Part shown: positions 1-64,000 of the stretch, piece after piece
How positions within the stretch are numbered: the stretch's first letter is position 1
Layout of the letters: every line of letters begins with the position of its first letter
Sequence record: NC_028957.1
Strand: one strand, 5' to 3'
DNA: 64,000 bases
From: Escherichia phage vB_EcoM_VR26
Program-made: the position numbers and the translations under genes
The notes under the pieces: generated by a model
What the model was told of the DNA's origin: nothing
Databases searched by the model: none
Seen by the model: the letters and a program-made list of their open reading frames with translations, nothing else

Positions 1-483
1 AAGCTTCCGTTGTTGCTTACGACTCTCTAATGTATATTCAGCGGCCAAAATAGTAAGCTTGTCTTTATCGTAATTTTTAATATCAGAGTAAGTTGGACGG
101 CGGTCAACCATTCCAAAGTGGTCACCATTTTCTAACATCAAATAACACACTAAATGATAATCATCGTCAGCATTAATAAGTTGACTATAATCGCTAGGGT
201 CGTTTAAAGCATATACTGAATAACGTAGTCCAGCGAATTCCACTCGTTGAATACCCAGATTCACGTCAATAATTTCCAAGGCATCTGCGAAAGAAATGTC
301 TTCAGCTAAAGCAAAAATAAAAGGCAATTTTGTAGTATCACCACGGCTAGTTGTTCTTCTTAAGAAATCATTGGAATAACCTAGGTCACCACGGATTCTA
401 TAAAGAACTGTATTAGTTTCAGTGGCAAGACCACTATCACCAAACCATTTTACATTTGATATAAGATTATCGTATGAAGTCAT
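1..483 (-). CDS. hypothetical protein, 3' end outside window
   Basis: Reverse frame open from ATG at 481-483 (GAGGAG SD upstream) to position 1, checked codon by codon; starts MTSYDNLISNVKWFGDS; no family recognised. Confidence 0.4.
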   Translation of the reverse strand, partial: MTSYDNLISNVKWFGDSGLATETNTVLYRIRGDLGYSNDFLRRTTSRGDTTKLPFIFALAEDISFADALEIIDVNLGIQRVEFAGLRYSVYALNDPSDYSQLINADDDYHLVCYLMLENGDHFGMVDRRPTYSDIKNYDKDKLTILAAEYTLESRKQQRKL

Positions 484-526
484 AATATTCTCCTCTCCCA
501 ATTAGGGGGCAAAGCCCCCTTTTATC

Positions 527-1120
527 TTACTTAAGTGAATTGATGTATTCTTCAATGTCAGCGGACGTGGTATCCACACCAACCTGTGGACCTTTGAAGG
601 TTTCAACACGCATCAGAGTGTCTTCAATATCAATCTTAGTCAATGCAGCGATTTCAACAACATCATCTGCAGTCGCAATACCCAGGGCAGATACCTTACG
701 AGTTTCGCGGATGTATTCCAGTTTAACAGCTAGTTCCTGACGAGAATCATCCAGCTCTTTAACTTTCAATTTAATTTCATTACGCATTTCAACATAATCA
801 TCTGCCTTCTTACGAAGTTGTTTAGCGGTGCGACGATACAGGAGACCCAGTTTAGCATGGACTTGGACATCAGCACCATCAGCAATCAGTTTACGGATTT
901 CACGCTCTTTTGAAGCAGCGAGCTGGTCTTTTTCATTCGCTAACTCGCGGATGCGTTTTTCTTCATTAACAGACTTAACGTGGGCAGTCTGGAGCTCAGT
1001 AATCTTGTCAATCAGGGTAGAAGCCGCTTTAGTATATTGGTCTTCAATAGACAGGTTTTGTGCCATTGCAGTACCCAGTTTGGAGCGGATGAATTCAACA
1101 AGTTTCTTTAAAGTATTCAT
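527..1120 (-). CDS. hypothetical protein, predicted coiled-coil rich
   Basis: 197-aa ORF with ATG start, preceded by an early-promoter stem-loop element; charged heptad-like sequence; no family recognised. Confidence 0.5.
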
Positions 1121-1156
1121 GGTATTTCCTTCAGTTGGTTAATGTTTTATTATCCA

Positions 1157-1192
1157 GGGAACATACTATCATGTTCCCGTTAAAGCGTACAC
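1157..1192 (-). promoter_or_regulatory. early-promoter stem-loop element (PeSL-like), sigma70-type
   Basis: Reverse strand reads GTGTAC, 18 nt, TAGTAT; inverted repeat GGGAACAT/ATGTTCCC encloses the -10; lies upstream of the 527..1120 gene. Confidence 0.5.
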
Positions 1193-1196
1193 TGAT

Positions 1197-1502
1197 TTAG
1201 ATTTTATTTTCCTGCACACCATAGTAAAGTTCATCAGACACGATATCCAGGATGCGGCGAACATATTCATCATGGTAACGACATTCAAAATCAAATTCAA
1301 CTGTAGTTTCTGGCTCACGGGAAAACTTAACTTGCACATTCAGGTGGTTAACAACTTTAGTAAAGCTGTCAGTAAAGAATTCTTTTGCTACTGCTTGTTG
1401 TACTTGTACTTTATACTTTGTATTGCGAATCATGTTTTCAGCTGATGCGAAATTACCAGTTTTATCAAAGTCAACAAGCGCCAGGTTGATGATGAATTTC
1501 AT
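1197..1502 (-). CDS. hypothetical protein
   Basis: 101-aa ORF, ATG start with GGAG SD, early-promoter element immediately upstream. Confidence 0.5.
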   Translation of the reverse strand: MKFIINLALVDFDKTGNFASAENMIRNTKYKVQVQQAVAKEFFTDSFTKVVNHLNVQVKFSREPETTVEFDFECRYHDEYVRRILDIVSDELYYGVQENKI

Positions 1503-1520
1503 TTTATTCTCCAGTTTTAT

Positions 1521-1575
1521 TTGGTAACTCAGTATGGAATCATTATGCCTTAAAGCAGGGGGCTTGTATACCCCC
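1521..1575 (-). promoter_or_regulatory. early-promoter stem-loop element (PeSL-like) with conserved leader
   Basis: Reverse strand reads GTATAC, 17-18 nt, CATAAT, then leader GATTCCATACTGAGTTACCAAA; GGGGG/CCCCC stem-loop over the -35 region. Confidence 0.5.
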
Positions 1576-1582
1576 TTTTGAA

Positions 1583-2026
1583 TTAAATTTCAAATTCTTT
1601 GCGGAAGTTGGAAGCATAAGATTGAACAGATGCTTTGTTGAATCCAAACTCACGCACAATCATATCAATAACAGCTCTGCGAGCAGCACCATTAGACATA
1701 TTAACAGTTTTGAACATATCATAGCATAAATCTTTGTTGCTCATACCGGAGCGTTTAGGTGCCTTACGCTCAGCTTTTGGTTCAGCTTTAGGAGTAGGTT
1801 TAACTTCTGGTTTAACCTGCCCATCATTCAGACCTTTAAAAATTTTACCTGCCAGAGTTGCCAGTTTAGCAGCTTCACCACGAGTGATACCAAATACTGC
1901 CGGGTTAAATGAAATACCTTCAGCTGTCAGACGTTTGAAGAACATACGCGCTGCGGATTGCGCTTCAGCTTCAGAAGAGTTGTTTAATGCCAGTTTAACG
2001 TACTTAACCAGTTTTGAAGTTTTCAT
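1583..2026 (-). CDS. hypothetical protein, paralog of the 2110..2535 product (shared C-terminal domain)
   Basis: ORF track starts at a GTG (2077) inside the promoter; in-frame ATG at 2026 follows the promoter and a weak SD; C-terminus ARRAVIDMIV...VQSYASNFRK matches the neighbouring gene. Confidence 0.5.
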   Translation of the reverse strand: MKTSKLVKYVKLALNNSSEAEAQSAARMFFKRLTAEGISFNPAVFGITRGEAAKLATLAGKIFKGLNDGQVKPEVKPTPKAEPKAERKAPKRSGMSNKDLCYDMFKTVNMSNGAARRAVIDMIVREFGFNKASVQSYASNFRKEFEI

Positions 2027-2047
2027 TTTATTATCCCGTTTGTTTAT

Positions 2048-2097
2048 TTGGTAACTCAGTATGGGATAATTATACACTATCCCACCTGGAAGTAAAA
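2048..2097 (-). promoter_or_regulatory. early-promoter stem-loop element (PeSL-like)
   Basis: Reverse strand reads TTTTAC, 17 nt, TATAAT; inverted repeat GGGATA/TATCCC encloses the -10; same leader CCATACTGAGTTACCAAA as the other copies. Confidence 0.5.
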
Positions 2098-2109
2098 CAC
2101 TTTTCTCAA

Positions 2110-2535
2110 TTATTTTTGAGCTTTGCGGAAGTTGGAAGCATAAGACTGAACAACAGTCTTTTTGATATCATGGGTAGTAACCAGGACATCAATCAGAGCG
2201 CGGCGAGCGGCATTATCATTCATATCAATTTCTGCAAATGCCTGGAAGCAAATGTCACGGGCGTTACCAGATTTGGACTGGATTTTTTCTTCTTTAACTT
2301 CTTCAATTGGGAATTCAATCATTTCAGCTTGGATTAATTCAATGATGGATTCTTTTGACTGTTTGGTGTTTACCTTCAGTTCAGAATTAAGGGACTTGGC
2401 GATGGCAACAATCTGGGTTGAAGTCAGATGGATAAGTGCATCTTCACGAATGCAGATTTCACATACTTCGTCAGCAACCATTTTGTTAGTGATGCGGGTA
2501 ACAGAGAATGCAGAGGTCAGGGTCAGAAAGTTCAT
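2110..2535 (-). CDS. hypothetical protein, paralog of the 1583..2026 product
   Basis: 141-aa ORF, ATG with GGAG SD; C-terminus ARRALIDVLV...VQSYASNFRK shared with the adjacent gene. Confidence 0.5.
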   Translation of the reverse strand: MNFLTLTSAFSVTRITNKMVADEVCEICIREDALIHLTSTQIVAIAKSLNSELKVNTKQSKESIIELIQAEMIEFPIEEVKEEKIQSKSGNARDICFQAFAEIDMNDNAARRALIDVLVTTHDIKKTVVQSYASNFRKAQK

Positions 2536-2567
2536 TTTATTTCTCCAAAGTTTTTGTGATTCAGTGT

Positions 2568-2615
2568 GTAACTCAGTATGGAATCATTATGCACCCGGTC
2601 AATTCGGATGTACAC
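2568..2615 (-). promoter_or_regulatory. early-promoter element with conserved leader
   Basis: Reverse strand reads GTGTAC, 18 nt, CATAAT, then GATTCCATACTGAGTTAC; near-identical to the copies at 1521 and 41079. Confidence 0.5.
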
Positions 2616-2652
2616 TACTTTTTGAAGAAAATTTCAAATTTATTCGGGGTAT

Positions 2653-2680
2653 AAAAAAGCCCCAACCTTTCGGGAGGGGC
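2653..2680 (-). terminator. rho-independent terminator after the T5orf172-domain gene
   Basis: Reverse strand reads AGCCCCTCCCGAAAGGTTGGGGCT followed by TTTTTT. Confidence 0.6.
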
Positions 2681-3339
2681 TATACCTTGTCGGGGTTCCA
2701 CCTGCAAGGCAAGTGTTCAAAATAGGGTGCGCCGTGAATACGACCACGTTGAACAAAGCCGTCATCTACTTTCATAGCAAGCAGGATGAAGTCCATAAGA
2801 CCCTGATTGATTGGTATTTCAAATTTCGTAGATTTAATATCTAATTTTTTAACTATGGAACTTATGTCATGAAAGAAAAACCATTCACCATTTATATGGT
2901 CCTGATTATAAATGCTGTGCATATATTTTTCAAGTTCTACTGCATCCTGGGAATATCTAAATGATACTATTTTAAAACTTTTAAAAGGTGAAAATGTATT
3001 TGCTGTTATAGCTCTAACATCGGGTTCTATACTTCTTCCTATTTTATAATAATTAGGATTTGTAGTGTCTACCATTATGTATACAAAAGCTTGTCGATAA
3101 CTTTTTTCTATGTCAAATTCATCTTTAAATTTCAAAAGATTTAGGGCAGCAGTCCTACAAAATACTCTCCATATCGACGAGCGTTTAGCTTCGGTCATCG
3201 AAAAGAATTTTTTCTTATCTATGATTTTAAGAAAAGCCACCTTTTCAATTAGTTCTTGTGTTATTTCAAAATTACCATGGTATATTAATCCAGCTTTTAT
3301 AGCCAAATTAATTTGGTCCCAGTCTACATCACTTCTCAT
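2680..3339 (-). CDS. T5orf172-type GIY-YIG domain protein
   Basis: 219 aa; C-terminal half carries FVYIMVD...YYKIGRS ... ELEKYMHS...HINGEWFFF, which matches the T5orf172/GIY-YIG pattern as I recall it; N-terminal ~90 aa unassigned. Confidence 0.55.
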   Translation of the reverse strand: MRSDVDWDQINLAIKAGLIYHGNFEITQELIEKVAFLKIIDKKKFFSMTEAKRSSIWRVFCRTAALNLLKFKDEFDIEKSYRQAFVYIMVDTTNPNYYKIGRSIEPDVRAITANTFSPFKSFKIVSFRYSQDAVELEKYMHSIYNQDHINGEWFFFHDISSIVKKLDIKSTKFEIPINQGLMDFILLAMKVDDGFVQRGRIHGAPYFEHLPCRWNPDKV

Positions 3340-3358
3340 AATATTATTCTCATTAATT

Positions 3359-3435
3359 TGGTCGGGGTGAAAGGATTCTAACCTTTAACCTGCGGTTTAG
3401 AGGACCGCTACTCTATACAATTGAGTTACACCCCG
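3359..3435 (-). tRNA. tRNA-Arg (anticodon UCU)
   Basis: Reverse complement folds as a cloverleaf: acceptor CGGGGTG/CACCCCG, anticodon stem GCGGT/ACCGC with loop CCTCTAA, T-stem AAAGG/CCTTT, encoded CCA. Confidence 0.8.
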
Positions 3436-3439
3436 TGTT

Positions 3440-3514
3440 TGGTGGCCCTTGCTGGTTTCGATCCAGCTACCTATCAGTTATGAGCTGACAGCTCTCCCAT
3501 TGAGCTAAAGGGCC
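3440..3514 (-). tRNA. tRNA with anticodon CAU (Met, or Ile2-type AUA reader by analogy with T4 tRNA-Ile)
   Basis: Reverse complement GGCCCTTTAGCTCAATGGGAGAGCTGTCAGCTCATAACTGATAGG...AAGGGCCACCA; 7-bp acceptor, anticodon loop CTCATAA, encoded CCA. Confidence 0.8.
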
Positions 3515-3521
3515 TTAATTA

Positions 3522-3941
3522 TTAACTTGACCATCCCCAACCTTCGGAAGGACCATCGTAGTGTACACAAATATCAGGTGAAATATTAAAATTGGCTTCG
3601 TCCGAAGAAAAAACACCCAACTTTTTACCAAACTCACTGAAGCAGAATTGTTCGCCGCCTGGAGCCCAAACATCTTCAAATAAAACAGTGAATAGCCAGC
3701 CAGCAATTAAATCTGCATCAAATTCTGTTACACCTGAACACATTTCATATAACTCGTCATCACAGACTGTAGCCACGATATGGGCCAAATGACTTTCAGA
3801 TTTTAACCAGATGCGAATTAAATTACCATCAAAACAATTGTAGTTAATTTCGGATGGCTGGCAGTTATAAAATACTTCTGTAGCGATTTCTGGATTTTCC
3901 CAGGTTTCGTCGTTAAAATTGATAAGAATAGGAGTAATCAT
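3522..3941 (-). CDS. hypothetical protein
   Basis: 139-aa ORF, ATG with GAGGA SD; no family recognised. Confidence 0.5.
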   Translation of the reverse strand: MITPILINFNDETWENPEIATEVFYNCQPSEINYNCFDGNLIRIWLKSESHLAHIVATVCDDELYEMCSGVTEFDADLIAGWLFTVLFEDVWAPGGEQFCFSEFGKKLGVFSSDEANFNISPDICVHYDGPSEGWGWSS

Positions 3942-4053
3942 ATTTTCCTCATTAGTTGATTATTCTATTATGAAAGGCTCTTTGAGGGAAGAACCTTTGG
4001 TAATAGAGGGTACTTATTAATAATAACACACAACTCTTAAAGCATATTACTTG

Positions 4054-4434
4054 TTAACCTTCATCAACAATAGTATGGGTGTTGGCATTAACAATCTGCC
4101 ACCAGTCAAAACGGTTAGAACCATATTGAGGCTTATTCTCGTTTTCTTTAATGATATCGCGCAGTTCGTCTTCAGTCGCAGCTTTTGCGATTAGGTCTGC
4201 ATAACCACCCCGGGGATAATAGCTATCGCCAGCAAAGAGTAAAAAGTTTGTTTTGATATTCTTGAATTCTTCAAGAGTAATAACCGTTCCAGATGGTTGA
4301 ACAATATCTACGTAACTATACCCCAATTGCTGGGCTTTATCTACCGCTTCAAGCAGGGTGTCATGCGCCCACCCAATTTGACACTCTGGTTTGTCAGATG
4401 GATTGGCCTGATAATCCGCATACACTTTATACAT
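4054..4434 (-). CDS. hypothetical protein
   Basis: Start moved to the in-frame ATG at 4434 (MYKVYADYQ), which follows an AGGTGA SD; the track start at 4482 is not an ATG. Confidence 0.45.
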   Translation of the reverse strand: MYKVYADYQANPSDKPECQIGWAHDTLLEAVDKAQQLGYSYVDIVQPSGTVITLEEFKNIKTNFLLFAGDSYYPRGGYADLIAKAATEDELRDIIKENENKPQYGSNRFDWWQIVNANTHTIVDEG

Positions 4435-4435
4435 T

Positions 4436-4621
4436 TTACTCACCTTTAGATATTTTATCCATAACGAAAGAGATTGAACCAATTAAGAATGCAACTACTA
4501 AAGAGATTGTATTCTCAGAAGTTGAAAGCATATTCAACATAAAGCCAGCAAACATGCTAAAACCAAAAGCAGTAACAGCAACAAGGGCAGTAACATTTCT
4601 AATTAATTCGCAACGTTTCAT
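4436..4621 (-). CDS. small hydrophobic protein, probably membrane
   Basis: 61 aa with two hydrophobic stretches; ATG with GGAG SD; early-promoter element directly upstream. Confidence 0.4.
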   Translation of the reverse strand: MKRCELIRNVTALVAVTAFGFSMFAGFMLNMLSTSENTISLVVAFLIGSISFVMDKISKGE

Positions 4622-4629
4622 TTTATTCT

Positions 4630-4678
4630 CCTCAGTAGTTGATGGGATAATTGTACACTATCCCATTCAAAAGTACAC
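4630..4678 (-). promoter_or_regulatory. early-promoter stem-loop element (PeSL-like)
   Basis: Reverse strand reads GTGTAC, 17 nt, TACAAT; inverted repeat GGGATA/TATCCC around the -10. Confidence 0.5.
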
Positions 4679-4912
4679 TTATTTTTTACGGAAAATTGAT
4701 TTATACTTGTTAGCCCATTTCTCGATAACTTCTGCCGGACCCTGGATAACAAAATAGTCACCAAACTCTTCACCGCCGAGCTGACCGTAATTATCTAAGG
4801 CGTCGCGGAGAGTTCCATAAGGCATTTCGCCCATTTTATCTTTCTTGCCAGTGTAAATGAATTGCACTTTAACATCAGCAGTTTCATTAATAAATTCTTG
4901 ATAAGTTTTCAT
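4679..4912 (-). CDS. internal head protein-like, with capsid-targeting sequence
   Basis: N-terminus MKTYQEFINE closely matches the T4 IP capsid-targeting sequence MKTYQEFIAE (gp21 L/I-x-E site); 77 aa. Confidence 0.6.
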   Translation of the reverse strand: MKTYQEFINETADVKVQFIYTGKKDKMGEMPYGTLRDALDNYGQLGGEEFGDYFVIQGPAEVIEKWANKYKSIFRKK

Positions 4913-4924
4913 GCTGTCTCCAGT

Positions 4925-4967
4925 AGTTGATGGGATAATTATACTGCAGTTATTCCATCATGTATAC
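4925..4967 (-). promoter_or_regulatory. early-promoter stem-loop element (PeSL-like)
   Basis: Reverse strand reads GTATAC, 18 nt, TATAAT; imperfect inverted repeat around the -10. Confidence 0.5.
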
Positions 4968-5210
4968 TTATTTTAAGTCTTCTAGGCGTTTTTTCATCTT
5001 GGTGCCATTCTTAGCAATTTCGCCTGCATCAGAACAAAGAGCAAGGAGAGCTTTAACTTTACCCTGGTCGCCTTTAAAAGATGATGCATCTACAGAATCA
5101 GCAAGTTCTTTGATGCGAGCAAACAGGCGCTCTGCTTCAGCAAGGGCTTGACCAAGTTTAACTTCCATACCATGGGAAGATTCTGTCATAAATGTTTGAT
5201 AAGTTTTCAT
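4968..5210 (-). CDS. internal head protein-like, with capsid-targeting sequence
   Basis: N-terminus MKTYQTFMTE; 80 aa; tandem with the other IP-like genes. Confidence 0.6.
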   Translation of the reverse strand: MKTYQTFMTESSHGMEVKLGQALAEAERLFARIKELADSVDASSFKGDQGKVKALLALCSDAGEIAKNGTKMKKRLEDLK

Positions 5211-5218
5211 TTGAAATC

Positions 5219-5491
5219 CTATTTTAGATAAATTGCATATTTTTTATACCCAGCTGTCTCATGGCGGAGACCCTTGTCATTGGCAAAACGCTCAATGTTA
5301 TTAATTTGGTTCTGGTCAAGTTCAGAGATGTCAAACGCGAAAAAGTTGCGTTTGTTACCAATTGTTATATGGTCAGTTAAGTCAATGCTGTACAGGTGAT
5401 TGATATTGTCAATCATAGCTTTGACTGCTTTACTAATTTTTACTTCTTCATTCAGTTGGGACTCGTTGAAAAGTTCATTAAAAGTTTTCAT
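5219..5491 (-). CDS. internal head protein-like, with capsid-targeting sequence
   Basis: N-terminus MKTFNELFNE; 90 aa. Confidence 0.55.
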   Translation of the reverse strand: MKTFNELFNESQLNEEVKISKAVKAMIDNINHLYSIDLTDHITIGNKRNFFAFDISELDQNQINNIERFANDKGLRHETAGYKKYAIYLK

Positions 5492-5499
5492 AAGAAACC

Positions 5500-5832
5500 T
5501 TATTTATACAGTTTAGCTAGTTCTTTACGTCCGCGAGCAGACATAATGAATTGTTCATCACCAATTTTGAAATAAGCCATACCGCCGTCAACAGCGATGC
5601 CAATTTCTTTAGTACCTTCTTTGCCTTTCCACTTGCCACCAGATTTCAGGACAGCTTCAACTGCAGCTTTGGAATATTTGGACGTTTGAAAACGTTCATT
5701 ACCAATCTGAAAGAAAACACCATCTGCGTTTTTGGATAAACCAAATTTCAGAGAGCCTTCACTATCATCAATTGATTTGGTCTCATTGATGGCGGATTCG
5801 GCTAAAAACTCATTATAAGTCTTGATGTTCAT
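5500..5832 (-). CDS. internal head protein-like, with capsid-targeting sequence
   Basis: Start placed at the ATG at 5832 (MNIKTYNEFLAE) after a GGAG SD; the upstream ATG at 5865 sits inside the promoter -10. Confidence 0.55.
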   Translation of the reverse strand: MNIKTYNEFLAESAINETKSIDDSEGSLKFGLSKNADGVFFQIGNERFQTSKYSKAAVEAVLKSGGKWKGKEGTKEIGIAVDGGMAYFKIGDEQFIMSARGRKELAKLYK

Positions 5833-5853
5833 TTTAACTCCGTTTGTTCGTTG

Positions 5854-5892
5854 GTGTAGGAACATAATACTGCACCTACACTCGTTTGTACA

Positions 5893-5893
<1 letters not shown>
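5854..5893 (-). promoter_or_regulatory. early-promoter stem-loop element for the IP-like gene array
   Basis: Reverse strand reads GTGTAC, 17 nt, TATTAT; inverted repeat GTGTAGG/CCTACAC around the -10. Confidence 0.5.
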
Positions 5894-6583
<690 letters not shown>

Positions 6584-6584
<1 letters not shown>

Positions 6585-7261
6585 TATATTACCTTATTAA
6601 TTTTATCAAAAAGTTCTTCGAGTGTGCCATCGTTTTTAATAACAATGTCACTAGCTAGTGGTGGAAGTCCAGCTTCCGTAATGTGTGTATCAGTAGAATG
6701 ATTTGCTTCATCGCGTTCTACAAAGATTATTGTAGCACCCATCGCCCGAAGCGAATCAAGTTCGTTCTTTTGGCGAACATCAGGGACAACGTAATATTTA
6801 TATCCAGAATAGAGGTTGTCAAGATAATCGCACGCAAAAGTTTTAATCCAAAACATGCTGTCGAACTCTGTACAAACGATGTCAGTTCCAAGGGTCTGCA
6901 TGAAACGTCTAACTGTCCAGGGCTCAACATTATTTAGTGTGTGAAATTCAATGATTTTACGAACCATATCTGGATTCGGAAGGTCAAGATTATATTGTTG
7001 TTTCAACCATTCAAGAGCATCAACCAGAAGAATATGAGCTTCAGTGTTGTTCATTATCAAGGTTTTTTCGCGGTCATAACCTTGTCCATCAAAATTTTCC
7101 AGGGTCAAATTGTGTGGCAGGTCTTGACGAACCCACGCTTTATAAAGCGCTTCTTTAATTGGACCAGCAAGTTGCCACTTTGTTCCGTTTTGACTAATAA
7201 CATAATCAGCAGTCGTATCTTTACCACTGCGTTTTTTACCCACAATCGCAATTAATTTCAT
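6584..7261 (-). CDS. 1: gp1 deoxynucleoside monophosphate kinase
   Basis: MKLIAIVGKKRSGKDTTADY P-loop and strong similarity to T4 gp1 as recalled. Confidence 0.9.
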
Positions 7262-7857
7262 ACGTTTCTCATAGATGGATGCATTGACTTAGACCTGATT
7301 TCCTGTTGCATTGCTGCATTACTATCAATCTGTGGTCTACCTTCTATTATTATACCATCAATTTCTACAGCAAAAGACTTAAAGTTAAAAGTTGCTGTTG
7401 CGTTGATGGCAGGGTCAGAATCTTCTTTATATGAATACTGAATCTCTGACAGGTCGGACGGCCATGCTCCATAGTAATGGATTGACATGACAATTTTGTC
7501 CTTGTTGTTATCTAAGATATGAAGCGTGACCGCTTCGGGACGACCCTTTGGATGCCATGCTTTTGATTCGTGTGTGATGTAGTTATTAAGCGAGAGCATC
7601 CATTTATAGATGTCAAGCCATGCCCTTAGGTCTTTGTCACACAGAAAGTTAACAATCAGCGGGTCGAATTCTATTGTACTACCAGGAAGACTGGAGCGAT
7701 TTATACCTTGCGTTCCACCGGGGACATCCGTCACAGGAATGTGAACCCCTGGGAGGGTAACGTCTTGAACGTTGAGTTTAAAAGTCTGTGTGAGGTTTGA
7801 ATCGCTTACCTCTAATATAAAGTTAGTCGTGTTAGTTTGATTATATAAACCTGACAT
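7258..7857 (-). CDS. 3: gp3 tail tube terminator / sheath stabiliser
   Basis: Start set at the internal ATG (MSGLYNQ) after an AAGGTG SD; the longer track ORF would overlap gp2; assignment by synteny and size. Confidence 0.65.
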   Translation of the reverse strand: MSGLYNQTNTTNFILEVSDSNLTQTFKLNVQDVTLPGVHIPVTDVPGGTQGINRSSLPGSTIEFDPLIVNFLCDKDLRAWLDIYKWMLSLNNYITHESKAWHPKGRPEAVTLHILDNNKDKIVMSIHYYGAWPSDLSEIQYSYKEDSDPAINATATFNFKSFAVEIDGIIIEGRPQIDSNAAMQQEIRSKSMHPSMRNV

Positions 7858-7868
7858 AGTGCACCTTG

Positions 7869-7907
7869 TTTGCTTTAAACCAATCAGTGTTATAATGGTT
7901 CTAGACC
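7869..7907 (+). promoter_or_regulatory. MotA-box middle-promoter-like module, antisense to gene 2
   Basis: Forward strand reads TTTGCTTTA, 13 nt, TATAAT, then the palindrome-containing GGTTCTAGACC; same module as upstream of rnlB and uvsY. Confidence 0.45.
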
Positions 7908-7942
7908 TTTTGTCCTTACCAATAACACTGACCGATAATAGA

Positions 7943-8776
7943 TTATGAATTTCTCCATACTTTCTGGGAAGAGAATCTTTTGCCTTTCGACATAAATTGT
8001 TGCAATGGAAGCATAACAACGTTTGCCCAGTCGCTGGGCTTGATTTCAGTGATAGTACCTTTTATATTACCAGGTATATATGCTTTAATCATCTGGTCAG
8101 CCCCTTTAAATCCCTTCACCTTTGACCAATCAATCTTCAGATGAGTCTTGTTCGTAATCGTAGGAGTATTAGCATATTGCTTAAGCAGTTCCTCAAGGAA
8201 CTCTTGACGTGCCTTCGGTGGAATATAGTGCAAGTTCAAACCATACATCAAATTGTGCTTACCCAACCCAAGATAAATGATTAACGGGTATTTGTCCCAG
8301 TACGGAAGAGTATCCTTATGCTTTGCATCATAGATATAAGCATAAATCTTACCTGGTTGAGGTTTAGCCGTTACGTGCCCTCTGACAGCTTTCTTAATTG
8401 TCTCTGCGAACCATCTGGCAGATTTGGTGTTGCTTGCAGCGCCTTCGTTAGCAATCTTATCTCTTATGCTCTTTCTAAAGCTATTCACCATTATTAGCTG
8501 GCGTTCAGCCTTCGTAAGTTTACCAGCAGGTTTCTTTTTGAGTTTGGATACTTTATAAGCAGTCTGAATTCTCGAATGATATCTTGACATGCTTTTGGTA
8601 AAGGTTGAATAGTTGATTCCTTTCTCTTCAGCAAACTTTTTCGAGGTCATTCCCTTTTCTTTTGCTGTATAAAATTCAACCCCTATCTCAACCCATTGTT
8701 GTTCGGATTTACTGGGTTTCGGACCCGGTTTATCTGCAGATTCATTGATAAATGTAAAAATACTCATCCTTTCCAT
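7943..8776 (-). CDS. 2: gp2 DNA end protector
   Basis: 277 aa; synteny and similarity to T4 gp2. Confidence 0.85.
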
Positions 8777-9213
8777 CCTAATTTTTTCAGTGAGTTTTCA
8801 GTGATTATCCTAAACGTTATACCCATTTTATCTGCCGTAGATTGTGCAGCTTTCCATTTGTCCGAGTTAACAGCCCAGGTATACATCTCGTTAATAAATC
8901 TCTTTTTGCTCGCAGCGGTATTATTAACAGGTTTGGTTGGTGGTCTTGTTTCTTTTAATGGCTTAACTTCGAAAAAGAACTGTTGTCCTGTATCAAACTT
9001 AACCCAGAAATCCATATAATACCTGCGCTTTTTACCATCGGCATTGCTAAAGTAAGGGATGATAACAGTCTCAGAACCCCATTGAACAACGTTCGGATGG
9101 TTGTCGAGCCATCTCATAAGCCAGGCCTCCCAGCTTGACCGGTATTGTATTTTCTTCCAGTCGCCCTTATATTTTTCTATATTAGTGGGCTTAAATTTCC
9201 CGGAGTATGCCAT
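8764..9213 (-). CDS. 4: gp4 head completion protein
   Basis: 149 aa; GGAGG SD; synteny with T4 gene 4. Confidence 0.85.
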
Positions 9214-9241
9214 ATAGCCTCCTAATAAATATTGATATACT

Positions 9242-9249
9242 TATTTATA
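9242..9249 (-). promoter_or_regulatory. late promoter TATAAATA for gene 4
   Basis: Reverse strand reads TATAAATA about 28 nt upstream of the gene 4 ATG. Confidence 0.6.
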
Positions 9250-9261
9250 AATGGAGGCTTT

Positions 9262-9864
9262 ATGCTTTTTTCATTTTTTAACCCAATTGATTATGATGCT
9301 AAAACAATCAGAAAAAACCCTGCATCATTGACGAAAGAAGACGTCTTAAGCATTCCAATGACTGACATTTTCAGAAATTATCGTGCTTACTTTGATAAGG
9401 TCGCGGTCAATTATACACCAAAAACCTATTACATTGCCGGAGCTCCACGCCCGGAAGAATTAGCATATCAGCTATACGGCAACACTCAGCTCTATTGGGT
9501 TCTCCTTATGCTCAATGATATCTATGACCCGTATTATGGTTGGCTTTGTACCCAAGAAGCATCGTATCAAGCATCAATTCAGAAATATTCAAATGTCGGG
9601 GGCAATCAGGTCCTTTATCATGTGAACGAAAACGGTGAGAAGTTCTGGAACCTTGTTTCTTATCCTGATAATCCATACACCTGGTACGATAAAGGCGATA
9701 AAAACAAATTATATCCGCAATACGAAGGTCCATTAGCCGCAGTGGATATCTATGAAGATGCTATTCGCAAAAATGAATACAAACGAGAAATAAAGATAAT
9801 CGACCCTAACGATATCGAATCTTTTATTTCGGCGCTTATTCGTGAGATGGAGAAGTCGCTATGA
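9262..9864 (+). CDS. 53: gp53 baseplate wedge protein
   Basis: In-frame ATG at 9262 with GGAGG SD (the track start at 9232 is TTG); 200 aa; followed by gene 5. Confidence 0.85.
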   Translation: MLFSFFNPIDYDAKTIRKNPASLTKEDVLSIPMTDIFRNYRAYFDKVAVNYTPKTYYIAGAPRPEELAYQLYGNTQLYWVLLMLNDIYDPYYGWLCTQEASYQASIQKYSNVGGNQVLYHVNENGEKFWNLVSYPDNPYTWYDKGDKNKLYPQYEGPLAAVDIYEDAIRKNEYKREIKIIDPNDIESFISALIREMEKSL

Positions 9865-11603
9865 TTAATATGTCAGATAGTGTAAGCTGGTTCGTCGGTG
9901 TGGTTGAAGACCGAATGGACCCACTGCAACAAGGCCGTGTGCGCGTTCGCGTGTGGGGGATGCATCCTTACGAAAAATCACAGGGACCTGTTAAAGGTAT
10001 AAGAACCGAAGACTTGCCATGGATGTCTGTGCTGATGCCAACATCATCTGCGTCGGTTTCTGGAATTCAAACTGCAATGACTGGTATGGTACCAGGGACT
10101 CAGGTATATGGTCACTTTTTAGACAAGTGGAAGCTCAACGGTCTTGTCATTGGTACATACGGTTCAGCCTCAAGACAAAAAGCAAATCCTAACGAAGGCT
10201 TCTCTGACCCTACGGGACAATACCCGCTTTATGTTGGTAATGATGCTGCGGCGCTTAACCGGGGCGGTGAAGTCGGTTATGATGCCACTTCAAACGTAAT
10301 CCAAGATTCAAACCTTGATTTAGGTATTAACCCCGATGGTCTTGATTTAAGTCAGGTTAAGCCAGACGATAACCCTAATTTCACAATTGAAAATATGCTT
10401 CACCGTGATGAGGGACTTCGTCTGAAAGTATATTGGGACACCGAAGGTTATCCGACTGTCGGGATTGGCCACCTTATTACACCACAACCTATTAGAGATA
10501 TGAATCAGATAAACAAAATATTATCTAATCAAATAGGCCGTGAAGTTAAAGGTAACCCTGGTGCAATATCAATGGACGAGGCTTCTGCATTATTCCAGGA
10601 AGACCTTAAGAAAGTACAAAGTGATATAGGTAGGCATAGTGTTGTAGGTCCGGTTTACAATAAAGAAAACCGTTCGAGACAAATGGCTCTTGAAAACATG
10701 GCTTTCCAAATGGGATTAGGTGGATTGGCTAAATTCCGTGGAATGCTTGGTGCAATGTTAATAGGCGATTATAAAAAGGCATTTGAGGAAGCTCGTAATT
10801 CAGTATGGTTTAACCAAACTAAAGGGCGCGCGTCAAGGGTATCAATGATTATCCTCACCGGTAATATGGAATCATATGGTATTATGGCTCCTAAAGAAAG
10901 ATCATTTAATGGTCGAATGTACCGAATGATTGAAACATTTAGTACCAAGGCTGGGGAAGACCCGGCTGACCCGTGGACCCCAGAAGATACAAGGATTCTG
11001 TTTAAAGAACCAGAATCAAGTTACAAAGGCGAATATCCTTACATACAGACAATGCAAACCGAAGGCGGTCACATTCAGGAATTCGATAACACTCCTGGGC
11101 AAGAACGTTATCGACTGATTCACCCGACTGGCTCCTACGAGGAAGTTGCACCAGATGGTCGTAAGACTTCGAAGACAGTAGCCGATGGTTATTATATGAC
11201 CCAGGGTGATTCGAGTACTTATGTCGGTGGTAATAATAAAGTCAACGTTGGTGGTGATGAAACCTATTACAATATGGCTAACGTTCGCAGACAAACCGAT
11301 GGAAACGAAAGCATTCATATCAGAGGGAATGAAACCAAAACTATCGAAGGTGACGGTACAATTATTGTCAAAGGTAATGTAAGTATTCTGGTCGAAGGTA
11401 ATGCTGAAATAACTGTTAAAGGTGATGCAAAAACTCTTGTCGAAGGTAACCATGATTATACAGTAAATGGTAATGTCAAATGGTCCGTTAATGGAAACGT
11501 TGATATGACTGTAGCTGGCAACTGGTCCGAGACTATGGCTTCAATGAGTTCTATTGCATCTGGACAATATACTATTGATGGTTCGAGGATTGACATTGGC
11601 TAA
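9861..11603 (+). CDS. 5: gp5 baseplate hub and tail lysozyme (cell-puncturing device)
   Basis: N-terminal NWFVGVVED...RVRVR, lysozyme motif GYPTVGIGHLI, C-terminal VxGN beta-helix repeats; 580 aa. Confidence 0.95.
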   Translation: MINMSDSVSWFVGVVEDRMDPLQQGRVRVRVWGMHPYEKSQGPVKGIRTEDLPWMSVLMPTSSASVSGIQTAMTGMVPGTQVYGHFLDKWKLNGLVIGTYGSASRQKANPNEGFSDPTGQYPLYVGNDAAALNRGGEVGYDATSNVIQDSNLDLGINPDGLDLSQVKPDDNPNFTIENMLHRDEGLRLKVYWDTEGYPTVGIGHLITPQPIRDMNQINKILSNQIGREVKGNPGAISMDEASALFQEDLKKVQSDIGRHSVVGPVYNKENRSRQMALENMAFQMGLGGLAKFRGMLGAMLIGDYKKAFEEARNSVWFNQTKGRASRVSMIILTGNMESYGIMAPKERSFNGRMYRMIETFSTKAGEDPADPWTPEDTRILFKEPESSYKGEYPYIQTMQTEGGHIQEFDNTPGQERYRLIHPTGSYEEVAPDGRKTSKTVADGYYMTQGDSSTYVGGNNKVNVGGDETYYNMANVRRQTDGNESIHIRGNETKTIEGDGTIIVKGNVSILVEGNAEITVKGDAKTLVEGNHDYTVNGNVKWSVNGNVDMTVAGNWSETMASMSSIASGQYTIDGSRIDIG

Positions 11604-11637
11604 TATAATCCCAATGAGCACTGATTTAGGAGACTCC

Positions 11638-12135
11638 ATGGAAGGAGCTTCAATCGATGTTACGTTTACCGCTCAATTAGAAACAAACGAAACATTAGTC
11701 GAAATAAATATAACTGAATATGAGGCCACCCCTGGCGTTAATGTTGAGGGCAATCATCTTTATGGTGTTTATGAATCCGTGTTCGGATTTGCAGATGATG
11801 CGCTTAAATATCGGCTTAACGATGAATTCAAAACTGCTGCTTCATGGGAAGAACTTCCTGTGGATAAGAGTACTCAATTGTATCTCTGGAGGGCCCCAGC
11901 GAGCCTCCAGAAGGTCTTTTCATACACAGTAACCCTAACCTATGACTTTCAAGAAGAGAGCTCTGGAGGAGACACAGGGAACTCTGGTGGTAGTAATAGT
12001 CGGGCAGGCAACGAGACAGACCCACCTCCGGCCCCAGTAAGAAAGACAATGACAAAAGTTTACACAAAAACTATCGTCGGTAACTGGAGCCGATGGGCAG
12101 ATAAATTGCGTTCATACGTATACGCGAGGGATTAA
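11638..12135 (+). CDS. gp5.1-like hypothetical protein
   Basis: Start chosen at the ATG at 11638 (AGGAG SD 5 nt upstream); an in-frame ATG at 11614 is also possible. Confidence 0.55.
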   Translation: MEGASIDVTFTAQLETNETLVEINITEYEATPGVNVEGNHLYGVYESVFGFADDALKYRLNDEFKTAASWEELPVDKSTQLYLWRAPASLQKVFSYTVTLTYDFQEESSGGDTGNSGGSNSRAGNETDPPPAPVRKTMTKVYTKTIVGNWSRWADKLRSYVYARD

Positions 12136-12429
12136 ATGGCTGGATTAAGTTTTAATCAATGTGTTACAGCAGGTCACGAAGCATGGCCACCGACTGTAAT
12201 CAATGCAACTCAAGGTAAAGTATTCACCGGGGGAATTCCTGTGTTAGTTGCCGGGGACCCTATTACCGAACATACCGAAATTAAAAAACCATATGAAACC
12301 CACGGTGGAGTAACACAACCAAGAACTCCGAAGGTATTTGTTACCGGTAAGAAAGCTGTTCAAATGGCGGACCCGATTTCATGTGGTGATACTGTGGCTC
12401 AAGCTTCAGGAAAGGTGTTCATAAAATGA
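12136..12429 (+). CDS. 5.4: gp5.4 PAAR-repeat spike-tip protein
   Basis: 97 aa, same length as T4 gp5.4; directly downstream of gene 5. Confidence 0.85.
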
Positions 12430-13103
12430 ACAAAGAATTTAATTTTGTATATGTAACTACAAACCTAGAAAATGGTAAAAAGTATATAGGCAAACATTCT
12501 ACTGATGATATGTTTGATGGATATTACGGTACAGGGGAGCTTATCAAAAAAGCTTATAAAAAATATGGAAAGGATTTGTTTGAGACAAAAATAATAAAAT
12601 TTTTTGATACTGAAGATGAGGCTTACGACTACGAAGAATTTTTAGTAGACGAATCTATAATTTATGATGATAGATATTATAATATAGATTTGGGTGGCAA
12701 AGGAAGTATGCGAGGAAGAAAGCATAAGGAATCTTCAAAGAAGCAAATATCAGACAAAATGAAGGGTAGGTCAAAGCCACCACGAAGTAAAGAATATATT
12801 GAAAATTTTGAAAAAGCTATGGCCAAAAGGAGAAAACCTAAGTCACCTCCTAAACCGAGGGTTTTTGTTAGAGGAGAAGAACATCCTTTATATAAAAGAC
12901 CCAGACCGCAATCTGTTATTGACCTATGTAAACTTAATAATAGAAAACACCCCATATGGCAATCATACGATATTTTATTCAAATTATGGAAAGAAAATGA
13001 TAAGCCAGGTTGGAGAAAAATGACCCGATTAGCCATTGAAAACGGATTTCCAAATACGGCTTATGATAAAATGATAAAACAATTTAAACAGGATTCAGAA
13101 TAA
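12426..13103 (+). CDS. GIY-YIG homing endonuclease (Seg-like)
   Basis: FVYVTTN...KYIGKHS GIY-YIG motif, Seg-like [21 protein letters not shown]3-like [12 protein letters not shown]; inserted between 5.4 and 6. Confidence 0.8.
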
Positions 13104-15049
13104 TGGCTACTCCTACGAATTACCAATTAACAAGAACCGTTAACGCTATCCCAAAAGTATTTGTGGGAGCTACGTTTGAAGAAATTAAAAAGAACATCAT
13201 CGACTGGTTATCAAGCCAGGATGAATTTAAGGATTATGATTTCGTAGGTTCGCGAATGAACATCCTGATTGATATGCTTGCATATAATACATTGTATATG
13301 CAGCAGTTTGCTAATACAGCGGTTTATGAAACATTCATCGGAACTGCAAACTTAAGGTCTTCGGTTGTTCAGGCGGCACAGGATAATGGCTATCTTCCAT
13401 CTTCTCGCTCAGCTGCAAAGACTTCTGTTATGTTGACGTGTTCCCATGCTCTGCAGCCATCGAATATTGAAATACCTCGTGGAACTAAGTTCCTGGCTTA
13501 TGCTCGGGATACATCAGCTGACCCTTATGTTTTTGTTACCACGGAAAATGTTATCGCAGTTAAAGATATTAACAACCAATACCTTCCGATTGTATCTCTG
13601 GCACAAGGTCGTATTATTCGTACAGAACTTTTATATGACCCGAAACAACCTATTCTTATTCGTGACCCGGATATCGACCGCAAAGAAGTTAAGTTATACG
13701 TGAACGGCGTTGAGTGGGTTGACTGGACGAACAAATCAATGGTTCACGCTGGTTCGACTTCCACCATATTTTATATGCGTGAAACAATCGATGGTTATAC
13801 GGAATTTTTCTTCGGTGAAGGTGAATCTACTAAATCTGTAGCCGGCGGCGTTATGGAAGCCAACTATATTGGCGGTCTTAAACCTGTGCAAGATTCGACA
13901 ATTGTTATTGAGTATCTTCGTACATCAGGAGCGGATGCTAACGGTGCAGTAGATTTCAGTTATGCTGATACGTTGTCTTATATCACAGTGGATAAGATTA
14001 CCGAAAACTACAATGACGACCCTGATTATGTCGGTGCCGATGGTGGTGGTGACCAGGAAGATATCGAACGAATCCGTGAACTGGCTGTTGTTAAACGTGA
14101 AGCGCAGATGCGTGCTGTCACCGGAACGGATTATGATACCTTCGTATCTGAAAGATTCGGCTCAATCGTGCAAGCCGTACAGACGTTTACGGACGCCAAT
14201 AAACCTGGGTATGCGTTTATATCAGTTAAGCCTAAATCGGGCCTATATCTCACTGCAGTGCAGCGTGAGGACATACAGAACTACCTGGCGGATTTCAACG
14301 TATCAACAATTACACCATCGGTTATTTCTCCAGATTATTTGTTCCTTAGACATAATATCAAAGTATCTTATGCACTGAACAAATTACAAGAATCTGAACA
14401 ATGGTTGCAAGCGCAAATCATTAATCAAATTGACCGTTATTATATCGATGAAGTCGAAATCTTTAACAGAAGTTTTGCTAAGTCAAAAATGCTCACATAT
14501 GTTGATAATACTGACCATAGTATTCTTGGTTCGTCTGCAACTATTTCGATGGTGCGTGAAGTCCTGAACTTCTTTAAGACACCAGAATCCGGCATTAAAT
14601 ACTATAACCAGTATGGCAACCGTTCCGTCGAATCAAGTGAATTTGAATTTGTTCCGACCACAGGTGAAGCCTATAACGTTCGCATTGTTGCAACTGATAA
14701 AGATTCTCGTGGTGATGGTAAAATGGTAATTGGTCCATTCCGTCAGGGCGATGTTATCGAAAACGTAAACATCCAGCCTTATCTACAAGATGACTTTAAT
14801 AAAATGGAAGCTCCGGCTGACCAAACAGTTTATTACGCAATCGGCGAAATTGACTATTATTCTGATTATATTTTTTGGGATATCGCTGCGATTGGATTGA
14901 CCTCCGACCGCTTTGAGGTTCAATCAATCGAACTTTATGCAAGTCCTAACCAAGATAATATATACACGCAAGATGGTTCGCTGATTGTATTTGAGAATGA
15001 CCTTCGTCCCCAATATACAAAGATTGACCTCGAACCAATTACACTATAA
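13103..15049 (+). CDS. 6: gp6 baseplate wedge protein
   Basis: 648 aa; synteny and similarity to T4 gp6. Confidence 0.9.
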   Translation: MATPTNYQLTRTVNAIPKVFVGATFEEIKKNIIDWLSSQDEFKDYDFVGSRMNILIDMLAYNTLYMQQFANTAVYETFIGTANLRSSVVQAAQDNGYLPSSRSAAKTSVMLTCSHALQPSNIEIPRGTKFLAYARDTSADPYVFVTTENVIAVKDINNQYLPIVSLAQGRIIRTELLYDPKQPILIRDPDIDRKEVKLYVNGVEWVDWTNKSMVHAGSTSTIFYMRETIDGYTEFFFGEGESTKSVAGGVMEANYIGGLKPVQDSTIVIEYLRTSGADANGAVDFSYADTLSYITVDKITENYNDDPDYVGADGGGDQEDIERIRELAVVKREAQMRAVTGTDYDTFVSERFGSIVQAVQTFTDANKPGYAFISVKPKSGLYLTAVQREDIQNYLADFNVSTITPSVISPDYLFLRHNIKVSYALNKLQESEQWLQAQIINQIDRYYIDEVEIFNRSFAKSKMLTYVDNTDHSILGSSATISMVREVLNFFKTPESGIKYYNQYGNRSVESSEFEFVPTTGEAYNVRIVATDKDSRGDGKMVIGPFRQGDVIENVNIQPYLQDDFNKMEAPADQTVYYAIGEIDYYSDYIFWDIAAIGLTSDRFEVQSIELYASPNQDNIYTQDGSLIVFENDLRPQYTKIDLEPITL

Positions 15050-15068
15050 GCCTCTTCGGAGGCTTTTT
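15050..15068 (+). terminator. intra-operon hairpin (possible partial terminator) between genes 6 and 7
   Basis: GCCTC TTCG GAGGC followed by TTTTT. Confidence 0.4.
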
Positions 15069-15077
15069 AAGGAAACC

Positions 15078-18000
15078 ATGATGAGTGTTAAAGCCCCTTA
15101 TGTAACCAGCTTACGGATTGATAAACTATCTGCTAACCAGGTTAGCATAAAATGGGATAATGTTGGCGCCAACTTTTATTATTTTGTTGAGATTGCTCCG
15201 ACAAAAGAAAATGGTGTTGCTATTCCAGAAGAAAATCTGTTATGGAGGAATTTAGGTTATACTCCAGACAATGAATGGTTCGAACAAGATTTTATTCGTC
15301 CAGTATCATTTTACAAAATGCGTGTTGCCGTTGCAGCAATGGGTTTTGAGCAATCTGATTGGGTTTATACCGAAGAATTTGAAACCTTTGCAACTAACGC
15401 ATACACATTTGAACACATGCGTGAGTTTACATTAACAAATAAATTCATTGAAGAAAAATTCGCAAACAACAACCAGGCTTATATTAACTTTAATAATGAT
15501 GCGATTACGGCATCGTTGATGTCCGAAGATTTTAGCTTTACTCCTGCATATTCTCATTTGTCTTCAATTTCAAACTATGTATTAAAGGAAGACCAATATC
15601 ACGAAATTCAGGGTAGCATTCAGCCAGTGTGTAACGATGTTAATCGTACAATGATTGCTGAACTTGGTGGCGTGTTGTATTTGTTTGAACGATTCCAGAC
15701 AACTGTCAAAGTCTCCAATGATAAAGGACAGAACTGGTATTATGTGAAATTGTTTAATGACCGTATCGGCAACCCCGTATCGCGCACAATTTATTATCAA
15801 TCAGATACGACAACTTATGTGCTTGGGTATGACCGAATTTTTTACGGTCGTAAATCAAGTGACGTAAGATGGTCTGCTGATGATGTTCGATTCAGTTCTC
15901 AGGATATAACATTTGCAAAAATTGGTTCGGATATCAATCTCGGATTCGATATTGAAATATTTGGCACGTATGCAAGACTCCCTGCTTATATCTCAACAAT
16001 TGCTGAAGCAATTACTACGACTGATTCCATGATTTACGTTTCTGGCCGTGACCGCGTGTACAAAGCTAAATCTTCTGATGCTCCGATTGATAATGACCCT
16101 AACTCTCCAACGTTTGGTGAAAAATTGTTTGAAGCTGGTTTTAGCACAATAAGCGGCAACCCAAAAGCTGTTTGTTATAAGATGGATTCAATTGATGGTG
16201 AAGTGTTTGCATTAATCACAGGTGAAGTAAAAGAAGAACGTCAAGACCCGACTAAACCTGAAAACGTTGTCGATTCACTATCGAAGGGCGTTTATAAATT
16301 AAATACTGATACCGATACATGGACACGAGTTTTTGGTAACACAGAAGACGAACGTCGCCGTATTGAACATGGTTACACAAGCATGTCAACTGATGGAATT
16401 GAACTTTTTATCAGTTCAAGTAATTTCCATTATTCCGTGGAACCAGATACTGCATTACCTGAAAAATACCCTGATGAAGTTAATAGCGCAGTCAAATATG
16501 TGTACGACGAACAATGGATACATGACAAGCATTATTTGATGATGAGTTTTAGGTCAAATAAAGATTCAGGCTGGGAAGAATTTAAACCAGGTCGAATGAC
16601 TTATTACGCTGAACCATTTTTCAACTGGTCAAGACGCGATGATACTCGTTGTTGGATTACGACTTCTGACCGAGCTCTGGTTGTGTACAACGATATGTTG
16701 TATCAAAAAATTATCGATACATTCGGCGGTTCATCCCCGGAACGTATTGTGCATGAATATTGGAACAAAGGTCAAGTAACAGTAACAGCGCCTAACATCG
16801 AATTTAATGGCTTTAAAAAATATGCTTCCGGTATTATGCTGCACAAAAATACTGGGGAACTTATTGGTTATTTTGAATTCGACTATCGTATGCGTGATGA
16901 AGTTCGCCTTATCTGGAAACCAAAAGAAATTATGTTCACTGCTGAATTACAAAACCAGGAACACGATATTCCATGGACTCCTGATAATGATAATCAGGAA
17001 AAAGACCCGGACTTGCGCCCGTTGTTAACTAAAATGGTACCGGATAGTTACTTACTACAAGATTCCAACTTTGAAAAATTCTGTGAATACTATTTGCAGT
17101 TTATCAGTGATGGTTCTGGTACGTATTACAACAACCTTTTAAATCTTATTCGCAACCAATATCCTCGTGAAGAAGATGCATGGGAATACTTGTGGAGTGA
17201 GATGTACAAAAGAAACATTTATTTGTCAAAAACCAAGCGTGATGAAGTTGTAAGGTTTTTCGAAGCTCGCCAATCAGATTTCTGGGCAACCAAGGGGACT
17301 GAAGCGTCTTACAAATTCTTGTTTAAATTGTTGTACAATGAAGACGTTGAAATTGATATCGAATCCAAGAATGGAACCGAATACGACATAATTGTTGAAT
17401 CTGATAATATCAGTGAAGATATCGTAGGGCAAACCATTTACACCCCAACTGGCCGTAGTAACGTAACTTATATGGAGCGTGACTATAAACAGGGTAAATT
17501 GAGATGGCGTATAACAATCCATAACTTGCTTGGACGCTTTATTGTCGGTCAAGAAATTAAATCCGAACGAACTTCTTTCGAAGGTATGATTGTTCAGGGT
17601 GTTCGCGGTAAAGAATTGTTAAGCAACAATATTGACTATATCAACCGAAATCGTTCTTATTATGTGATGACTATTAAATCAAGTCTGCCTACCTCCCGTT
17701 ATCGCAATGACGTTTTGCGTTTTGTGCATCCGGTTGGATTTGGATTTGTTGGAATTACATTATTGACAATGTTTGTTAACGCGGGTTTGTCATTAAAACA
17801 CACTGAGACAATTATCAACAAATTGAACAACTATCGTTGGTCGTCTGGTATTCCGTCTGAATGGTGTGACCGTATCGCAGTTATCGGTGTTGATAGTAAT
17901 ATTGAGAAAAACCCAGTCACTGGTGAAGCAGTATATAATATTGCTCCTAATGCTGGATTGCCGTTCCCATTACCGGCCGATTACGATGCAGAAAACGATT

Positions 18001-18176
18001 TCTCGGATTTCCATGGAACTCTTCCTTCTGAACGTCGTAAAAAGTACAGTCCATTGTTTGACCAGTCTGCGGTTACATTTTCTAACTGGCGCAATTTGGT
18101 TAATCAACGTCTTAAGGATGATATTGGAAATCCACGTGACCCTAGAGACCCGACACAGGTAAAAGTAAATGAATAA
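15078..18176 (+). CDS. 7: gp7 baseplate wedge protein
   Basis: Start at the ATG at 15078 after AAGGAAACC; 1032 aa; the upstream part of the track ORF overlaps the gene 6 end. Confidence 0.9.
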   Translation: MMSVKAPYVTSLRIDKLSANQVSIKWDNVGANFYYFVEIAPTKENGVAIPEENLLWRNLGYTPDNEWFEQDFIRPVSFYKMRVAVAAMGFEQSDWVYTEEFETFATNAYTFEHMREFTLTNKFIEEKFANNNQAYINFNNDAITASLMSEDFSFTPAYSHLSSISNYVLKEDQYHEIQGSIQPVCNDVNRTMIAELGGVLYLFERFQTTVKVSNDKGQNWYYVKLFNDRIGNPVSRTIYYQSDTTTYVLGYDRIFYGRKSSDVRWSADDVRFSSQDITFAKIGSDINLGFDIEIFGTYARLPAYISTIAEAITTTDSMIYVSGRDRVYKAKSSDAPIDNDPNSPTFGEKLFEAGFSTISGNPKAVCYKMDSIDGEVFALITGEVKEERQDPTKPENVVDSLSKGVYKLNTDTDTWTRVFGNTEDERRRIEHGYTSMSTDGIELFISSSNFHYSVEPDTALPEKYPDEVNSAVKYVYDEQWIHDKHYLMMSFRSNKDSGWEEFKPGRMTYYAEPFFNWSRRDDTRCWITTSDRALVVYNDMLYQKIIDTFGGSSPERIVHEYWNKGQVTVTAPNIEFNGFKKYASGIMLHKNTGELIGYFEFDYRMRDEVRLIWKPKEIMFTAELQNQEHDIPWTPDNDNQEKDPDLRPLLTKMVPDSYLLQDSNFEKFCEYYLQFISDGSGTYYNNLLNLIRNQYPREEDAWEYLWSEMYKRNIYLSKTKRDEVVRFFEARQSDFWATKGTEASYKFLFKLLYNEDVEIDIESKNGTEYDIIVESDNISEDIVGQTIYTPTGRSNVTYMERDYKQGKLRWRITIHNLLGRFIVGQEIKSERTSFEGMIVQGVRGKELLSNNIDYINRNRSYYVMTIKSSLPTSRYRNDVLRFVHPVGFGFVGITLLTMFVNAGLSLKHTETIINKLNNYRWSSGIPSEWCDRIAVIGVDSNIEKNPVTGEAVYNIAPNAGLPFPLPADYDAENDFSDFHGTLPSERRKKYSPLFDQSAVTFSNWRNLVNQRLKDDIGNPRDPRDPTQVKVNE

Positions 18177-19173
18177 TTCAACTGTAGTTTACCGTTCGAT
18201 AATTACCTCCAAATTTCGAACGGAAAAAATGTATAATTTCTATAAAATGATTGGCAACGAACCGGACGAAAACACTATGTATGTGACGTTCGGACGCGCT
18301 GAACCCTGGGCATCGAATGAGAATGACCCGGGGTTCGCCCCTCCTTATCCTGTTGATACAGCGCAAGGTGTTGAAGATACATGGACAAATATGATGGGCG
18401 CCGTTAAGGTTTACAAATCAATGCTTGACTGTGTTGTCCCTCGCAAAGACTGGGGTGATATAAGATATCCTAATCCGTTGAACTTCCAAGTCGGTGAAAT
18501 TGTTGTAGCTAACAGCGCACCATATAACCGAACAGATGTTGGTAAAGGTTGGATGGTTTATCGTTGTGTTGATGTTCCGGATGTTGGTACTTGCTCCATT
18601 TATTCAATTATCAATAAAGAAGAATGCTTAAAACTCGGTGGTCGCTGGACTGCAGAATTTAACTCAACCCGTGCCCCCGCAGGTACAGGTGATACCGAAG
18701 GAAGAGTTGATATGGGCGATGGTTATCTGTGGGAATATTTGTATGAGATTCCACCGGATGTGTCTATCAACCGATGCACAAACGAATATATCGTTGTTCC
18801 ATGGCCGGAAGAAATTGAGGAAGACCCTGTTCGTTGGGGATATGCAGACAATATCAGCTGGCAGCAAAATGATTATGGATTGATTTATCGAATTAAAGGT
18901 TATACGATTCGATTTAAAGCATTCATGGATTCCATTTACTTCCCGGAATTTAGTTTACCAGGTAACAAAGGTTTCCGTCAGCTGTCGATTATTGCTAACC
19001 CATTGGAAGTAAAAGTTCACCCTAATGACCCAAATATCAAAGCAATCAAAGAATACTATGATGCGATTGATTTGGACCGTCATTCTGGGGAAATGATTTA
19101 CATGGAAAACCGTCCGCCGATTATCCGTGCAATGGACCAGACAGAAGAAGTTAATATTATTTTTGAATTCTAA
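18169..19173 (+). CDS. 8: gp8 baseplate wedge protein
   Basis: 334 aa, identical in length to T4 gp8. Confidence 0.9.
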   Translation: MNNSTVVYRSIITSKFRTEKMYNFYKMIGNEPDENTMYVTFGRAEPWASNENDPGFAPPYPVDTAQGVEDTWTNMMGAVKVYKSMLDCVVPRKDWGDIRYPNPLNFQVGEIVVANSAPYNRTDVGKGWMVYRCVDVPDVGTCSIYSIINKEECLKLGGRWTAEFNSTRAPAGTGDTEGRVDMGDGYLWEYLYEIPPDVSINRCTNEYIVVPWPEEIEEDPVRWGYADNISWQQNDYGLIYRIKGYTIRFKAFMDSIYFPEFSLPGNKGFRQLSIIANPLEVKVHPNDPNIKAIKEYYDAIDLDRHSGEMIYMENRPPIIRAMDQTEEVNIIFEF

Positions 19174-19174
19174 C

Positions 19175-19199
19175 AAGGGACCTTTGGGTCCCTTTTTTA
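19175..19199 (+). terminator. rho-independent terminator after gene 8
   Basis: GGGACC TTTG GGTCCC followed by TTTTTT. Confidence 0.7.
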
Positions 19200-19202
19200 T
19201 TT

Positions 19203-19210
19203 TATAAATA
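19203..19210 (+). promoter_or_regulatory. late promoter TATAAATA for gene 9
   Basis: Exact TATAAATA about 28 nt upstream of the gene 9 ATG. Confidence 0.65.
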
Positions 19211-19237
19211 TAGCTATATCAATAACGAGGCTTACCT

Positions 19238-20107
19238 ATGATTAATCAAACCCCAAAATTATTAGTAGACATCGGCGAGATTGGTAACGCCAGCACCGGT
19301 GATATTCTATATGAAGGCGGTCGTAAACTGAACGTGGATTTAGACAGTTTGTATAATACATTCGGTGACCAGCGTCTGTACTCTGTGAACAATGGAGAAA
19401 ACTCCCAGGTACTTCATGCGACTGGCTACTATCAAAAAGCTACAAATATCATCGAATGGAACTCAACTGTTGCTCTCGGCTCTATGCGTGATGTCAATAC
19501 TGCAGAAGGAGTTGTTACTGCAAGAATTGCAAAAGGTAAAGCGGGTGAAGGCATTATCTTTATTAACTCCAACGGTTCATTATCTACCTCGATGCCACTG
19601 GAAGTTGAACTGCAAGGCACAGATTCGTTCCTGACCGCTGCAACGAACAAAATGAAATTTACCCAACCTTATACAAAAATTACATTGTGGTGTATTGACG
19701 ATGCCAACGGCGTAGGTACCTGGGACTACAAAATCGAAAGTATGTTTGGCAACCAATCTGTATTGCTCGACAAAACATATAATATGAGCTCGGTTGTTCG
19801 TGATATTCCAATCGCTTTCCGGGCAGATTATAAAACTATAAAATTGATGCTGACAGCTATTTCAACAGACGAAACTAAATACAAAGCATCAGAAATATTA
19901 CTTTACATCGACCTTAAAGACCGCAAGGTATATAGCACAGAATACGCTGTAATCAGACGTGGTCAAGCTAGCGAAGAAGATGAGATATACGCCATCGATT
20001 TTAGAATTGATAATCAGGACATCATCCAGGCGGCTATAAGCTCACCCACTGCCATGAAGCTCGCTATTAAAGTAATTTCCGCCCAAACAATCGGAGTACC
20101 GGTATAA
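19238..20107 (+). CDS. 9: gp9 baseplate wedge, long-tail-fiber socket
   Basis: 289 aa; synteny. Confidence 0.9.
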   Translation: MINQTPKLLVDIGEIGNASTGDILYEGGRKLNVDLDSLYNTFGDQRLYSVNNGENSQVLHATGYYQKATNIIEWNSTVALGSMRDVNTAEGVVTARIAKGKAGEGIIFINSNGSLSTSMPLEVELQGTDSFLTAATNKMKFTQPYTKITLWCIDDANGVGTWDYKIESMFGNQSVLLDKTYNMSSVVRDIPIAFRADYKTIKLMLTAISTDETKYKASEILLYIDLKDRKVYSTEYAVIRRGQASEEDEIYAIDFRIDNQDIIQAAISSPTAMKLAIKVISAQTIGVPV

Positions 20108-21918
20108 TGAAACAGAATTTAAAAATTGGCAATATGGTTGATGATGGTACTGGTGATTACCTTCGTCTCGGTGGTCAAAAAATAAACAATAACTTTGATG
20201 ACCTTTATTATCAGCTGGGTGACGGTGAAAATCCTCACGCGGCCGGGTCATGGAAAACCTGGACTACGCAAGAAGGCACCGAGTTGTCTGCTGTTATGGG
20301 TCGAAGCTATACCATCGATACATCAGCTGGCGCAGTTCGAGTCGTCCTTCCGAAAGGAACAACTCAAGAATACAATTATGTAATTCGTTTGCGTGATGTG
20401 TTTGCTACATGGCAAATCAACCCAGTGACAATTGTTCCTGCAGTCGGGGATACAATTAAAGGCTCACCGAACCCAGTAGAAATTAAACGCAACTTGGCTG
20501 ACCTCGAACTTGTATATTGTTCACCAGGTCGCTGGGAATATATTGATAATAAACAAGTCGATAAAATTTCAAATAACGACGTTGCCACAGTTGCATCCCA
20601 ACAGTTTATTGCAACTGAAGGTCAAACTGACTTTATCAATGTTTTTGGTGCTATTCCGTATAGTGTATCGAACTTAGAAGTCAAACATCGTGGTAACGAC
20701 TTGTTTTATGGTAAAGACGATATTTTTGACCCGGTGAATGCTGAATTCGGTTCCCCCGGCACAAACCCAGGCGAAATTGTTGCGCTTGACGGTAAAAGTA
20801 TCCGTCTAAAAATGCCATGTGCTGAAGGTGATACGGTTATCATCCGAACATTTAATGATGGTATTGCTCAATGGCGTAGTTCGTATAACCGTCGTGATGT
20901 GCTTGTTCGTAGCCAGGACAGGACTAAAGAAACAACAATTAATGGTTCTTTGATTGTTACAGATTTGGCATCCAAACACACATTTACAATTGAAGAACTT
21001 GGTATTTCTCCAGGTAGCCCAATTAACCCAAACGCATGTCAGGTATTCATTAACAGTATTTTACAACATCAAGCCGGTACTGCAGGAACTCCAGTATTTT
21101 ATTGTGAAGGTGCACAAGGTTCTACTGCTGCGGAATGTAGTGCAAATGGTGGTAGTTGGTCCGAATCAACCCAGGATTATTTGCTACAATTTGATGAGGA
21201 CAACCGTATTGAAGGTATTAGCATTTATCGTGAATTTGAAGACGGTGATATTCTGTCGGTCATTTGGTACAATAACGATATCGGCACAACTATGACCATG
21301 GATGAAATCCGTGATGAGACTGATACTCTTTATGTTTCTCAGGGAAATACATTGAGCCTAACCGGTCGTGTACGTATTACAGATTTTGATAATCCATTTG
21401 CACCGAACGTTGAGCCAGTCGGTCTTCAAGAAGTTGTTCCATCTTCTGTTGGTGCTATCTTTGAATTATTCTACCCTGTTGGTACAATTTACGAAAATAC
21501 GGTTAACCCAAATAACCCGGTTACTTATATGGGGTTTGGTTCATGGAAACGTCTTAAAGAACGCGTAATTGTTGCCTGGTCGGACGACCCTGCCTCAAAC
21601 TTCCATACAAACAATAACGACCTGGATTCTGGTGGTAACCCACAAGCGACGGCAGGCGGCACAGGTGGTAGCGTTGAAGTTCATATTAAAGATATAAATG
21701 TACCTAAACTTGAAACTGATGAGAAAGTTTTGGTTGTTGATGATAATGGTCCAATTGTCGTCGGTGGTTGTCAGGTAGACCCAGATGCACAAGGTCCAGC
21801 TTATACCAAATACAGAGAAGATAAAGCCACCATTAATCAGGCACAAGACCCTCAAGCTCAACCGGTTTATACAATGCCTCCATATTTGATTGCTCATCGC
21901 TGGGTAAGGATTGCTTAA
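20107..21918 (+). CDS. 10: gp10 baseplate wedge protein
   Basis: 603 aa; synteny. Confidence 0.9.
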   Translation: MKQNLKIGNMVDDGTGDYLRLGGQKINNNFDDLYYQLGDGENPHAAGSWKTWTTQEGTELSAVMGRSYTIDTSAGAVRVVLPKGTTQEYNYVIRLRDVFATWQINPVTIVPAVGDTIKGSPNPVEIKRNLADLELVYCSPGRWEYIDNKQVDKISNNDVATVASQQFIATEGQTDFINVFGAIPYSVSNLEVKHRGNDLFYGKDDIFDPVNAEFGSPGTNPGEIVALDGKSIRLKMPCAEGDTVIIRTFNDGIAQWRSSYNRRDVLVRSQDRTKETTINGSLIVTDLASKHTFTIEELGISPGSPINPNACQVFINSILQHQAGTAGTPVFYCEGAQGSTAAECSANGGSWSESTQDYLLQFDEDNRIEGISIYREFEDGDILSVIWYNNDIGTTMTMDEIRDETDTLYVSQGNTLSLTGRVRITDFDNPFAPNVEPVGLQEVVPSSVGAIFELFYPVGTIYENTVNPNNPVTYMGFGSWKRLKERVIVAWSDDPASNFHTNNNDLDSGGNPQATAGGTGGSVEVHIKDINVPKLETDEKVLVVDDNGPIVVGGCQVDPDAQGPAYTKYREDKATINQAQDPQAQPVYTMPPYLIAHRWVRIA

Positions 21919-22583
21919 TGAAAACATTAACGAATAAAAAGGCTGGAGTAATTTCCCGCCATGCTAGTTACTTAGAATTTCAAAATACATCAAAAAATAT
22001 TACGGCTGTGATGGGTCAACGAGCAATCGGCGGCCCATCCGCAACACAGACAACCGAAGGTATTTTTTACCCAACAGTTCAGAGCGCAATAGATGATATT
22101 GCGTTTCGATATGAGCTTCCGGTTGGTAGTGTAATTACTAATACAAATAACCTTTCTCCAGCAGCAATCAGTCAGTCGGATAAAATTAAATTTACCGGGT
22201 CTATTTCTGGTGCCGGGGTCGGTGATACTGTTTTATTTTTCATTTTTGGTATTCCGGTTGAGGTTATTGTTGGGGATTCAGCCGTATTGGTTGCTTCCAA
22301 GGTTAACGATGCTTTGTTGACGGCTGTTGCTGATAGTTTAATCGTGTCAAGCTCTGCAATTGATAGTGTGGACCAGTCTATATTAAATATTACATATAAC
22401 GACTATCAAAACCATAATTTTGCACCTTTCGCTCAATATGGTTGTACGCTTAGCCAGACTATTACACAGCAACCGCGCGGCGGTTATGGTTCCTGGGAAT
22501 ATCTTGGAACTTCAACCCAGACGTTATCCGGCGGCTCAGCAAATGGCACAATTTCACTTTATCATTATAAGCGAGTATCATAA
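21918..22583 (+). CDS. 11: gp11 baseplate wedge, short-tail-fiber attachment
   Basis: 221 aa; synteny. Confidence 0.9.
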   Translation: MKTLTNKKAGVISRHASYLEFQNTSKNITAVMGQRAIGGPSATQTTEGIFYPTVQSAIDDIAFRYELPVGSVITNTNNLSPAAISQSDKIKFTGSISGAGVGDTVLFFIFGIPVEVIVGDSAVLVASKVNDALLTAVADSLIVSSSAIDSVDQSILNITYNDYQNHNFAPFAQYGCTLSQTITQQPRGGYGSWEYLGTSTQTLSGGSANGTISLYHYKRVS

Positions 22584-24133
22584 TGACAATGCCAAACACA
22601 CTAAAACACATTAGCGACAAATCAGAATATAAATCATTCGACCCGGCGGGAACGGCTTTCCCGTCGACTGTTACCAACGTACAAGAGGCTTTAGGGTCTC
22701 TTAATAAAATTGCATTAGATGGATTTATCCCAGCCGCTTCGGAAACGACACCAGGGCTCATCAGACTGGCCACCACGCAAGAAGTTCTTGATGGCATTAG
22801 TCCAGACTCTGCTGTGACTCCAGCGACCTTAAAAGCTCGTTTAGACATCCCTACGCAAGCTACCGAAACTTATGTAGGTATTACCCGTTATGCCACCGAT
22901 GCAGAAGCAATCGCAGGGACCGTAACCGATGCAGCTATTGTTCCATCTTCATTAAAAGCAACAATTGATAATGTTTTTACTGTTCGTGTCGGTACCGAAA
23001 ATAACCTGGGTGTTCTTCGTATTAGCACCGAGGATGCAGCTTTAGCTGGTACAGATGATACAACCGCCATGTCTCCGTTGAAAGTTGCTCTGGCAATTGG
23101 CAAAGCAACCGCAGCGCTTCCGACTTATTCAACTGCCACACAAACTGTTTCCGGTTTAGTGCGAATTGCTACAAATGCTGAAGTACAAGCAGGAACTCTG
23201 GGTGACGGCGTGGCAATTTCTCCGGCTGGTTTAAATGCTCGTACAGCAACACAAGACCGCGCAGGGATTATTCGTCTGGGTAATCAGTCAGAAATCAATA
23301 ACAGTGCTGATGGTGTTGCGGTAACTGGTGCAACTCTTAATGGTCGTGGTGCTACAACCGATATTCGTGGTGTCGTTAGATTAACTACTCAGGCTGGGAT
23401 TGCTCCTGGTGGTGATGGAGCTGGAGCCCTGGCCTGGAACGCAGATGTAATTAACACTCGAGGTGGTCAACGAATTAATGGAAGTCTTTCTTTAGATTAT
23501 ATTTCCACTGGCAATATTGACTCCACTACGGCTCATATGGGCGGTCAATTACTTTCTACACAGCGTTATGCTTCCGAACGTGTTCCTGTCGGAACCGTGA
23601 TGATGTTTGCAGGTGATAGCGCTCCTCCTGGTTGGATTATGTGTCATGGCGGTACTGTTAATGGTGACCAATTCCCTGACTATCGAAATACTGTTGGGGC
23701 TCGTTTTGGTGGTGACTGGAATAACCCTGGCGTTCCTGATATGCGCGGCTTATTCGTTCGTGGCGCAGGTACAGGCGGTCATATTCTGAATAGCCGTGGT
23801 CAAGATGGTTATGGTAAAGACCGTTTGGGTGTTGGTTGTGATGGAATGCATGTTGGTGGTGTTCAGGCACAACAAATGTCATACCATAAACACGCTGGTG
23901 GCTGGGGTGAATATCAACGCAATGAAGCTCCATTTGGTGCGTCAGTTTATCAAGGTTATCTTGGTACCAGAAAATATTCAGACTGGGATAATGCTTCGTA
24001 TTTCACAAATGACGGATTTGAATTAGGTGGTGGTCGTGATTCTCTCGGAACGTTAAACCGTGAAGGCCTTATCGGATATGAAACAAGACCTTGGAATATG
24101 TCTTTAAACTATATTATTAAAGTTCACTATTAA
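22583..24133 (+). CDS. 12: gp12 short tail fiber
   Basis: 516 aa; repetitive N-terminal shaft; synteny. Confidence 0.9.
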   Translation: MTMPNTLKHISDKSEYKSFDPAGTAFPSTVTNVQEALGSLNKIALDGFIPAASETTPGLIRLATTQEVLDGISPDSAVTPATLKARLDIPTQATETYVGITRYATDAEAIAGTVTDAAIVPSSLKATIDNVFTVRVGTENNLGVLRISTEDAALAGTDDTTAMSPLKVALAIGKATAALPTYSTATQTVSGLVRIATNAEVQAGTLGDGVAISPAGLNARTATQDRAGIIRLGNQSEINNSADGVAVTGATLNGRGATTDIRGVVRLTTQAGIAPGGDGAGALAWNADVINTRGGQRINGSLSLDYISTGNIDSTTAHMGGQLLSTQRYASERVPVGTVMMFAGDSAPPGWIMCHGGTVNGDQFPDYRNTVGARFGGDWNNPGVPDMRGLFVRGAGTGGHILNSRGQDGYGKDRLGVGCDGMHVGGVQAQQMSYHKHAGGWGEYQRNEAPFGASVYQGYLGTRKYSDWDNASYFTNDGFELGGGRDSLGTLNREGLIGYETRPWNMSLNYIIKVHY

Positions 24134-24141
24134 GGACCAAA

Positions 24142-26310
24142 ATGATTAATAAACTCAGTCTCAAAGAACTGCCGTATAGCATCGGTATTCCAGACGAAGG
24201 TCAACAGAGAATTCGTTGGATACAAAACGGTGATTGTATGACTGCGGCCAGTACCAAATATGGTCATGATGGTAATTTGAACGCCGCCGCGGTTGGCGTT
24301 CAAACAAACGTAGATACACTCGACGACAACTCAAATACATCTAAAGAAAAAATCAATGAAATTATTGATAACGTCAATAATATCCAGGAAGCTTTGGATA
24401 TAACAACTAACACGGAAGTTGTTAAGCAAATTGAAAAAAACCGTACGGATATTCTTGACCTGGACGAACGTCAATTTAATACCGAATTGCTGTCAAGCGA
24501 AACATCAGAAGGTCTTAAAACGTTAAAGGAAGATGTTGGTGTTTATGACCCATTAACCGATTCATATTATCGCACTGTTCGTAATGACCTTGTATGGATT
24601 AAAAATGAATTAGGTCAGTATGTTGACCAAGATATAAATGGTCTACAGGTTATTGGTAATCCATCAAGAGGCATGAAACGTCGCATCATCGATAACAGTT
24701 CGGCTATTGTTGCTCATGGAGTTCGTATTAAGACTCTTGAGGATAATTACCATGATTCTGATGTTGGTTCTCTTAACGTAAAAGTAATTAAAATTCGCGA
24801 AGAATTGGGTGAGTCGACTTTAGCAGTAGGTAAACCAGCTGTATTTGTTCGACTGAATACTCTTGACGACAAAGTAGTCGAAATTGACAAAGATATTGCC
24901 AATATTCAAGAAGATATCGGTTTTGGCACCGGGCTTGCAATTACAACTCGCGTTGAAAATCTTGGTGGACGTGTTTCGGTCAATGAAACAGATATTGCGA
25001 ATATCAAACCAAGACTCACTAAGGTTGAAGCTGATATCGGCACCGCTCTGGAACCATTAACAATTAATGGTCGAATCAGTGCTTTGCGCTCGGATGTTAA
25101 TGGATTGCAGGCTGTTGTTGGTCAGGATTCAAGTTCAGGTTTGCGCGGAACCACTGCATGGCTTTCTCAGAGAATCGGTACAGAGCAATCTCCGGAGCCA
25201 AACACCATCACGTATAAGTTGAATGCAACCACTGCGCTGGCTAATGAAACTGTATCAGGTCTCCAGGATGTGCAGGCTGAAATTGGTACAAATAGCACTG
25301 GTATGAAAGGTTCTATTTTGACTTTAACTAGCCAGATGAACGGGACTAACCCTAACGGTGCTACTGTGGCTGAACGTGGTGTTCTTCCAGTCGTAATTAA
25401 CTTGGATATGTTGATGGCATCCAAGCTGAACGATGCACCGTTGGACAACAAGTTATACGGCCGCAAGCAAGGTGCCTGGTCTGAAATTATCGATTCCACA
25501 ACCGAAGTTGATGCAGTTAAAGCTTCATTGGTAACAACTGATGGACGCGTAACAACATTAACTGGTCGTGTCGATGATAATGATACAACAATCAGTTCGT
25601 TAGATACTCGTTATGGTGCATTGAACACTTCCGTTACGAATGTTAAGGCAGATGTTCTCGCTCTGCAAAATAAAGATACGGAACAAGATGGTCGAATTAC
25701 TGCATTAGAAACGAAGGATACGACTGTTGATGGTAAAATAACCGCATTGGAAACTAAAACATCTACGACCGATGATGATGTCACTGCTTTAGCTTTAGAC
25801 GTTAGCAATGTTGAAGGTGAGCTGGTTACCATTAAAGCAAATATCGAAACAAACAAAGGCGGTTTGGTAACCTTGACCGGTCGAATGACTTCGGCGGAAG
25901 GGGAAATCACTGCAATTAAACTCGATACTGCAAAAATTACACCGTTAACTGCTCGTGTTTCATCAAGTGAAAACGAAATCACTGCAATTAAACTCGATAC
26001 TGCAAAAATTGCGCCGCTAGACGAAAGAGTTACAACAGCTGAAGATGAAATCAATACGATTAAAATCGATACTGCAAAAATTGCACCGTTAACTACTCGT
26101 GTGACAACTCTTGAAGGTACAGTAACTCCGCTCCCTGGTCGCCTGGATGCAGCCGAGACGAAGATAACTACTTTAGAAGGTAAAGTATCAGCCTTAGAAA
26201 CGGAGCTCGCCAAAAGGCCTCCTGTCGCTCCTGTGGCTGATGGTCTCCCTTACGTGCTTGTTGATAATGCATGGGTTCTTTTGTCTACATTCGTGACTGT
26301 TGGACCATAA
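24142..26310 (+). CDS. wac: fibritin (wac) neck whisker, extended coiled coil
   Basis: 722 aa (T4 wac about 487 as recalled); heptad-rich coiled coil; C-terminal foldon-like ...AWVLLSTFV. Confidence 0.85.
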   Translation: MINKLSLKELPYSIGIPDEGQQRIRWIQNGDCMTAASTKYGHDGNLNAAAVGVQTNVDTLDDNSNTSKEKINEIIDNVNNIQEALDITTNTEVVKQIEKNRTDILDLDERQFNTELLSSETSEGLKTLKEDVGVYDPLTDSYYRTVRNDLVWIKNELGQYVDQDINGLQVIGNPSRGMKRRIIDNSSAIVAHGVRIKTLEDNYHDSDVGSLNVKVIKIREELGESTLAVGKPAVFVRLNTLDDKVVEIDKDIANIQEDIGFGTGLAITTRVENLGGRVSVNETDIANIKPRLTKVEADIGTALEPLTINGRISALRSDVNGLQAVVGQDSSSGLRGTTAWLSQRIGTEQSPEPNTITYKLNATTALANETVSGLQDVQAEIGTNSTGMKGSILTLTSQMNGTNPNGATVAERGVLPVVINLDMLMASKLNDAPLDNKLYGRKQGAWSEIIDSTTEVDAVKASLVTTDGRVTTLTGRVDDNDTTISSLDTRYGALNTSVTNVKADVLALQNKDTEQDGRITALETKDTTVDGKITALETKTSTTDDDVTALALDVSNVEGELVTIKANIETNKGGLVTLTGRMTSAEGEITAIKLDTAKITPLTARVSSSENEITAIKLDTAKIAPLDERVTTAEDEINTIKIDTAKIAPLTTRVTTLEGTVTPLPGRLDAAETKITTLEGKVSALETELAKRPPVAPVADGLPYVLVDNAWVLLSTFVTVGP
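25903..26118 (+). repeat. three tandem 72-bp repeats inside wac
   Basis: Units at 25903, 25975 and 26047 all begin GAAATCA...; the first 36 nt of units 1 and 2 are identical; each encodes EIT/NAIKLDTAKIAPL. Confidence 0.8.
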
Positions 26311-26311
26311 C

Positions 26312-26334
26312 AAAAGGGCTTCGGCCCTTTTTTC
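26312..26334 (+). terminator. rho-independent terminator after wac
   Basis: AAAGGGC TTCG GCCCTTT followed by TTT. Confidence 0.7.
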
Positions 26335-26335
26335 G

Positions 26336-26343
26336 TATAAATA
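26336..26343 (+). promoter_or_regulatory. late promoter TATAAATA for gene 13
   Basis: Exact TATAAATA about 19 nt upstream of the gene 13 ATG. Confidence 0.65.
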
Positions 26344-26361
26344 CAGTAAAGAGGAAAACAT

Positions 26362-27300
26362 ATGGCAACTGAATCATACAACCCGAAACAATTAAAAGAT
26401 GCAATCCTTCGTCGTCTTGGTGCTCCAATCACGAATATCGAAGTTACGACCGACCAAGTCTATGATTGCATCCAGCGTGCATTAGAATTATACGGTGAAT
26501 ATCATTATAATGGATATAACAAAGGTTATCAGGCTTTTTATATCGGTCATGATGAAGTTTCACAACAGAAATTCCGCGATGGTGTTTTCGATTTAAAAGG
26601 ACGTAATATTTTTGCAGTAACGCAGATTATTCGTACTAACGTCGGTTCATTAACTTCAATGGACGGACAAGCCACATATCCATGGTTTACAGATTTCGTT
26701 CTGGGCCTTGCCGGGATTAACGGTGGGATGGGTAGCTCGTGTAATAGCTTTGGTCCAAATGCTTTTGGTGCAGACCTTGGTTATTTTACACAGCTTATGC
26801 AATATCGTTCAATGATGCAAGACCTGATGGTTCCGCTTCCGGATTACTGGTATAACGATGATACCGAACAACTTAAAATTATGGGCAACTTCCGTCAGGG
26901 GGATGTGATTGTAATTGAAGTTTATACCAAATCGTATAACGGTGTGGATTCAATGGTTGGCAATACAGCTGGTTATGGTTTTGCCTCGGCTGATTGTGAT
27001 AATCCGTGGAATGCCGGTGCACAGTGGGATAACCCGGCGCGCAGAATAAGCGGTATGAGAGCTGGTGAGGACCTTGGACTTCAAGATGGTGCATACAACA
27101 ACCGTTGGGTGAAAGACTATGCCACGGCGCTTGTTAAGGAAGTTAACGGCAACGTATTGGCTAAACACCAAGGGATGATGATGCCAGGTGGAGTTACGGT
27201 CGATGGTGTTCGTTTAATCGAAGAAGCTCGTATGGAAAAAGAACGTCTCCGCGAAGAACTTGACCTGCTGGATGCACCGACTCCTATATTGGTGGGCTAA
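26362..27300 (+). CDS. 13: gp13 neck protein
   Basis: 312 aa; synteny. Confidence 0.9.
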
Positions 27301-27935
27301 TGGCTACATATTATAGACTTTATGTGTCGACATTTGAAACATCTAATGGGGTAATGGTGTATGGCGGTAAACGTCATTCACCATATGAAGATTTTAAAGC
27401 AGATAGTTATTTTGGGTCGGGTACTATTGTTAAACGAGCTAAACAAAAATATGGAAGAAAATGTTTAGTCGATATTACCTGGTCTAAACCTTTTGAATCC
27501 CCTGCTCTATTAAAGGAAGCCGAGGCTTTACTAGTCAGTGAACTTTTAGAAAGTTTTGATAATTGTGCAAATTTACACCCAACAGGGGGAGGTGGCCCGG
27601 AAGGTTATAGTCGTCCAGAAGATTCCCCTGCTTTTGGTAAAAAGAGAACAGCAGAATCAAGAAAACGAATGTCGGAAGCCGCAAAACAAAGGGAATGGTC
27701 CGAAGAGGGATTAAAACGTCGTAAAGAGGCAACAGCTCGAATGTGGATTGATTTTAAGGACCGACATCCTGATTTTTCTGATGATAAAAATCCGGCCGCA
27801 CGTAAAATTATTACCGGCGACCTAGAATTTTGTACCGGAAGAAAATGTGCAGAATATTATTCGATAACTCCGGCTGCAGTCATTTACAGATGTAAAAGTA
27901 CAGCCGAAAAATGGAAATTATGGAATTATGCGTAA
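27300..27935 (+). CDS. Seg-like GIY-YIG homing endonuclease, degenerate motif
   Basis: YRLYV...[26 protein letters not shown] and NUMOD3-like [13 protein letters not shown] parallel the 12426 ORF; inserted between 13 and 14. Confidence 0.65.
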
Positions 27936-28716
27936 TTCTTATGATGCAAGCTTATTCGCCCGACTTGAAGATGGAACCGGGTATGACAATACAAACTCGT
28001 CAGAGATACTCAACCAATATGTAAACTTTATGCATCATGAAAATACCCAGACTTTAGCCGATGTTATTGTTGCTGAAAGTATTCAGATGCGCGGAATGTC
28101 TCTCTATTACATCCCAAGACAATTCGTTAAACCAGATTTGTTATTCGGCGAAGACCTCCAGAGCAAATTTGATAAAGCATGGAAATTTGCTGGTTATCTG
28201 GATACATTCGATGCATATCAGGGTGATGGTTCCATCTTCAGTAAATTTGGTATGACTGTGAATGATGAAATCACAGTGTCGATTAACCCTAATCTGTTTA
28301 AACATCAATGTAATGGAACCGAACCTATTGCCGGGGATTTGATTTATTTCCCTCTCGATAACAGTCTGTTCGAAATAACCTGGGTACAGCCTTATGACCC
28401 ATTCTATCAGGTAGGTCAAAACGCCATCCGTAAAATCACCGCGAGCAAATACATTTACTCCGGAGAAGAGCTTAAACCTGAATTGCAACGAAATGAAGGT
28501 ATTAATATTCCAGAATTCAGTGAGCTCGATTTGCAACCAATCCACAATATCGATGGCCTTACAGATATCAGTGATATCCCTTATGCAGAATCTGATGAGA
28601 TTAACGCAGAAGCAGCTGAATATGTTAAACCATATTTTGTGCAGAATGGTCGTGGGATTGAGTCTCCTCCTAAGGCAAAACAGGATAGCTTTGACGACAG
28701 TTTCTTTGATGAATAA
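27928..28716 (+). CDS. 14: gp14 neck protein
   Basis: 262 aa; synteny. Confidence 0.9.
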
Positions 28717-28759
28717 ATACATTTATTAATGCGCCCGAACTGGGCGCCTGGAGGTTACT

Positions 28760-29631
28760 TTGTTTGGGCATTTTTATAATTCGTCTCTGCGTCGCTATAT
28801 CGTTTTAATGGGCGATTTATTTTCCCATGTACAAGTGGCCAGAACCAGAGAAGACACTGGACTTAAATATATTAAGGTCCCTATTTCTTATGCTTCAAAA
28901 GAAAAATTCATGATGCAGCTTGGAAAATGGACCGCTATTCAGAATACACCGACTCCTGACATGACACCGCAAGAACGTGCTGCTCAGAAGGCTAAAATCG
29001 AGACCGTACTGCCCCGTATGAACTTACATCTTGTTGACTTGATGTATAACGGGCAATATAAAACGGCTCTCCAGAATCACACACAGGCGCGATTTGCTAA
29101 TAACGACCCTCGCAAGCAGATATCTCAATATTCTCCTGTACCGGTCAAAATGATTTTTGAGCTTGGGATATATACAAGGCATCAAGATGATATGTTCCAG
29201 ATTATCGAACAAATCATGCCTTACTTCCAACCGCATTTTAATACAACTATCACTGAACTTTACACGAATGAAATTACATTCGAACGTGATATAAGAATCG
29301 TGCTTCAGTCCATTGCTATGGATGAGCAAATTGAAGGTGATGCAATGACTCGTCGTAGACTCGAATGGTCCATTATGTTCGAAGTCAACGGCTGGTTATA
29401 TCCACCGGTTAAAGAAGTGGCCGGAGAAATCCGTACTATCTATCTTGACTTCTTTGCAAATTCCAGAGAGCTTGCGCCGGAAGGTAATTTCGAATCTGTT
29501 GACTCGGAAGCCGTTCCGCGAGACGTTGACCAAGAAGACTGGCAAGGTGAATCCATTCAAACATATTCGCAGGATATTCCTGTACCGGTTGACCCGGTAC
29601 CCCCAGCACCGCGACAAAATAAGGTACCATT

Positions 29632-29635
<4 letters not shown>
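28760..29635 (+). CDS. 15: gp15 tail sheath stabiliser / tail completion
   Basis: Conserved N-terminus MFGHFYNSS begins at a TTG codon with GGAGG SD 5 nt upstream; no in-frame ATG before it. Confidence 0.8.
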
Positions 29636-31942
<2,307 letters not shown>

Positions 31943-31971
31943 AAGTAAAGCAAACTATTAGAGGACTCAAA

Positions 31972-33951
31972 ATGGCTTTATTATCCCCGGGCATTGAGCT
32001 CAAAGAAACAACGGTCCAAAGCACTGTTGTTCGTAACGCGACGGGTCGTGCGGCGCTGGTTGGTAAATTCCAGTGGGGCCCAGCTTTCCAGGTAACTCAG
32101 ATTACAAACGAAGTTGAACTTGTTGATTTGTTTGGTGGTCCGAATAATGAAACAGCAGATTACTTTATGAGTGGGATGAACTTCCTGCAATATGGTAACG
32201 ACCTTCGTACTGTACGTGTTGTTAACCGCGACGAAGCTAAAAACGCATCCCCTGTTGCCGGCAATATTGAAACTACCATCGTTACTGCGGGTACAAACTA
32301 TGCTGTTGGTGATGTTATCCAGGTTAAGCATAACCAGACGGTCGTTGAACCAGCTGGGCGTGTGACCAAGGTTGATGTTGATGGTAAAATTCTGGCAATC
32401 TTTATTCCTACCAATAAGATTATTGCATTTGCTAAAACTATTAATCAGTATCCTAATTTGGGTAGTGCGTGGACTGCAGAAGTTACGACCACTTCTTCTG
32501 GTGTATCCGGTACAATCACTGTAGGTAAAATTGTTACCGATTCAGGTATTCTGTTGACCGAAGCAGAAAACAGTGAAGAAGCAATTACTTCTCTGGAATT
32601 CCAGGCATCTTTAGCCAAATATGCAATGCCAGGTGTTGTTGCTCTTTATCCTGGTGAAATTGGTTCGACTCTTGAAGTTGAAATCGTATCTAAAGCTGAA
32701 TTCGAAAAAGGTGCAACTACAAATCTGGATATTTTCCCTGGTGGCGGTACGCGTGCTTCTGTAGCTCGTGCAGTGTTTAACTATGGTCCTCAGTCCGAAA
32801 ACCAATATGCAATTATCGTTCGCCGTGATGGTGCAATCGTCGAAAACGTTGTTCTATCTACTAAGCAGGGCGAAAAAGATGTTTACGGTAATAATATTTA
32901 CCTGGATGACTACTTTGCAAAAGGTACTTCCAACTACATCTATGCAACATCTCGTAACTGGCCTGTAGGCTTCAGTGGTATTATCAATCTGTCGGGTGGT
33001 ATTTCTGCAAACGATAAGATTACTGCTGGTGATTTGATGCAAGGTTGGGACCTGTTCGCTGACCGCGAAGCTCTGCATATTAACTTGCTTATCGCTGGCG
33101 CGGTCGCTGGTGAAGGTGATGCAACTGCTTCCACTGTTCAGAAGCACGTAGTTTCTATTGCTGACGAACGTCAGGATTGTCTGGCATTCATTTCTCCTCC
33201 GAAAGGGTTGTTGGTTAACGTTCCTCTGACCCGTGCAGTGGATAACCTGATTGACTGGCGTACAGGTGGTGGTACATTCGATACTGATAACATGAATATC
33301 AGCACGACTTATGCAGCGATTGATGGCAACTATAAATATCAGTATGATAAATATAACGACGTTAACCGTTGGGTTCCTCTGGCAGCTGATATGGCTGGTC
33401 TGTGTGCTCGTACTGATGATGTTTCTCAGCCTTGGATGTCTCCGGCTGGTTATAACCGTGGTCAGATTTTGAACGTTCTGAAATTGGCTGTTGAGCCTCG
33501 TCAGACCCAGCGTGACCGCATGTATCAAGAAGCTATCAACCCGGTTGTTGGTTTCGCAGGTGGTGATGGTTTTGTTCTGTATGGTGATAAGACTGCAACT
33601 AAAGTTCCATCTCCGATGGACCATATTAACGTTCGCCGTCTTACGAATATGCTGAAGAAAAATATCGGTGACGCATCCAAATATAAACTGTTTGAGCTTA
33701 ACGATAACTTCACTCGTGCATCATTCCGTATGGAAACTTCTCAATACTTGGATGGTATTCGCGCGCTTGGTGGCATTTATGAAGGTCGTGTGGTTTGTGA
33801 TACTACTAACAACACCCCGTCGGTCATAGACCGAAATGAGTTTGTTGCTAGCATATATTATAAGCCTGCAAGGTCGATAAATTATATCGTGCTTAATTTC
33901 GTAGCAACAAGTACGGGCGCTGATTTTGATGAGTTGATTGGGGTGCAATAA
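31972..33951 (+). CDS. 18: gp18 contractile tail sheath
   Basis: 659 aa, same length as T4 gp18. Confidence 0.95.
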   Translation: MALLSPGIELKETTVQSTVVRNATGRAALVGKFQWGPAFQVTQITNEVELVDLFGGPNNETADYFMSGMNFLQYGNDLRTVRVVNRDEAKNASPVAGNIETTIVTAGTNYAVGDVIQVKHNQTVVEPAGRVTKVDVDGKILAIFIPTNKIIAFAKTINQYPNLGSAWTAEVTTTSSGVSGTITVGKIVTDSGILLTEAENSEEAITSLEFQASLAKYAMPGVVALYPGEIGSTLEVEIVSKAEFEKGATTNLDIFPGGGTRASVARAVFNYGPQSENQYAIIVRRDGAIVENVVLSTKQGEKDVYGNNIYLDDYFAKGTSNYIYATSRNWPVGFSGIINLSGGISANDKITAGDLMQGWDLFADREALHINLLIAGAVAGEGDATASTVQKHVVSIADERQDCLAFISPPKGLLVNVPLTRAVDNLIDWRTGGGTFDTDNMNISTTYAAIDGNYKYQYDKYNDVNRWVPLAADMAGLCARTDDVSQPWMSPAGYNRGQILNVLKLAVEPRQTQRDRMYQEAINPVVGFAGGDGFVLYGDKTATKVPSPMDHINVRRLTNMLKKNIGDASKYKLFELNDNFTRASFRMETSQYLDGIRALGGIYEGRVVCDTTNNTPSVIDRNEFVASIYYKPARSINYIVLNFVATSTGADFDELIGVQ

Positions 33952-34034
33952 TAAATTAGGGGATGAAAGTCCCCTTATCTATTATGGTTGAGTGTAATTG
34001 CTTAACGAAATAGCTTAGACCCATTATACCGTGT

Positions 34035-34042
34035 TATAAATA
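34035..34042 (+). promoter_or_regulatory. late-promoter motif TATAAATA in the 18-19 intergenic region
   Basis: Exact TATAAATA about 115 nt upstream of the HNH ORF. Confidence 0.45.
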
Positions 34043-34157
34043 AAAGCATAAGGCTCCTATAAACGATTATAGAGCACGCAACCTTTAAGTAAGGTGTTTA
34101 TACATAACACGGATAAAATCGTCCCAGAATCGTTCTGGTGTGTGATTTGAGGCTACT

Positions 34158-34841
34158 ATGATAGTAAGTGATAAACAACTCGTTAATGTAACAAACAGAA
34201 ATGTGACAAATTTGCGTGAGCAAGGTTATGACGTTTTAATCGGAACAAAACATTTGGTGAAAATCGAGCATTTAGGTAAGCGAACTAAAATCGATTGCAA
34301 ATGTGATAAATGTGGTGATGAATACACTGTCACCCAAGATAAAATAAACGAAATCAATATCCAATTCTGCAAAAGCCATAGATGGGAAATTTATTCGGAT
34401 TTGCGTAAAGAATTTTGGAACACACCGGATGGACTAAAAATTCGAAAATCTAAAGGTGCAAAAATCTCCAAAGCCAAAAAGGGTATTCCTTGTATAAATA
34501 CACGCGGGGAATTAAATGGACGATATAATCCGAGATTACGAGAATTTAAACGGTATGCATATGCAGTTCGACAATTCACCGCGTTAAATTTTAAATCTGA
34601 AGTCGAAAATCTCCCAAATTTTGAAAAGACCGGGCGGGCTGGAATTGACGGTGCATATCAGTTAGACCACAAGGTTTCCATTAAATATGGATTTGAAAAT
34701 AATATAGACCCCTCAATCATTGGACATATTTTAAATCTTGAAATGATTCCGTGGGAATTGAATCGAGCAAAGGATATAAATAATAGTATATCAATTCTCG
34801 ATTTACAAAAATATATAGAAAATTATCATAGGAAACAATAA
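34158..34841 (+). CDS. HNH homing endonuclease (Mob-like)
   Basis: C-terminal DHKVSIKYGFENNIDPSIIGHILNLEMIPWELNRAKD HNH motif; Cys cluster CKCDKCG; inserted between 18 and 19. Confidence 0.75.
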   Translation: MIVSDKQLVNVTNRNVTNLREQGYDVLIGTKHLVKIEHLGKRTKIDCKCDKCGDEYTVTQDKINEINIQFCKSHRWEIYSDLRKEFWNTPDGLKIRKSKGAKISKAKKGIPCINTRGELNGRYNPRLREFKRYAYAVRQFTALNFKSEVENLPNFEKTGRAGIDGAYQLDHKVSIKYGFENNIDPSIIGHILNLEMIPWELNRAKDINNSISILDLQKYIENYHRKQ

Positions 34842-34844
34842 CTT

Positions 34845-35336
34845 ATGGAACTTACAGATATCACCAGAGCCTTCGAGTCGGGTGACTTTGCTCGCCCTAA
34901 CCTGTTCGAAGTCGAAATCCCATTCCTGGGTAAAAACTTTGCTTTCCATTGTAAAGCAGCCCCGATGCCAGCAGGCATTGTAGAAAAAGTACCAGTTGGT
35001 TACATGAACCGTAAAATCAACGTTGCGGGAGACCGTACATTTGATGACTGGACTATTACGATTTATAACGACGATGCTCATAAAGTTCGTCAAGCAATTG
35101 TTGATTGGCAAAATATGTGTCACGGTATGACCAACGAAATTACCGGTGCAGCTCCTGCTGATTATAAGAAAACCGCTACTGTTCGCCAGTTCCATCGTGA
35201 TGGCAAGACCGTTACTAAAGAAGTTGTTATCACCGGCATGTGGCCAACTAACGTTGGGGAAGTCCAGATGGATTGGGACAGTAATAATGAGATTGAGACA
35301 TTTGAAACAACGTTTGCAATTGACTGGTGGGAATAA
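34845..35336 (+). CDS. 19: gp19 tail tube protein
   Basis: 163 aa, same length as T4 gp19. Confidence 0.95.
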   Translation: MELTDITRAFESGDFARPNLFEVEIPFLGKNFAFHCKAAPMPAGIVEKVPVGYMNRKINVAGDRTFDDWTITIYNDDAHKVRQAIVDWQNMCHGMTNEITGAAPADYKKTATVRQFHRDGKTVTKEVVITGMWPTNVGEVQMDWDSNNEIETFETTFAIDWWE

Positions 35337-35337
35337 G

Positions 35338-35345
35338 TATAAATA
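35338..35345 (+). promoter_or_regulatory. late promoter TATAAATA for gene 20
   Basis: Exact TATAAATA just after the gene 19 stop. Confidence 0.6.
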
Positions 35346-35353
35346 AAGTTATT

Positions 35354-35371
35354 ATGAGGCTTCGGCCTCAT
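35354..35371 (+). other. hairpin in the gene 20 leader
   Basis: ATGAGGC TTCG GCCTCAT; only two T follow and it lies downstream of the late promoter motif, so probably a leader structure rather than a terminator. Confidence 0.35.
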
Positions 35372-35393
35372 TTCCCAAACTTCGGAGACTCTA

Positions 35394-36968
35394 ATGGCAG
35401 GTTTTAATACAATACTAAATTTTCTTAAGCCTTGGGCTAAAGAAGATGAACAAGAATATAAGCAACAAGAAAAAAATAATTTAGAGTCAATGACCGGGCC
35501 GAAGTTTGATGATGGGGCTCGCGAAATTGAGTCACAAGAACAAAACGTCCCGTATAATGCATTGATGCAACAGATGTTCGGGAGCAACGAACCGGAAGTA
35601 AAAAACACCAGGGAATTAATTGACACATACCGCAACCTACTAAATAATTATGAAGTTGATAACGCGGTTCAAGAGATTGTGTCTGATGCCATCGTATTTG
35701 AAGACGGCAAAGATGTTGTAGCTCTTAACCTTGATGCTACCGAATTTAGTCAGAAAATTAAAGACCGAATTCTTGAAGAATTCTCGGAAGTTAATAACCT
35801 CCTTAATTTCGAGCGTAAAGGTTCTGACCACTTTAAACGTTGGTATGTGGATTCTCGAATTTTCTTCCACAAAATTATCAACCCTTCAAAACTTAAAGAA
35901 GGCGTTCAAGAACTTCGTCGCCTTGACCCAAGACAAATCCAGTTCATCCGCGAAATCGTTACACGCATGGAAAATGGTACGAAAATTGTTGACGGTTACA
36001 GAGAATATTTTGTATACGATACAGGTCATGAAAGTTATTGTGCCGATGGTCGTATATATGAAGCGGGTACTAAAATAAAAATTCCTCGTGCGGCAATTGT
36101 ATATGCGCATTCCGGATTACTTGATTGCTGCGGTAAGAATATCATTGGATACCTGCAACGAGCAATCAAACCTGCAAACCAATTAAAACTATTAGAAGAT
36201 GCTTTAGTCATTTATCGTATAACTCGTGCTCCAGACCGCCGAGTCTTTTATATCGATACTGGGAATATGCCGTCTCGTAAAGCAGCAGCACATATGCAAC
36301 ATATTATGAACACGATGAAAAACCGTGTCGTATATGATGCAACTACGGGTAAAATCAAAAACCAACAGCACAATATGTCAATGACAGAAGACTATTGGTT
36401 GCAACGTCGTGACGGTAAAGCAGTCACCGAAGTTGATACTCTCCCAGGTGCACAAGGCATGTCGGATATGGACGATGTTCGCTGGTTTAAGAACAACCTA
36501 TATCAGGCTCTCAGAATTCCATTATCTCGTATCCCTAATGACCAGAACAGCGGCGTTATGTTTGATGCGGGGGCGACAATTACTCGCGATGAATTGAATT
36601 TCTCTAAATGGATTAGACAACTACAGAATAAATTTGAAGAAGTTTTCCTCGACCCGCTTAAAACCAACCTTATCCTGAAAAAAGTTATTTCAGAAGAGGA
36701 ATGGGACAAGGAACTAAATAATATTAAAGTTACGTTCAACCGTGATAGCTATTTCACCGAAATGAAAGATGCAGAAATCATGGAACGCAGAATCAATATG
36801 CTAACGATGGCTGAACCGTTTATCGGTAAATATATTTCGCATCAAACGGCTATGAAGGATTTCCTCCAGATGTCTGATGAAGAAATTAATCAAGAAGCTA
36901 AGCAAATTGAATTGGAGTCCAAAGAGGCTCGTTTCCAAAACCCTGAAGAAGAAGAAGAGGATTTCTAA
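35394..36968 (+). CDS. 20: gp20 portal vertex protein
   Basis: 524 aa, same length as T4 gp20. Confidence 0.95.
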
Positions 36969-37231
36969 TGGATGATTTATTTGAAGCCATTAAATCAAAC
37001 GACCTCGTAGCCGTTCGCAAATATTTTGCTGAAAACATTGGCCCAGTATGCGGTAGTTTGATTCAAGAACGTAAGATTGAAATTGCACGTTCCATCATGA
37101 TTGAAGGCGAAGAGCCTAAAGAAGATGATGAAGACGATAAAGATACCAAGGACGAGAAGAAAGATAAAAAAGATTCTGACGATGCCGATGAAGGCGACGA
37201 TGATGATGAAGACGATGAGGACGACGAATAA
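36968..37231 (+). CDS. 67: gp67 prohead core protein
   Basis: 87 aa, acidic C-terminal tail; synteny. Confidence 0.8.
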
Positions 37232-37659
37232 TGCTTATTCTCCCTGAAGGTTACGAATTAACTCTTGAAAATATCGAAAGTATTTCAGAAGCAGCTCAGG
37301 GACAATTTGACTCATTATCCGAAGCCTTAGAAACGGACGATATAAATATTATTGTAGAAAACATGTTTGCCAACGGTGAGATTGAAAAAGCAATCGTTAT
37401 CGGTGCCCTGAATGAAGATATTCAGCTTGACGAATTTATCGTTAAACATGTATCGTCCCGCGGTGAATTAACCCGCACAAAAGACCGTGCTACTCGTAGC
37501 CGTAACGCTTTCCAGACAACCGGTCTTTCTAAAGCAAAACGTCGTCAAATTGCCCGTAAAGCTACTAAAACCAAACGTGCAAACCCATCAACGCAAATCA
37601 GAGCAGAGCGCAAGCGCAAAAAAGCTCGAGCTAAGCGTAAAGCATTCGGACTGAATTAA
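37231..37659 (+). CDS. 68: gp68 prohead core protein
   Basis: 142 aa, basic C-terminus; synteny. Confidence 0.8.
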
Positions 37660-38297
37660 TGGAACAGAAACCAGAGTTACTAATCGAACACTGGGGTCAA
37701 CCGGGCGAAATTAAAGATGGTGTACCGATGCTGGAATCACATGATGGTTCTGGCAGCGGTTTAAAACCAGGGCTTTATATTGAAGGGATTTTCCTACAAG
37801 CTGAAGTTGTCAACCGTAATAAACGACTTTATCCTAAACATATTTTGGAAAAAGCCGTTGCGGATTATATCGCCGAACAGGTTGAAACCAAGCAGTCACT
37901 TGGAGAATTAAACCATCCGCCCCGTGCGAACGTCGACCCTATGCAAGCCGCAATTATTATTGAAGAAATGTGGTGGAAAGGAAATGATGTATATGGACGT
38001 GCACGAATTATTGAAGGCGACCATGGCCCAGGTGATAAACTTGCCGCAAATATAAGAGCAGGTTGGATTCCGGGTGTATCTAGTCGTGGACTTGGTTCCT
38101 TGACTAAATCAGCCAAAGGTTATAGTATCGTCAACGAAGGTTTTAAATTGACGGTTGGAGTGGATGCAGTATGGGGGCCGAGTGCTCCGGACGCTTGGGT
38201 CAAACCGAAGCAGATTACAGAATCACAAACGGCAGTTGCCGATACCAGTGCCGATGACGCCTTTATGGCTCTCGCAGAGGCTTTAAAGACGTTATAA
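37659..38297 (+). CDS. 21: gp21 prohead core scaffold and protease
   Basis: 212 aa, same length as T4 gp21. Confidence 0.9.
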   Translation: MEQKPELLIEHWGQPGEIKDGVPMLESHDGSGSGLKPGLYIEGIFLQAEVVNRNKRLYPKHILEKAVADYIAEQVETKQSLGELNHPPRANVDPMQAAIIIEEMWWKGNDVYGRARIIEGDHGPGDKLAANIRAGWIPGVSSRGLGSLTKSAKGYSIVNEGFKLTVGVDAVWGPSAPDAWVKPKQITESQTAVADTSADDAFMALAEALKTL

Positions 38298-38300
38298 ATA
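38293..38300 (+). promoter_or_regulatory. late promoter TATAAATA for gene 22
   Basis: Exact TATAAATA overlapping the gene 21 stop. Confidence 0.6.
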
Positions 38301-38329
38301 AATGTATATCTTAACAACAGGACTACAAA

Positions 38330-39148
38330 ATGCTTAAAGAACAACTCATCGCCGAAGCTCAGACCATCGATGCTTCCGTTGCTCTTGATAGTATTTTCGA
38401 ATCAGTTAATTTGTCCCCGGAAGCGAAAGCTACCTTCGGCACTGTATTCGAAGCTACCGTCAAGCAACACGCCGTTAAACTGGCAGAAATGCACATTCAG
38501 AAAATTGCTGAAAAAGCAGAAGAAGAAGTAGAAAAGAATAAAGAAGAATCTGACGAAAAAGCAGAGAAAAAACTGAAAGAATCCGCAGCTAAATTCCTTG
38601 ACCACGTTGCTAAAGAGTGGCTGGCAGAAAATAAACTGGCTGTTGACCGTGGTATTAAAGCTGACCTGTTCGAATCCATGTTTACTGGCATGAAAGAACT
38701 GTTTGTTGAGCACAACGTTGTTGTTCCAGAAGACTCTGTTGATGTTGTTGCAGAAATGCAGGAAGAACTGGAAGAGCAAAAAGCTGAAACCGCTAGTCTG
38801 TTCGAAGAAGTTTCTAAGCGTGATGCTTATATCAATTATGTCCAGCGCGAAGTTGCGTTGACTGAAGCGACCAAAGACCTGACCGAATCTCAGAAAGAAA
38901 AAGTTGGTTCTCTGGTAGAAGGTATGGATTATTCCGATGCGTTCGGTACCAAAATTGGCGCTATCGTTGAAATGGTTAAAGGTCAGGTAGACACCGCCGA
39001 AAAACCTATCACCGAAGCAGCTATAAATAATTCTGTAGACGATGCTGCGGCACTGAATTACATCTCAGAAGCAGTTGAAGAAAAAGGCGCCAAGCCTACC
39101 CTGTCCTTCGCGGACTTGTCTGCTCTCGCAGCATCACGAATTTCTTAA
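38330..39148 (+). CDS. 22: gp22 prohead core scaffold protein
   Basis: 272 aa, acidic coiled-coil; synteny. Confidence 0.9.
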   Translation: MLKEQLIAEAQTIDASVALDSIFESVNLSPEAKATFGTVFEATVKQHAVKLAEMHIQKIAEKAEEEVEKNKEESDEKAEKKLKESAAKFLDHVAKEWLAENKLAVDRGIKADLFESMFTGMKELFVEHNVVVPEDSVDVVAEMQEELEEQKAETASLFEEVSKRDAYINYVQREVALTEATKDLTESQKEKVGSLVEGMDYSDAFGTKIGAIVEMVKGQVDTAEKPITEAAINNSVDDAAALNYISEAVEEKGAKPTLSFADLSALAASRIS

Positions 39149-39169
39149 TTTAATAAGGTTATACAACAC

Positions 39170-40729
39170 ATGAAAAAGAATGCATTAGTTCAAAAATGGT
39201 CCGCTCTGCTGGAAAACGAAGCTCTTCCTGAAATCGTTGGTGCTTCTAAACAAGCTATCATCGCTAAAATCTTTGAAAACCAGGAACAAGATATCCTGAC
39301 CGCTCCTGAATACCGTGACGAAAAAATCTCCGAAGCATTTGGTTCTTTCCTGACTGAAGCTGAAATCGGTGGTGACCATGGTTATGATGCTACCAATATC
39401 GCGGCTGGCCAGACCTCTGGTGCAGTAACTCAGATTGGGCCGGCAGTTATGGGTATGGTTCGTCGTGCTATCCCACATCTGATTGCGTTTGATATTTGTG
39501 GCGTACAGCCTCTGAACAACCCGACTGGCCAGGTATTTGCCCTGCGTGCAGTTTACGGTAAAGACCCTGTAGCTGCTGGTGCTAAAGAAGCTTTCCACCC
39601 GATGTATGCTCCGAACGCTATGTTCTCCGGTCAGGGCGCTGCTGAAGCTTTCGAAGCTCTGGCTGCAAGCAAAGTTCTTACCGTTGGTAAAATTTATTCT
39701 CACTTCTTCGAAGCAACCGGTTCCGCACACTACCAGGCTGTTGAAGCTGTAACCGTTGATGCCGCCGCTACTGATGCTGCTAAACTTGACGCTGAAGTTA
39801 CCAAACTGCTCGAAGCTGGTAAGCTGGCAGAAATCGCTGAAGGTATGGCTACCTCTATCGCCGAACTGCAGGAAGGTTTCAACGGTTCTCAGGATAACCC
39901 GTGGAACGAAATGGGCTTCCGCATCGATAAACAAGTTATCGAAGCTAAATCCCGTCAGCTGAAAGCAAGCTACTCTATCGAACTGGCACAGGACCTGCGC
40001 GCTGTTCACGGTATGGATGCTGATGCCGAATTGAGTGGTATTCTGGCTACTGAAATTATGCTGGAAATCAACCGCGAAGTTATCGATTGGATTAACTACT
40101 CCGCACAGGTTGGTAAATCTGGTATGACCAACACCGTTGGCGCTAAAGCTGGTGTGTTTGACTTCCAGGACCCAATTGATATCCGTGGCGCTCGTTGGGC
40201 TGGTGAAAGCTTCAAAGCTTTACTGTTCCAGATTGATAAAGAAGCCGCTGAAATCGCTCGTCAGACCGGTCGTGGTGCAGGTAACTTCATCATCGCTTCC
40301 CGTAACGTAGTTAACGTACTGGCTGCAGTTGATACCTCCGTATCTTATGCTGCTCAGGGTCTGGGTAAAGGTTTCAACGTTGACACCACTAAAGCTGTGT
40401 TCGCTGGTGTTCTGGGTGGCAAATACCGTGTCTATATCGACCAGTATGCTCGCGCAGATTACTTCACCATCGGTTACAAAGGCGCTAACGAAATGGATGC
40501 TGGTATCTACTACGCACCATATGTTGCACTGACCCCGCTGCGTGGCTCTGACCCGAAAAACTTCCAGCCAGTTATGGGCTTCAAAACCCGTTACGGTATC
40601 GGTATTAACCCGTTCGCTGACCCGGCAGCTCAGGCTCCGACCAAGCGTATTCAAAACGGCATGCCGGACATCGTTAACAGCCTCGGCTTGAACGGTTACT
40701 TCCGCCGCGTATATGTTAAAGGAATTTAA
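39170..40729 (+). CDS. 23: gp23 major capsid protein
   Basis: 519 aa; long identical stretches to T4 gp23 as recalled, e.g. GDHGY.ATNIAAGQTSGAVTQIGPAVMGMVRRAIP and YFRRVYVKGI. Confidence 0.97.
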   Translation: MKKNALVQKWSALLENEALPEIVGASKQAIIAKIFENQEQDILTAPEYRDEKISEAFGSFLTEAEIGGDHGYDATNIAAGQTSGAVTQIGPAVMGMVRRAIPHLIAFDICGVQPLNNPTGQVFALRAVYGKDPVAAGAKEAFHPMYAPNAMFSGQGAAEAFEALAASKVLTVGKIYSHFFEATGSAHYQAVEAVTVDAAATDAAKLDAEVTKLLEAGKLAEIAEGMATSIAELQEGFNGSQDNPWNEMGFRIDKQVIEAKSRQLKASYSIELAQDLRAVHGMDADAELSGILATEIMLEINREVIDWINYSAQVGKSGMTNTVGAKAGVFDFQDPIDIRGARWAGESFKALLFQIDKEAAEIARQTGRGAGNFIIASRNVVNVLAAVDTSVSYAAQGLGKGFNVDTTKAVFAGVLGGKYRVYIDQYARADYFTIGYKGANEMDAGIYYAPYVALTPLRGSDPKNFQPVMGFKTRYGIGINPFADPAAQAPTKRIQNGMPDIVNSLGLNGYFRRVYVKGI

Positions 40730-40750
40730 TCTTAGATTAAGTTAAATAAA

Positions 40751-40780
40751 AAGGGACCCTTGAGGTCCCTTTCTTGTTTT
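40751..40780 (+). terminator. rho-independent terminator after gene 23
   Basis: GGGACC CTTGA GGTCCC followed by a T-rich run. Confidence 0.7.
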
Positions 40781-41073
40781 CATACCATACCATTTAAATG
40801 AACTTCTACCCGGCGCTTGATGAGGTCTCTGAAATTAACACTGTTCTCTTGAAGTTTCAACCAGTTACCCGATTTGTCTCTGGTGTGAGTAGAATAATTA
40901 CCATTCCACCAAAAATCAGTGTCATATGCTAAGTTTTCATATTTTTTAACTAGTTTGTTCAGAGCATTACCATTAACACCATTTGGGTATTTGTTGACCA
41001 ATGCAACAACTTCAATTTCCAGATTTTTAAAGGTATTCCGAAGGAAAGATACTTTGTTCATTTTAGACTCCAT
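40780..41073 (-). CDS. hypothetical protein, early gene inserted between 23 and 24
   Basis: 97-aa reverse-strand ORF with its own early-promoter element; the in-frame ATG at 41061 has the better SD (GGAG). Confidence 0.5.
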   Translation of the reverse strand: MESKMNKVSFLRNTFKNLEIEVVALVNKYPNGVNGNALNKLVKKYENLAYDTDFWWNGNYSTHTRDKSGNWLKLQENSVNFRDLIKRRVEVHLNGMV

Positions 41074-41078
41074 TGTTT

Positions 41079-41127
41079 GGTAACTCAGTATGAAATCATT
41101 ATGTCTTATCTTAATCGGGTTGTAAAC
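41079..41127 (-). promoter_or_regulatory. early-promoter element with conserved leader
   Basis: Reverse strand reads GTTTAC, 18 nt, CATAAT, then GATTTCATACTGAGTTACCAAA. Confidence 0.55.
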
Positions 41128-41133
41128 AACTTT

Positions 41134-41141
41134 TATAAATA
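41134..41141 (+). promoter_or_regulatory. late promoter TATAAATA for gene 24
   Basis: Exact TATAAATA about 27 nt upstream of the gene 24 ATG. Confidence 0.65.
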
Positions 41142-41167
41142 AAGTATATCACAAAAGGAAAGCGCAA

Positions 41168-42448
41168 ATGGCAAAGATTAACAAATTACTGCGCGAGTCA
41201 ACTACCACTACCAGCAACTCCTTGGGCCGCCCGAATCTTGTTGCTTTGACCCGTGCTACAACCAAATTGATTTACCGCGATATTATCGCTGAACAACGTA
41301 CTAACCAGCCAGTTGCTGCGCTGTACGGTGTTAAATATCTTACTCCTGATAATGAATTCAGTTTCCAGACTGGTGCTACTTATGGTGGTGAAGTTGGTTC
41401 TAAAGACCGTGAAACAATTCCGGAATTTACAACCCCAACTCAGGCCGTAGCTAAAGGTGGATACATTAAATTCCAGAATATCGTTTATAAAGCTCTGGTT
41501 GATAATCCATTTGCATCGACCACAGAAACAGTGTTATCTGATGTTCTGCAAGAAGGTCTTGTTGCATTAACTATTCGTTTAGTTCCTGATGCTGCACACA
41601 CCGAAAAATTTGAAGCTGGTGATGTTGAAATTAGTAACGCCGTGTTCCAGGTTAATAAATGGAATGCTCCTGTTAAATCCCGTAAATTGAAAACTGCATT
41701 AACTGTTGAGCTTGCTCAGGATATGGAAGCAAATGGCTTTAATGCTCCTGCATTCCTGGAAGACCTGCTTGCTACTATTATGGCAGATGAAATTAACAAA
41801 GATGTTCTTCAGTCTCTTATTACCGTTTCCAAGCGTTATAAAGTAACTGGCGTTTCTGACAATGGCACCATCGATTTAACATATGATGCAGCTCCAGAAG
41901 GTGCACGTAAACTGTACGAACTGGTTTGTGAAATGAACTCTGAAATTCAGAAAACTACATCTTACTCTGGTACATTCGTTGTTGCCTCAAGTCGTGTGGC
42001 TGCGATGCTCGCCGGTTCCGGTTGGTTGAAACATAAACCTGAAGATGAACAATGGCTCCCGGAAACCGCGTATGGTTATTTGATTAATGGTCTTCCTGTA
42101 TTCTGTGATGTTAACAGCCCATTGGATTATGTGACTGTTGGTGTTAAAGAGAATTATGGTGGTAACGAGGTCGTGGGCTCAATTTTCTATGCTCCTTATA
42201 CAGAAGGCCTGGACTTAGATGATGAAGAGCATGTAGGCGCGTTTAAGGTCATTGTGGACCCAGACAGCTTGCAGCCATCTATCTCCCTGATGGTTCGATA
42301 TGCACTTTCAGCTAACCCTTACACCGTTGCTAAAGACGACAAAGAAGCTCGTATTATCGATGCAACTAATATGGATTTAATGGCTGGCCAGAGCAACATG
42401 TCTTATCTGCTCGGTGTTAAACTTCCACCAATCATTTATGAGGCGTAA
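41168..42448 (+). CDS. 24: gp24 capsid vertex protein
   Basis: 426 aa; N-terminus MAKINKLLRESTTTTSNSLGRPNLVALTRATTKLIY close to T4 gp24. Confidence 0.9.
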   Translation: MAKINKLLRESTTTTSNSLGRPNLVALTRATTKLIYRDIIAEQRTNQPVAALYGVKYLTPDNEFSFQTGATYGGEVGSKDRETIPEFTTPTQAVAKGGYIKFQNIVYKALVDNPFASTTETVLSDVLQEGLVALTIRLVPDAAHTEKFEAGDVEISNAVFQVNKWNAPVKSRKLKTALTVELAQDMEANGFNAPAFLEDLLATIMADEINKDVLQSLITVSKRYKVTGVSDNGTIDLTYDAAPEGARKLYELVCEMNSEIQKTTSYSGTFVVASSRVAAMLAGSGWLKHKPEDEQWLPETAYGYLINGLPVFCDVNSPLDYVTVGVKENYGGNEVVGSIFYAPYTEGLDLDDEEHVGAFKVIVDPDSLQPSISLMVRYALSANPYTVAKDDKEARIIDATNMDLMAGQSNMSYLLGVKLPPIIYEA

Positions 42449-43732
42449 ATGCAAAAGATTAACGCACTAATTCACGAATCAACATTAACGGCGGCCAACC
42501 AGGTCGCCCGTCCTAATTTGCTTTCTTATACTCGAGCTACGAATAAACGAATTTTTAAAGCTCTCGTGGCCGAACAGAAAACTACTCAGCCAGTTGCAGC
42601 GCTGTATGGCGTTCGTGTTCTGAACCCAGATGATAAAATGACTTATCTTGGTGGAGCAACGTTTGCCGGTCAAATTGGTATGTTCGAGCGTAAGAATATT
42701 CCAGAATTTACGAACAAAGACGAAGCTTATGCAGTCGGCGATATGTTCCAGTTTGAAAGCATTGTATTCAAAGCTTTGGAAGCTTCTCCTTTTGCCGGGA
42801 CCCTCGAAACTGATTTGGGTGAAGTTATTTCTGAAGCCATTGCGGCTGGCCATATAAGAATGATGTCAGATGCGGCTTTCACTGATAAATTTGAACAAGG
42901 ACATCCTGAAATTGCTGAAGCCGGTTTCCGTATCGATAAATGGCAGACTGAAGTTAAATCCAGAAAACTGAAAACCTCTTTAACCGTTGAGCTTGCGCAA
43001 GACCTGGAAGCAAATGGTTTCGACGCAACAGATTTTATTGATAATATCCTTGGCATTCAAATGGCAGAGGAAATTAATAAGGACGTACTGCAATCTTTAA
43101 TTACCGTAAGTTCACGTTTTAAAGTCCAGGGTGTTTCCGAAAAAGGTGTACTTAATCTTACTGATGCCGCTTATGATAATGCTCAGGACCGTGCTCGAAC
43201 TCTGTATTATTATATGTGCGAAATGAATTCCGCAGTTCAACGTCAGACTTCGTTCGCTGGTACATATGCAGTCGCTTCTTCCCGTTGTGCAGCTATTTTA
43301 GCCGCTTCTGGCTGGGTTGAGAAAAAGGAAGACCAAGATGAATTGGCCTATGGTGTTCTGAAGAACGGTTTGCCACTTTATGCAGATATGAATAGCCCGT
43401 GCGATTATGTTATTGTTGGTGTAAATGCTGATATGGGTGAAGGCCAGACGGTCGCATCTTTGTATTATGCGCCTTATACGGAAGGTCTTAGTGAAGTTGA
43501 TGATGAGGGTGACACCTCGGTTGGGGAATTCAAGGTTATTGTTGACCCTGAAAGTTTACAGCCTACAGTTGCATTGTTAGCTCGTTATGCACTGACTGCG
43601 AACCCTTATACCGTTGCTAAAGACGATAAAGAAGCTCGCATTATTGATGGGGCTGATATGGATAAGATGGCTAACCAAAGTCAATTGAGTTCTTATCTTG
43701 GTGTTAAACTTCCACCACTGGAAAAAGAATAA
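42449..43732 (+). CDS. gp24 paralog, second vertex-protein homolog
   Basis: 427 aa; clearly homologous to the upstream gp24 (shared RPNL...TRAT, KSRKLKT.LTVELAQD.EANGF, ANPYTVAKDDKEARIID) but diverged. Confidence 0.85.
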   Translation: MQKINALIHESTLTAANQVARPNLLSYTRATNKRIFKALVAEQKTTQPVAALYGVRVLNPDDKMTYLGGATFAGQIGMFERKNIPEFTNKDEAYAVGDMFQFESIVFKALEASPFAGTLETDLGEVISEAIAAGHIRMMSDAAFTDKFEQGHPEIAEAGFRIDKWQTEVKSRKLKTSLTVELAQDLEANGFDATDFIDNILGIQMAEEINKDVLQSLITVSSRFKVQGVSEKGVLNLTDAAYDNAQDRARTLYYYMCEMNSAVQRQTSFAGTYAVASSRCAAILAASGWVEKKEDQDELAYGVLKNGLPLYADMNSPCDYVIVGVNADMGEGQTVASLYYAPYTEGLSEVDDEGDTSVGEFKVIVDPESLQPTVALLARYALTANPYTVAKDDKEARIIDGADMDKMANQSQLSSYLGVKLPPLEKE

Positions 43733-43752
43733 GGGCCTTGCGGCCCTTTTTA
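43731..43752 (+). terminator. rho-independent terminator after the gp24 paralog
   Basis: GGGCC TTGC GGCCC followed by TTTTT. Confidence 0.7.
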
Positions 43753-44757
43753 TTAACTAATTAATGCAATCCAAACATGTCTTAATGTATCTCTTACATT
43801 TGCAATGAGTTGCTTTTTAACTTCAACAGGATTTTCTGCATCGGTTAATTCTAATTCTTCACGGGACGCCTCTTCCAAAATATCTTGGGCTGTTAGTCCC
43901 ATTACCTTTCCGAAATCCTTAGGCGTTACTTCACCAATCTTACTGATAACATTGTTAATACGGTTAACAGTCACATAATCAGTGAATTGCCACAGCAGGT
44001 CCATGTCATCTTGGGACAACACAACAGCAGCCTTGATAGGCTTATCAGACTTTTTCTTTTCGCTAAATTTAGAGTTCTTACATTTAATCGCTACGCGCTC
44101 ACCATTAGGTAACCAGGCAGGAGTATCAGGTTTAAGAACATACCCTTCTGCAGTGAATACTTTACCTTCAACCTTTGCGTCAAAATCGGTGGTATTCGCG
44201 GTAGTCAAACCCGCATTATCTACTGTAAAATTGTAATCAGGAACCACAGAATCCAGGTCGTTAGGGAGCTTAATCAAGTCTTCAAAGCTACCCGTAGCCA
44301 GGCGTGGGGCAACCTTAAATTTATGGATAATACAGAAGGCTTCCATCAATGAATCAGTCAAAACAGATTCAGAGCCATCTTCCTTAGTAACGCGGATATC
44401 AAATACATAGAAATCTTTGTCACCATAATCCACATTCTTCTGGATACCGGCCCCGGCAAACTCACCATAAATTTGGTATGATTGATAATTAATATCCTGT
44501 AAAAGTCTCTGCACAGTTTTAATGGAATCTGCATAGTTCTTGAGTACAATTTCGTAGCCATAGAAATCTTCTGCAGGTGGGATAGGTCCAGTGCGTTTCG
44601 CACATGTCACATTGTCTTGTTCAATGATTAATGAAAAGTTGGTGCCATGAATCTTTTCACGCGCTACCCATTCACCGCTGGTGAAGCCTTGCAGGCGAAT
44701 CTTTTCAATGAACTTGTTGTTATAGTGATTTTCAAGGCTGTTGTATTTCTTAAACAT
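43753..44757 (-). CDS. rnlB: RNA ligase 2 (RnlB)
   Basis: 334 aa; adenylylation motif KIHGTN; very close to T4 Rnl2 as recalled. Confidence 0.9.
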
Positions 44758-44843
44758 AATCTCTCACTTTTGATGTTATAAATATCATTATAAATTATAC
44801 CCTCTATACTTTCTTTCTCTGAAAGGAATTAATCGTATCGGAA

Positions 44844-44883
44844 GGTCTAGAACCATTATACCACAATTTTATTTGAAGCAAAA
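44844..44883 (-). promoter_or_regulatory. MotA-box middle promoter upstream of rnlB
   Basis: Reverse strand reads TTTGCTTCA, 13 nt, TATAAT, then GGTTCTAGACC. Confidence 0.55.
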
Positions 44884-44886
44884 AGG

Positions 44887-45150
44887 TCAGAATTTTACAT
44901 ACAGCATTGGTTTGTTATCTTGCCAGTCATAATTCCAGGTAAATGATGTAAATTTTTCTGCCCGCAGAAAATCAGATATCTTTGTGCGGTTTCCCTCTTC
45001 ATACTCTTTTTCAGAAACTGCCATATTAACAGCATCTTTGCCATTCTCAGCAGCGGCAATAGCCACTTTGCGAAATATAACAATAAAGTCATTTGCAACT
45101 TTATCTTGTGATTCTTTAGCCATTTGACGTAGTTCTTCTGCGAATGTCAT
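44887..45150 (-). CDS. hypothetical protein (24.2 position)
   Basis: 87-aa ORF with ATG start. Confidence 0.45.
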   Translation of the reverse strand: MTFAEELRQMAKESQDKVANDFIVIFRKVAIAAAENGKDAVNMAVSEKEYEEGNRTKISDFLRAEKFTSFTWNYDWQDNKPMLYVKF

Positions 45151-45350
45151 TTCTTCACCTTTTTGTTAAACAACCGCTTGCGGTATACGATTTTCTCTCG
45201 TGACTTGAACTTTTCTTTAGCTTGTTCAACATCAACCCATGCCTTTGCCATTTCTTTAGCGGTCCCGCCTAATACCTTGGCGATTTCAATAAATGTCATA
45301 CCAGTTTCATGCAGGAAATGTACTTTAACCTTATTCATAACCATTCTCAT
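45147..45350 (-). CDS. hypothetical small basic protein (24.3 position)
   Basis: 67-aa ORF, lysine-rich C-terminus. Confidence 0.4.
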   Translation of the reverse strand: MRMVMNKVKVHFLHETGMTFIEIAKVLGGTAKEMAKAWVDVEQAKEKFKSREKIVYRKRLFNKKVKK

Positions 45351-45487
45351 GTTGAGTTAGTGAAGCTATCTTAACATGGAATTTTTAACTTGTAAACAGG
45401 AGTTTTATGCCAGATATTCTTGAACGTAAAGATTTACTTTACAACCGTCACTACCTTAATAAATATTAAATTAATAACGGAGGATTT

Positions 45488-47014
45488 ATGACACAAACTA
45501 CAGGTGAAAAAGAAGGCGTATTTTACGGTTATTCTCTTTATGATTTGAATAAAGAAAAACTAATAACTTTTGATGAATTACTTACGGGTATTCAAGGAGA
45601 GCCCGGAGAAAATGGCGATATTGGACCAAAAGGCCCTATTGGTTTAACAGGTCCTCAAGGACCGAAAGGTGATATCGGGTCAAAAGGTATTAAAGGTGAT
45701 ACAGGTCCTCAAGGTATTCAAGGGCCCGCTGGCCCACAAGGTCCTCAGGGAGAAAAGGGAGTCCAAGGTTTAGCTGGAGTCCAAGGCATTCAAGGACCAG
45801 TCGGCCACCAAGGAGTGAAAGGTGATACCGGCCCTCAAGGTATTCAAGGACCGAAAGGTGATACAGGAGCACAAGGCCCACAAGGTGACAAAGGCGAAAT
45901 GGGTCCGGTGGGTCCGGCTGGTCTAACATGGAAAGGAACATGGGACGCTGATGTAGAGTATTCTATAAATGAGGCTGTCGGATATGGTGGTTCTTTATAT
46001 TTCGCCAAAACAAAAGTTCCTAATGGCGAAATACCAACACCGACTTCTAACTATTGGGGTGTTTTGGCTACCGAGGGTCCACAAGGTCCACAAGGTCAAC
46101 AAGGTCTTAAAGGTGATACCGGTCCTCAAGGTATTCAAGGACCTGTAGGGCCTGTAGGGCCGCAGGGTATTCAGGGACCAAGAGGACTTCAAGGGTCAGA
46201 AGGTGAAATAGGACCGCGGGGTATTCAAGGGCTAAAAGGCGAAACTGGGCCCGCTGGTCCACAGGGTATTCAAGGGCTAAAAGGCGAGGTGGGTGCTCAG
46301 GGTCCTTCTGGTTCTCCTGGACTTACAGGACCAGAAGGACCTCGTGGGTTAACAGGCGAAGCTGGAGCTCAAGGACCTCGTGGTGCTATAGGTCCTATCG
46401 GTTTAACAGGTCCTATCGGTTTAACGGGTCCTCAAGGTATTCAAGGTCCGAAAGGTGATACAGGTCCTCAAGGCTTACAAGGTCCTCAAGGCTTACGAGG
46501 TATTCAAGGAGCTCCTGGAGTAAAAGGAGAAGCGGGTGCACAAGGTCCGAAAGGTGATACAGGAGCACAAGGTCCTATTGGTTTAACTGGACCTAAAGGT
46601 GATACAGGCCCGAGCCCTTATACTGTTTATAATTATTCTAATGTTGCAACTGGTTATGCTGAAATGGTTATGCCTGGTGTGTCATCAAACACAGTATTTA
46701 GACTTCGTTCAGTTGGAACTAATATAGAATATAGTGTTCTAAGTAAAGGCGGAGCTAATAGATATGTAGATTGGCACTTTTCAATTCCAAGTGTTTCCGG
46801 CAATACAGTAAGTACTAATAGCGGAACTAATACATTAACTCCTACAGGTAATTTTACTATTGTGGCGACCGCTTATAATGGACTAAGGGGATTTACAATA
46901 ACATTATGCGAGTGGGGTTCAAGAGCTATTGTTGATATCACTGTTTATCATCATGGGCGTTCGGGAGACACAACCAAAGCTGTGGCTATTCGTATGACTA
47001 CTACAAAATACTAA
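45488..47014 (+). CDS. collagen-like triple-helix repeat protein with C-terminal globular domain
   Basis: Two Gly-X-Y runs (about residues 34-146 and 197-375) split by a 50-aa non-collagenous insert, then a 133-aa C-terminal domain; GGAGG SD. Confidence 0.8.
   Translation: MTQTTGEKEGVFYGYSLYDLNKEKLITFDELLTGIQGEPGENGDIGPKGPIGLTGPQGPKGDIGSKGIKGDTGPQGIQGPAGPQGPQGEKGVQGLAGVQGIQGPVGHQGVKGDTGPQGIQGPKGDTGAQGPQGDKGEMGPVGPAGLTWKGTWDADVEYSINEAVGYGGSLYFAKTKVPNGEIPTPTSNYWGVLATEGPQGPQGQQGLKGDTGPQGIQGPVGPVGPQGIQGPRGLQGSEGEIGPRGIQGLKGETGPAGPQGIQGLKGEVGAQGPSGSPGLTGPEGPRGLTGEAGAQGPRGAIGPIGLTGPIGLTGPQGIQGPKGDTGPQGLQGPQGLRGIQGAPGVKGEAGAQGPKGDTGAQGPIGLTGPKGDTGPSPYTVYNYSNVATGYAEMVMPGVSSNTVFRLRSVGTNIEYSVLSKGGANRYVDWHFSIPSVSGNTVSTNSGTNTLTPTGNFTIVATAYNGLRGFTITLCEWGSRAIVDITVYHHGRSGDTTKAVAIRMTTTKY
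45587..46612 (+). repeat. Gly-X-Y collagen-repeat coding region with recurring near-identical nucleotide blocks
   Basis: Recurring blocks such as AAAGGTGATACAGGTCCTCAAGGTATTCAAGG; interrupted at about 45926-46078. Confidence 0.7.
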
Positions 47015-47023
47015 GGAGCTTTA

Positions 47024-47887
47024 ATGGAACCGGTTAAAGCTGTGTTAGAGCCTGATGTAATAGATGTGGAATATGGTAATACATACTCGGCTACTGTAAC
47101 TCTGTCTCCTATAGAAAATATTCCAGATGGTTCCGTGATAAGATATGATTGGGTTGTTAATAACAAGTTCGTTGGTACGGGTGAAGCTACTCGTACCACC
47201 CAACCATCTCAGACCGGAAATTATGTATTATCATGTAGAGTATTCATTACTCCGCCTAATGAAAATACTGTAATGGTAACAACTAATAAATCATATGGGT
47301 ATGTATATAAAAATTCCGATACAAGTCCAGTAGATGCAGAAATATTATATGATAACAAGATATACCAAGTAGGAAGCAAAGTTAGATTATTAGCCGTTGC
47401 CAATAACCCAGATACCAACTTTGTTAAAGGTATTATATGGAAGGATGCTGATGGTAAGATAATAGGTATAGGTCGGGAATATATCCATACAATGCAATCA
47501 GAGTATGATATAGTTCGAGCTAAAGTTACAATGGATTCGCCTATAAGAGATGAATTTAGTAAGAACTTTACTATACATTTGTACGCTATAAATGTTCAAG
47601 AAGGAACATGTATAAGATATATTCATCCTTTAGACCACAGGGATGCAGGATTTATCTGGTGTGGTTGGTGGGTTATGGATGAAATCCAACGAGCGATAAA
47701 ACTTGGGCTGGATTGGAAAAATCCAAAAGAGCTAGATTTAAATTACAAGTGTGATTTAGAGACATTAGCGTTATTGCTCAAGACATATCCTGAAGCCGAA
47801 GTTCAAGAATCAAGACACGGATATATAATAACCAGACTACAAATTGAGACTGGCGGAATATATGAAAAACCATATGAAGTAAAATAA
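47024..47887 (+). CDS. Hoc-like protein, N-terminal beta-rich region plus Hoc-type C-terminal domain
   Basis: C-terminal YIHPL...FIWCGWWVMDEIQ...YPEAEVQESRHGYI is homologous to the Hoc C-terminus encoded on the opposite strand; starts 9 nt after the collagen-like ORF. Confidence 0.7.
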   Translation: MEPVKAVLEPDVIDVEYGNTYSATVTLSPIENIPDGSVIRYDWVVNNKFVGTGEATRTTQPSQTGNYVLSCRVFITPPNENTVMVTTNKSYGYVYKNSDTSPVDAEILYDNKIYQVGSKVRLLAVANNPDTNFVKGIIWKDADGKIIGIGREYIHTMQSEYDIVRAKVTMDSPIRDEFSKNFTIHLYAINVQEGTCIRYIHPLDHRDAGFIWCGWWVMDEIQRAIKLGLDWKNPKELDLNYKCDLETLALLLKTYPEAEVQESRHGYIITRLQIETGGIYEKPYEVK

Positions 47888-47910
47888 AAAGGGCCGCAAG
47901 GCCCTTTTAT
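47888..47910. terminator. bidirectional terminator between the Hoc-like gene and hoc
   Basis: GGGCC GCAA GGCCC flanked by A-run and T-run, so it reads as a terminator on both strands. Confidence 0.7.
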
Positions 47911-47912
47911 CA

Positions 47913-49016
47913 TTAATAGACGTAATCGTATATAATACCAGCTTCCAATGCCGAACGGTGGACGATACGACCGTTACGAGATTCCTGTACATCAACTTCC
48001 GGGTAATCACTAAGCATTTTGGCTAATACCGCCAGATGACAATAATATGGTGTATCCTCTTTAGTGGCTTTTTTCCAATCTGTACTTTCAGATGTTAATT
48101 TCTGAATAGCGTCCATAACCCACCAACCACACCAAATATACGCAGTATTACGGACAGGAAGTGGATGTACATAAATTAAAGGACATTCTTCTGGAACAAC
48201 AGGCTCTGCTTCTGTCACCGTAACAGACTTATTACCTGATTTAACTGAATTTGTAAAGCCTGTTTGTGATGCAGTAACTTCACAAGTATATGACTTCAAG
48301 CCTTCAGTGGATTCCGTTATTGCTCTTGTTGCTTCTGTTGAGTTGTCGTCCCATTTATATGCAAGAGTAGCGCCAGGAATAGCAGGGGACACAGAAGCTG
48401 TCAAATTGAATGGAACATCAACCGTTGCAGTAGACGGGCCTGAAATCTCAACAGTGAACTCAGGGAATGTATTGTTTTCGACCGTAACAACTACTGCATC
48501 AGGATTAATAACTTGGTTGTCATAATCTGCAGCAGAAATGGTAATTTGACAAGTTAAAGAAACCGGCCCTGCAACAGTAGCAGTACGAGTAATATCTTTA
48601 GTAATTTCACCAGTAGACCACAAATATGCTATTGTAGCTCCACCAGGTTCACCTGTTACATTAGCCGAAGCGTTATATTCCTCGCCAACTTTAACGGTTG
48701 GAGTGGAAGTTGTTAATGTTGCAGTTGCAGACATAGTCTTGTTATTAACTGTAATAGTTGTTTGAGCCTCTGCCGTTTCAGGCTCTCCTTCTTCCGGCGT
48801 TGTGGTGGCAACAACTTTAATTACTTTTGAACCTGCTGGGCCAGCTGCAATATAATCCATAGTAGCAATAACAGAAGCTTGTGGAACCTCATCAACGGTC
48901 CATACAAAAGATTCGGTACCAGCGACAGCGGCTCCAGCCCCAGTAGCAGTAAAATTAGTTGTTGCACCTATAACCGCTGTAGGTGTTAAAGGGGCAATTG
49001 ATACAGTATAAGCCAT
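47913..49016 (-). CDS. hoc: Hoc outer capsid decoration protein
   Basis: 367 aa; Thr/Ala-rich repeated domains with a G.Y..C.V motif; C-terminal WCGWWVMD capsid-binding-type domain; synteny. Confidence 0.8.
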   Translation of the reverse strand: MAYTVSIAPLTPTAVIGATTNFTATGAGAAVAGTESFVWTVDEVPQASVIATMDYIAAGPAGSKVIKVVATTTPEEGEPETAEAQTTITVNNKTMSATATLTTSTPTVKVGEEYNASANVTGEPGGATIAYLWSTGEITKDITRTATVAGPVSLTCQITISAADYDNQVINPDAVVVTVENNTFPEFTVEISGPSTATVDVPFNLTASVSPAIPGATLAYKWDDNSTEATRAITESTEGLKSYTCEVTASQTGFTNSVKSGNKSVTVTEAEPVVPEECPLIYVHPLPVRNTAYIWCGWWVMDAIQKLTSESTDWKKATKEDTPYYCHLAVLAKMLSDYPEVDVQESRNGRIVHRSALEAGIIYDYVY

Positions 49017-49025
49017 AAAACCTCC

Positions 49026-49046
49026 AAGGGCCGAAGCCCTTTTGTT
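49026..49046. other. hairpin between the inh stop and the hoc RBS
   Basis: GGGC CGAA GCCC; T-run on the forward side only. Confidence 0.3.
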
Positions 49047-49725
49047 AATTTAAACGAATAAAAGATGAGTTACGTGTTTCACGAATAAGAATGGAACCGT
49101 CACGATTGATATAGTAAATCAAACTAAACAATGTTTGGTGTGCGCTTGCATGAGTAAAAGAAGTAGGGCGTTCTTTCCAGTCTGGGGTCTCTTTAATCCA
49201 CTGGTAAATCCACCAAGGGAGAGTACAATATCCAGGAGCTTTGCCCAGCATAAGCAGATTGGGGCTAAAATTTTTAGGCAGTGTAAATTTAGGAGTTTCA
49301 GCTTCGATGATTTGAGCGACAGCTTCTTCAAAGTCTTCGGAAACAAACGGCACTTCAATTTCAACGAGTTTAACTTCTGATTCAGGGACAACTTCCTGGG
49401 TAACTTCGACTACTTCAACGGGTGCTTCTGGAGCATCAAACAAAAGAACAGCTTCAGGTTTAGCTGATTCTTCACCTTCAAACTTACTACCTGATAATTC
49501 ATCATCGGCATTAATAAGGTCGGTGATGCTTAAGCCTTCGTTATCGTCCGGCATAGGCATGTCAGCAAATGCTTTAAGTCCTGCTTCCAGGTCAATCAAC
49601 ATATTATCGAAAGTTTTTGTTTTCTTAACATCAACACCAAGCGATGATGCATATTCAGCTAATTTTTCTTTGGCTTCTTTTTTCTCGAGGATACGAATTT
49701 CCTCAATATAGTTCTTGTCAATCAT
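49045..49725 (-). CDS. inh: Inh-like protein (prohead protease inhibitor position)
   Basis: 226 aa, acidic; C-terminal region PGYCTLPWWIYQWIKETPDWK resembles the Hoc C-terminal domain. Confidence 0.6.
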   Translation of the reverse strand: MIDKNYIEEIRILEKKEAKEKLAEYASSLGVDVKKTKTFDNMLIDLEAGLKAFADMPMPDDNEGLSITDLINADDELSGSKFEGEESAKPEAVLLFDAPEAPVEVVEVTQEVVPESEVKLVEIEVPFVSEDFEEAVAQIIEAETPKFTLPKNFSPNLLMLGKAPGYCTLPWWIYQWIKETPDWKERPTSFTHASAHQTLFSLIYYINRDGSILIRETRNSSFIRLN

Positions 49726-49743
49726 GATGAACCTCGGTTAGTA

Positions 49744-49751
49744 TATAAATA
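49744..49751 (+). promoter_or_regulatory. late promoter TATAAATA for uvsW
   Basis: Exact TATAAATA about 28 nt upstream of the uvsW ATG. Confidence 0.6.
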
Positions 49752-49779
49752 TAGATATATTTATTACCTTGGAATCATC

Positions 49780-51279
49780 ATGGATATCAAAATCAACTTT
49801 TTAAATTTTAGTCATGTACATGTTGAATGTGAAGATAGTATCTTCTATGAACTCCGTGACTATTTCAGTTTTGAAGCCGAAAACTATCGGTTTAACCCTA
49901 AATTCAAAGCGGGAGTTTGGGACGGACGTATCCGTCTCCTGGATTATAACCGTAAATTACCGTACGGCTTAGTTAACCAGATTAAAAAATTCGCTGACCA
50001 GTTTGGTTATTCATTTTGGATTGACCCTCAAATCACCGAGAAAGAGGAAATCTCCCGTGTGGATTTCGATAAATGGGTCGAGTCAAAAGAAATCTATTCA
50101 GGCCATACCAAGATTACTCCCCATTGGTACCAAACAGACGCCGTATACGATGGTCTGGTCAACAGAAGAAAGATATTGAACTTACCTACGTCTGCAGGTA
50201 AAAGCCTCATCCAGGCGCTTCTGGCGCGATATTATCTCGAGAACTATGAAGGCAAGGTTCTTATCCTTGTACCTACAACTGCGCTCGTTGACCAGATGAT
50301 TAATGACTTTGTTGATTATAGATTGTTCCCTCGAGAAGCTTGTCTCGGTATCCGTTCCGGAACTAAACGTGATTCGGATGCAATGATTTATGTGTCTACT
50401 TATCAGACGGCAGTAAAACAACCTAAAGAATGGTTTTCACAGTTCGGTCAGTTTATGAATGATGAATGCCATATGGCTACTGGTAAATCTATTTCGACTG
50501 TTATCGAAGGCCTGACTAATTGTATGTTTAAATTTGGTCTCTCTGGTTCTCTCCGTGACGGCAAAGCAAACCTTATGCAATATATGGGTCTGTTTGGTGA
50601 TATCTTTAAACCAGTATCCACATCCCAATTAATGGATGAAGGACAAGTTACTGACCTTAAGATAAATAGTATTTTCCTTCGATATCCTGATGAATTCACC
50701 GTTAAAATGAAAGGCAAATCTTATCAAGATGAAATCAAGGTAATTACAAAAGCTACGCGTAGAAATAAATGGGTAACAAACCTTGCACTCAAGCTTGCTA
50801 AAAAAGATGAAAACGTCTTTTTGATGTTTAAGAATATCGAGCACGGTAAATCGATGTTTGAAATGCTTAAGGAAGCTGGTCATGAGAATGTGTATTATGT
50901 TTCCGGGGAAGTTGATACAGAAACACGTAACGCATTAAAGGTCATGGCAGAAAATGGAAAGGGAATTATCGTTGTAGCTTCATACGGTGTATTCTCGACG
51001 GGGATTTCCGTTAAAAACCTCCATCATATTATTTTCGCTCATCCGGTCAAGTCAAAGGTAATTGTACTCCAGACAATTGGTCGTGTACTTCGAAAACATG
51101 AATCCAAATCGACCGCAAACGTGTGGGACATCGTGGACGACATGGGGGTTAAACCCAAATCAGCAAACGCTAAAAAGAAATATGTTCACTTGAACTTTGC
51201 ACTGAAACATGCATTAGAGCGTATTCAGCGGTATGCAGACGAAAAATTCAATTATATCATTAAACAGGTGGAAATATAA
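49780..51279 (+). CDS. uvsW: UvsW DNA/RNA helicase
   Basis: 499 aa; Walker A PTSAGKS, DECH box, C-terminal helicase motifs. Confidence 0.9.
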   Translation: MDIKINFLNFSHVHVECEDSIFYELRDYFSFEAENYRFNPKFKAGVWDGRIRLLDYNRKLPYGLVNQIKKFADQFGYSFWIDPQITEKEEISRVDFDKWVESKEIYSGHTKITPHWYQTDAVYDGLVNRRKILNLPTSAGKSLIQALLARYYLENYEGKVLILVPTTALVDQMINDFVDYRLFPREACLGIRSGTKRDSDAMIYVSTYQTAVKQPKEWFSQFGQFMNDECHMATGKSISTVIEGLTNCMFKFGLSGSLRDGKANLMQYMGLFGDIFKPVSTSQLMDEGQVTDLKINSIFLRYPDEFTVKMKGKSYQDEIKVITKATRRNKWVTNLALKLAKKDENVFLMFKNIEHGKSMFEMLKEAGHENVYYVSGEVDTETRNALKVMAENGKGIIVVASYGVFSTGISVKNLHHIIFAHPVKSKVIVLQTIGRVLRKHESKSTANVWDIVDDMGVKPKSANAKKKYVHLNFALKHALERIQRYADEKFNYIIKQVEI

Positions 51280-51506
51280 TGAAGTCATTTGAAGAAATTA
51301 TGTATGAAGCGGCAATTGAAAGCTTCATGTCTAAGATAGGTTCTTGTCAGACCATGGACGGTCTGAAGGAGCTGGAAGGTTATTATAAAAAGCGCAGTAA
51401 AGAAGCTGAATTGAAAGATTCCGATGATATCAGTGTTCGCGATGCTCTAGCAGGTAAACGTGCCGAGCTTGAAGATATGGACGACGAAGAAGACGAAGAT
51501 TTCTAA
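51279..51506 (+). CDS. UvsW.1-like small acidic protein
   Basis: 75 aa, acidic C-terminus; start overlaps the uvsW stop. Confidence 0.65.
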   Translation: MKSFEEIMYEAAIESFMSKIGSCQTMDGLKELEGYYKKRSKEAELKDSDDISVRDALAGKRAELEDMDDEEDEDF

Positions 51507-51563
51507 ATAAAAAGGCCCCAACCAAAAAGGAAGGGGCAAAACCAAAATGGTTAACAACACTAG

Positions 51564-51731
51564 CTAAATTAAAAGTTGGGTCTCGTTCAGTTGCTCTTGA
51601 GTATTTTCCGTAACTGGCAAACTCTGAACATAATTATAACAGGCGCCCGGATGCACCGGACCTTGGTCTGTATCCACAACCAATGCAGAATCGATTGGAG
51701 TTTTACAGACAACACAAATCTTATCTGACAT
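51564..51731 (-). CDS. small Cys-motif protein (uvsY.-2 position)
   Basis: 54-aa ORF translated by hand (MSDKICVVCKTPIDS...HPGACYNY), below the ORF-track length cutoff. Confidence 0.4.
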   Translation of the reverse strand: MSDKICVVCKTPIDSALVVDTDQGPVHPGACYNYVQSLPVTENTQEQLNETQLLI

Positions 51732-51870
51732 GATTGTCTCCTCAGTTAAACTTACATATCTATTTAGTGCTCTTCATTGCTGTGGCTTTTGCTTTCAATT
51801 CATTAACAATTTTGGTTATTCGGTTTGCAGAGATAACCATCTCGTCAAGAATCTTACTAATATTTTTCAT

Positions 51871-52104
51871 TTAACTTTCCTTAAAGTATCTCATACCAGT
51901 ATCTATCCCCATATTGTGAGAATAGAATGCATCATCGATGTATCCCGCAAATTTACCTTTAACATAGATAACATCTTCACCACAAGGGTGGTCAGCGCAG
52001 ATACGAATATCTGCACGATTCAATTTCCATTCCTTCATCATATACTTAATTTCTTCTTCGAACTCTTCGTCTTGGTTAAACGCATCGTCGATAGAATATC
52101 GCAT
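51871..52104 (-). CDS. hypothetical protein (uvsY.-1 position)
   Basis: 77-aa ORF; start overlaps the uvsY stop. Confidence 0.5.
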   Translation of the reverse strand: MRYSIDDAFNQDEEFEEEIKYMMKEWKLNRADIRICADHPCGEDVIYVKGKFAGYIDDAFYSHNMGIDTGMRYFKES

Positions 52105-52538
52105 TACTTGCCTGCCTCGAATTGTCTTATTTCTAACATATGTTTAAGCGCGAAACTTCTCGACTTAACACCATCTAATGCAGCGCTACAGAAGTCCTGG
52201 AGCAGTGCCCAATATTGAATTGAAGTATCAATCTTAAGCACGCTTGAATCTGCGGCCATAACTGTTTTCAATTCTGACTTCTCGTACACATCCATGCATA
52301 CTTCTTCCCCTGGGTCACCCCTTCCCGTATAATGGTCTAGTCGTTTTTTCAGTGCAGTTTTCTTCTGAATCTCAAGACGCATTATTTCTTTCTTGCAGTT
52401 GGTATACAATCTCAACCATTTGCTATGCAACAAAACGTTGTTTTGTGTTTCATATTGAATTTGTGTACCATCAATTTTTAAATCTGCATCCAACTCATCC
52501 TGAAATACTTCCAACTTATATTCAATCTCTGTTTTCAT
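52104..52538 (-). CDS. uvsY: UvsY recombination mediator
   Basis: Similar to T4 UvsY (LQYE..NNV, SKWL, GRGD, LQYW, FEAGK); start set at the ATG at 52538 because the upstream ATG at 52568 lies inside the middle promoter. Confidence 0.85.
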   Translation of the reverse strand: MKTEIEYKLEVFQDELDADLKIDGTQIQYETQNNVLLHSKWLRLYTNCKKEIMRLEIQKKTALKKRLDHYTGRGDPGEEVCMDVYEKSELKTVMAADSSVLKIDTSIQYWALLQDFCSAALDGVKSRSFALKHMLEIRQFEAGK

Positions 52539-52555
52539 AATGTATCCAATGTAAG

Positions 52556-52593
52556 GGTCTAGAACCATTATACAGCCATAAAATTAAAGCATT
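52556..52593 (-). promoter_or_regulatory. MotA-box middle promoter upstream of uvsY
   Basis: Reverse strand reads AATGCTTTA, 12 nt, TATAAT, then GGTTCTAGACC. Confidence 0.6.
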
Positions 52594-52981
52594 AACCGTT
52601 TTGACTTAACTGAATCCTGATTTGTTCGAGGGTGTCAGGGTCATCAACAATGCTGAACTGAACCGTTACGATGATGGAGTTATCATCATACATAGGGACA
52701 ACCGCAACCTGCAGATTGCTTATCCTTGGTTCAAAGTTCCGCACAGCGGAGACGATGTTGCGTTTAATGGTATCTGTGATTAATGGTGTGATATTCTCAA
52801 AAAGCTGATTACTTATATCACATCCAAATTCAGGCATAAAAGGCCTTGACCCTTTTCTTGTGGTGATTATTCCCAGAAGACTGTTCTTAACAGACCTTGC
52901 ACCAGTTACTTTAGCAACGTCTTTATCCCAACTTGTAGATAAGTCGGGAGACACATCGCTATACATTTTGTTTATATTCAT
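52592..52981 (-). CDS. 25: gp25 baseplate wedge protein
   Basis: 129 aa; synteny. Confidence 0.9.
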   Translation of the reverse strand: MNINKMYSDVSPDLSTSWDKDVAKVTGARSVKNSLLGIITTRKGSRPFMPEFGCDISNQLFENITPLITDTIKRNIVSAVRNFEPRISNLQVAVVPMYDDNSIIVTVQFSIVDDPDTLEQIRIQLSQNG

Positions 52982-53605
52982 TTACATAAACTTAAAGAAT
53001 TCTTTAAGCCCCTTAATTACATGGACAGAATGCGCTCCACACTCACAAGAGATAGGAATAGCCATTTGGACCTGTGGCTTGAGAAGTTCTTCCGTTAGTG
53101 CATTGATATCATCGAGGGTAATTGCATTGTACAGGTCCTCGATTTCGGCCTCATTTAAGTCATCAACAACGATGCGCTCGCCGCCTTCCGTGATAATATA
53201 TTCAATGCAACAAGCAATCATTTTTCCTTTATCACCGTCTTCAAACAGTCCAGGATAACGGAATTTAATTTTAAACGACCCGAAATCACGAATAACTTCA
53301 GACTCGTCCACGATGCTCGCGCGGCTTATTGTCACAGGAATGTCTTGTTCCTTTCCGCACTCACATACCCATGTATGCTCGACGTTAACAGCTCCGAGAC
53401 TATTTGCCCAGAGATTAATAAGAAGCAACTCGGCTTCCTGTTTGTTTAACCCTTTAGCATCAGTGCATTTATTAAGCAGTTCAATTATTGCAGGTTCCAT
53501 ACGCTTTTCTAATTTTGCCTGAAGCAAATCTTTATATTCGCGCAAGGTAAAAGCCCTACAATTTATAGTTTTATTTTTAATTTGGACAATAAATTCATAA
53601 GTCAT
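52982..53605 (-). CDS. 26: gp26 baseplate hub protein
   Basis: Start placed at the ATG at 53605 with AGGAG SD (the track start at 53638 is TTG); 207 aa. Confidence 0.8.
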   Translation of the reverse strand: MTYEFIVQIKNKTINCRAFTLREYKDLLQAKLEKRMEPAIIELLNKCTDAKGLNKQEAELLLINLWANSLGAVNVEHTWVCECGKEQDIPVTISRASIVDESEVIRDFGSFKIKFRYPGLFEDGDKGKMIACCIEYIITEGGERIVVDDLNEAEIEDLYNAITLDDINALTEELLKPQVQMAIPISCECGAHSVHVIKGLKEFFKFM

Positions 53606-53622
53606 AATTTGCTCCTTTACTG

Positions 53623-53630
53623 TATTTATA
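53623..53630 (-). promoter_or_regulatory. late promoter TATAAATA for gene 26
   Basis: Reverse-strand half of the palindrome TATTTATAAATA. Confidence 0.6.
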
Positions 53631-53634
53631 AATA
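53627..53634 (+). promoter_or_regulatory. late promoter TATAAATA for gene 51
   Basis: Forward-strand half of the palindrome TATTTATAAATA, about 25 nt upstream of the gene 51 ATG. Confidence 0.6.
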
Positions 53635-53658
53635 TCAATAAAGATAAAAGGGGATTCT

Positions 53659-54411
53659 ATGGCCAATATCGTAAGATGTGAAATGCCAGACGGAGTTCAT
53701 CGTTTCAAACCGTTTACAGTCGCTGATTACCGTGATTTACTGCTTGTGCGAAACGACATGAACAACAAACCCGTCGAAGAACAAAAACAATTATTAGACG
53801 AACTGTTGGAAGATTATTTTGGAGAATATCCGAAAGCATGGAGACCTTACATATTCCTGAAGGTATTCACTTCCTCTATCGGTAAGACAAAAGTCCCGGT
53901 AGCGTTCGAATGTCAAAAATGTAAAAAGACAAAGCAGACTTTGTTTAACATGAGTCAAGGCCCATTGATAAATCCAACGATGGAAACTGCCGGGATAAAA
54001 ATACAATTTAAGTTCCCTGAAGTGGAATATAAAGATAAGTCGGAGCTTGTTCTAAACACCATCCAGACTGTCGAAGACTCGGAACAAAAGTACAATTGGG
54101 AAGACCTCCCTGAAGAAACGAAGATGCAAGTTATCGATGCAATTGATATAGAAAGTCTCGAAGAGCTCCTTAAGAAAATGCACTCGATTTATCTTCCATT
54201 TACATATGGTTGCTGCGAAAAACACAAAACCGAATATACAGACTTGATTGATGTCTTTAAGCTTATCCTTAACCCGGATGAAGTCTTTGTATTTTATCAA
54301 ATTAACCACTTGCTGGTAAAGAACCAATATACGCTGGATAGCATCATGCACATGATTCCTATTGAACGAGGTATTGCTTTATCACTAGTTGAGAAGGACT
54401 TGAAAAAATGA
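53659..54411 (+). CDS. 51: gp51 baseplate hub assembly catalyst
   Basis: 250 aa; synteny. Confidence 0.85.
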
Positions 54412-55577
54412 CAGTTAAATCTATGCAGCGTGAAGGCTTTCCTAATATCAGCATCCGCCTTTATGAAGATTATGATGCGTGGCTTGAACACCGTTTTGTA
54501 GAACTAGCCGCCACCTTTACAACGTTAACCATGCGTGATTCCCTTTATGGAAGAAACGAGGGGTTGTTGCAATTCTACGATACGAAAAACCTGCATACAA
54601 AAATGAATGGTGAACAGGTTATTCAGATTTCTGTTAAGAATGCCAACTCTGACCGAACCCAATCCAGAATATATGGAAGCAAACACTTTGCAGTTTCTGT
54701 GGATTCAAAGGGTGATAACATAATTACAATTCAACTGGCACCTATTCACGAAATTGAAGACCTGAAATTTAGTCGTATGTTTTACCCGAGTGTACAAGAA
54801 ACATTAGTCGAAATGACCGGGGTAATTTATCAAGACAGGCCCTTACTTGCTCCTCCTATAAACGGAATCAACGTTTATGCTCCTAATGTTCCATGGTGTG
54901 ATTCGATGAACCAATATATGGAATTCATAAGGGAAGTGGGTCTTGCAGTTGAGTCTGATAAATTTGTATTTGTGTGGGAAGATATTGATGGCATCAGTAT
55001 CCAGGATTATGAGTGGTTAACTGCACAAGAGCCAATTAACTTTGTCGTAGGGGAACCTCGATTGATTGGTCAGTTTGTGCAAAACCTCGATGCTCCGTTA
55101 GCCTTCGATTTTGAATGGTTAACAAAGGCAAACCAACACACAAGAAAACCATATGAAAACGCAACCGTGTATGCGCATTCATTCCTTGACAAGAACGCAA
55201 CCAGAATAACTTTTGGGGAAGGTCAAAACAGTATTCTGGTATCTCGTTCCGGGGGCTATTCGGATTACACGTACCGAAATGGTTTCGAGGAAGCACAACG
55301 ATTAATAACCATGTCTCAGTATGACGGTTACGCACATTGCAAAACGTACGGGAACTTTGAATTAACCCCGGGTGATAAGATAAATTTCTTTGACCCTAAG
55401 AACCAATTCAAATATGATTTTTACGTAGACGAAGTTATTCATGAAGTGAGTAACAATACATCAATTACAAACCTCTATATGTTTACCAATGGTAAGCCTA
55501 TCGAAGTTGAAGAACCACCGAAGGTTAAAAATGAACTTAAAACTGATTCTGCCGACGAAGAAAATACAGCTGGGTGA
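54408..55577 (+). CDS. 27: gp27 baseplate hub protein
   Basis: 389 aa; synteny. Confidence 0.9.
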
Positions 55578-56049
55578 TAAAGAGATTCATGTACCCAAGC
55601 TTGGGCTTAAGCATCACAATCTGATTAAAAACGAGGCCAACCCTTACGCTGCATTAAGAAAGGTTATGCAATCGATATTCCCTAATCTTACAGCAGCCGA
55701 ATCCGACTTTGTATCCTTACATCTTCTGGAATTCAATGGTAAGCTAAAAGACAAACGCGAGATTAACGGATTTACATATAAGCTGGATGATGTTTATATC
55801 TGTCAACGTCTTGAATTCTCTTATCAAGGAAAGACATTTAAATTCCGCTCGAATAAACCGTATGAAGAATTTGGGCCAGTTGACAATCTTCTGGAGACTC
55901 TTTATCTCGGGGAAGATGTTCCAGACTTTCTGGATATGCCTGCTTTTGTTGCTAAGTGGGCAGACGATATCACAAGCACATTAGCAATCCCGGGCCCGAA
56001 TGGTCCTGTTAAGGGGTTACTGAAAATAATGGAACTCCTAAATGAATAA
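55531..56049 (+). CDS. 28: gp28 baseplate hub distal subunit
   Basis: Start set at the ATG at 55531 (AAGG SD); 172 aa; overlaps the gene 27 end. Confidence 0.8.
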
Positions 56050-57787
56050 GAACTCCGAACAAACGAGCTTCAGACGCGGTGGACCGAATAAAAAGCTTAT
56101 CGAAGAATTAGCACCACAAAGGAGGGCGGAAGCCCTCTCTGCTGAACAGAATGATGAACTATCGAATCTGAATACGACTCTTACAAATACTCAGGCTGCG
56201 ACCGAACTTGTATCGGAAGCTATTGAGGATAAGGGTAATCAGATTATCGAGAATATCCAAACCAATAATGGAGTCCTCCAGGATATCAGTGCTGGGGTCG
56301 AACTGACGGCTGAAGCCACCGAGAAGACTCAACAAGGGATTAAAAACCTCACGGATATTCTCTCGGATAAGCTCGACAAACTCAGTGCAATGATAAGCGG
56401 TAAAATAGGCGTCACGTCTCCTGTGGCTGGTTCTGAAAGCCTTAAACCCGTTGAGGATGCATTACCAGAGCCTGAAGAGAATAAGCCTACAGCGAGCGTT
56501 CCAGCGCTTATACCACCCGAAGAACAAAAGCCAGATGCAGACTTCATACCGGAACCGGAGCAGCCAAAGAATGATGCAGAAGGTAAAGAGACTAACACTT
56601 GGTCTCTCGGCGATAAGCTTGACACTCTTTCGAAGATAACCGAAAAAGGATTTAAGGCATCGGTTTCTGTAGCCGACCGAATCTCAGGGATGTTGTTCAA
56701 ATACACAATAACTGCGGCAGCTGAAGCAGCTAAATTAATAGGCGGATTATTGTTGTTGGTATTCGGCATCGATGCAATACGAGTTTACTTCCAGTATTTC
56801 ATGAAGCAATTCGAAAAAGGATGGGTCGAATTTAATGATAAGTTCAAAGAATGGGGGCCATTACTCGAAGGATTAATGACTTGGGCGAAGAATGCTGAAG
56901 CTATGTTTAGTGAAAGAAATTGGCTTGGCCTGGCAGAAGCTATTATCCGTGGAATGGTTAACTTAACGAAGAATATGGCTCAACTTCTTATGCTTGGTAT
57001 TTCAAAATTAATCTCGGCTATCTTAAGTAAAATCCCCGGGATGGGTGACCTAGCAGATAATGTGGAAGCCTCTGCGTTGATGTCTTATCAGCAAAACACG
57101 GGCGCAACCCTTGATGATGAAGACCAAACAAAGATAGCTAAGTATCATGATAAACGTTCGGCCGAAGCAATGAAAACTGCGGAGAAGATGAATAAGAAGT
57201 ATAAGGATAAACCTGAACTGATTAATCAAGCCGAAAAATATGGCAACCTTACCAAGGAACAAGCTGACCAGCTTCGTGCAGGTGGTATTGACACAAGCTT
57301 CAGAGACCTTCCAGAAGAAGAACGTCTGGACTATTTCAAGAAGCGTGATAAAACCCAAGCCGATATTATTCGTTTAACCCAGACTGCAGATAACTTAATG
57401 AAGCCAGATGCAACCGATAAAAAGAATGCTGAAGCCTCGTATAAAGCAATCCAGGAACAGTTGGCTGACCCGGTTATGTCAAAAGGTGGAGCTCCGAAAG
57501 ACCTTAATATGCGTGCTCTCCTGGAAAAACTCGATAAGTCTCTTGAGAAGTTCAAAGACGAACCGAAAGTTAAACCACCTGATGTTAAGACTTCTCCGGA
57601 CGCACAACAAGCCGCGAAGGTCGACGAAGGCATGAAGGCCAAAGAAAATAAATACAAGGATGCACCGGCTCAGGCACAAATTAACACGGTCAATAATATT
57701 CAGAAGACTTCAAGGACGCAATACAATATGCCTCCTCAAAGTTCAACCCCTGCCCCTGGCATGAGACAGGCCACGAGAATTAACTAA
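56042..57787 (+). CDS. 29: gp29 tail tape measure / baseplate hub protein
   Basis: 581 aa; central hydrophobic segment; synteny. Confidence 0.85.
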   Translation: MNKNSEQTSFRRGGPNKKLIEELAPQRRAEALSAEQNDELSNLNTTLTNTQAATELVSEAIEDKGNQIIENIQTNNGVLQDISAGVELTAEATEKTQQGIKNLTDILSDKLDKLSAMISGKIGVTSPVAGSESLKPVEDALPEPEENKPTASVPALIPPEEQKPDADFIPEPEQPKNDAEGKETNTWSLGDKLDTLSKITEKGFKASVSVADRISGMLFKYTITAAAEAAKLIGGLLLLVFGIDAIRVYFQYFMKQFEKGWVEFNDKFKEWGPLLEGLMTWAKNAEAMFSERNWLGLAEAIIRGMVNLTKNMAQLLMLGISKLISAILSKIPGMGDLADNVEASALMSYQQNTGATLDDEDQTKIAKYHDKRSAEAMKTAEKMNKKYKDKPELINQAEKYGNLTKEQADQLRAGGIDTSFRDLPEEERLDYFKKRDKTQADIIRLTQTADNLMKPDATDKKNAEASYKAIQEQLADPVMSKGGAPKDLNMRALLEKLDKSLEKFKDEPKVKPPDVKTSPDAQQAAKVDEGMKAKENKYKDAPAQAQINTVNNIQKTSRTQYNMPPQSSTPAPGMRQATRIN

Positions 57788-57795
57788 GGAATAAC

Positions 57796-58896
57796 ATGAA
57801 AGTAAAAGAACTCGATTTCGATTTAGATATTGCGGGTTTATTTAACGGAGGTTCTAAGACCTCCGCTGGGCAGTCAAAAGCTGCCCAGACTCAAGCTACT
57901 ATTGTGGCGCAATATCCAGCAGAACGAGCTTCCGGTAATGATTCTTCAGATGATATGCGAGTTAATGACCTTTATAAAAATGGTCTGTTATTCACGGCAT
58001 ACAATTTCAGTTCAAGAACATCTCCGGAATTACGCTCAGACCGGTCAAGCCAATTGACTTCATTAAAGAAAGTTTCCAATGGTGCTTCATTTAACCCAGT
58101 TAAAAGTTTAACATCTTTTGCTAAATCAAAATTAACCGGCTCCGGTTCAACAGGTAAAAGTTTTGATTCGAACGCTGTTGCAAATATCCTGTTGCCTCGT
58201 TCAAAGTCTGATGTAGAATCCGTATCGCATCGATTCAACGATGTTGGCGAATCTCTTATTACGAAAGGCGGCGGCTCAGCTACGGGTATTCTTAGTAACA
58301 TCGCATCGACCGCAGTTTTTGGCGCGCTCGAATCAGTTACAAACGGTGTAATGGCCGACCATGGCGAACAGATTTACACAACGGCAAGAAGCATGTATGC
58401 TGGTCCGGATAACAGGACAAAAGTTTACACATGGGAAATGACTCCACGTAGCGCGCAAGACTTAATCCAGATAGTGAAGATATACGAGATTTTCAACTAT
58501 TATTCTTATGGTGAAACCGGTAAAAGCTCCTTTGCTTCCGAGCTGAAAGATAAAATCGATACGTGGTATAAATCCACCTTCAAAAAGGAAGCAATCGATA
58601 ACTTTGACGGTAAGTTGCTCGGTGAAGAGATAACAAGCTTCTTAACGAACGTTCTGGTGGTCTCTAACCCTACTATCTGGTATATCCGTAACTTCGGTGA
58701 TACAAGCTCATACGATGGCCGTGGGGAGCTATTTGGGCCATGTCAGATTCAGAGCATAAGATTCGATAAATCTCCGGATGGTCATTTCGGTGGATTAGCT
58801 ATTGCTCCTAACCTGCCATCGACTTTTGTACTTGAAATCACTTTCCGTGAAATCATTACGCTTAACCGTGGCTCATTATATGCGGAAGGTTTCTAA
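57796..58896 (+). CDS. 48: gp48 baseplate tail-tube cap
   Basis: 366 aa; synteny. Confidence 0.9.
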   Translation: MKVKELDFDLDIAGLFNGGSKTSAGQSKAAQTQATIVAQYPAERASGNDSSDDMRVNDLYKNGLLFTAYNFSSRTSPELRSDRSSQLTSLKKVSNGASFNPVKSLTSFAKSKLTGSGSTGKSFDSNAVANILLPRSKSDVESVSHRFNDVGESLITKGGGSATGILSNIASTAVFGALESVTNGVMADHGEQIYTTARSMYAGPDNRTKVYTWEMTPRSAQDLIQIVKIYEIFNYYSYGETGKSSFASELKDKIDTWYKSTFKKEAIDNFDGKLLGEEITSFLTNVLVVSNPTIWYIRNFGDTSSYDGRGELFGPCQIQSIRFDKSPDGHFGGLAIAPNLPSTFVLEITFREIITLNRGSLYAEGF

Positions 58897-59855
58897 TGTT
58901 TACTTTACAAGAATTTCAAACACAAGCGATTAATATCGACTTGCAGAGGAATAACCTTTTTAGCGTGGTCTTCGCGACCGCGCCTTCCTCTAAATCTCAG
59001 AATCTTCTGGACCAGTTCGGTGGTGCATTATTCAGCAACCTTCCTGTTAACTCGGATTGGTTTGGTTTAACGCAAGGCGACTTAACCCAGGGAATAACAA
59101 CTCTTGTTACTGCAGGAACTCAAAAGCTTATTCGTAAATCAGGAATAAGCAAATATCTTATCGGGGCAATGAGTAACCGTGTTGTGCAATCATTATTAGG
59201 GGAATTTGAGGTTGGTACTTACCTGCTTGATTTCTTTAATATGGCTTATCCAACGGCCGGGCTATTAGTTCACTCCGTTAAGCTTCCGGACAACACATTG
59301 AACTACGAAATGGACCTTAACCATAACGCGCCAAATATCAAGATAACAGGGAGAGAATATTCTCCGTTGGTATTAAGCTTTAGAATGGATTCAGAGGCAG
59401 GGAACTTCAGAGCATTTAACGATTGGGTCAACTCTGTACAGGACCCAGTTACCCAGCTAAGGGCTTTGCCTGAAGATGTTGAAGCAGATATTCAGGTCAA
59501 CCTTCACTCACGTAATGGATTGCCACACACGGTTGTTATGTTAACTGGTTGTGTTCCTGTAAGTGTATCTGCACCTGAATTGAGTTATGAAGGGGATAAT
59601 CAGATAGCTACATTTGATGTGACTTTTGCTTATCGCGTTATGTCAACTGGGGCGGTGGGAAGAAATGCTGCATTAGAATGGTTAGAAGATAAGGTTATTA
59701 AGGGTGTATCTGGTATTAGTTCAGATAACAACTTGAACGCAGAAGTTGCCAAATTGAGTCGCCTGTCTGGTGCCCAATCTGGATTAACAAGTCTGTACAA
59801 TACGTTCACTGGTTCCGGGAGAGCAATCTCTGGTGGAAGTCAACGTATATTATAA
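58896..59855 (+). CDS. 54: gp54 baseplate tail-tube initiator
   Basis: 319 aa; synteny. Confidence 0.9.
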   Translation: MFTLQEFQTQAINIDLQRNNLFSVVFATAPSSKSQNLLDQFGGALFSNLPVNSDWFGLTQGDLTQGITTLVTAGTQKLIRKSGISKYLIGAMSNRVVQSLLGEFEVGTYLLDFFNMAYPTAGLLVHSVKLPDNTLNYEMDLNHNAPNIKITGREYSPLVLSFRMDSEAGNFRAFNDWVNSVQDPVTQLRALPEDVEADIQVNLHSRNGLPHTVVMLTGCVPVSVSAPELSYEGDNQIATFDVTFAYRVMSTGAVGRNAALEWLEDKVIKGVSGISSDNNLNAEVAKLSRLSGAQSGLTSLYNTFTGSGRAISGGSQRIL

Positions 59856-59860
59856 AAAGA

Positions 59861-59886
59861 AAGGGACCCGAAGGTCCCTTTTTTAT
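59861..59886 (+). terminator. rho-independent terminator after gene 54
   Basis: GGGACC CGAA GGTCCC followed by TTTTTT. Confidence 0.75.
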
Positions 59887-60206
59887 TTGCGGAATGAAAT
59901 GAAACCTGCTACAGTCATTACAGCTTCTTTCTTAACAAAGACTGTAATCGCAATTGGCGCTTCAGATTCAAGCTGTCCAGTTACTATACCATTAAAAATA
60001 TTTTCTGTTTGTTCAGAATTTACAAAGTTTTCAACAGGGCGAAGGTCAAACTTCTTATCTTCACCAAACACGCGGCGCAATTCATTACCCACCGCGCTGT
60101 CAAACTCTTCTGAAGCTGGGATAACATTCTCAACTACCAGTTCCTGACCATTAAAGCGAAAAGATGATTTCATTTTGTTTTCCTCATGTGCAATTGATAT
60201 GAACAT
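59883..60206 (-). CDS. hypothetical protein (alt-adjacent small gene)
   Basis: 107-aa ORF; the in-frame ATG at 60173 has a GAGG SD and may be the true start. Confidence 0.5.
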   Translation of the reverse strand: MFISIAHEENKMKSSFRFNGQELVVENVIPASEEFDSAVGNELRRVFGEDKKFDLRPVENFVNSEQTENIFNGIVTGQLESEAPIAITVFVKKEAVMTVAGFISFRK

Positions 60207-60236
60207 TGTATCGCACTTCCTTGTGCTTGTAAACCC

Positions 60237-62288
60237 CTATGAAAGGAATTTAGGAGGAATACTTTCCAAATTAATACAACTAGCAAGAATACCAAGACCT
60301 TGGTTGACTTTCTTCGTCACCCTGGAGGATGCAAACGATGCGAAGTCAACAGATTCTTCTGGTTCCTCGCCTTTATAAACGACAAGCTCGCCAGTTTCCA
60401 TCAACACATCACCATCATAGATAACTGCATTTTCATCCAGTTGGTCAGTGGTCTGAATGTCAGCTTCCAGCATTTTGACGTTCGCATTTCCTTGATACGA
60501 CGCATCTGTAATCTTTGTAATCTTAACTATAGTTCCACGAGGAAGAATAACTTCCTGCTCGGATGGGTTGCCTGACAATTCACCAGGAACAATTACGTTA
60601 ATTAAGTCCGCTCCAGAAATTTTCCAACCGACATGCATCATTACGTGGTCGCGGCGGGCATCCGGCATATCTGGTAAAACAATTTCGTCATCAGCCTGGA
60701 AAGATGTCCCATCACGATAGTCCTGATGAACTGCGGCCATAGCAACGTTCGCCACCCAGCCACCAAAGATAATCGGTTTAAACGACGTTGATACATAGTT
60801 CCTGAAATAAAATAATTTAGATTTCTTAATTTTATCAAATGTAGGAACGTTTAAATATTGACCACGCCAAAGAGTTGTATTAGGCGGCAACTTATGTCCA
60901 ATTTCAAAGGCCGAATCCAATTCCTTAATTGTTTCGACAACTCTGTCTAGATTTAGGAATTCAGCTTCTTCTTCATAATATTTGCCCATCAAATAATTAT
61001 TAATATCGGCATAGTTTGCTCCACAATAATCTGCAATTGCTTCTCGCTGGCCATAATGGAAACGGTTGTCAGTATACCCTGCTGTGAAATTAAGAGTATT
61101 TTCTGATGCTTCTTCGGCAAAGTCTTTAACTGCAACACGAATGGCGCTTGTGTATTCTTTTTCCCAGAGCGTGGCTGCATAAGTGGCTGCATCCAGGTTA
61201 GGAGGAGCATCATTCATTTTTCTTTCGATAAATGCGGCTTTGCGAAGGTTAAGAATCTCTGCACATGATTCGGCAAAAATCTGCATCTGCTTCATACTAC
61301 CAACTGGAGCACGTTTAAGTTCACGGTGCATACGGTTAAAAATTGGGTCAGTATCTTCAACACGAATTTCTTCTTTCCAAACACCATTTGCTCGCATAGC
61401 CGTATCTGCTGCGCGCATACGTGCCATAGTATTCGTTTCAGAAGGCCGAACAAAAATTTCCAGTTCTTCGGCATCATCAATTAATTCAGCAGTTGCAGGT
61501 CGACTAAACTTAGCAGCTTCTGCATCAATTTCGTCCCAACCTTCTGGCACGGAATCACTTGGTGCGTACTGGGCTTGTGCAATAGCTCGGCGACTGATTT
61601 TAGTTTTCTGGGCAACAGCAGCGTCGGTCTTTTTGTTTGCTGCGTCAATCAGAACTTCGGCTGCGATTTCTTGTTTGGAGACTTGAGCACCTGTATCTTT
61701 ATTGGTGAATACATCGCCAACTTTAGTTTCAACTTTTTGATATTTCTCAGGGACTGGTGGCATACCATCAACCGAAAGCAGGTCAACACCCTTTTTGTAC
61801 ATAATTACATAAGCGTTCTTTTTACCGAGGCCAGAAGCATTCGGAAGAACATGATAACGCCCGCTGGTTTTCATTTGAATCAGTCGATTCATAATACGAA
61901 TAACAGCTTGGTCTTGTCCTTTCATCTTTTTGGATGGGAAACGGAACAAGACTACATCAGGTTTACCTAGTTTAATGCTTTCCCAGACTGTAACAAAAAT
62001 CAGGTTAATCGCGTCAAGAGGTTTTTCACCTAGACCACCCTTCAGAGGAACAGCATGGCCATGTGAAGTCCCGGATAACAGAAATACCTCGGCAATCGCA
62101 TCACCGCGTTTATATTGTTTAACCGTTTCTTTGCCCGTGAATTGCATCAAACGAGCCATAAGAGAATTTGTCCCAGGAACACCGAATTGCCAAACCTGTG
62201 GGACCTTGTATTTTGGGTTCATATTAATGACAGGATAACCGAAGGCTTCGATATATTTGTCAAAGAGTTCATTTAATTGTTCAGACAT
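60237..62288 (-). CDS. alt: Alt ADP-ribosyltransferase
   Basis: 683 aa; blocks shared with T4 Alt as recalled (KVGDV..NKDTGAQV, KISRRAIAQ, FYFRN.VSTS, ETGELV). Confidence 0.9.
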   Translation of the reverse strand: MSEQLNELFDKYIEAFGYPVINMNPKYKVPQVWQFGVPGTNSLMARLMQFTGKETVKQYKRGDAIAEVFLLSGTSHGHAVPLKGGLGEKPLDAINLIFVTVWESIKLGKPDVVLFRFPSKKMKGQDQAVIRIMNRLIQMKTSGRYHVLPNASGLGKKNAYVIMYKKGVDLLSVDGMPPVPEKYQKVETKVGDVFTNKDTGAQVSKQEIAAEVLIDAANKKTDAAVAQKTKISRRAIAQAQYAPSDSVPEGWDEIDAEAAKFSRPATAELIDDAEELEIFVRPSETNTMARMRAADTAMRANGVWKEEIRVEDTDPIFNRMHRELKRAPVGSMKQMQIFAESCAEILNLRKAAFIERKMNDAPPNLDAATYAATLWEKEYTSAIRVAVKDFAEEASENTLNFTAGYTDNRFHYGQREAIADYCGANYADINNYLMGKYYEEEAEFLNLDRVVETIKELDSAFEIGHKLPPNTTLWRGQYLNVPTFDKIKKSKLFYFRNYVSTSFKPIIFGGWVANVAMAAVHQDYRDGTSFQADDEIVLPDMPDARRDHVMMHVGWKISGADLINVIVPGELSGNPSEQEVILPRGTIVKITKITDASYQGNANVKMLEADIQTTDQLDENAVIYDGDVLMETGELVVYKGEEPEESVDFASFASSRVTKKVNQGLGILASCINLESIPPKFLS

Positions 62289-62320
62289 AATAGGTTCCTT
62301 ATAAAATATGATGTATTTAT

Positions 62321-62345
62321 ACTAAAAAAGGCCGAAGCCCTTTTG
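62321..62345 (-). terminator. terminator-like hairpin after the DNA ligase gene
   Basis: Reverse strand reads GGGCTTCGGCC followed by TTTTTT. Confidence 0.5.
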
Positions 62346-63878
62346 TTATTTTAACCCCGTCTGTGACCAGTCGCCAAATACTTCTTCGAAAGTATCTGCA
62401 CGGTCTTTATCGAATCTGAACCCTTTGATAATCGGAAGGAACAGTTTAACAGTATTATCTTTACGAGTTTCAGAAGTCAACCAACCATTACATTCACAAT
62501 CAGCAATCATTCCAACTAATTCACCTTTACGAGCCTTAATCATAAGAGCTTCGCGGTCCATTTCATGACGCTCATCAATTGGGATAATAGCCCATTTCTT
62601 AGTCTTCGGGTCTTTGACTTGTGTTGTATCTTTGAAGCCTGACCCACAATTGGTAACAATTTTACCGCAAGAAGATTGAAGCACAACACCACCAATTTTA
62701 TTTGGGTCTTTCTCGTGCTCATAGAATCCGATAATTTCCAAAGCGATGTCAATAACTTCTTTGAACTTGTACATATTCTTAGAACGCTTGTTTTCCCAAG
62801 GAGCTGCAGTGTTTTTAAGAATAATACCTTCGAGCTTTAAAGCAATATATTTCTTATAGATGGCTTTGGCTTCTTCGAGGTTATTAACCACGTGGTTTTC
62901 AATCAGAATCATGCGGTCGTAGCCATGAAGCACCACGTTATCTGCAATCATCTTCTCTAATACCGCGAACCGCACATCATATTTCAGAGGGTTAAGAATT
63001 TTAACATCTGAATACACTTCAATCAACGGAACATAATCCCAGACCTGGAATTTCATGCCAGCTGCTTCAGTCGCAGTGATAGTTCCTTTTAATGATTTGT
63101 TCGCTAGACCGTTTGACTTAGTACGAGATTCCGCAGATTCAATTTGAGTCTCGGCTTGCTCTGTATCGCCAAAAAGGAAGGCCAAACCGTCATTCTGGGG
63201 AGCTACTTTCTGTTCATGGTATACTAACTCGCCATCAATTAAAACGCCCTCAGGATGTCTCTCACGCGCTTCACGGGTGGCTTCAATCAGTTCCTTTTTA
63301 AGGAGGTCAAGCTTGAGGTATTCGTTACCGGCACGGGATAACAATCGAACATCATCCAACTCATCACCACGAACTTCTGCAAAACACCTGGCACCATCGG
63401 CTTTCAATTGTGCAAAGGCCGGGAACTTAATGTTTTTAGCAATACCTGCTTCATCATAAGAAGAAGCAAGCATCTGTGGCTGTTCAGGAATTAAACCTTT
63501 CCAAACTTTATTCGCAATCGATACGGATGCCCCACATTCCAGGTCACGCATCATCACACGGCGCAGGACTTCAACATCTGCTTTTTTACCATCAGCAATA
63601 TAACCCGATAATTCCTCGATTGCAGCATTACCTGTTAATTTACGAGGGGCTAATGTAAATTCGATAAAGTCAAGCATATCACTTATATTCAGCATACCAA
63701 AGCTTTGAGTCGTTGTCCCAGGTTTTGGCCATTTCTTGATATAGAACTGAATGCCTTTGGAATATGTCAAACGATACACACGTTTAAGCGTTTCATTTTC
63801 AGAATACGATTCCAGGATAGCTTGTTTCTCTTTCGTAGAATCGGTTGCAGCAATTTCATTTAAAATATCTAAAATCAT
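62346..63878 (-). CDS. 30: ATP-dependent DNA ligase (gp30)
   Basis: 510 aa; N-terminus MILDILNEIAA..STKEKQAILE, adenylation motif KADGARCF, end FEDVFGDW; close to T4 DNA ligase. Confidence 0.95.
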   Translation of the reverse strand: MILDILNEIAATDSTKEKQAILESYSENETLKRVYRLTYSKGIQFYIKKWPKPGTTTQSFGMLNISDMLDFIEFTLAPRKLTGNAAIEELSGYIADGKKADVEVLRRVMMRDLECGASVSIANKVWKGLIPEQPQMLASSYDEAGIAKNIKFPAFAQLKADGARCFAEVRGDELDDVRLLSRAGNEYLKLDLLKKELIEATREARERHPEGVLIDGELVYHEQKVAPQNDGLAFLFGDTEQAETQIESAESRTKSNGLANKSLKGTITATEAAGMKFQVWDYVPLIEVYSDVKILNPLKYDVRFAVLEKMIADNVVLHGYDRMILIENHVVNNLEEAKAIYKKYIALKLEGIILKNTAAPWENKRSKNMYKFKEVIDIALEIIGFYEHEKDPNKIGGVVLQSSCGKIVTNCGSGFKDTTQVKDPKTKKWAIIPIDERHEMDREALMIKARKGELVGMIADCECNGWLTSETRKDNTVKLFLPIIKGFRFDKDRADTFEEVFGDWSQTGLK

Positions 63879-63888
63879 TAATCACCTC

Positions 63889-64000
63889 TTAGTCGTTGGC
63901 TCTATTATATGCCACGTCTTCCAAAAGCAAATCCAGACGCTTATGATAAGTGAACACAAATTTCGTGGCACCGTCTGGTTTCATTTTAGTCATGAAGTGA
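63889..64000 (-). CDS. hypothetical protein, 3' end only or short ORF
   Basis: Reverse frame open from the window edge to a TAA at 63889-63891; an ATG at 63991-63993 could instead start a 34-aa ORF. Confidence 0.25.
   Translation of the reverse strand, partial: HFMTKMKPDGATKFVFTYHKRLDLLLEDVAYNRAND

Follow-up and report, generated by a model that had tools for sequence, protein, structure and literature searches.

A conserved MotA-type middle promoter in the gene 3/gene 2 spacer of T4-like phages, predicted to drive RNA antisense to gene 2

Why would a phage keep a middle-type promoter between two of its late genes, pointing in the "wrong" direction? This question is raised by the spacer between genes 3 and 2 of Escherichia phage vB_EcoM_VR26, which we analyzed within a stretch of 64,000 nucleotides of sequence record NC_028957.1 (hereafter the window). 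The window belongs to a T4-like Gaprivervirus (VR7-like), with vB_EcoM_VR7 and VR25 as its nearest relatives at about 97–98% identity over positions 7000–9900 (97.6% for VR7). The regulators of middle transcription, motA and asiA, are annotated in VR7, its closest relative, which serves here as a proxy for the genome part outside the window.

The local gene order sets the scene. Gene 3 (tail completion/sheath stabilizer; 7258–7857, minus strand), whose product is 51% identical to T4 gp3, is preceded on the same strand by gene 2 (DNA end protector; 7943–8776) and gene 4 (8764–9213), the latter two taken from the list of open reading frames (ORFs) and named after the VR7 annotation. Gene 53 (9232–9864) and gene 5 (from 9861) lie on the plus strand. 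The sole exact late-promoter box nearby (TATAAATA) is found upstream of gene 4, and no sense-strand late promoter was found in the gene 3/2 spacer, so that genes 4, 2, and 3 form a single, co-transcribed late operon. In VR7 and VR25 a gene for a MobB-like HNH endonuclease has been inserted exactly where the spacer meets the stop codon of gene 2 (7943–7945 in the window).

The spacer carries, on the plus strand, a complete middle-promoter module, and the whole region around it reads gtTTGCTTTAaaccaatcagTGtTATAATGGTTCTAGACCtttt. It opens with the MotA box TTTGCTTTA (7869–7877), which agrees with the published consensus (a/t)(a/t)(a/t)TGCTTtA as quoted in PMC1524935; its core TGCTTTA (7871–7877) occupies −32 to −26 from the predicted start, and the ATG and Shine-Dalgarno sequence of gene 3 adjoin it on the opposite strand. 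A 13-nt spacer (7878–7890) follows and ends in the extended −10 motif TGn (here TGT, 7888–7890), which is present in about half of the T4 middle promoters (PMC2988021). Then come the perfect sigma-70 −10 hexamer TATAAT (7891–7896) and the block GGTTCTAGACC (7897–7907, −6 to +5), which contains the predicted start, A7903. We placed this start by analogy with the mapped starts of T4 PuvsY and P34i; the mapped PuvsY start is an A seven nucleotides past the −10, in agreement with the start near 7903 proposed in the first-pass annotation. A consensus scan revealed no sigma-70 −35 partner for the −10 ending at 7896, and GTTTGC occupies that position. The sequence marks of a MotA-type promoter are found together here: a box near −30, a −10 at 11–13 bp from it, and no −35 hexamer.

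The first-pass annotation had reported the combination of MotA box, TATAAT, and 11-mer three times, with two reverse-strand copies upstream of rnlB and uvsY and a third one facing forward, antisense to gene 2, in the spacer between genes 3 and 2. Our search of the window confirms the count, and the coordinates and the ORF context bear out the placement of the third copy. The pattern TGCTTNA–N12/13–TATAAT–GGTTCTAGACC has exactly three copies in the window, at 7871–7907 (+), 44844–44880 (−), and 52556–52591 (−). Searched for by itself, GGTTCTAGACC likewise has three matches without mismatch (7897–7907 on the plus strand, 44844–44854 and 52556–52566 on the minus strand), the chance expectation being 0.52 with one mismatch permitted. 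The pattern TGCTTNA-N11-14-TATAAT was also found three times versus 0.12 expected, and 0 of 100 shuffles gave three. Since these are the same sites, all strict MotA-box/−10 pairs of the 64 kb bear the 11-mer.

The second exact copy (44844–44880, −) lies 91 nt upstream of rnlB (RNA ligase 2; 43753–44757, −; Pfam RNA_ligase and T4_Rnl2_C), in a 129-nt spacer that is absent from T4. The third (52556–52591, −) is the uvsY promoter, the positional ortholog of T4 PuvsY/oriF, and the uvsY product of the window is about 61% identical to T4 UvsY. As the same module upstream of uvsY is a mapped T4 middle promoter, it supports the reading of the gene 3/2 copy as a promoter. Additionally, a fourth, diverged copy, TGCTTTTA-N13-TATAAT-GGGTCTAAGC (34010–34050, −), is situated in the spacer after gene 18; its alignment with the gene 3/2 copy reaches about 45 nt beyond the −10, and a bidirectional terminator hairpin (33958–33975; fold z = −3.9) follows it. 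The first-pass annotation had missed this copy, as well as how deeply the gene 3/2 site is conserved and its kinship with the promoters of the two known R-loop origins.

The module is by no means confined to one lineage, as appears from a comparison of gp3-anchored IMG/VR loci plus RB69. The T4 spacer carries, in the same position and orientation, aTGCTTTA-N13-TATAAT-GGGTCTAAGTCC. The MotA box, a gap of 12–13 nt, TATAATGG, a pyrimidine run, and AG..CC are found in this antisense position in T4, RB69, and the JS98-like phages, and also in Serratia phage CHI14, EcS1, Pseudomonas phage PspYZU05, and Acinetobacter phage ZZ1. Among the closer relatives, VR7, VR20, and VR25 have it in their gene 3/2 spacer, and VR7 and VR25 have kept it despite the insert, so that transcription from it would enter the HNH endonuclease gene in the antisense direction. 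TATAAT is invariant among all the orthologous spacers that have the module; TATAATGG, the core of the MotA box, and the 12–13-nt spacing are retained as well, while the remaining spacer sequence diverges. The block after the −10 reads GGTTCTAGACC in Gaprivervirus, GGTCCTAGGTC in JS98-like phages, GGTTTTAGGTCTC in RB69, GGGTCTAAGTCC in T4-like phages, GGTTTCAGGTCC in Serratia phage CHI14, GGTTTTAGGTC in Escherichia phage EcS1, GGCTTTGAGGCT in Pseudomonas phage PspYZU05, and GGGTTTATCCCC in Acinetobacter phage ZZ1. The module is absent from the loci where genes 2 and 3 abut (L025–L027 and L029, with a 5–14-nt spacer) and from L024, where the 134-nt spacer has an unrelated sequence. A promoter architecture conserved on the non-coding strand over four host genera is our main argument that the element may well be in use, and part of the spacer conservation could serve a hairpin on the sense strand (see below).

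Has this promoter been seen before? The 2010 table of Hinton lists 58 experimentally identified T4 middle promoters, including PrnlB, PuvsY, and P34i, and has no entry near 76.0 kb, where the gene 3/2 site would stand (PMC2988021); this absence could reflect a failed test instead of no test. We extracted all 58 listed promoters from the T4 sequence. A block of the type G(G/A)nTCyA after the −10 occurs in only 3 of the 58, namely PuvsY (GAATCTAAGTCC), P34i (GGTCCCAGAGAG), and PnrdC.7 (GGTTCTAAGCCC). Scanning the complete T4 genome with strict criteria gives TATAATG(R)(R)TCTAAGTCC three times, namely at PuvsY, in the gene 3/2 spacer (+), and in the srd/modA spacer (+, T4 position 11,897). The last of these faces the 3′ end of modA and is conserved in RB69 and the JS98-like phages. 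For RB69, the ortholog of the gene 3/2 site has been predicted as Pm:79256 (+), with an HMM score of 16.3 (Nolan et al. 2006, Additional file 4), and the srd/modA ortholog appears in the same supplementary table as Pm:12081(+). The searched passages of PMC1524935 contain no discussion of Pm:79256(+) or Pm:12081(+) or of their orientation. A literature search with the literal module sequences gave no match, no genome-wide start-site map of T4 was found, and the supplementary data of the RNA-seq studies on DksA and MotB gave no match for the T4 genes concerned here. In short, this type of element is already known, and the site itself, as far as we found, was predicted once (in RB69) and apparently never mapped, named, or discussed. 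Judged by sequence, there is a small "PuvsY-type" subclass of middle promoters with a perfect −10, a GG discriminator, a pyrimidine run, a start at A or G, and ..CC, which takes in the gene 3/2 module, the promoters of oriF and oriG, and T4 PnrdC.7.

What would such a promoter produce? The predicted non-coding middle transcript runs antisense to gene 2 from 7903 on the plus strand and is drawn here to 8776, the end of gene 2. The time-resolved T4 transcriptome of Wolfram-Schauerte et al. (2022), built from NEBNext directional libraries at 1, 4, 7, and 20 min and counted by featureCounts at its defaults, classes gene 2 as "middle RNA/late protein" and genes 3, 4, 53, 5, 5.1, and 6–10 as "late RNA." In that study "middle" means that 10% of the maximum was first reached between 4 and 7 min. 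The default settings presumably imply unstranded counting, so that the T4 gene classes would ignore the strand. A promoter scan gave no credible sense-strand middle promoter for T4 gene 2; with a single late promoter for genes 4, 2, and 3 and no middle promoter in the sense direction, additional 7-min reads over gene 2 alone match what an antisense start in the gene 3/2 spacer would predict. The class of gene 2 is nevertheless a weak and unspecific hint of such a start, as the late genes 11, 34, 35, and 37 were also classed as "middle" (Wolfram-Schauerte et al.). With this reservation, an antisense RNA, as the first-pass annotation had suggested, would be the most economical product, and it fits with gene 2 alone being "middle" among genes 3, 2, 4, 53, and 5. 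The same pattern suggests that the transcript stops before reaching far into genes 4 and 53.

The RNA itself shows few features of its own. No conserved ORF was found on the plus-strand RNA: the first ATG frames of the window, T4, RB69, and a JS98-like phage comprise 16, 45, 31, and 14 codons and are unrelated, and a small-ORF product was therefore rejected. A structured small RNA was rejected too, because the RNA of 7903–8062 folds like its shuffles (z = −0.42) and none of 4227 Rfam covariance models matched either strand of 7500–8400 at E values up to 1. A possible intrinsic terminator at 8025–8039 (GCCCAG-TCG-CTGGGC plus a T-rich tail), which would give an RNA of about 145 nt, has no counterpart in JS98-like or T4-like phages and was put down to chance; no conserved intrinsic terminator for the plus-strand RNA was found among the compared loci. 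Untranslated antisense RNA is ordinarily terminated by Rho.

The block that follows the −10 deserves separate attention. The three window copies are identical in no more than the MotA box, a short run of bases leading into the −10, TATAAT itself, and GGTTCTAGACC with one or two further bases. Their 12–13-nt spacers and their downstream sequences differ, as they do among the three T4 copies. Over the 16 nt past the −10, the gene 3/2 site and PuvsY are closer within than between genomes, with only 4 of the 720 permutations of the six genomes reaching an equal value. Within a genome the block is identical among a few promoters, and it differs between genera that share the host polymerase. Because T4, RB69, the VR-type, and the JS98-like phages all infect E. 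coli, differences in the host polymerase do not explain this co-variation. Part of the block agrees with known preferences of RNA polymerase, namely a GG discriminator (through sigma region 1.2) and a pyrimidine–purine step from −1 to +1. The ..CC at +3 to +6 and the lineage-specific identity go beyond these preferences; they could stem from conversion over short tracts, from a factor that co-evolves with the block, or from a role of the RNA 5′ end.

With this evidence at hand, the alternatives to a promoter of antisense RNA can be weighed. The first-pass annotation had allowed for a contribution to gene 53 expression, that is, a middle-time promoter whose read-through would give sense expression of the baseplate genes 53 and 5. 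Only the orientation speaks for it, with gene 53 lying 1.33 kb ahead, and we consider it extremely unlikely: T4 genes 4, 53, and 5 are "late RNA" while gene 2 is not, T4 gene 53 has its own upstream late promoter, and the 1.3 kb of untranslated antisense RNA to be crossed would be a typical target of Rho. The annotation had also pointed to a palindrome as a potential protein-binding site. The sequence it named, GGTCTAGACC, is not present in the window; the real 11-mer, GGTTCTAGACC, is an imperfect palindrome, one base away from dyad symmetry. That GGTTCTAGACC is a site for a dimeric protein, or that its three copies have no function in common and are left over from a recent duplication or conversion, seems very improbable to us. 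The identical 17-mer in three copies in this lineage, VR20, and VR25, matched by the three TCTAAGTCC copies of T4, would suit such a reading, and a lineage-specific identical block could mean a co-evolving factor or conversion. However, dyad symmetry is lost in the orthologous blocks GGTCCTAGGTC, GGTTTCAGGTCC, GGTTTTAGGTC, GGGTCTAAGTCC, and GGGTTTATCCCC, which keep the pattern of GG, pyrimidine run, A-G, and ..CC instead, and the block extends across the start site, a stretch contacted by RNA polymerase itself. The copies are alike only in their boxes and the block after the −10, which argues against conversion tracts and led us to reject a recent duplication of the cassette. A further candidate is the sense strand, where the message running from gene 2 to gene 3 can form a hairpin (7879–7936, −; −26.1 kcal/mol, z = −4.2) that pairs the −10 flank CCAATCAGTGTTATAATGGT with ACCAATAACACTGACCG and loops the promoter sequence out. 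Could the conserved sequence work chiefly as an intercistronic hairpin of the late 4-2-3 mRNA, with a proposed role in message stability, processing, or translational coupling of gene 3 to gene 2, and resemble a plus-strand promoter only incidentally? The spacer lacks a late promoter and genes 2 and 3 are co-transcribed, and in most lineages the spacers fold better than their shuffles (z from −2.1 to −4.2) by means of different arm sequences: T4 and RB69 give −2.1 and −3.4, and hairpins with other arms are found in VR20 (L015), JS98-like (L017, L018), PspYZU05 (L028), ZZ1 (L030), and T4-like (L033) spacers with z from −2.3 to −3.8. Against this, CHI14 and EcS1 (L022 and L023) have no significant sense-spacer fold, the module is proven to act as a promoter upstream of uvsY, and TATAATGG with a correctly spaced MotA box is invariant in eight lineages whose arms are differently placed. 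In VR and JS98-like phages these arms extend across the −10; in T4 and RB69 they come entirely after the start; and in CHI14 and EcS1 they reach across the complete promoter. Because the arms move while the promoter elements do not, we do not read the hairpin as the reason for the conservation and regard its primacy as quite improbable. It looks like an accommodation that keeps the promoter insert looped out of the late mRNA or makes this mRNA more stable.

The alternative that we take most seriously concerns DNA replication, and it is compatible with promoter activity, differing only in the purpose of the RNA. The two T4 origins known at nucleotide resolution each consist of a middle promoter and a downstream unwinding element, with R-loops priming replication, and a minimal origin of the oriF/oriG type measures about 100 bp including its middle-mode promoter (PMC3016281). 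The gene 3/2 module has, by its sequence, such a promoter. It could then be an origin of the same type, whose R-loop would prime the leading strand rightward, toward genes 53 and 5, and which would supply the missing middle-mode element of the oriE-region origin. Several observations point this way. OriG itself lies antisense inside the late gene 34, the TATAATG(G/A)nTCyA extension is restricted to PuvsY, P34i, and PnrdC.7 among the listed promoters, the block co-varies with PuvsY, and the transcript would be non-coding. In T4 an A-rich stretch downstream resembles the unwinding element of oriF, and the T4 ortholog lies 3.3 kb upstream of the annotated oriE in its direction of transcription; the mechanism of oriE has been called unresolved, and R-loops may occur there (PMC3016281). 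On the other side, oriE is described as using an early promoter, with no middle-mode promoter nearby (PMC3016281), and the same block is found at ordinary mRNA promoters (PnrdC.7 and PrnlB of the window), so it may just mark strong promoters. The downstream composition is unremarkable as well (+1 to +60: AT 0.67, purine 0.42), a metric without power, as oriF and oriG are themselves no outliers among the T4 promoters in A+T, purine, G, or C from +1 to +60; base composition was therefore dropped as an uninformative indicator of an unwinding element or of a tendency to form R-loops. To our knowledge, the plasmid screens for T4 origins have recovered only ori(uvsY) and ori(34). All in all, we deem an origin function at this site doubtful. 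The bolder version, in which the module is a third R-loop origin of the oriF/oriG type across the Tevenvirinae and the true middle-mode initiator of the "oriE-region" origin, is a long shot. Were it correct, the block from about −6 to +12 would be a recognition element for a phage factor or an RNA-level mark of origin-type promoters, and the antisense srd/modA copy of T4, RB69, and the JS98-like phages would become a candidate for the oriA-region origin.

A comparison with known systems helps to place the module. T4 PuvsY/oriF is closest, sharing the MotA box, the 13-nt spacing, the extended −10, TATAAT, G(G/A)nTCTA(A)G..CC, and the start at A; in the window the uvsY and gene 3/2 copies are the same over 17 nt, and across genomes the two sites vary together. 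PuvsY differs in that it is a sense promoter for a protein-coding mRNA and a demonstrated origin, whereas the gene 3/2 copy is a predicted promoter, directed at a late gene's 3′ end and without an ORF to serve. T4 P34i/oriG (TTTGCTTCA-N13-TATAATGGTCCCAGAG) offers the parallel of an antisense middle promoter in a block of late genes, and gene 34 was classed as "middle RNA/late protein" just as gene 2 was, in both cases from counts at default settings. P34i, however, lies inside coding sequence instead of a spacer and has a block of lower similarity, and its origin function was shown on plasmids (PMC3016281). RB69 Pm:79256 (+), CGCTTTA-N12-TATAATGGTTTTAGGTC, is the positional ortholog in the gene 3/gene 2 spacer; it was listed by coordinates only, and its block is RB69's own version, matching that of RB69 PuvsY. 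A last resemblance is with the PeSL (promoter-early stem-loop) cassettes of T4-like phages, which are also short, repeated, intergenic promoter modules, sometimes with a stem-loop or terminator, of which the fourth copy would be a case. As defined in PMC4122927, a PeSL couples an early promoter to a terminator; such cassettes occupy hyperplastic regions and bring about the shuffling of genes there. The gene 3/2 module differs in being of the MotA type, at a conserved junction of core genes, and stable in position across genera. We did not assign it to the PeSLs: its promoter is not early, it sits at a core-gene junction, and only the fourth copy adjoins a terminator.

Our preferred reading, which we hold to be probably correct, is that at the gene 3/2 site a deeply conserved middle promoter, dependent on MotA, is functional and gives rise to a non-coding RNA antisense to gene 2. 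What we observed directly is how the module is built, that it recurs more often than chance allows, that phages of several genera and hosts share it, and that VR7 encodes motA and asiA. From these observations we infer that the promoter would fire and that its RNA would be non-coding. At middle times, MotA would bind the TTTGCTTTA box and AsiA-remodelled sigma-70 would read TGnTATAAT, i.e., sigma appropriation, with transcription starting at about A7903 on the plus strand. The untranslated RNA would run antisense into the 3′ end of gene 2 or, where present, into the HNH endonuclease gene, and would probably end within or near gene 2, by Rho or at an unmapped terminator. Its likeliest role would be convergent, antisense transcription over the distal end of the 4-2-3 operon, preceding late transcription.

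What does this mean for the T4-like phages? T4 is the reference for both sigma appropriation and R-loop-primed replication, and the list of its promoters is regarded as all but complete. Here, a near-consensus middle promoter has been kept over the T4-like radiation, in phages of Escherichia, Serratia, Pseudomonas, and Acinetobacter hosts, on the "wrong" strand and between late genes, which implies a conserved, predicted pre-replicative transcript that is missing from the 2010 T4 list. Its notable features are the conserved antisense orientation, common to the srd/modA site, and an origin-type core that co-evolves with PuvsY. Such an oriF-matching core beside the oriE region may offer a handle on how the oriE-region origin fires. 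Should the module produce an antisense RNA and nothing more, it would still be a rare case of a deeply conserved phage antisense transcript, as well as a caution that late genes can be assigned the wrong timing when RNA-seq reads are counted per gene without regard to strand.

The block, the 11-mer that follows the -10 element TATAAT, is present in three exact copies in the window (in the gene 3/2 spacer, at rnlB, and at uvsY), and the one at rnlB carries a hint of its own origin. Just 3' of the block (44833-44843, - strand), this copy has CCTTCCGATAC in common with the uvsY promoter of RB69 (L091). Moreover, genes 24.2 and rnlB are only 9 nt apart in T4, whereas they are separated by a 129-nt spacer in the window. 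Together, these two sequence features suggest that the rnlB copy stems from a PuvsY-like cassette that was transferred ectopically.

The gene 3/2 copy lies in the gene 4-2-3 late operon. In the late mRNA that runs from gene 2 to gene 3, its spacer can also fold into an intercistronic hairpin (7879-7936, - strand RNA) that encloses the complement of the -10 region. Counterpart hairpins are found in other genera, with different arm sequences. A MobB-like HNH endonuclease gene (~655 bp; 1443-2099 in comparison locus L001) separates the promoter spacer from the gene 2 stop codon in VR7, VR25, fPSFA, and one JS98-like phage. It is inserted exactly 3' of GATAATAGATTA, and in these phages the promoter reads into it in antisense. 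Position 7942/7943 of the window represents the ‘empty’ form of this homing-endonuclease site. In some relatives, an extra 729-nt hypothetical gene is located between genes 2 and 4 (L002 2924-3652 in Shigella phage fPSFA), which is a second insertion polymorphism of this small late operon.

A fourth, diverged module, accompanied by a hairpin, is situated in the spacer after gene 18 (33948-34050, - strand) and reads TGCTTTTA-N13-TATAAT-GGGTCTAAGC, with GGGTCTAAGC being a T4-type block. It can be aligned with the gene 3/2 copy over ~45 nt past the block (CAATTACACTCAACCATAATAGAT versus CAATAACACTGACCGATAATAGAT), after which a strong bidirectional terminator hairpin follows (fold z = -3.9). From the module and this downstream terminator, we predict a discrete middle-time RNA of ~70 nt, which would lie on the strand opposite the late genes. 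The module adjoins a 227-aa ORF (34158-34841, + strand) between genes 18 and 19, where T4 has only a short spacer; this ORF has no match in Pfam, and its PHROG family is 5104 (unknown function).

The srd/modA spacer holds another middle-promoter module that is conserved and antisense, pointing into the 3' end of the early gene modA, in T4 (L070 11863-11910, +), RB69 (L075 790-840, +), and loci L082-L088. The T4 version, TGCTTTA-N13-TATAATGAATCTAAGTCC, is absent from the 2010 table of 58 experimentally identified T4 middle promoters; its RB69 equivalent had already been predicted as Pm:12081(+). VR20 and VR25 have weak modA-like matches, and a search of sequence downstream of these did not reveal the module.

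Finally, the experimentally mapped T4 promoter PnrdC.7 (53,325; assembled from L071) reads GCTTTA-N12-TATAATGGTTCTAAGCCC, a near-match to the window 17-mer, so the block is not confined to origins or antisense sites.

Follow-up and report, generated by a model that had tools for sequence, protein, structure and literature searches.

Does the open reading frame that separates genes 5.4 and 6 in the baseplate operon of Escherichia phage vB_EcoM_VR26 encode a mobile endonuclease, and how did it come to occupy this junction? The window analysed here is a stretch of 64,000 nucleotides from record NC_028957.1. It belongs to a Gaprivervirus-type T4-like coliphage, with TH15 as the closest match (~97% identity); gene 5 is mosaic, and between 10800 and 11600 it is VR7-like, not TH15-like. 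The ORF occupies positions 12426..13103 of the + strand (678 bp, 225 aa). It shares bases with both neighbours: the ATG (12426-12428) with the TGA stop of gene 5.4 (ATGA), and the TAA stop (13101-13103) with the gene 6 ATG (TAATG). A preliminary description, made from the sequence alone, had placed both the ORF and its overlap with 5.4 exactly here. The frame is free-standing, has the same orientation as its neighbours and separates two genes that adjoin each other in related phages, giving a late baseplate operon in the order 53, 5, 5.1, 5.4, seg-like ORF, 6, 7. The features to which we refer are the following.

12136..12429, + strand: gene 5.4, PAAR spike-tip protein, 97 aa (Pfam PAAR_motif, E 2.1e-10; PHROG 281, E 1.3e-36)
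12400..12425, + strand: left edge of the cassette, the recoded final ~25 nt of gene 5.4, from comparison with insert-free alleles
12409..12417, + strand: Shine-Dalgarno-like GGAAAGGTG, a sequence reading with a putative function
12416..12432, + strand: 7-bp hairpin around the seg start codon, a tentative element from a ViennaRNA fold
12426..13103, + strand: seg-like homing endonuclease gene, 225 aa, 31.4% GC
12426..12701, + strand: GIY-YIG catalytic domain, aa 1-92
12714..12767, + strand: NUMOD3-like motif, G97-G114, from alignment with PF07460-bearing homologs, SegA and SegC
12909..13097, + strand: C-terminal four-helix domain, aa 162-224, presumed DNA-binding/target-specificity module
13090..13093, + strand: AGGA Shine-Dalgarno of gene 6, inside the last seg codons, a sequence reading
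13100..13195, + strand: 96-nt identical block at the start of gene 6, from comparison of insert-free Gaprivervirus and Dhakavirus
13103..15049, + strand: gene 6, baseplate wedge protein, 648 aa (five gp6 Pfam domains, E 1e-35 to 1e-45)

We put at roughly 0.78 the probability that the ORF is a free-standing T4 Seg-type GIY-YIG homing endonuclease gene, closest to SegA, that has colonised the 5.4/6 junction. What was known before is automatic annotation, as 'homing endonuclease' in phage CLB_P2 and as 'putative endonuclease' in X20 and LC53; the insertion site and the lineage are new. Literature searches on CLB_P2, on gp5.4 together with homing endonucleases, and on X20/CHI14 found no paper describing the gene, its site or its activity.

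Domains and relatives of the encoded protein

Taken singly, the protein gives a weak but real GIY-YIG signal in sequence profiles. Pfam SegE_GIY-YIG (PF19835) reaches 26.1 bits against a cut-off of 25, its best stretch covering residues 2-24 only; Pfam GIY-YIG (PF01541) scores 22.0 bits, marginally below its cut-off of 22.6, and TIGR01453 stays at 45.5 bits, short of its cut-off of 56.05. The wider evidence for homing endonuclease identity is unambiguous. PHROG 314 'homing endonuclease' matches residues 1-220 (E 4.8e-43), and a profile of 23 homologs matches the I-TevI catalytic domain in the PDB (E 1.4e-4), where a phmmer search with the single protein returned nothing at E <= 1. The BFVD viral structure library yields 193 significant matches, and among the best 50 of these almost every named entry is a Seg-like, GIY-YIG or intron-type endonuclease. 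The preliminary description had called the ORF a GIY-YIG homing endonuclease and regarded the lack of any GIY-YIG profile hit as fatal to that reading. The SegE_GIY-YIG score above cut-off, PHROG 314 and the family-profile match to I-TevI bear the identification out, with GIY-YIG evidence at the level of both profile and fold.

The catalytic domain comprises ~90 residues with a beta-beta-alpha-beta-alpha core that holds the GIY and YIG strands. Conserved within it are Y9, Y20, G22, H24, E70 and N86, of which Y9, Y20, E70 and N86 align with I-TevI Y6, Y17, E75 and N90 and are invariant, or nearly so, across the 23 homologs. In the HMM alignment His24 stands at the position of the catalytic arginine of I-TevI, R27. 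The same histidine is found in T4 SegA (YYGTHSTDD) and SegC (YVGVHKTSN), which are active enzymes (PMC2988022), and because these two share it, the substitution looks like a trait of the Seg subfamily and not a defect.

Beyond the catalytic domain, a low-confidence hinge (aa 93-99) precedes the NUMOD3-like motif, within which a helix is predicted at residues 102-112; a second helix (aa 122-135) and a basic, Pro-rich stretch follow. A NUMOD3-like motif had been proposed from the letters alone. G97-G114 does align with homologs bearing Pfam NUMOD3 (PF07460) and with SegA and SegC, but the window protein itself has no Pfam NUMOD3 match at E <= 0.1. The C-terminal four-helix domain (aa 162-224), presumed to be the DNA-binding/target-specificity module, is common only to the proteins of the 5.4|6 clade and T4 SegA. 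From N- to C-terminus, the protein comprises an intact catalytic domain of the I-TevI type, a NUMOD3-like linker and a C-terminal domain like that of SegA. For the seg genes of X20 and the metagenomic locus L015, the sole pair whose synonymous sites are not saturated, dN/dS is ~0.12, so the protein is maintained by selection.

Judged by sequence, the closest characterised relative is T4 SegA, not SegE, despite the Pfam name and the annotation of X20. SegA is homologous over its full length (33% identity, residues 3-221, E 3e-31), and the match spans the catalytic domain, the NUMOD3-like linker and the C-terminal W..W..G..E.G.P..Y..F domain. The two proteins have 221 aa (SegA) and 225 aa, and both genes are free-standing and co-oriented with their neighbours. 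They differ in location, segA lying at uvsX/beta-gt and the window gene at 5.4|6 in the late baseplate operon, and at 33% identity their target specificities almost certainly differ as well. T4 SegC resembles the window gene in context: its gene has the same operon and orientation, is promoterless and overlaps its upstream ORF (PMC2988022), and its target is the 5.1/5.3 junction (PMC2988022), a slot one to two genes upstream of 5.4|6. However, SegC has only 140 aa and no C-terminal domain, and its 37% identity is confined to the catalytic domain and the first NUMOD3 motif, where homology ends. The Serratia phage X20 protein (ARW58132.1) and its LC53 counterpart, annotated as 'putative endonuclease (segE)', are 64-66% identical to the window protein and occupy the same slot. 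The 'segE' note of X20 reflects a profile name rather than orthology, and relatives at the SegE position match the N-terminal half only. The gene is a SegA-like paralogue, and it is not SegA, SegC or SegE. The likeness to I-TevI, which is encoded by the T4 td intron, extends from the catalytic fold and key residues to the overall plan, both proteins being modular, with a catalytic domain, a flexible linker carrying a NUMOD3-type helix and a C-terminal DNA-binding module.

Distribution, insertion site and recent transfer

The gene is sporadic among close relatives. The insert is present in two of the 82 Gaprivervirus/Dhakavirus records that match the flanks, and both represent one phage, Dhakavirus CLB_P2, whose 'homing endonuclease' (UNI73014.1) is 100% identical, as protein and as gene, to that of the window's Gaprivervirus-like genome. 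A tblastn search of 50,697 phage records found homologs of >60% identity in three phages only, CLB_P2, Serratia X20 and LC53. The latter two are the carriers among eight winkleviruses; CHI14, CBH8, Vettismorki, Virsaitis27, Kc304 and Gravdalen are without the gene and have flanks that are 97.6-98.7% identical. Including isolates and independent metagenomes, the exact protein is encoded on 11 contigs and lies in the PAAR/gp6 slot every time. The gene occurs in the metagenomes SRR19268270-72, ERZ28620828, ERZ27280701 and ERZ22666027. Where the slot is empty, genes 5.4 and 6 are 8 nt apart (Gaprivervirus, Dhakavirus, T4) or overlap (Winklervirus).

These comparisons answer two points raised in the preliminary description. 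It knew of no homing endonuclease at this position in T4, and the T4 5.4/6 junction is indeed empty, with its 8-nt spacer; segC is nearby, however: it belongs to the same operon and separates 5.1 from 5.3, which puts it one to two genes upstream of the 5.4/6 slot. It also proposed aligning the junction with insert-free T4-like genomes, and saw the presence of the same ORF in most T4-like phages as evidence against a mobile insert. In the alignment the insert is absent from 80 of the 82 related records, as it is from six of the eight winkleviruses. The 53-6 operon was already a seg neighbourhood (Table 1, PMC2988022), and novelty is confined to the 5.4|6 slot. The paper on LC53 states that homing endonucleases vary among winkleviruses and says nothing more on the gene.

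Every full-length homolog that we recovered (56-100% identity: CLB_P2, X20/LC53 and the metagenomic loci L015, L016 and L017-19) sits in the 5.4|6 slot, even where gp6 is only 62-78% identical. The next-closest proteins have only the catalytic half in common and are located between uvsY and uvsW, and thus beside uvsW like T4 segE, which lies at inh/uvsW (PMC2988022). As a negative control, 80 generic Seg-like loci were taken from an alignment-based scan of IMG/VR, and none of them adjoins gp5, gp5.4 or gp6. That scan recovered distant relatives only, mostly matching the catalytic domain alone, and an IMG/VR scan with the single protein found no relatives. Such constancy of slot is the pattern that would be expected if the C-terminal domain dictates the target. 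In one metagenomic lineage (L017, L018) ORFs occur in both the segC slot and the 5.4|6 slot, indicating that segC and the 5.4|6 gene are independent elements.

The identity of the insert points to recent movement. It is the same in 678 of 678 bases in the window and in CLB_P2, with flanks that drop to ~70-82% identity within a few hundred bases. Across eight insert-bearing loci, which represent three flank backgrounds differing by 2-21%, the insert contains no variable site. Relative to the window, the flanks differ at 50 positions per 2100 nt for the background typified by locus L009 and at 441 per 2100 nt for the CLB_P2 type. At these rates, ~16 and ~142 differences would be expected in 678 nt, and none is observed. 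A 100% identical insert in such divergent backgrounds implies recent transfer between genera. An older transfer is indicated by the pair X20 and L015, in which the seg genes are 80.8% identical, gp6 65.4% and gp5 45.7%. The seg tree is incongruent with the trees of the neighbouring genes, and the base composition of seg appears foreign relative to its flanks, at 31.4% GC compared with 45.8% in the 600 nt upstream and 40.2% downstream.

Immediately to the left of the insert the shared sequence breaks up. All eight insert-bearing loci are identical from 12400 on, and the window differs from the remaining ones at 12396 and 12399. States between 12363 and 12399 are patchy, the L009-type loci being Dhakavirus-like at 12396 and 12399 and CLB_P2 being Gaprivervirus-like at 12375-12387, a pattern compatible with transfer from Gaprivervirus to Dhakavirus or the other way.

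Cassette edges and putative expression signals

In insert-free alleles the junction reads ...GTC TTT ATA AAA TAG GAAATAAA ATG GCT. Insert-bearing alleles carry six substitutions in the tail of gene 5.4 (12405 C>T; 12409-10 TC>GG, changing Ser93 to Gly; 12414 A>G; 12417 C>G; 12420 T>C), all within its last 22 nt, and their 5.4 stop codon is TGA in place of TAG. TH15, VR7 and JS98, which lack the insert, show the alternative states throughout. Analogous recoding is seen when X20 is compared with insert-free CHI14 and Vettismorki: it includes GTG TTC codons, and the X20 protein ends in ...FLNG, not ...FIK. Because the 5.4 tail has been recoded in two independent genera, it belongs to the mobile unit.

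The recoding may serve expression of the inserted gene. Four of the six substitutions (12409, 12410, 12414 and 12417) create GGAAAGGTG at 12409..12417, the AAGGTG of which ends 8 nt 5' of the seg ATG, at a place where insert-free alleles have CATCAAAAGTC. We infer that GGAAAGGTG acts as a Shine-Dalgarno-like signal for seg. In L015 and L016 the counterpart is AAGGTG or GGGTG with a spacing of 7-8 nt; X20 and L017 have a weaker form of the motif. In the ViennaRNA minimum-free-energy fold of 12386-12465, a perfect 7-bp hairpin (TGTTCAT-AAA-ATGAACA) encloses the seg ATG, and two of the recoding substitutions are bases of its stem. As modelled, this hairpin may, tentatively, limit translation to ribosomes coming from 5.4. 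We rejected it as a regulator conserved across the clade, since it is missing from X20-type alleles.

At the other end, an AGGA lies in the last seg codons, 9 nt before the gene 6 ATG, and substitutes for the AGGA in the insert-free spacer TAGGAAATAAAATG, which is the Shine-Dalgarno of gene 6 there. The KQFKQD tail retains cAGGA in X20, L015 and L016. Scanning the + strand from 9250 to 19203 for the late promoter consensus TATAAATA gave no match, and sigma-70-like and terminator-like sites show no excess over shuffled sequences. With the promoter scans empty or at background, seg appears to be a promoterless cassette in a late polycistronic message, and a promoter of its own was rejected on the same grounds. 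An intron-encoded origin was likewise rejected, no Rfam family having been found in 11500-14000.

Downstream of the insertion point the alleles show a second unusual feature. Insert-free Gaprivervirus (VR7, TH15) and Dhakavirus (JS98) are perfectly identical over 96 nt, which consist of 4 nt upstream of gene 6 plus the first 92 nt of that gene and begin exactly at the insertion point. The surrounding ~6 kb are 77-79% identical, with next longest identical runs of 47-56 nt, and codon-block shuffles reached 96 nt in 0 of 5000 trials (maximum 60). Within this block, identity is at least 95% for each of the 82 Gaprivervirus/Dhakavirus records. Tequatrovirus is only 72-73% identical and Winklervirus also differs, so that no universal nucleotide-level constraint acts on the block sequence. 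It may serve the endonuclease as a conserved recognition sequence or homology arm, or be the footprint of repeated conversion between genera. All compared phages are identical from 13104 to 13194, which masks the right-hand limit of co-conversion.

Proposed homing and its alternatives

How would such an element spread? Seg enzymes leave 2-nt 3' overhangs at their double-strand breaks and cause co-conversion and marker exclusion, and several seg genes, for example segC, segF and segG in T4, are promoterless cassettes that overlap the upstream ORF (PMC2988022). We propose that seg would be transcribed without a promoter of its own on the late 53-5-5.1-5.4-6 message, and that its translation, at a low level, would be coupled to that of 5.4 by the ATGA overlap, the new Shine-Dalgarno-like sequence and possibly the start-codon hairpin. 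In a mixed infection with an insert-free relative, the enzyme would break both strands at or near the empty 5.4/6 junction. The break is predicted within a span from about -26 to +92 nt relative to the insertion point, because a conversion tract should include the break and the shared tract spans those limits; later recombination may have trimmed the shared tracts. Repair by phage recombination from seg-bearing genomes would then copy seg, the recoded 5.4 tail and short flanks. The outcome would be intronless homing, seen genetically as local marker exclusion. Genomes that carry seg would probably be immune to cutting: their junction is interrupted by the insertion, and their 5.4 tail departs from the insert-free one at six bases. 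If the recognition site lay wholly in the first 92 nt of gene 6, the filled allele would lack such sequence immunity. The ribosome-binding site of gene 6 lies in the 3' end of seg, so imprecise loss of seg would presumably be costly.

The homing reading has strong indirect support from sequence comparison, because the insert is identical in two genera and every full-length homolog lies in one slot. It has to be weighed against a passenger gene, spread by ordinary homologous recombination through the conserved brackets formed by the 5.4 tail and the 96-nt block, with a nuclease that is inactive here or cuts elsewhere. The flanks do hold unusually conserved homology arms, which could permit transfer without a break by the seg enzyme, and these phages are mosaic elsewhere, as in the VR7-like, not TH15-like, stretch of gene 5 (10800-11600). 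We nevertheless regard passive spread as unlikely: homologs that have diverged to 56-81% among themselves stay in one slot, which is hard to explain without site-specific targeting, the left shared tract of only ~26 nt is far below typical neutral recombination patches, and purifying selection (dN/dS 0.12) together with intact catalytic residues argues for an active enzyme.

An active enzyme need not home. It might instead benefit the phage, by cutting the DNA of competing relatives and so excluding them or through local amplification or recombination, without effective homing, as for T4 SegD, which reportedly, by a title cited in PMC10448857, does not home its own gene. A role of this kind would fit with the position of the gene 6 Shine-Dalgarno inside seg, which favours retention, and SegB is reported, in work from 2026, to drive amplification of anti-defence loci (PMC13096335). 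A domesticated nuclease is still a rather improbable explanation of the present gene. The gene itself moves, as its identical copies on three flank backgrounds in two genera show, and its rarity (of 50,697 records, three phages have a >60% homolog) speaks against a function of broad use. That the ORF is the decaying remnant of a homing endonuclease gene, its protein now inactive, might be read from the curated profiles that stay below threshold and from the His in place of the canonical Arg. We consider this highly improbable, because the frame is full-length with all family-invariant residues and a dN/dS of ~0.1, the same His occurs in active SegA and SegC, and the gene spread recently.

A homing endonuclease is conceptually what a specialist would predict for a T4-like phage. 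The element adds to the T4-family set a homing endonuclease lineage with a precisely mapped new insertion site, 5.4|6, and a candidate new sequence-specific GIY-YIG nuclease. It also appears to provide an unusually clean natural record of recent inter-genus homing, with 0 differences in 678 bp and flanks that are ~20% different. Because the insert-free target, the limits of the shared tract and the putative self-protecting changes are known, the cleavage site, co-conversion and immunity rules are directly testable. In mixed infections of therapeutic coliphage cocktails, such an element would bias the inheritance of markers in the baseplate region.

A more far-reaching version of the homing reading treats the locus as a three-part cassette, which overwrites the C-terminal codons of the PAAR protein for its own start, supplies the ribosome-binding site of the essential gene 6 and, through repeated homing and co-conversion between Gaprivervirus and Dhakavirus, has made the first 92 nt of that gene uniform in the two genera, leaving a 96-nt 'landing pad' without synonymous differences. 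We regard this combination as possible and rather doubtful. If true, it would mean that a selfish nuclease shapes the sequences of virion structural genes and the flow of genes between genera in the baseplate operon.

Sequence immediately downstream of the 5.4/6 insertion point

Directly downstream of the point at which the seg-like GIY-YIG endonuclease gene (the 12426 ORF) is inserted between genes 5.4 and 6, insert-free Gaprivervirus and Dhakavirus genomes share a 96-nt stretch of perfect identity (window 13100..13195), against an overall identity of 77-79%. The 5' edge of the run coincides exactly with the insertion point, no synonymous differences between these insert-free genomes occur over its 31 codons, and the run lengths in 5000 shuffles all fall far below it. 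In L015, an insert-bearing metagenomic locus, the gp6 N-terminus (4184..4300) is altered right after the ATG, and reads MSSLKKQVNAIP rather than MA..NYQLTRTVNAIP. Given this difference, the sequence immediately 3' of the endonuclease gene appears to have been remodelled in L015.

Other nuclease-like genes in the window and its relatives

A second Seg-like ORF lies among the neck genes and overlaps both of its neighbours.

26362..27300, neck gene 13, 5' neighbour of the Seg-like ORF
27300..27935, + strand, Seg-like ORF of 211 aa, between neck genes 13 and 14
27928..28716, neck gene 14, 3' neighbour of the Seg-like ORF

With the 12426 ORF as tblastn query, the two proteins are 28% identical (aa 8-178, E 6e-8), and the GIY-YIG N-terminus of the second is divergent (YRLYVST...VYGGKRHS). 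It looks like another free-standing endonuclease, inserted into a structural operon. Beside the baseplate operon is what seems to be a small nuclease-like gene, as the precomputed Pfam annotation assigns Tn7_TnsA-like_N (PF08722) to its counterpart at loci L008-L010.

8764..9213, - strand, ORF of 149 aa, directly upstream of gene 53 and on the opposite strand to it

In two metagenomic T4-like contigs, the segC-type slot (5.1/5.4) is occupied by an extra 204-aa ORF that matches NUMOD3.

L017 2140..2754, between 5.1 and 5.4
L018 1756..2370, between 5.1 and 5.4

Both contigs also carry the 5.4/6 endonuclease, and thus have two predicted mobile nuclease genes within ~1.6 kb. At the uvsY/uvsW locus of L020 (1045..3601), a split uvsW-like helicase gene adjoins a relative of the endonuclease. 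Weak HINT/intein-splicing matches in one part of the split gene point to a possible intein next to the seg gene.

Gene 5 mosaicism and the start of gene 5.1

The C-terminal part of gene 5 (window 10800..11600) is a recombination mosaic. VR7 matches the window at 97-100% identity from 11000 to 11600; identity to TH15 is just 78-82% at 10800-11000 and 11200-11600. Outside the mosaic, TH15 is the nearest genome, with 98-100% identity on either side.

11554..12135, gene 5.1, mechanical ORF of 193 aa with a TTG start

Gene calls in near-identical contigs give gene 5.1 as 165 aa (e.g., L009 3213..3710), so that it probably begins at an ATG downstream of the TTG.

Follow-up and report, generated by a model that had tools for sequence, protein, structure and literature searches.

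In T4, the neck whiskers help to attach and retract the long tail fibres (PMC3797505). In a related class, the JS98-type fibritins, a coiled-coil spacer of variable length lies between two foldon motifs (Letarov & Krisch 2013, PMC3797505), and it is by its foldon motifs that the JS98 protein forms trimers (PMC3797505). The section of this review that deals with JS98-like fibritins, citing Latypov et al. 2007, states that the length of the spacer varies among them (PMC3797505). The RB43-type fibritins vary in another way, with 1 versus 3 Ig-like domains (PMC3797505). A literature search on tandem repeats in the fibritins of Gaprivervirus or JS98 found only the same review, Letarov & Krisch 2013 (PMC3797505).

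The fibritin gene described here lies in a window, i.e., the whole stretch of DNA that was analysed, of 64,000 nucleotides from Escherichia phage vB_EcoM_VR26 (NC_028957.1). The window was assigned by megablast to Gaprivervirus (Straboviridae, Tevenvirinae), with Escherichia virus TH15 as the closest record (97.7% identity over 24 kb), and the remaining members of the genus were 92.5–94% identical to it. The gene and its neighbours are:

22583..24133, plus strand: gp12 short tail fibre, upstream of wac (Pfam S_tail_recep_bd, gp12-short_mid and Collar; PHROG 910)
24142..26310, plus strand: wac (fibritin, neck whiskers), a JS98-type double-foldon allele with an ATG start, 722 aa
26362..27300, plus strand: gp13 neck protein / head-tail adaptor, downstream of wac (PHROG 211; gp13 in annotated relatives)

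The 722-aa product matches PHROG 1056 (“fibritin neck whisker”, E 2e-182) and the T4 fibritin structures 2bsg/3j2o (E 1e-87), and its N-terminal aa 6–84 also match the N-terminal constructs of T4 fibritin, 1ox3/2ibl (E 2e-14). Upstream of the gene lie gp11 and gp12, and gp13 follows it, in the gp12–wac–gp13 order of the annotated relatives. These matches and neighbours bear out the naming of the gene as wac in the preliminary description, together with the remark made there that the protein is far longer than that of T4, the chains of which comprise 486–487 aa. The VR26 protein is a JS98-type (double-foldon) fibritin, a class already described, and the account that we favour, with high confidence, is that of a JS98-type fibritin whose spacer carries old paralogous units of labile copy number.

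The features of the protein outside the tandem array are:

24154..25386, plus strand: N-terminal neck-attachment domain and segmented coiled-coil shaft, aa 5–415 (phmmer to 2bsg/3j2o)
25420..25500, plus strand: internal foldon-like motif, aa 427–453, SKLNDAPLDNKLYGRKQGAWSEIIDST (Pfam Fibritin_C; T4 foldon positions)
25498..25902, plus strand: 135-aa coiled-coil spacer block, aa 453–587 (tblastn and gene alignments)
25686..25769, plus strand: older, degenerate duplicate of 42 bp (14 aa) within the block, DGRITALETKDTTV / DGKITALETKTSTT (74% identity, 42-nt spacing)
26119..26214, plus strand: last coiled-coil segment preceding the terminal foldon, aa 660–691 (aligns with T4 aa 422–~455)
26215..26307, plus strand: C-terminal foldon, aa 692–718, and a 4-aa tail, TVGP (aligned to the T4 foldon in 2bsg, 1ox3 and 1avy)

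Using HMMER/phmmer, aa 4–420 of T4 fibritin proved collinear with aa 5–415 of the VR26 protein, and T4 aa 422–485 (the last coiled-coil segment plus the foldon) paired in HMMER with VR26 aa 653–719. Because T4 fibritin aligns to these two stretches, the extra length amounts to one insert of ~237 aa (aa ~416–652). The conserved N-terminal neck-attachment domain (~50 aa) is present in the VR26 protein and is followed by a long segmented coiled-coil shaft homologous to that of T4 gpwac. The Pfam family Fibritin_C (PF07921) matches aa 369–449 (profile positions 3–90 of 93, E 4.7e-18), and a domain search with the whole protein gave no match of this family at the C-terminus. The internal motif (SKLNDAPLDNKLYGRKQGAWSEII) is identical to the T4 foldon at 8 of 27 positions, among them AP, D, Y, RK, G and W, and the terminal foldon (RPPVAPVADGLPYVLVDNAWVLLSTFV) at 12 of 27. 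Both foldon-like motifs were found in every one of the 14 Gaprivervirus and Dhakavirus fibritins that were extracted, separated from W to W by 65–337 aa (265 aa in VR26); this inter-foldon spacer of variable length was helical in the AlphaFold2 (AF2) model of the VR26 protein and matched coiled-coil families. The coiled-coil segment of aa 660–691 was kept in all relatives compared. The extension had been taken for simply more of the shaft, a description that does not hold, as the additional residues sit past the internal foldon-like motif, which is the JS98-type double-foldon plan. The whisker protein is built of a T4-like neck-binding N-terminus and a segmented, presumably trimeric coiled-coil shaft (aa 1–415), followed by the internal foldon-like motif, beyond which the coiled-coil spacer leads to the second, terminal foldon.

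The repeats account for the smaller part of the extra length. Most of the insert is made up of the 135-aa block and the internal foldon-like motif; the three 24-aa units described below contribute 72 aa, and the two additional ones bring just 48 aa beyond the single-copy state, out of a total gain over T4 of 235 residues. Among the Gapriverviruses, the alignment of six wac genes placed the block only in VR26, TH15, TH44 and MN01 (absent from P8 and RZ), and in tblastn it was 95–98% identical between VR26 and the other three. It was also found in 28 Dhakavirus-type records, always within wac, with 62–70% amino acid identity, e.g., 64% over 135 aa in JS98 and 70% in IME08, so that the VR26 spacer is homologous to JS98’s own; the shaft is 48–52% identical to the same Dhakavirus proteins, i.e., below the block. 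The sole non-fibritin tblastn matches of the block were 34% identical over 84 aa. Judged by its distribution and divergence, the block is an old module with no recent expansion. The degenerate 14-aa pair inside it, an older duplicate, is present in the Dhakavirus proteins as well. The spacer would have been assembled from helical modules duplicated in succession, with the old 135-aa block leading into the array of 24-aa (72-bp) units.

This array consists of three units:

25903..25974, plus strand: 72-bp unit 1 (u1), aa 588–611, EITAIKLDTAKITPLTARVSSSEN (Tandem Repeats Finder, repeat search)
25975..26046, plus strand: 72-bp unit 2 (u2), aa 612–635, EITAIKLDTAKIAPLDERVTTAED (Tandem Repeats Finder, repeat search)
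26047..26118, plus strand: 72-bp unit 3 (u3), aa 636–659, EINTIKIDTAKIAPLTTRVTTLEG (repeat search, unit alignment)

Tandem Repeats Finder reported a period of 72 bp with 2.9 copies at 25903–26108 (78% matches, score 263), and a repeat search recovered three copies spaced 72 nt apart, which in codon register correspond to 25903–26118 (aa 588–659). At this offset there are two perfect runs, one of 36 nt (25903–25938) and one of 19 nt (25994–26012). The best 144-nt self-match of wac, also at offset 72, had 109 matches, compared with a mean of 64.3 (sd 2.0) and a maximum of 72 in 300 versions of the gene with shuffled codons, which excludes chance as the origin of the array. Each unit combines an invariant half containing a proline (EITAIKLDTAKIAPL) with a variable half. 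The pairwise nucleotide identities are 78% for u1/u2, 79% for u1/u3 and 74% for u2/u3. The three in-frame tandem units and their stretches of nucleotide identity are therefore as the preliminary description had them, and the units are far from differing at most positions, the observation that it had named as fatal to its reading.

The age that had been ascribed to the array needed correction. The VR26 units resemble each other less than they resemble units in other genomes: the closest counterpart of u1 was u1 of TH44 (88% nucleotide identity), those of u2 were TH44 u2 (89%) and MN01 u5 (92%), and those of u3 were MN01 u6 (92%), TH15 (90%), TH44 u4 (89%) and the single unit of P8/RZ (86%). Several phages have the same types of 3′ half in common, “T.RV.SSEN”, “DERV..ED” and “TTRVTTLEG”; the 3′ half of u2 (GACGAAAGAGTT.., “DERV”) recurs in unit 2 of TH44 and in units 4 and 5 of MN01 at 86–92%. 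Gene-wide, wac of VR26 is about 90–93% identical to that of TH44 and MN01. Since the 88–92% identity to positional counterparts is close to this gene-wide divergence, against 74–79% within VR26, the unit types predate the split of these phages. From the sequence comparison, u1 and u2 arose by duplications older than the divergence of the long-allele phages, and the VR26 units, with mutual identities of about 75%, are paralogues of long standing. As the u3 unit is also the one found in single copy in the short alleles and in the Dhakaviruses, it is the ancestral unit.

The copy number is variable. The long-allele sample comprised four phages: TH15 (674 aa, 1 unit), VR26 (722 aa, 3 units), TH44 (748 aa, 4 units) and MN01 (789 aa, 5 units and a 17-aa partial one, ~5.7), and arrays in TH44 and MN01 were also detected by Tandem Repeats Finder. 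Head-to-tail, in-frame units that differ in whole numbers among close relatives constitute a variable-number tandem repeat. The comparison of wac lengths among relatives that the preliminary description had proposed accordingly divides its claim, in that whole-unit differences in copy number (1, 3, 4, ~5.7) do exist, but it is the block and not the units that makes up most of the extra length. Short alleles with a VR26-type shaft were found in 15 other records (541 or 543 aa, taken from match lengths of 1626 or 1613 nt; P8 and RZ were examined directly). In IMG/VR, a search with the whole wac protein returned only distant fibritins (37–50% identity), which left the long-allele sample at four, and one with a degenerate 29-nt pattern of the unit returned no match. 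A protein search with the C-terminal 293 aa, saturated by coiled-coil words, scored one weak match among the best 8000 candidates. In database records, long wac alleles are mislabelled as “hypothetical protein” (MN01) and “phospholipase” (ESCO10), and these labels can be corrected.

The clearest junction was seen in TH15, the wac gene of which differs in length from that of VR26 by exactly 144 bp, i.e., two units. Its single unit is a chimera of the first 49 nt of VR26 u1, including the u1-specific ATTACACCG, and the last 21 nt of VR26 u3 (CGTGTGACAACTCTTGAAGGT). Because the u2 type is older than the VR26/TH15 split, parsimony favours a two-unit deletion in TH15, most simply explained by unequal crossing-over; on this parsimonious reading, the sole demonstrably recent event among the available genomes would be a loss. 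In the short alleles, the last unit (…IKLDTAKI) is joined directly to the first segment of the block, a degenerate unit-like one (TEVDAVK…), a junction that fits recombination between diverged repeats. The synonymous variants of the invariant 5′ half have a mosaic distribution among units and phages, which suggests repeated exchange among units. In the Dhakaviruses another unit, of 31 aa/93 bp, is amplified downstream of a single 24-aa unit, with 2–4 full copies and partial ones. As the sister genus has expanded a different unit at the same place, the inter-foldon spacer is a general hot spot for the in-frame gain and loss of repeats.

Phages of this group practise recombination-dependent replication. 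Perfect matches of 19–36 nt could support unequal homologous recombination or replication slippage, and, these stretches being retained, the copy number would drift between lineages (1, 3, 4, ~5.7) in steps of 24 residues. We infer such a mechanism from the patterns in the aligned genes.

A different explanation is that VR26 did not inherit its long allele (block plus array) vertically but gained it when the 3′ part of wac was exchanged laterally, as a module, with another Gaprivervirus or a Dhakavirus-like phage, so that the differences in length would reflect the swapping of alleles more than local slippage. Long and short alleles do not track genome relatedness, the window being ~93% identical to RZ and P8 (short) and equally to TH44 and MN01 (long), and the gp12–wac cassette is mosaic within the genus, where it occurs in two strongly differing versions, as exemplified by SP18, with 58% identity for gp12 and 49% for the wac shaft versus 96% for gp13. 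The extreme C-terminal tails (TVGP versus TLNPAP) are also mosaic, and the block is better conserved with Dhakavirus (64–70%) than the shaft is (48–52%). However, 64–70% is much lower than a recent transfer from Dhakavirus would leave, and exchange would fail to explain two features that require recombination inside the array, the in-register differences of whole units among the four long alleles and the TH15 junction. As the main source of the length differences, lateral exchange is thus unlikely, if deserving of some weight; as a contribution to the distribution of the alleles it is probable, and in that role it complements the favoured account of old units with labile copy number.

It could also be supposed that the 24-aa units are not coiled coil at all but have some other structure, or that they are repeated binding sites, whose partner might be the long tail fibre or a surface ligand, with the copy number tuning avidity and not length. 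The division of each unit into a proline-containing invariant half and a variable half would be compatible with this, as would the AF2 model (aa 416–722, single sequence, monomer; mean pLDDT 68), in which the unit array consisted of short helices split by loops with low confidence (pLDDT 45–68), and the Fourier heptad analysis, in which the 3.5-residue periodicity across the array was moderate. In the same model, the block was one long helix (pLDDT 80–93) and the segments neighbouring the array were confidently helical; in a monomer, neither the unit array nor the two foldons were credibly modelled. The spacing of the hydrophobic residues within each unit, 3-4-3-3-4-3-4 = 24, fits three heptads with one three-residue discontinuity at the conserved Ala-Pro, as in the segmented coiled coil of fibritin, and this break resembles the loop-interrupted segments documented for that protein (PMC3797505). 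The Pfam and PDB matches over the unit region were all to coiled-coil proteins (tropomyosin, gp26 needle, reovirus sigma-1). A structure other than coiled coil, or a role as binding sites, is, on balance, quite improbable, and these data hint that the units may be helical, forming a segmented coiled coil. One PDB match, to the engineered P22 gp26 tail needle (4lin, E 2e-9), raised the possibility of a module exchange with podoviruses, which was rejected as homology because only repetitive T/S/N-rich heptads of trimeric coiled coils were aligned and because the tblastn matches outside fibritins reached no more than 34% identity over 84 aa; further gp26 chains and reovirus sigma-1 were among the weaker PDB matches. 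Provided that the units are helical, arithmetic at 0.15 nm per residue gives about 3.5 nm per unit and about 35 nm for the spacer as a whole, with a predicted gain of roughly 20 nm from the block. Longer whiskers in VR26 are plausible from the length of the protein, and the spacer might have an effect on the retraction of the long tail fibres.

The reading first given to the array, a recent in-situ tandem duplication in the VR26 lineage that lengthened the shaft and the whiskers, is very improbable. In its favour are the perfect 36-nt stretch that u1 and u2 have in common and the presence of one unit in the nearest relative, TH15, where VR26 has three. Yet 21–26% of the positions differ between units that are 88–92% identical to their counterparts in TH44 and MN01, and u1 and u2 differ at 7 of 24 residues. 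In addition, the u2 3′ half, being shared with TH44 and MN01, predates the VR26/TH15 split, a u1/u3 chimera in TH15 is what a deletion is expected to leave, and two extra units explain only a small part of the residues gained over T4. A recent transfer of the array from a VR26-like donor to TH44 and MN01 is argued against by their ~10% divergence. Finally, short reads can mis-assemble tandem repeats, but an assembly artefact is scarcely credible, since units with 74–79% identity are easily assembled, the array keeps the reading frame, and the same unit types recur in orthologous arrays of independent genomes.

The long, repeat-bearing fibritin of VR26, half again the length of that of T4, therefore falls in the known JS98-type class, with the “recent expansion” corrected. 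A modest addition to the literature searched is that the variable spacer length of this class arises, at least partly, by the gain and loss of whole units of 72 bp (Gaprivervirus) or 93 bp (Dhakavirus), and that for one change in spacer length, in TH15, a deletion junction can be mapped. If the length of the whiskers does affect the retraction of the long tail fibres, the natural alleles with 1, 3, 4 and 6 units provide a ready test series. A more speculative idea, and one that we consider rather unlikely, is that the inter-foldon spacer is a selected, rapidly adjustable “length dial” that sets the reach of the distal foldon. It is based on the separate amplification of the 24-aa unit in Gaprivervirus and of the 31-aa unit in Dhakavirus, and on a copy number that differs in nearly every long allele. 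Were it true, long-tail-fibre retraction and environmental sensing would be altered, or, alternatively, the distal foldon would gain a second target, the T4-like role being left to the internal foldon.

With T4 fibritin (gpwac, 487 aa; PDB 2bsg, 3j2o, 1aa0, 1avy), the VR26 protein has in common the collinear N-terminal domain and shaft and the C-terminal foldon, and its function is presumably the same; T4 differs in having one foldon and in lacking both the ~237-aa insert and the 72-bp array. The RB43-type fibritins offer a parallel in that the length of the fibre is polymorphic through the gain or loss of in-frame repeated modules, but the module in VR26 is a 24-residue coiled-coil segment and not a globular domain. 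The short Gaprivervirus fibritins (RZ, 543 aa; P8, 541 aa; SP18, 525 aa; VR7, 528 aa) follow the same double-foldon plan as VR26. In RZ and P8, the shaft is 96% identical to that of VR26, the 135-aa block is missing and there is one unit; SP18, VR7 and CJ20 have neither the block nor a unit, and the shaft allele of SP18 and VR7 is far removed from that of VR26, with 48–49% identity. The closest likeness is to the JS98-type fibritins of the Dhakaviruses JS98, JS10 and IME08, which have the same domain order, a homologous 135-aa block, the gp12–wac–gp13 arrangement and, at the corresponding position, a 24-aa unit in one copy. In these Dhakaviruses, however, the 24-aa unit remains single and the 31-aa/93-bp unit (…LETGLAAVKVESDKVAGINTRLG…) is amplified, whereas VR26, the shaft of which is only about 50% identical to theirs, amplifies the 24-aa unit and is without the 31-aa unit.

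Two very different versions of the gp12–wac cassette were found within the genus Gaprivervirus, as a comparison of the window (22583–25386) with the relatives L006 and L007 shows. The window and SP18 share 58% identity in gp12 and 49% in the wac shaft, whereas the neighbouring gp13 is 96% identical, which indicates that the short-tail-fibre and whisker genes have been exchanged as a module. Two features lie downstream of the shaft:

window 26296–26310, residues after the terminal foldon, in two forms
window 27300–27935, + strand, 211-aa ORF between gp13 and gp14, its start overlapping the gp13 stop

The post-foldon tail is TVGP in the window, TH15, P8, SP18 and CJ20, and TLNPAP, TLNPVP or TLNSAP in TH44, MN01, RZ, VR7 and the Dhakaviruses. 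Since the form of this tail is unlinked to the long or short type of the wac allele, the distribution points to a recombination breakpoint at the extreme 3′ end of the gene. The 211-aa ORF looks like a mobile homing endonuclease gene, polymorphic for presence and absence, that adjoins the wac locus. Its counterpart is annotated as a “homing endonuclease” (SegC-like) in the records of P8, RZ and SP18, and its sole Pfam match is a weak one to NUMOD3 (E 0.0045); VR7, CJ20 and MN01 have no counterpart, and gp13 is followed directly by gp14 in all three.

Within the fibritin itself, the spacer block (25498–25902, aa 453–587) is matched fairly strongly (E 2e-9) by PDB 4lin, an engineered coiled coil of the P22 gp26 tail needle, and more weakly by further gp26 chains and reovirus sigma-1. 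This likeness probably reflects what T/S/N-rich trimeric coiled coils generally have in common, not homology. Long JS98-type fibritin genes are labelled “hypothetical protein” in MN01 (MT129652.1) and “phospholipase” in ESCO10 (OM386655.1), both of which are likely wrong.

The fibritins of the sister genus Dhakavirus (720–799 aa; wac loci L009–L013) carry a tandem unit of 93 bp, or 31 aa (KITTLETGLAAVKVESDKVAGINTRLGTAEG), in 2–4 full copies plus partial copies of 14–17 aa, for example:

L011 3112–3407, array of the 93-bp unit in a Dhakavirus wac

This unit differs from the 72-bp unit of Gaprivervirus, and the two arrays occupy the same position in the fibritin.

Follow-up and report, generated by a model that had tools for sequence, protein, structure and literature searches.

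A predicted free-standing Seg-like homing endonuclease with a conserved variant GIY-YIG motif at the gene 13–14 junction of a T4-type phage

Between the neck genes 13 and 14 of Escherichia phage vB_EcoM_VR26, a T4-type phage of the genus Gaprivervirus, lies an open reading frame (ORF) with the layout of a Seg-like endonuclease and a GIY-YIG motif so altered that an initial annotation took it for degenerate. Does this motif mark a decayed gene, or does it belong to a working enzyme? We addressed the question in a window of 64,000 nt (the whole stretch of DNA analysed, from record NC_028957.1), in which this region is 92–97% identical to SP18, VR7 and TH15. The ORF indeed runs from ATG to stop at 27300..27935 (211 aa) and encodes the residues that had been quoted for it, M-A-T-Y-Y-R-L-Y-V...V-M-V-Y-G-G. 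Upstream lies gene 13 (neck, head-tail adaptor; 26362..27300), which is recognised by PHROG 211 head-tail adaptor Ad2 (E = 8e-42), PF26809 (Phage_T4_gp13) being found on the upstream gene in identical contexts; downstream lies gene 14 (neck, head closure; 27928..28716), recognised by Pfam T4_neck-protein (E = 2e-103). These three genes, like the other features of the locus placed below, are on the + strand. The placement between genes 13 and 14 with the 3' end over the gene 14 start was also borne out: the last 8 nt of the ORF (ATGCGTAA) overlap that start, and its stop lies 5 nt past the gene 14 ATG. With good probability, the ORF is a functional free-standing ('intron-less') Seg-type homing endonuclease gene specialised for the T4-like 13–14 junction.

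That the ORF is far from a chance frame is indicated by its match to PHROG 314 'homing endonuclease' (E = 3.9e-30), by the 7037 relatives that an exhaustive profile search of a representative library returned at E < 1e-3 and by a dN/dS of 0.05. A six-frame hmmsearch of the window with a Seg-domain HMM found two Seg-like ORFs, at 27300 and 12426, and no others, and BLASTP related the two proteins to each other (28% identity over 202 aa, E = 3e-10), in agreement with the initial annotation of the gene as a second Seg-like ORF related to that at 12426. Pfam GIY-YIG models gave no match on the 27300 ORF even at E ≤ 1, nor on other members of its clade, and none of PF01541, PF19835 and TIGR01453 scored above threshold on it (15.6 bits for TIGR01453 against a cut-off of 56). 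Likewise, phmmer of the protein against the PDB gave no match, and Foldseek did not pick up the catalytic domain. With Pfam and NCBIfam models failing on the N-domain, its membership in the GIY-YIG family rests on profile-profile and fold evidence. In hhalign, the subfamily to which the protein belongs matched canonical Seg N-domains at 99.8% (E = 6e-29). An AlphaFold model, built on 24 sequences and with a mean pLDDT of 83, predicts a long beta-hairpin (4–14 / 17–27), a helix (42–51), a strand (56–61) and a second helix (68–85), followed by a poorly ordered linker and a small helical C-terminal domain; the predicted catalytic domain has the beta-beta-alpha-alpha-beta-alpha fold of the I-TevI / UvrC N-domain.

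The protein is thus divided into three parts. The N-terminal GIY-YIG-fold catalytic domain covers aa 1–97 (27300..27590), with R6, Y8, Y21, R25/H26, E75 and N91 as candidate active-site residues. A NUMOD3-like motif follows in the linker at aa 109–125 (27624..27674); its Pfam score of 17.3 bits is below the gathering score of 20.4, and homologues give the same weak, sub-threshold match. At the C-terminus, aa ~152–211 (27753..27932) form an I-TevI-type DNA-binding helix-turn-helix domain, homologous to I-TevI residues ~185–245 (Pfam PF20987 type): a profile of ten close homologues matches the I-TevI DNA-binding domain 1i3j_A (E = 3.9e-5), and several homologues match PF20987 (I-TevI_DNA-bd) just under threshold. 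As judged from profiles and the predicted model, a GIY-YIG domain is joined through a NUMOD3-like linker to an I-TevI-type helix-turn-helix, an arrangement of modules that is standard among phage GIY-YIG homing endonucleases (PMC2988022; PMC1564403). The suggestion that the enzyme may have been retargeted holds in a weak sense only, namely that it carries an I-TevI-type DNA-binding domain and sits at a site different from that of the 12426 ORF.

The way in which the gene is set between its neighbours bears on both its expression and its history. The gene 13 TAA stop and the endonuclease ATG overlap as TAATG. The first 12 nt of the ORF (ATGGCTACATAT; 27300..27311), encoding M-A-T-Y, are identical to the first four gene 14 codons of the endonuclease-free VR7 and TH15, so that the ORF occupies the native start of gene 14 together with its coupling to gene 13. 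In such empty genomes, gene 14 begins on the gene 13 stop, CTAATGGCTACATAT/GACGCGAAC (M-A-T-Y-D-A-N...), and the endonuclease-free junction of the VR7 or TH15 allele reads ...GGGCTAATGGCTACATATGACGCGAACTTATTCGCC... In the window, the native M-A-T-Y of gene 14 is replaced by the first five codons M-R-N-S-Y, which lie inside or adjoin the endonuclease 3' end; the endonuclease reads M-A-T-Y-Y-R-L-Y and gene 14, from its new start, M-R-N-S-Y-D-A-S. A parallel is seen in Tequatrovirus, where T4 is empty (gp14 M-A-T-Y-D-K-N) and F2 is occupied (endonuclease M-A-T-Y-Y-R-L-Y, gp14 M-S-T-Y-N-S-N).

A T4-type late promoter core (TATAAATA) lies upstream of gene 13 at 26336..26343. A scan of the window for such cores gave 21 matches against 5 expected, with none between 26343 and the next core at 31436, and the core upstream of gene 13 is therefore the presumed source of the endonuclease transcript. 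No terminator-like site was found in 26000–29000, and scans for sigma-70 promoters and for terminators yielded no more matches than chance. On these scans, the endonuclease ORF is a promoter-less cassette within the late 13-14-15 message, as are likewise several T4 seg and mob genes (PMC2988022). A sequestered ribosome-binding site, which we also considered, found no support, since RNA folds at the start codons were no better than those of shuffled sequences (z of -0.75 at the endonuclease start and +0.63 at the gene 14 start; -0.62 at the empty-site junction). Gene 14 would presumably be translated by reinitiation at AUGCGUAA, or from a weak purine-rich sequence in the last codons of the endonuclease. 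The GC3 of the endonuclease ORF (0.23, compared with 0.36–0.39 in the adjoining genes) fits a foreign origin of the gene.

Is the catalytic motif decayed? We aligned 128 Seg-like N-domains with the I-TevI and SegD sequences of the T4 record, and used the hmmalign register in place of that of MAFFT, which put I-TevI one column off around E75 and N90. The protein falls into a subfamily of 48 of the 128 domains with the signature x-R-[TL]-Y ... Y-[AG]-G-K-[RH]-x-S, in which the middle residue of the second motif is G or A, not I or V. Within this subfamily, R6, Y8, Y21, G23, S27 and E75 are each conserved in 48/48, N91 in 47/48, and position 25 is R or H in 47/48. Y21 and G23 (I-TevI Y17 and G19) are invariant in all 128 Seg-like domains, and the E75 and N91 columns are conserved in 79/80 and 80/80 of the other domains, respectively. 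The catalytically relevant residues of I-TevI have been given as Y6, Y17, R27, H31, E74/75 and N87/90 (PMC3161791). In hmmalign to the family HMM, Y17, E75 and N90, three of these six, fall on Y21, E75 and N91.

For the arginine, I-TevI R27 aligns to D31, and the helix bearing R27/H31 is absent and replaced by a loop. The same helix is equally missing in canonical Seg-like domains such as T4 SegD and the 12426 ORF, so that its absence is no sign of inactivation; Table 1 of PMC2988022 gives activity for six of the seven T4 Seg enzymes and enters SegD as not determined. Canonical Seg-like domains carry a basic residue (H or R) two positions past YxG, and the present protein has R25 followed by H26. 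The initial annotation had held that a lack of the catalytic Arg, Glu and Tyr positions in a proper alignment, along with a lack of nuclease activity, would speak against its reading. In our alignment the Glu and the second Tyr are present, the first Tyr is ambiguous, and the Arg is uninformative because canonical Seg-like domains, T4 SegD included, do not have the R27 helix either.

The assignment of the first tyrosine depends on how the hairpin is aligned. Ungapped profile alignments (hmmalign and hhalign) place the I-TevI Y6 column on S10, a column that is T, V, I, F or S in the subfamily, never Tyr, and Tyr in 76/80 of the other Seg-like domains. BLASTP against the Phi1 enzyme, the closest canonical relative, opens two single-residue gaps in the hairpin and puts Y8 on the Phi1 GIY tyrosine. 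The spacing between the two tyrosines is 12, 13 or 14 residues in the subfamily, whereas it is 10 residues in 70 canonical domains and 12–13 in 9. Because the separation of the two fixed tyrosines varies, the tip of the hairpin appears to change in length while its base stays put. One added residue per strand would leave the cross-strand relation of the tyrosines intact, so that RLY can be read as GIY, and YGG as YIG, in line with the initial annotation. The equivalence of Y8 with I-TevI Y6, which draws on the gapped Phi1 alignment, the varying hairpin length and this reasoning on hairpin register, is ambiguous. We read the RLY...YGG motif as a clade-specific, conserved long-hairpin variant of GIY...YIG, and not as decay.

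The same residues might instead belong to an active nuclease with a rewired site, in which Y8 stands in for S10, two positions along beta-1, and R6 for an R27-type arginine. The placement of S10 in the tyrosine column by the ungapped alignments agrees with this, as do the invariance of R6 in the subfamily, its absence from canonical Seg domains and the beta-strand periodicity that would bring R6, Y8 and S10 onto one face of the strand. However, an extension of one residue per hairpin strand explains the same data without rewiring, and the hairpin takes lengths of 12, 13 or 14 with both tyrosines fixed, while the Phi1 alignment equates Y8 with the GIY tyrosine; we therefore hold rewiring to be possible but rather unlikely. 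It agrees with the long-hairpin reading on function and differs in active-site detail only. If it were true, the chemistry or the product (a nick or a double-strand break) could differ from that of I-TevI. Somewhat more doubtful is the combined proposal of a rewired R-[LT]-Y...Y-[GA]-G site, with R6 in place of the arginine helix, and an addiction-like anchoring of the element on the gene 14 start. Were the anchoring true, the takeover of the start and the supply of a replacement would make the element hard to lose, and an imprecise deletion would abolish expression of an essential neck protein.

The gene bears the marks of selection. Compared with five SP18-type alleles, it shows 36.5–39.5 synonymous and 7.5–8.5 non-synonymous differences, which gives an omega of 0.04–0.05 for the whole gene, with 0.04 for the catalytic half and 0.08 for the remainder. 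Strong purifying selection on the endonuclease gene is indicated by this ratio (dN/dS about 0.05). A pseudogene or decaying gene is ruled out by the dN/dS together with the clade-wide invariance of the key residues, and mere upkeep of an open frame for the gene 14 start cannot account for constraint at the level of amino acids.

We further compared the locus among related genomes. In megablast, the ORF is present in 7 Gaprivervirus records and absent from 24, as a clean 631-bp indel with exact junctions. As far as gene 13 extends, and once more beyond about 28077, the window is 0–1% divergent from TH15, which lacks the endonuclease; over the first ~100 bp of gene 14 it differs by 2–4% from carrier genomes (SP18-like) and by about 10% from TH15. 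The mobile unit is delimited as a 729-bp cassette (27312..28040) made up of the 631-bp insertion and the co-converted first ~110 bp of gene 14. In the SNP table, 14 endonuclease-linked substitutions, common to all carriers, lie in gene 14 codons 6–30 (27945..28017), and this cluster may hold the target site or confer immunity to cleavage; for the site of cleavage, the junction and this cluster together make up the candidate region. Blastn of 27940–28060 in 31 records gave 97.5% for the 7 carriers and 85.7–87.6% for the 24 non-carriers, with none in between, and the linkage of the endonuclease with the variant gene 14 5' allele is thus perfect in these records.

The spread of the cassette appears to be recent. 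The exact protein occurs on 13 metagenome contigs, in the order gene 13, endonuclease, gene 14 in every one. Six of these contigs were compared with the window, of which two (L016 and L020) are identical to each other, leaving five distinct. Across the window and the six contigs the 729-bp cassette diverges by 0–1.0%, and, with the identical pair left out, the flanks diverge by 4.3–8.3% in gene 13 and 2.0–5.1% in genes 14–15. The ends of the identical tract differ by contig (27202–27298 on the left, roughly 27975–28095 on the right), and on contig L019 the allele of the window is joined to an SP18-type left junction. Repeated repair of double-strand breaks from a carrier template leaves just such a trace, a single cassette in diverged backbones with independent short co-conversion ends (PMC2988022). 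The presence of the cassette in five to six distinct backbones is thus the expected signature of recent homing, a mosaic pattern in which localised transfer is evident and which does not itself indicate the maker of the break. Between T4 and F2 in Tequatrovirus, divergence of 15–40% per 50 bp is too high to reveal a co-conversion tract. Separately, the neighbouring wac is also mosaic, and within the endonuclease gene divergence from SP18 is greater at the 5' end than at the 3' end, which points to recombination inside the gene as well.

These data also weigh on the possibility that the gene is a catalytically dead, domesticated relic, acting as a DNA-binding regulator or kept solely for the gene 14 start or translational coupling. 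The Ser in the canonical first-tyrosine column, the absence of the R27 helix and the failure of Pfam GIY-YIG models are all in keeping with such a relic; I-TevI also acts as a repressor (PMC2988022), and deletion or truncation might be costly for an ORF that contains the gene 14 start and sits on the native initiation region of gene 14. However, coupling would counter stops and frameshifts only, yet amino-acid change is suppressed, and most strongly in the catalytic half (omega 0.04); E75 and both tyrosines are invariant, and N91 is kept in 47/48, across a deep clade. The recent sweep of the cassette through several backbones with short, variable co-conversion tracts is likewise unexpected of a passive regulator, and we consider a dead relic very unlikely. 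Taken together, the invariance of R6, Y8, Y21 and E75, the near invariance of N91, the low dN/dS of the catalytic half and the fresh homing signature argue against the earlier view of the motif as degenerate and the enzyme as possibly inactivated. More improbable still is a passenger gene whose mosaic stems from ordinary homologous recombination or from another nuclease's break and not from its own activity: T4-like phages recombine very frequently, and the mosaic wac and the recombination inside the endonuclease gene agree with that, but each of the five other distinct backbones has a near-identical tract with the gene at its centre, which extends for no more than about 100 bp on the left and about 40–160 bp on the right, and random recombination predicts neither the perfect linkage to the gene 14 5' allele (31 records) nor the use of the same junction in four genera.

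We therefore return to a functional Seg-type homing endonuclease as the preferred reading, for which the following course can be proposed. Late in a mixed infection, the helix-turn-helix would bind the endonuclease-free 13–14 junction, or the gene 14 5' end, of a co-infecting relative. The GIY-YIG domain would cut nearby, with the metal held by E75 and with Y8, Y21, R25/H26 and N91 in the active site. Repair of the break from the carrier genome would copy the gene along with about 100 bp of flanking gene 14, and the carrier allele would escape cutting because the insertion interrupts its site and 14 positions in gene 14 codons 6–30 are changed.

Homologues extend the picture beyond Gaprivervirus. 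Proteins with 49–59% identity, each with a stop overlapping the gene 14 start, lie at the 13–14 junction in Tequatrovirus (F2 and others), Slopekvirus (phT4A and Klebsiella phages) and Krischvirus (G5211), and the same site is occupied in four genera. In Gaprivervirus and Tequatrovirus the gene sits directly on the gene 13 stop; in Slopekvirus and Krischvirus it has its own short spacer and Shine-Dalgarno sequence. The 96–97% identical orthologues in SP18, RZ and P8 already bear the label 'homing endonuclease' in GenBank. The literature searched contained neither work on an endonuclease at this junction nor a cleavage or homing experiment for this lineage.

The gene, to judge by its conservation and spread, is an ordinary, uncharacterised homing endonuclease gene rather than a decayed one. 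The case is mostly a corrective one, in that a motif that looks decayed and is invisible to Pfam is part of a homing endonuclease that is intact, under selection and evidently mobile; for the same reasons, annotators and motif-based screens would under-call the clade. New here are a conserved motif variant with a long hairpin, which standard models do not pick up, and an unusually clean natural record of homing, which comprises a ~730-bp cassette in several diverged backbones with differing co-conversion ends, placed on the start of an essential neck gene, and the use of that site in four genera. The locus offers a convenient system for mapping a new Seg target site, for the roles of the first-motif residues and for the translation of an essential gene after its start has been displaced. 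The general understanding of how such elements work is unchanged by the finding.

One comparison lies in the window itself. The ORF at 12426..13103, between gp5.4 and gp6, is also Seg-like, also has a low GC3 (0.24), and also lies between structural genes, overlapping the gp5.4 stop. It differs in its canonical FVY...YIG, in being found by Pfam and in its insertion site, and no I-TevI-type C-terminal domain was detected in it. I-TevI, of the T4 td intron, shares with the 27300 enzyme the succession of GIY-YIG domain, linker and C-terminal helix-turn-helix and is the best structural match for both protein halves (1LN0 for the catalytic half; 1I3J/1T2T for the DNA-binding half). Unlike I-TevI, the 27300 enzyme is free-standing and not intron-encoded, and a loop takes the place of the R27/H31 helix. 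The linker of I-TevI has 75 aa and a zinc finger (PMC2988022); here it has about 55 aa, with the NUMOD3-like motif only and no zinc finger (no Cys cluster).

[quoted passage not shown] Like their genes, the 27300 ORF is free-standing, wedged among conserved genes and promoter-less within a host operon; like the enzymes, its protein has an N-domain with YxG-x-[H/R], Y-x-GSG, KYG, E and N, and C-terminal DNA-binding modules. The presence/absence polymorphism with co-conversion of flanking markers is also shared with the T4 Seg system (PMC2988022), here as a signature in sequence. The gene is an orthologue of none of the T4 seg genes, and in T4 gene 14 directly follows gene 13; moreover, its first motif is R-[LT]-Y, its tyrosines are 12 residues apart as against 10, its YIG is Y-[GA]-G, and it is missed by the Pfam Seg and GIY-YIG models. 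Orthology to T4 SegC, suggested by the GenBank name 'segC' in SP18 and Phi1, was rejected, the similarity being weak and T4 segC lying at 5.1/5.3 with the T4 13–14 junction empty.

A parallel in site and build is the 'SegC' of the Krischvirus Phi1 (ABR24660, P0059), which shares the 13–14 site, the 8-nt overlap with the gene 14 start and the architecture, and is 32% identical to the 27300 protein over its full length, most of all in the C-terminal helix-turn-helix. It differs in that its hairpin is canonical and is recognised by Pfam SegE_GIY-YIG, and in that a 66-nt spacer with a Shine-Dalgarno sequence precedes the gene, which does not sit on the gene 13 stop. At one target, therefore, related DNA-binding domains come with two flavours of catalytic domain.

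The catalytic domain of the Seg-like endonuclease encoded between genes 13 and 14 carries two cysteines, Cys55 (window 27462-27464) and Cys89 (27564-27566), which are conserved in 39 and 47, respectively, of the 48 domains of the long-hairpin subfamily (R-[LT]-Y...Y-[GA]-G). In most canonical Seg-like domains, the residue that matches Cys55 is Asn and the one that matches Cys89 is Cys, Thr or Gly. Cys55 and Cys89 may form a structural pair specific to the long-hairpin clade.

The other Seg-like ORF of the window (12426-13103, + strand; 225 aa) overlaps the stop of gp5.4 (12136-12429) on its left and abuts with its other end the start of gp6 (13103-15049) on its right. It has the canonical motif FVY...YIG and a GC3 of 0.24, and its Pfam scores are both close to threshold (26.1 bits for SegE_GIY-YIG and 22.0 bits for GIY-YIG). 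A search of this ORF for an I-TevI-type C-terminal domain detected none.

In SP18 (GQ981382), gene 14 occupies positions 2633-3421 of the comparison sequence. The GenBank record of this phage starts the gene at an internal ATG (locus position 2735; 228 aa), whereas for identical sequence other records have it begin at 2633, giving a protein of 262 aa and an overlap with the endonuclease stop. The start in the SP18 record was probably mis-called, and the name 'segC' given there to the endonuclease is misleading. In gene 14 of the window, a T at 28064 changes Ala to Val at codon 46 (ADVIVAES versus ADAIVAES), and this T is found only in the window when compared with 13 other genomes and contigs.

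Just upstream of the neck genes, wac (fibritin; 24142-26310) is strongly mosaic, above all at ~25300-26200. Compared with SP18 and VR7, it has 25-48% mismatches and large indels; against the other endonuclease carriers the divergence is milder and the indels are the same, while the wac of TH15, which lacks the endonuclease, is almost identical. The window fibritin is much longer (722 aa) than those of SP18 and VR7 (~525-530 aa).

Two Krischviruses also have an endonuclease at the 13|14 site, with catalytic domains of differing flavours. The Phi1 enzyme (gene at 1495-2079 of L008, its comparison sequence) has the canonical hairpin, and ahead of its gene lies a 66-nt spacer (1429-1494) with both an inverted repeat (GTTCTCGT...ACGAGAAC) and a Shine-Dalgarno sequence, AAGGAG. 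The G5211 enzyme (1486-2130 of L007) is of the long-hairpin R-L-Y type and shares 57% identity with the window protein.

Follow-up and report, generated by a model that had tools for sequence, protein, structure and literature searches.

The 227-aa open reading frame (ORF) between the tail sheath gene 18 and the tail tube gene 19 of Escherichia phage vB_EcoM_VR26 is probably (about 70%) a free-standing gene of the homing-endonuclease type, a member of the T6 ORF19.1 family that homes into 18-19 junctions lacking the gene. Its product would combine a zinc-ribbon-like N-terminal module, a basic linker and a divergent C-terminal HNH (beta-beta-alpha-metal) domain. The ORF would be transcribed late, from a native promoter at 34035, on a bicistronic message shared with gene 19, and in a mixed infection the protein would recognise the 18-19 junction of relatives without the gene and nick or cut it. 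The target would most likely lie close to where gene 19 starts or gene 18 ends, and, judging from the conserved residues and the predicted fold, H171 would act as general base and D170 and N202 would bind the metal. Repair by recombination with the carrier would then copy the gene, together with short flanking tracts, into the cut genome, and the mosaic flanks are consistent with this step. The carrier itself may be protected by its replaced spacer and by 10 synonymous changes in the first 36 nt of gene 19, and the cassette would supply substitute signals for gene 19, namely a TATAAATA at 34775 and an AGGAAA at 34830.

A wider joint reading is possible but should be taken as tentative. The ORF19.1 family could form a branch of HNH homing endonucleases that has gone unrecognised, with a C-terminal catalytic domain and 4,278 cluster representatives, in which two clades partition the 18-19 spacer into sub-sites, clade B is hard to lose through its embedded gene 19 signals, and the endonuclease message is leaderless in other genera.

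The ORF19.1 family has been seen at the 18-19 spot since the 1990s. Current understanding of T-even homing endonucleases is unchanged. The family was already known at this locus, and it is the allele that is new. The more notable aspects are a branch with no Pfam model, two clades dividing one spacer, and gene 19 signals that lie inside the element. The analysis also offers a probable function for the proteins of PHROG 5104, which are mostly labelled 'hypothetical'. If the nuclease is active, localised gene conversion and marker exclusion at the tail sheath/tube junction would be driven by this gene, which would also be one more selfish gene to have captured an essential neighbour's expression signals.

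Genomic context of the insertion

The window, that is the whole 64,000-nucleotide stretch of NC_028957.1 that was analysed, belongs to Gaprivervirus, the group of VR7 and SP18, and contains a T4-type late gene block in which each gene has strong Pfam and PHROG matches (Table 1). Between genes 18 and 19, a non-coding spacer of 206 nt (33952-34157) precedes the ORF, and a gap of 3 nt separates its stop codon from the ATG of gene 19. The preliminary description, made from the letters alone, had placed a 227-aa ORF here behind a spacer of about 200 nt with an exact TATAAATA, and these coordinates are confirmed (206 nt; motif at 34035-34042). It had also described genes 18 and 19 as adjacent in T4, which is correct: the T4 spacer is 116 nt long and has no ORF.

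Table 1. Features of the region between the terminase and portal genes (positions in the window)
Feature	Position	Strand	Evidence or remark
gp17, terminase	30107-31939		
Gene 18, tail sheath (left flank)	31972-33951	+	five tail-sheath Pfam domains (best E 2.1e-38), phrog_23
Hyper-polymorphic tract, 3' end of gene 18	33855-33945	+	22 mismatches in 91 nt against UPEC01, after ~350 nt of near-identity
Terminator-like hairpin after gene 18, AGGGGATGAAAGTCCCCT	33958-33975	+	terminator scan; also in metagenomic allele L008
Retained native late-promoter block, with TATAAATA at 34035-34042	34016-34051	+	34 of 36 nt as in the empty-site spacer of UPEC01
Cassette-specific leader	34052-34157	+	without counterpart in empty-site relatives; 93-98% identical in L008 and L009
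Leader hairpin	34124-34138	+	G-U wobble pairs become Watson-Crick pairs in L008
GAGG ribosome-binding site of the ORF	34149-34152	+	5 nt before the ATG
227-aa ORF, putative free-standing HNH-like homing endonuclease, clade B	34158-34841	+	ATG start; stop TAA at 34839-34841
N-terminal beta-rich domain (residues 1-90), presumed DNA-binding module	34158-34427	+	putative zinc ligands C49, C52, C71, H74
Basic low-confidence linker (residues 91-125)	34428-34532	+	pLDDT <50 at residues 103-116; KSKGAKISKAKKG resembles NUMOD3 motif
Internal TATAAATA number 1	34493-34500	+	exact; kept in L008, absent from L009
C-terminal HNH-like nuclease domain (residues 126-215)	34533-34802	+	D170-H171 at 34665-34670, N193 at 34734-34736, N202 at 34761-34763
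Internal TATAAATA number 2, candidate embedded late promoter for gene 19	34775-34782	+	exact; in three of three window-type alleles
AGGAAA, ribosome-binding site for gene 19	34830-34835	+	in the last codons of the ORF (CAT AGG AAA CAA TAA); replaces native AAGAGGA
Gene 19, tail tube (right flank)	34845-35336	+	PF06841, phrog_45 (E 4.1e-65)
Synonymous tract at the start of gene 19, possibly left by co-conversion or a target variant that resists cleavage	34850-34880	+	10 mismatches in 31 nt against UPEC01
gp20, portal	35394-36968		

Over positions 31500-37000 the best relatives are 93-97% identical with only 84% query coverage, and the gap is the 18-19 interval. In UPEC01, PSD2001, VR25, SP18 and YenP8 the spacer is empty, about 205 nt long, and has, besides two predicted late promoters, the AAGAGGA ribosome-binding site of gene 19. 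VR7, DK-13 and TH57 have a different gene of 201 aa, 'gp19.1', whose product is 35% identical to that of the window ORF; it follows gene 18 directly and the native spacer is kept downstream of it. The allele of the window is found in none of the 93-97% identical relatives, and further afield T4 is empty and T6 is occupied. Presence and absence are thus sporadic at one locus among close relatives, which is the distribution expected of a free-standing homing endonuclease gene.

The only remnant of the native spacer in the window is a block of 36 nt around the first promoter, 94% identical to UPEC01. From this block to the ATG of gene 19, the cassette-specific leader and the ORF have taken the place of the native sequence with its second promoter and ribosome-binding site. 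The base composition of the ORF is foreign as well, at 33.6% GC (GC3 27.6%), where genes 18 and 19 have 44%. These comparisons give good support to a real insertion of the ORF between the two tail genes, and the insertion accounts for the local synteny break inside a highly conserved block of structural genes. The insertion proposed in the preliminary description is therefore upheld by the empty spacer of the closest relatives, the foreign base composition and the mosaic flank, and the comparison of the junction across relatives that it recommended returned either an empty spacer of about 205 nt or a different occupant in the closest of them.

Domain architecture of the encoded protein

The window protein is basic (pI 9.4) and is matched end to end, over residues 1-227, by phrog_5104 ('unknown function', E 6.5e-73). 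In its N-terminal domain, which is modelled confidently (pLDDT about 90), C49, C52 and C71 are nearly invariant in family alignments and position 74 is C or H; T6 ORF19.1 gives a weak match (E 0.013) to the treble-clef zinc-finger model PF14311. For the linker, NUMOD3 has a significant match in one family member and none in the window protein.

The C-terminal domain carries the residues on which a nuclease assignment depends. Y133, D170, H171, G178, N193 and N202 are invariant in an alignment of 50 members, and L194, W199 and K205 are nearly so, with L194 and K205 kept in at least 90% of members; D170-H171 is invariant in alignments of 14, 15, 30 and 50 members. The resulting pattern, ...LDH...(21)...NLxxIPWxxNxxK, has the spacing of the HNH motif with the cysteines replaced. 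As in HNH domains, a candidate catalytic His follows an Asp at the end of the first strand, since the predicted strand 167-171 ends at D170-H171, and an Asn at the start of the second strand is followed by a metal-ligand Asn in the next helix and x-x-K, with strand 194-198 and helix 199-204 predicted. AlphaFold models are confident, both at full length (pLDDT 81.9) and for the C-terminal domain alone (pLDDT 87.6, pTM 0.78), and in them H171 closes one strand, N193 opens the strand after it and N202 falls in the helix that comes next. In the intron-encoded phage HNH homing endonuclease I-HmuI, the corresponding residues are D74/H75...N87...N96, and the two Asn are 9 residues apart, as are N193 and N202. 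Small HNH nicking endonucleases of phages and bacteria, GVE2 HNH (PDB 5h0o) and Gme HNH (PDB 4h9d), are candidate structural relatives, and HNH nucleases appear to be the best structural matches.

The preliminary description had called the ORF an HNH-motif gene and had named a profile search for the domain as the check. The motif itself stands, in D170-H171...N193-L194...N202-x-x-K205. The profile search returned no match and by that measure the claim fails: none of the curated HNH profiles in Pfam and NCBIfam matched the window protein, and none of the 50 family members has a match to the Pfam HNH clan. Similarly, profile searches of PDB sequences with the full-length protein, the 50-member alignment and a domain-only alignment recovered no HNH chains, and Foldseek found no match in the PDB for the full-length model. 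The only matches in the sequence-profile searches, zinc-finger and leucine-rich-repeat ones, were set aside as noise or spurious, the latter falling on the NLxxIPWxxN segment. PHROGs named 'HNH endonuclease' or 'homing endonuclease' were also rejected as evidence for HNH, as they match only the N-terminal helix-turn-helix or DUF7487 modules of family members and not the nuclease domain. Taken with the conserved residues and the models, the C-terminal domain is probably a divergent HNH domain, in a branch that the HNH models of Pfam miss and that has no Pfam model of its own.

The missing profile match would also suit a sequence-specific DNA-binding or regulatory protein, for instance a modulator of the late tail genes, whose HNH-like motif would be a degenerate or chance resemblance and which would not act as a nuclease. 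Such a protein could likewise be basic, carry a zinc-ribbon-like module and be encoded at a late promoter, and I-TevI demonstrates that homing endonucleases can act as repressors in addition (PMC2988022). This explanation is nevertheless improbable. The invariant residues of the 50-member alignment are the catalytic-type D-H, N and N rather than surface or DNA-contact positions, HNH nucleases appear to be the best structural matches, and the gene-splitting insertions of other family members would be hard to explain.

Family distribution, alleles and selection

With a full-length profile match and a gene at the 18-19 position, the window protein falls within the T6 ORF19.1 family (PHROG 5104). 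This PHROG has 241 phage records, almost always annotated 'hypothetical', and thousands of metagenomic relatives, and a literature search found no published characterisation of the family for either clade. In a profile search of 1.84 billion cluster representatives, 4,278 relatives were recovered, most of which share just the C-terminal ~100 residues and have varied N-terminal parts. Other members join this C-terminal domain to helix-turn-helix, NUMOD3 or DUF7487 modules, which annotated homing endonucleases have as well.

At the Straboviridae locus, all of the members inspected (12/12: VR7, DK-13, T6, RB3, 4S, HMGUkp2, CHI14, IME540, Bp7, S16, Acj61 and Thanatos-2) are located between gp18 and gp19, and KMB20, with two members, was inspected in addition. 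The members inspected span Tequatrovirus, Gaprivervirus, Dhakavirus, Winklervirus, Gelderlandvirus, Karamvirus, Lasallevirus and a Shewanella phage. The members fall into two clades, which also differ in placement. Clade A (T6, VR7, RB3, Acj61, Thanatos-2 and KMB20_a) adjoins gene 18 and does not disrupt the native spacer; clade B (the window, 4S, IME540, Bp7 and KMB20_b) abuts gene 19 and replaces its promoter and ribosome-binding site. In Enterobacter phage KMB20 (L031 607-2008), a clade-A gene (199 aa) comes first and a clade-B gene (230 aa), which overlaps the beginning of gene 19, comes second; given this tandem pair, the two clades use distinct sub-sites of one spacer.

Elsewhere, members of the family are found within or beside interrupted genes. 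Campylobacter phage WX1 (L012 1730-2848) has a 372-aa member between two nrdA fragments, and Campylobacter phage CP21 (L013 1619-2785) has one of 388 aa between fragments of its tail sheath gene. In Acinetobacter phage 133, a member stands beside a split rnlA. An intein nature of the gene-splitting Campylobacter members was considered and is unsupported, as no Hint/intein domain was detected in them.

The homologs at the same position in 4S, HMGUkp2, CHI14 and IME540 are 52-59% identical to the window protein, and VR7 gp19.1 is matched by BLASTP with an E value of 4e-30. Two window-type alleles from metagenomes, with 88% and 74% amino-acid identity, have the same gene context. By these comparisons the allele of the window is new, its best match being 59% in sequenced phages and 88% in metagenomes. 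One of the metagenomic alleles (L009; contig SRR31646604_268570, 1-900) is a mosaic: its leader and the first ~53 nt and last ~35 nt of its ORF match the window at about 98-100% identity, and in the centre of the ORF protein identity is only ~74% and dS is 1.14, compared with 0.28 for gene 19. This pattern points to recombination breakpoints inside the endonuclease gene.

Against the metagenomic alleles, dN/dS is 0.17-0.19 in both domains, which argues that the protein is under purifying selection. This bears on whether the ORF might be decaying or non-functional, the remnant of an old insertion. Some copies in the family do look degraded, such as that of S16, annotated as only 106 aa. For the window ORF, however, a remnant is highly improbable: its 227-aa frame is intact, as in seven alleles, dN/dS is low in both domains, and a proper GAGG ribosome-binding site stands 5 nt before the ATG. 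The S16 member itself (L020 1201-1695; gp100.1) has tblastn similarity over 492 nt and is possibly decayed or frameshifted.

Relation to known phage endonucleases

The nearest named relatives are T6 ORF19.1 and VR7 gp19.1, which belong to the same family, occupy the same 18-19 locus and have the same architecture, with an N-terminal CxxC...CxxC/H and a C-terminal D-H/N/N. They are, however, only 32-35% identical to the window protein and belong to the other clade (A rather than B). Among characterised systems, I-HmuI and the Mob proteins are the closest analogues of the window ORF. The T4 Mob genes (MobA-E) are intergenic, sporadic nuclease genes of T-even-type genomes, often without a promoter of their own; they sometimes carry promoters for the downstream host gene, and their HNH chemistry usually results in a nick (PMC2988022). 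The order of domains differs, since Mob proteins have the HNH domain at the N-terminus and the DNA-binding part at the C-terminus (PMC2988022), the reverse of the window protein. In hhalign, the window protein and a Mob-like protein of Acj9 have no detectable sequence similarity (probability 0.1%).

A gene of another type has been described in the same junction, F-LimVIII in the gp18-gp19 spacer of the Ackermannviridae phage LIMEstone1 (PMC3296691). It belongs with F-LimVII of the same phage and Hef of phage U5 to the Hef-like homing endonucleases. In this Dickeya phage (L032 8128-9918), the gene lies on the opposite strand and encodes DUF7487 and a Vsr-like nuclease, and it is unrelated to the window ORF; the same junction has thus been colonised by different nuclease types. 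The catalytic domain of F-LimVII and F-LimVIII is of the Vsr-like/REase_MTES_1575 type, unlike that of the window protein. Of 50 family members, 12 have the DUF7487 module of F-LimVIII joined to the window-type nuclease domain; the window protein has no such module. A Hef-like identity for the window protein was rejected, as it has neither DUF7487 nor a Vsr-like domain and hhalign gives probabilities of 1.1% for F-LimVIII and 0.1% for F-LimVII. A scan of 100 kb of Acj9 found no annotated Hef and no similarity to the window ORF.

Endonuclease genes are also present one interval further on. IME540 (L006 3681-4262) has a different endonuclease gene between gp19 and gp20, with matches to phrog_314 ('homing endonuclease', E 1e-29) and phrog_10820 ('HNH endonuclease'), and Bp7 (L023 from 2403) also has a different endonuclease gene at gp19-gp20, where the window has only a 57-nt spacer. 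This makes the 18-19-20 block a hot spot for endonuclease genes.

Sequence tracts flanking the insertion

Both flanking genes depart locally from the otherwise near-identical sequence of UPEC01 (Table 1). The tract at the 3' end of gene 18 is almost the same as in VR7 and is mosaic across the genus. At the 5' end of gene 19, all 10 changes are synonymous and lie within the first 36 nt, after which there is no mismatch to UPEC01 for ~300 nt, and this 5' haplotype resembles those beside clade-B genes in other genera. The tracts are consistent with what co-conversion or target-site immunity would leave.

The association of the tracts with occupancy is not strict. DK-13 and TH57 have the gene, yet their gene 18 ends are of the 'empty' type, and SP18 has an empty spacer, yet a window-type start of gene 19. 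As flank haplotypes do not strictly track occupancy, the tracts could be ordinary recombination mosaics, and they are taken here as consistent with homing and not as proof of it. In SP18 (L018 2658-2700), 36 of the first 39 nt of gene 19 are those of the window-type haplotype, which may be the footprint of a past occupancy or a naturally resistant target allele.

Expression signals at the junction

The motif TATAAATA occurs 21 times in the window (16 of the 21 on the + strand) compared with 4.97 +/- 2.48 in shuffles, a fourfold enrichment that puts these sites far above chance. At 34035-34042 the exact motif has a position conserved among relatives, as expected of a T4-type late promoter, and the block around it is kept in all aligned Gaprivervirus spacers and also in L008 and L009. 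By the alignments, this TATAAATA is the predicted first late promoter native to the spacer, and the insert did not bring it in. As the motif is native, the two roles suggested for it in the preliminary description, driving the endonuclease or driving gene 19, are not exclusive, since one late transcript would carry both. A late transcript from 34035 would hold a 115-nt leader, the GAGG site, the ORF and gene 19. A stable regulatory RNA structure across the whole leader was considered and is not supported, as the fold is not unusually stable (z -0.21).

Within the ORF there are two further copies of TATAAATA, where about 0.13 would be expected from its composition (P of two or more about 0.007). 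The copy at 34493 is kept in only one other allele, and its significance is therefore doubtful. The copy at 34775 stays in all three window-type alleles while adjacent synonymous sites vary around it. It starts 70 nt upstream of the ATG of gene 19, compared with 60 nt for the native promoter that was displaced. The junction ATAGGAAACA(A/C)TAACTTATGGA, which leads into gene 19, is common to the window, 4S, HMGUkp2, CHI14, IME540, L008 and L009; a scan of viral contigs for this conserved junction matched only two already known phages. As the native proximal promoter and ribosome-binding site have been replaced by the cassette, gene 19 expression would now be wired through the element, and we infer from position and conservation that the TATAAATA at 34775 and the AGGAAA at 34830 substitute functionally for the lost signals. 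Neither the displaced signals nor the conserved internal TATAAATA figured in the preliminary description.

A review by Edgell, Gibb and Belfort describes several T4 seg and mob genes as cassettes that lack a promoter, displace signals of the host and hold within themselves promoters for the gene downstream (PMC2988022). The arrangement in the window agrees with this description, with displaced host signals and a candidate embedded promoter for its downstream neighbour.

These same signals could be read another way, as belonging to a nuclease gene that was once mobile, has stopped homing and is kept for what it supplies to gene 19, perhaps with the nuclease also excluding co-infecting relatives without spreading. 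Loss of a cassette that has replaced native promoter 2 and the gene 19 ribosome-binding site would harm the expression of an essential, high-copy structural gene, an argument for retention that has been made in the same form for T4 segG, segA and mobB (PMC2988022). The conservation of the ribosome-binding-site junction across genera and of the internal TATAAATA among alleles agrees with this, and purifying selection is compatible with any useful function of the protein. This reading is considered unlikely, as the distribution is still sporadic within one genus, the alleles are strongly mosaic and two clades occur in the same spacer, which together argue for ongoing movement rather than fixation. 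A gene that still homes is the preferred reading.

The arrangement upstream of the ORF differs in other genera. In the clade-B carriers 4S (L003 2488), HMGUkp2 (L004 2422) and IME540 (L006 2422), the 18-19 interval has a single TATAAATA, which ends exactly 5 nt ahead of the endonuclease ATG, and in CHI14 (L005 2421), also of clade B, the distance is 6 nt. With the usual spacing of T4 late start sites, late transcripts of these four phages would begin at the AUG itself. If that spacing applies, their endonuclease message would be leaderless and would serve mainly as a leader for gene 19. The window allele is unlike these four in having a 115-nt leader and a ribosome-binding site.

Another exact TATAAATA is located at 35338-35345, 2 nt past the stop codon of gene 19, and is followed by the GC-rich hairpin GAGGCTTCGGCCTC upstream of gene 20. 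From this position it is probably the late promoter of gene 20, standing beside a terminator-like element.
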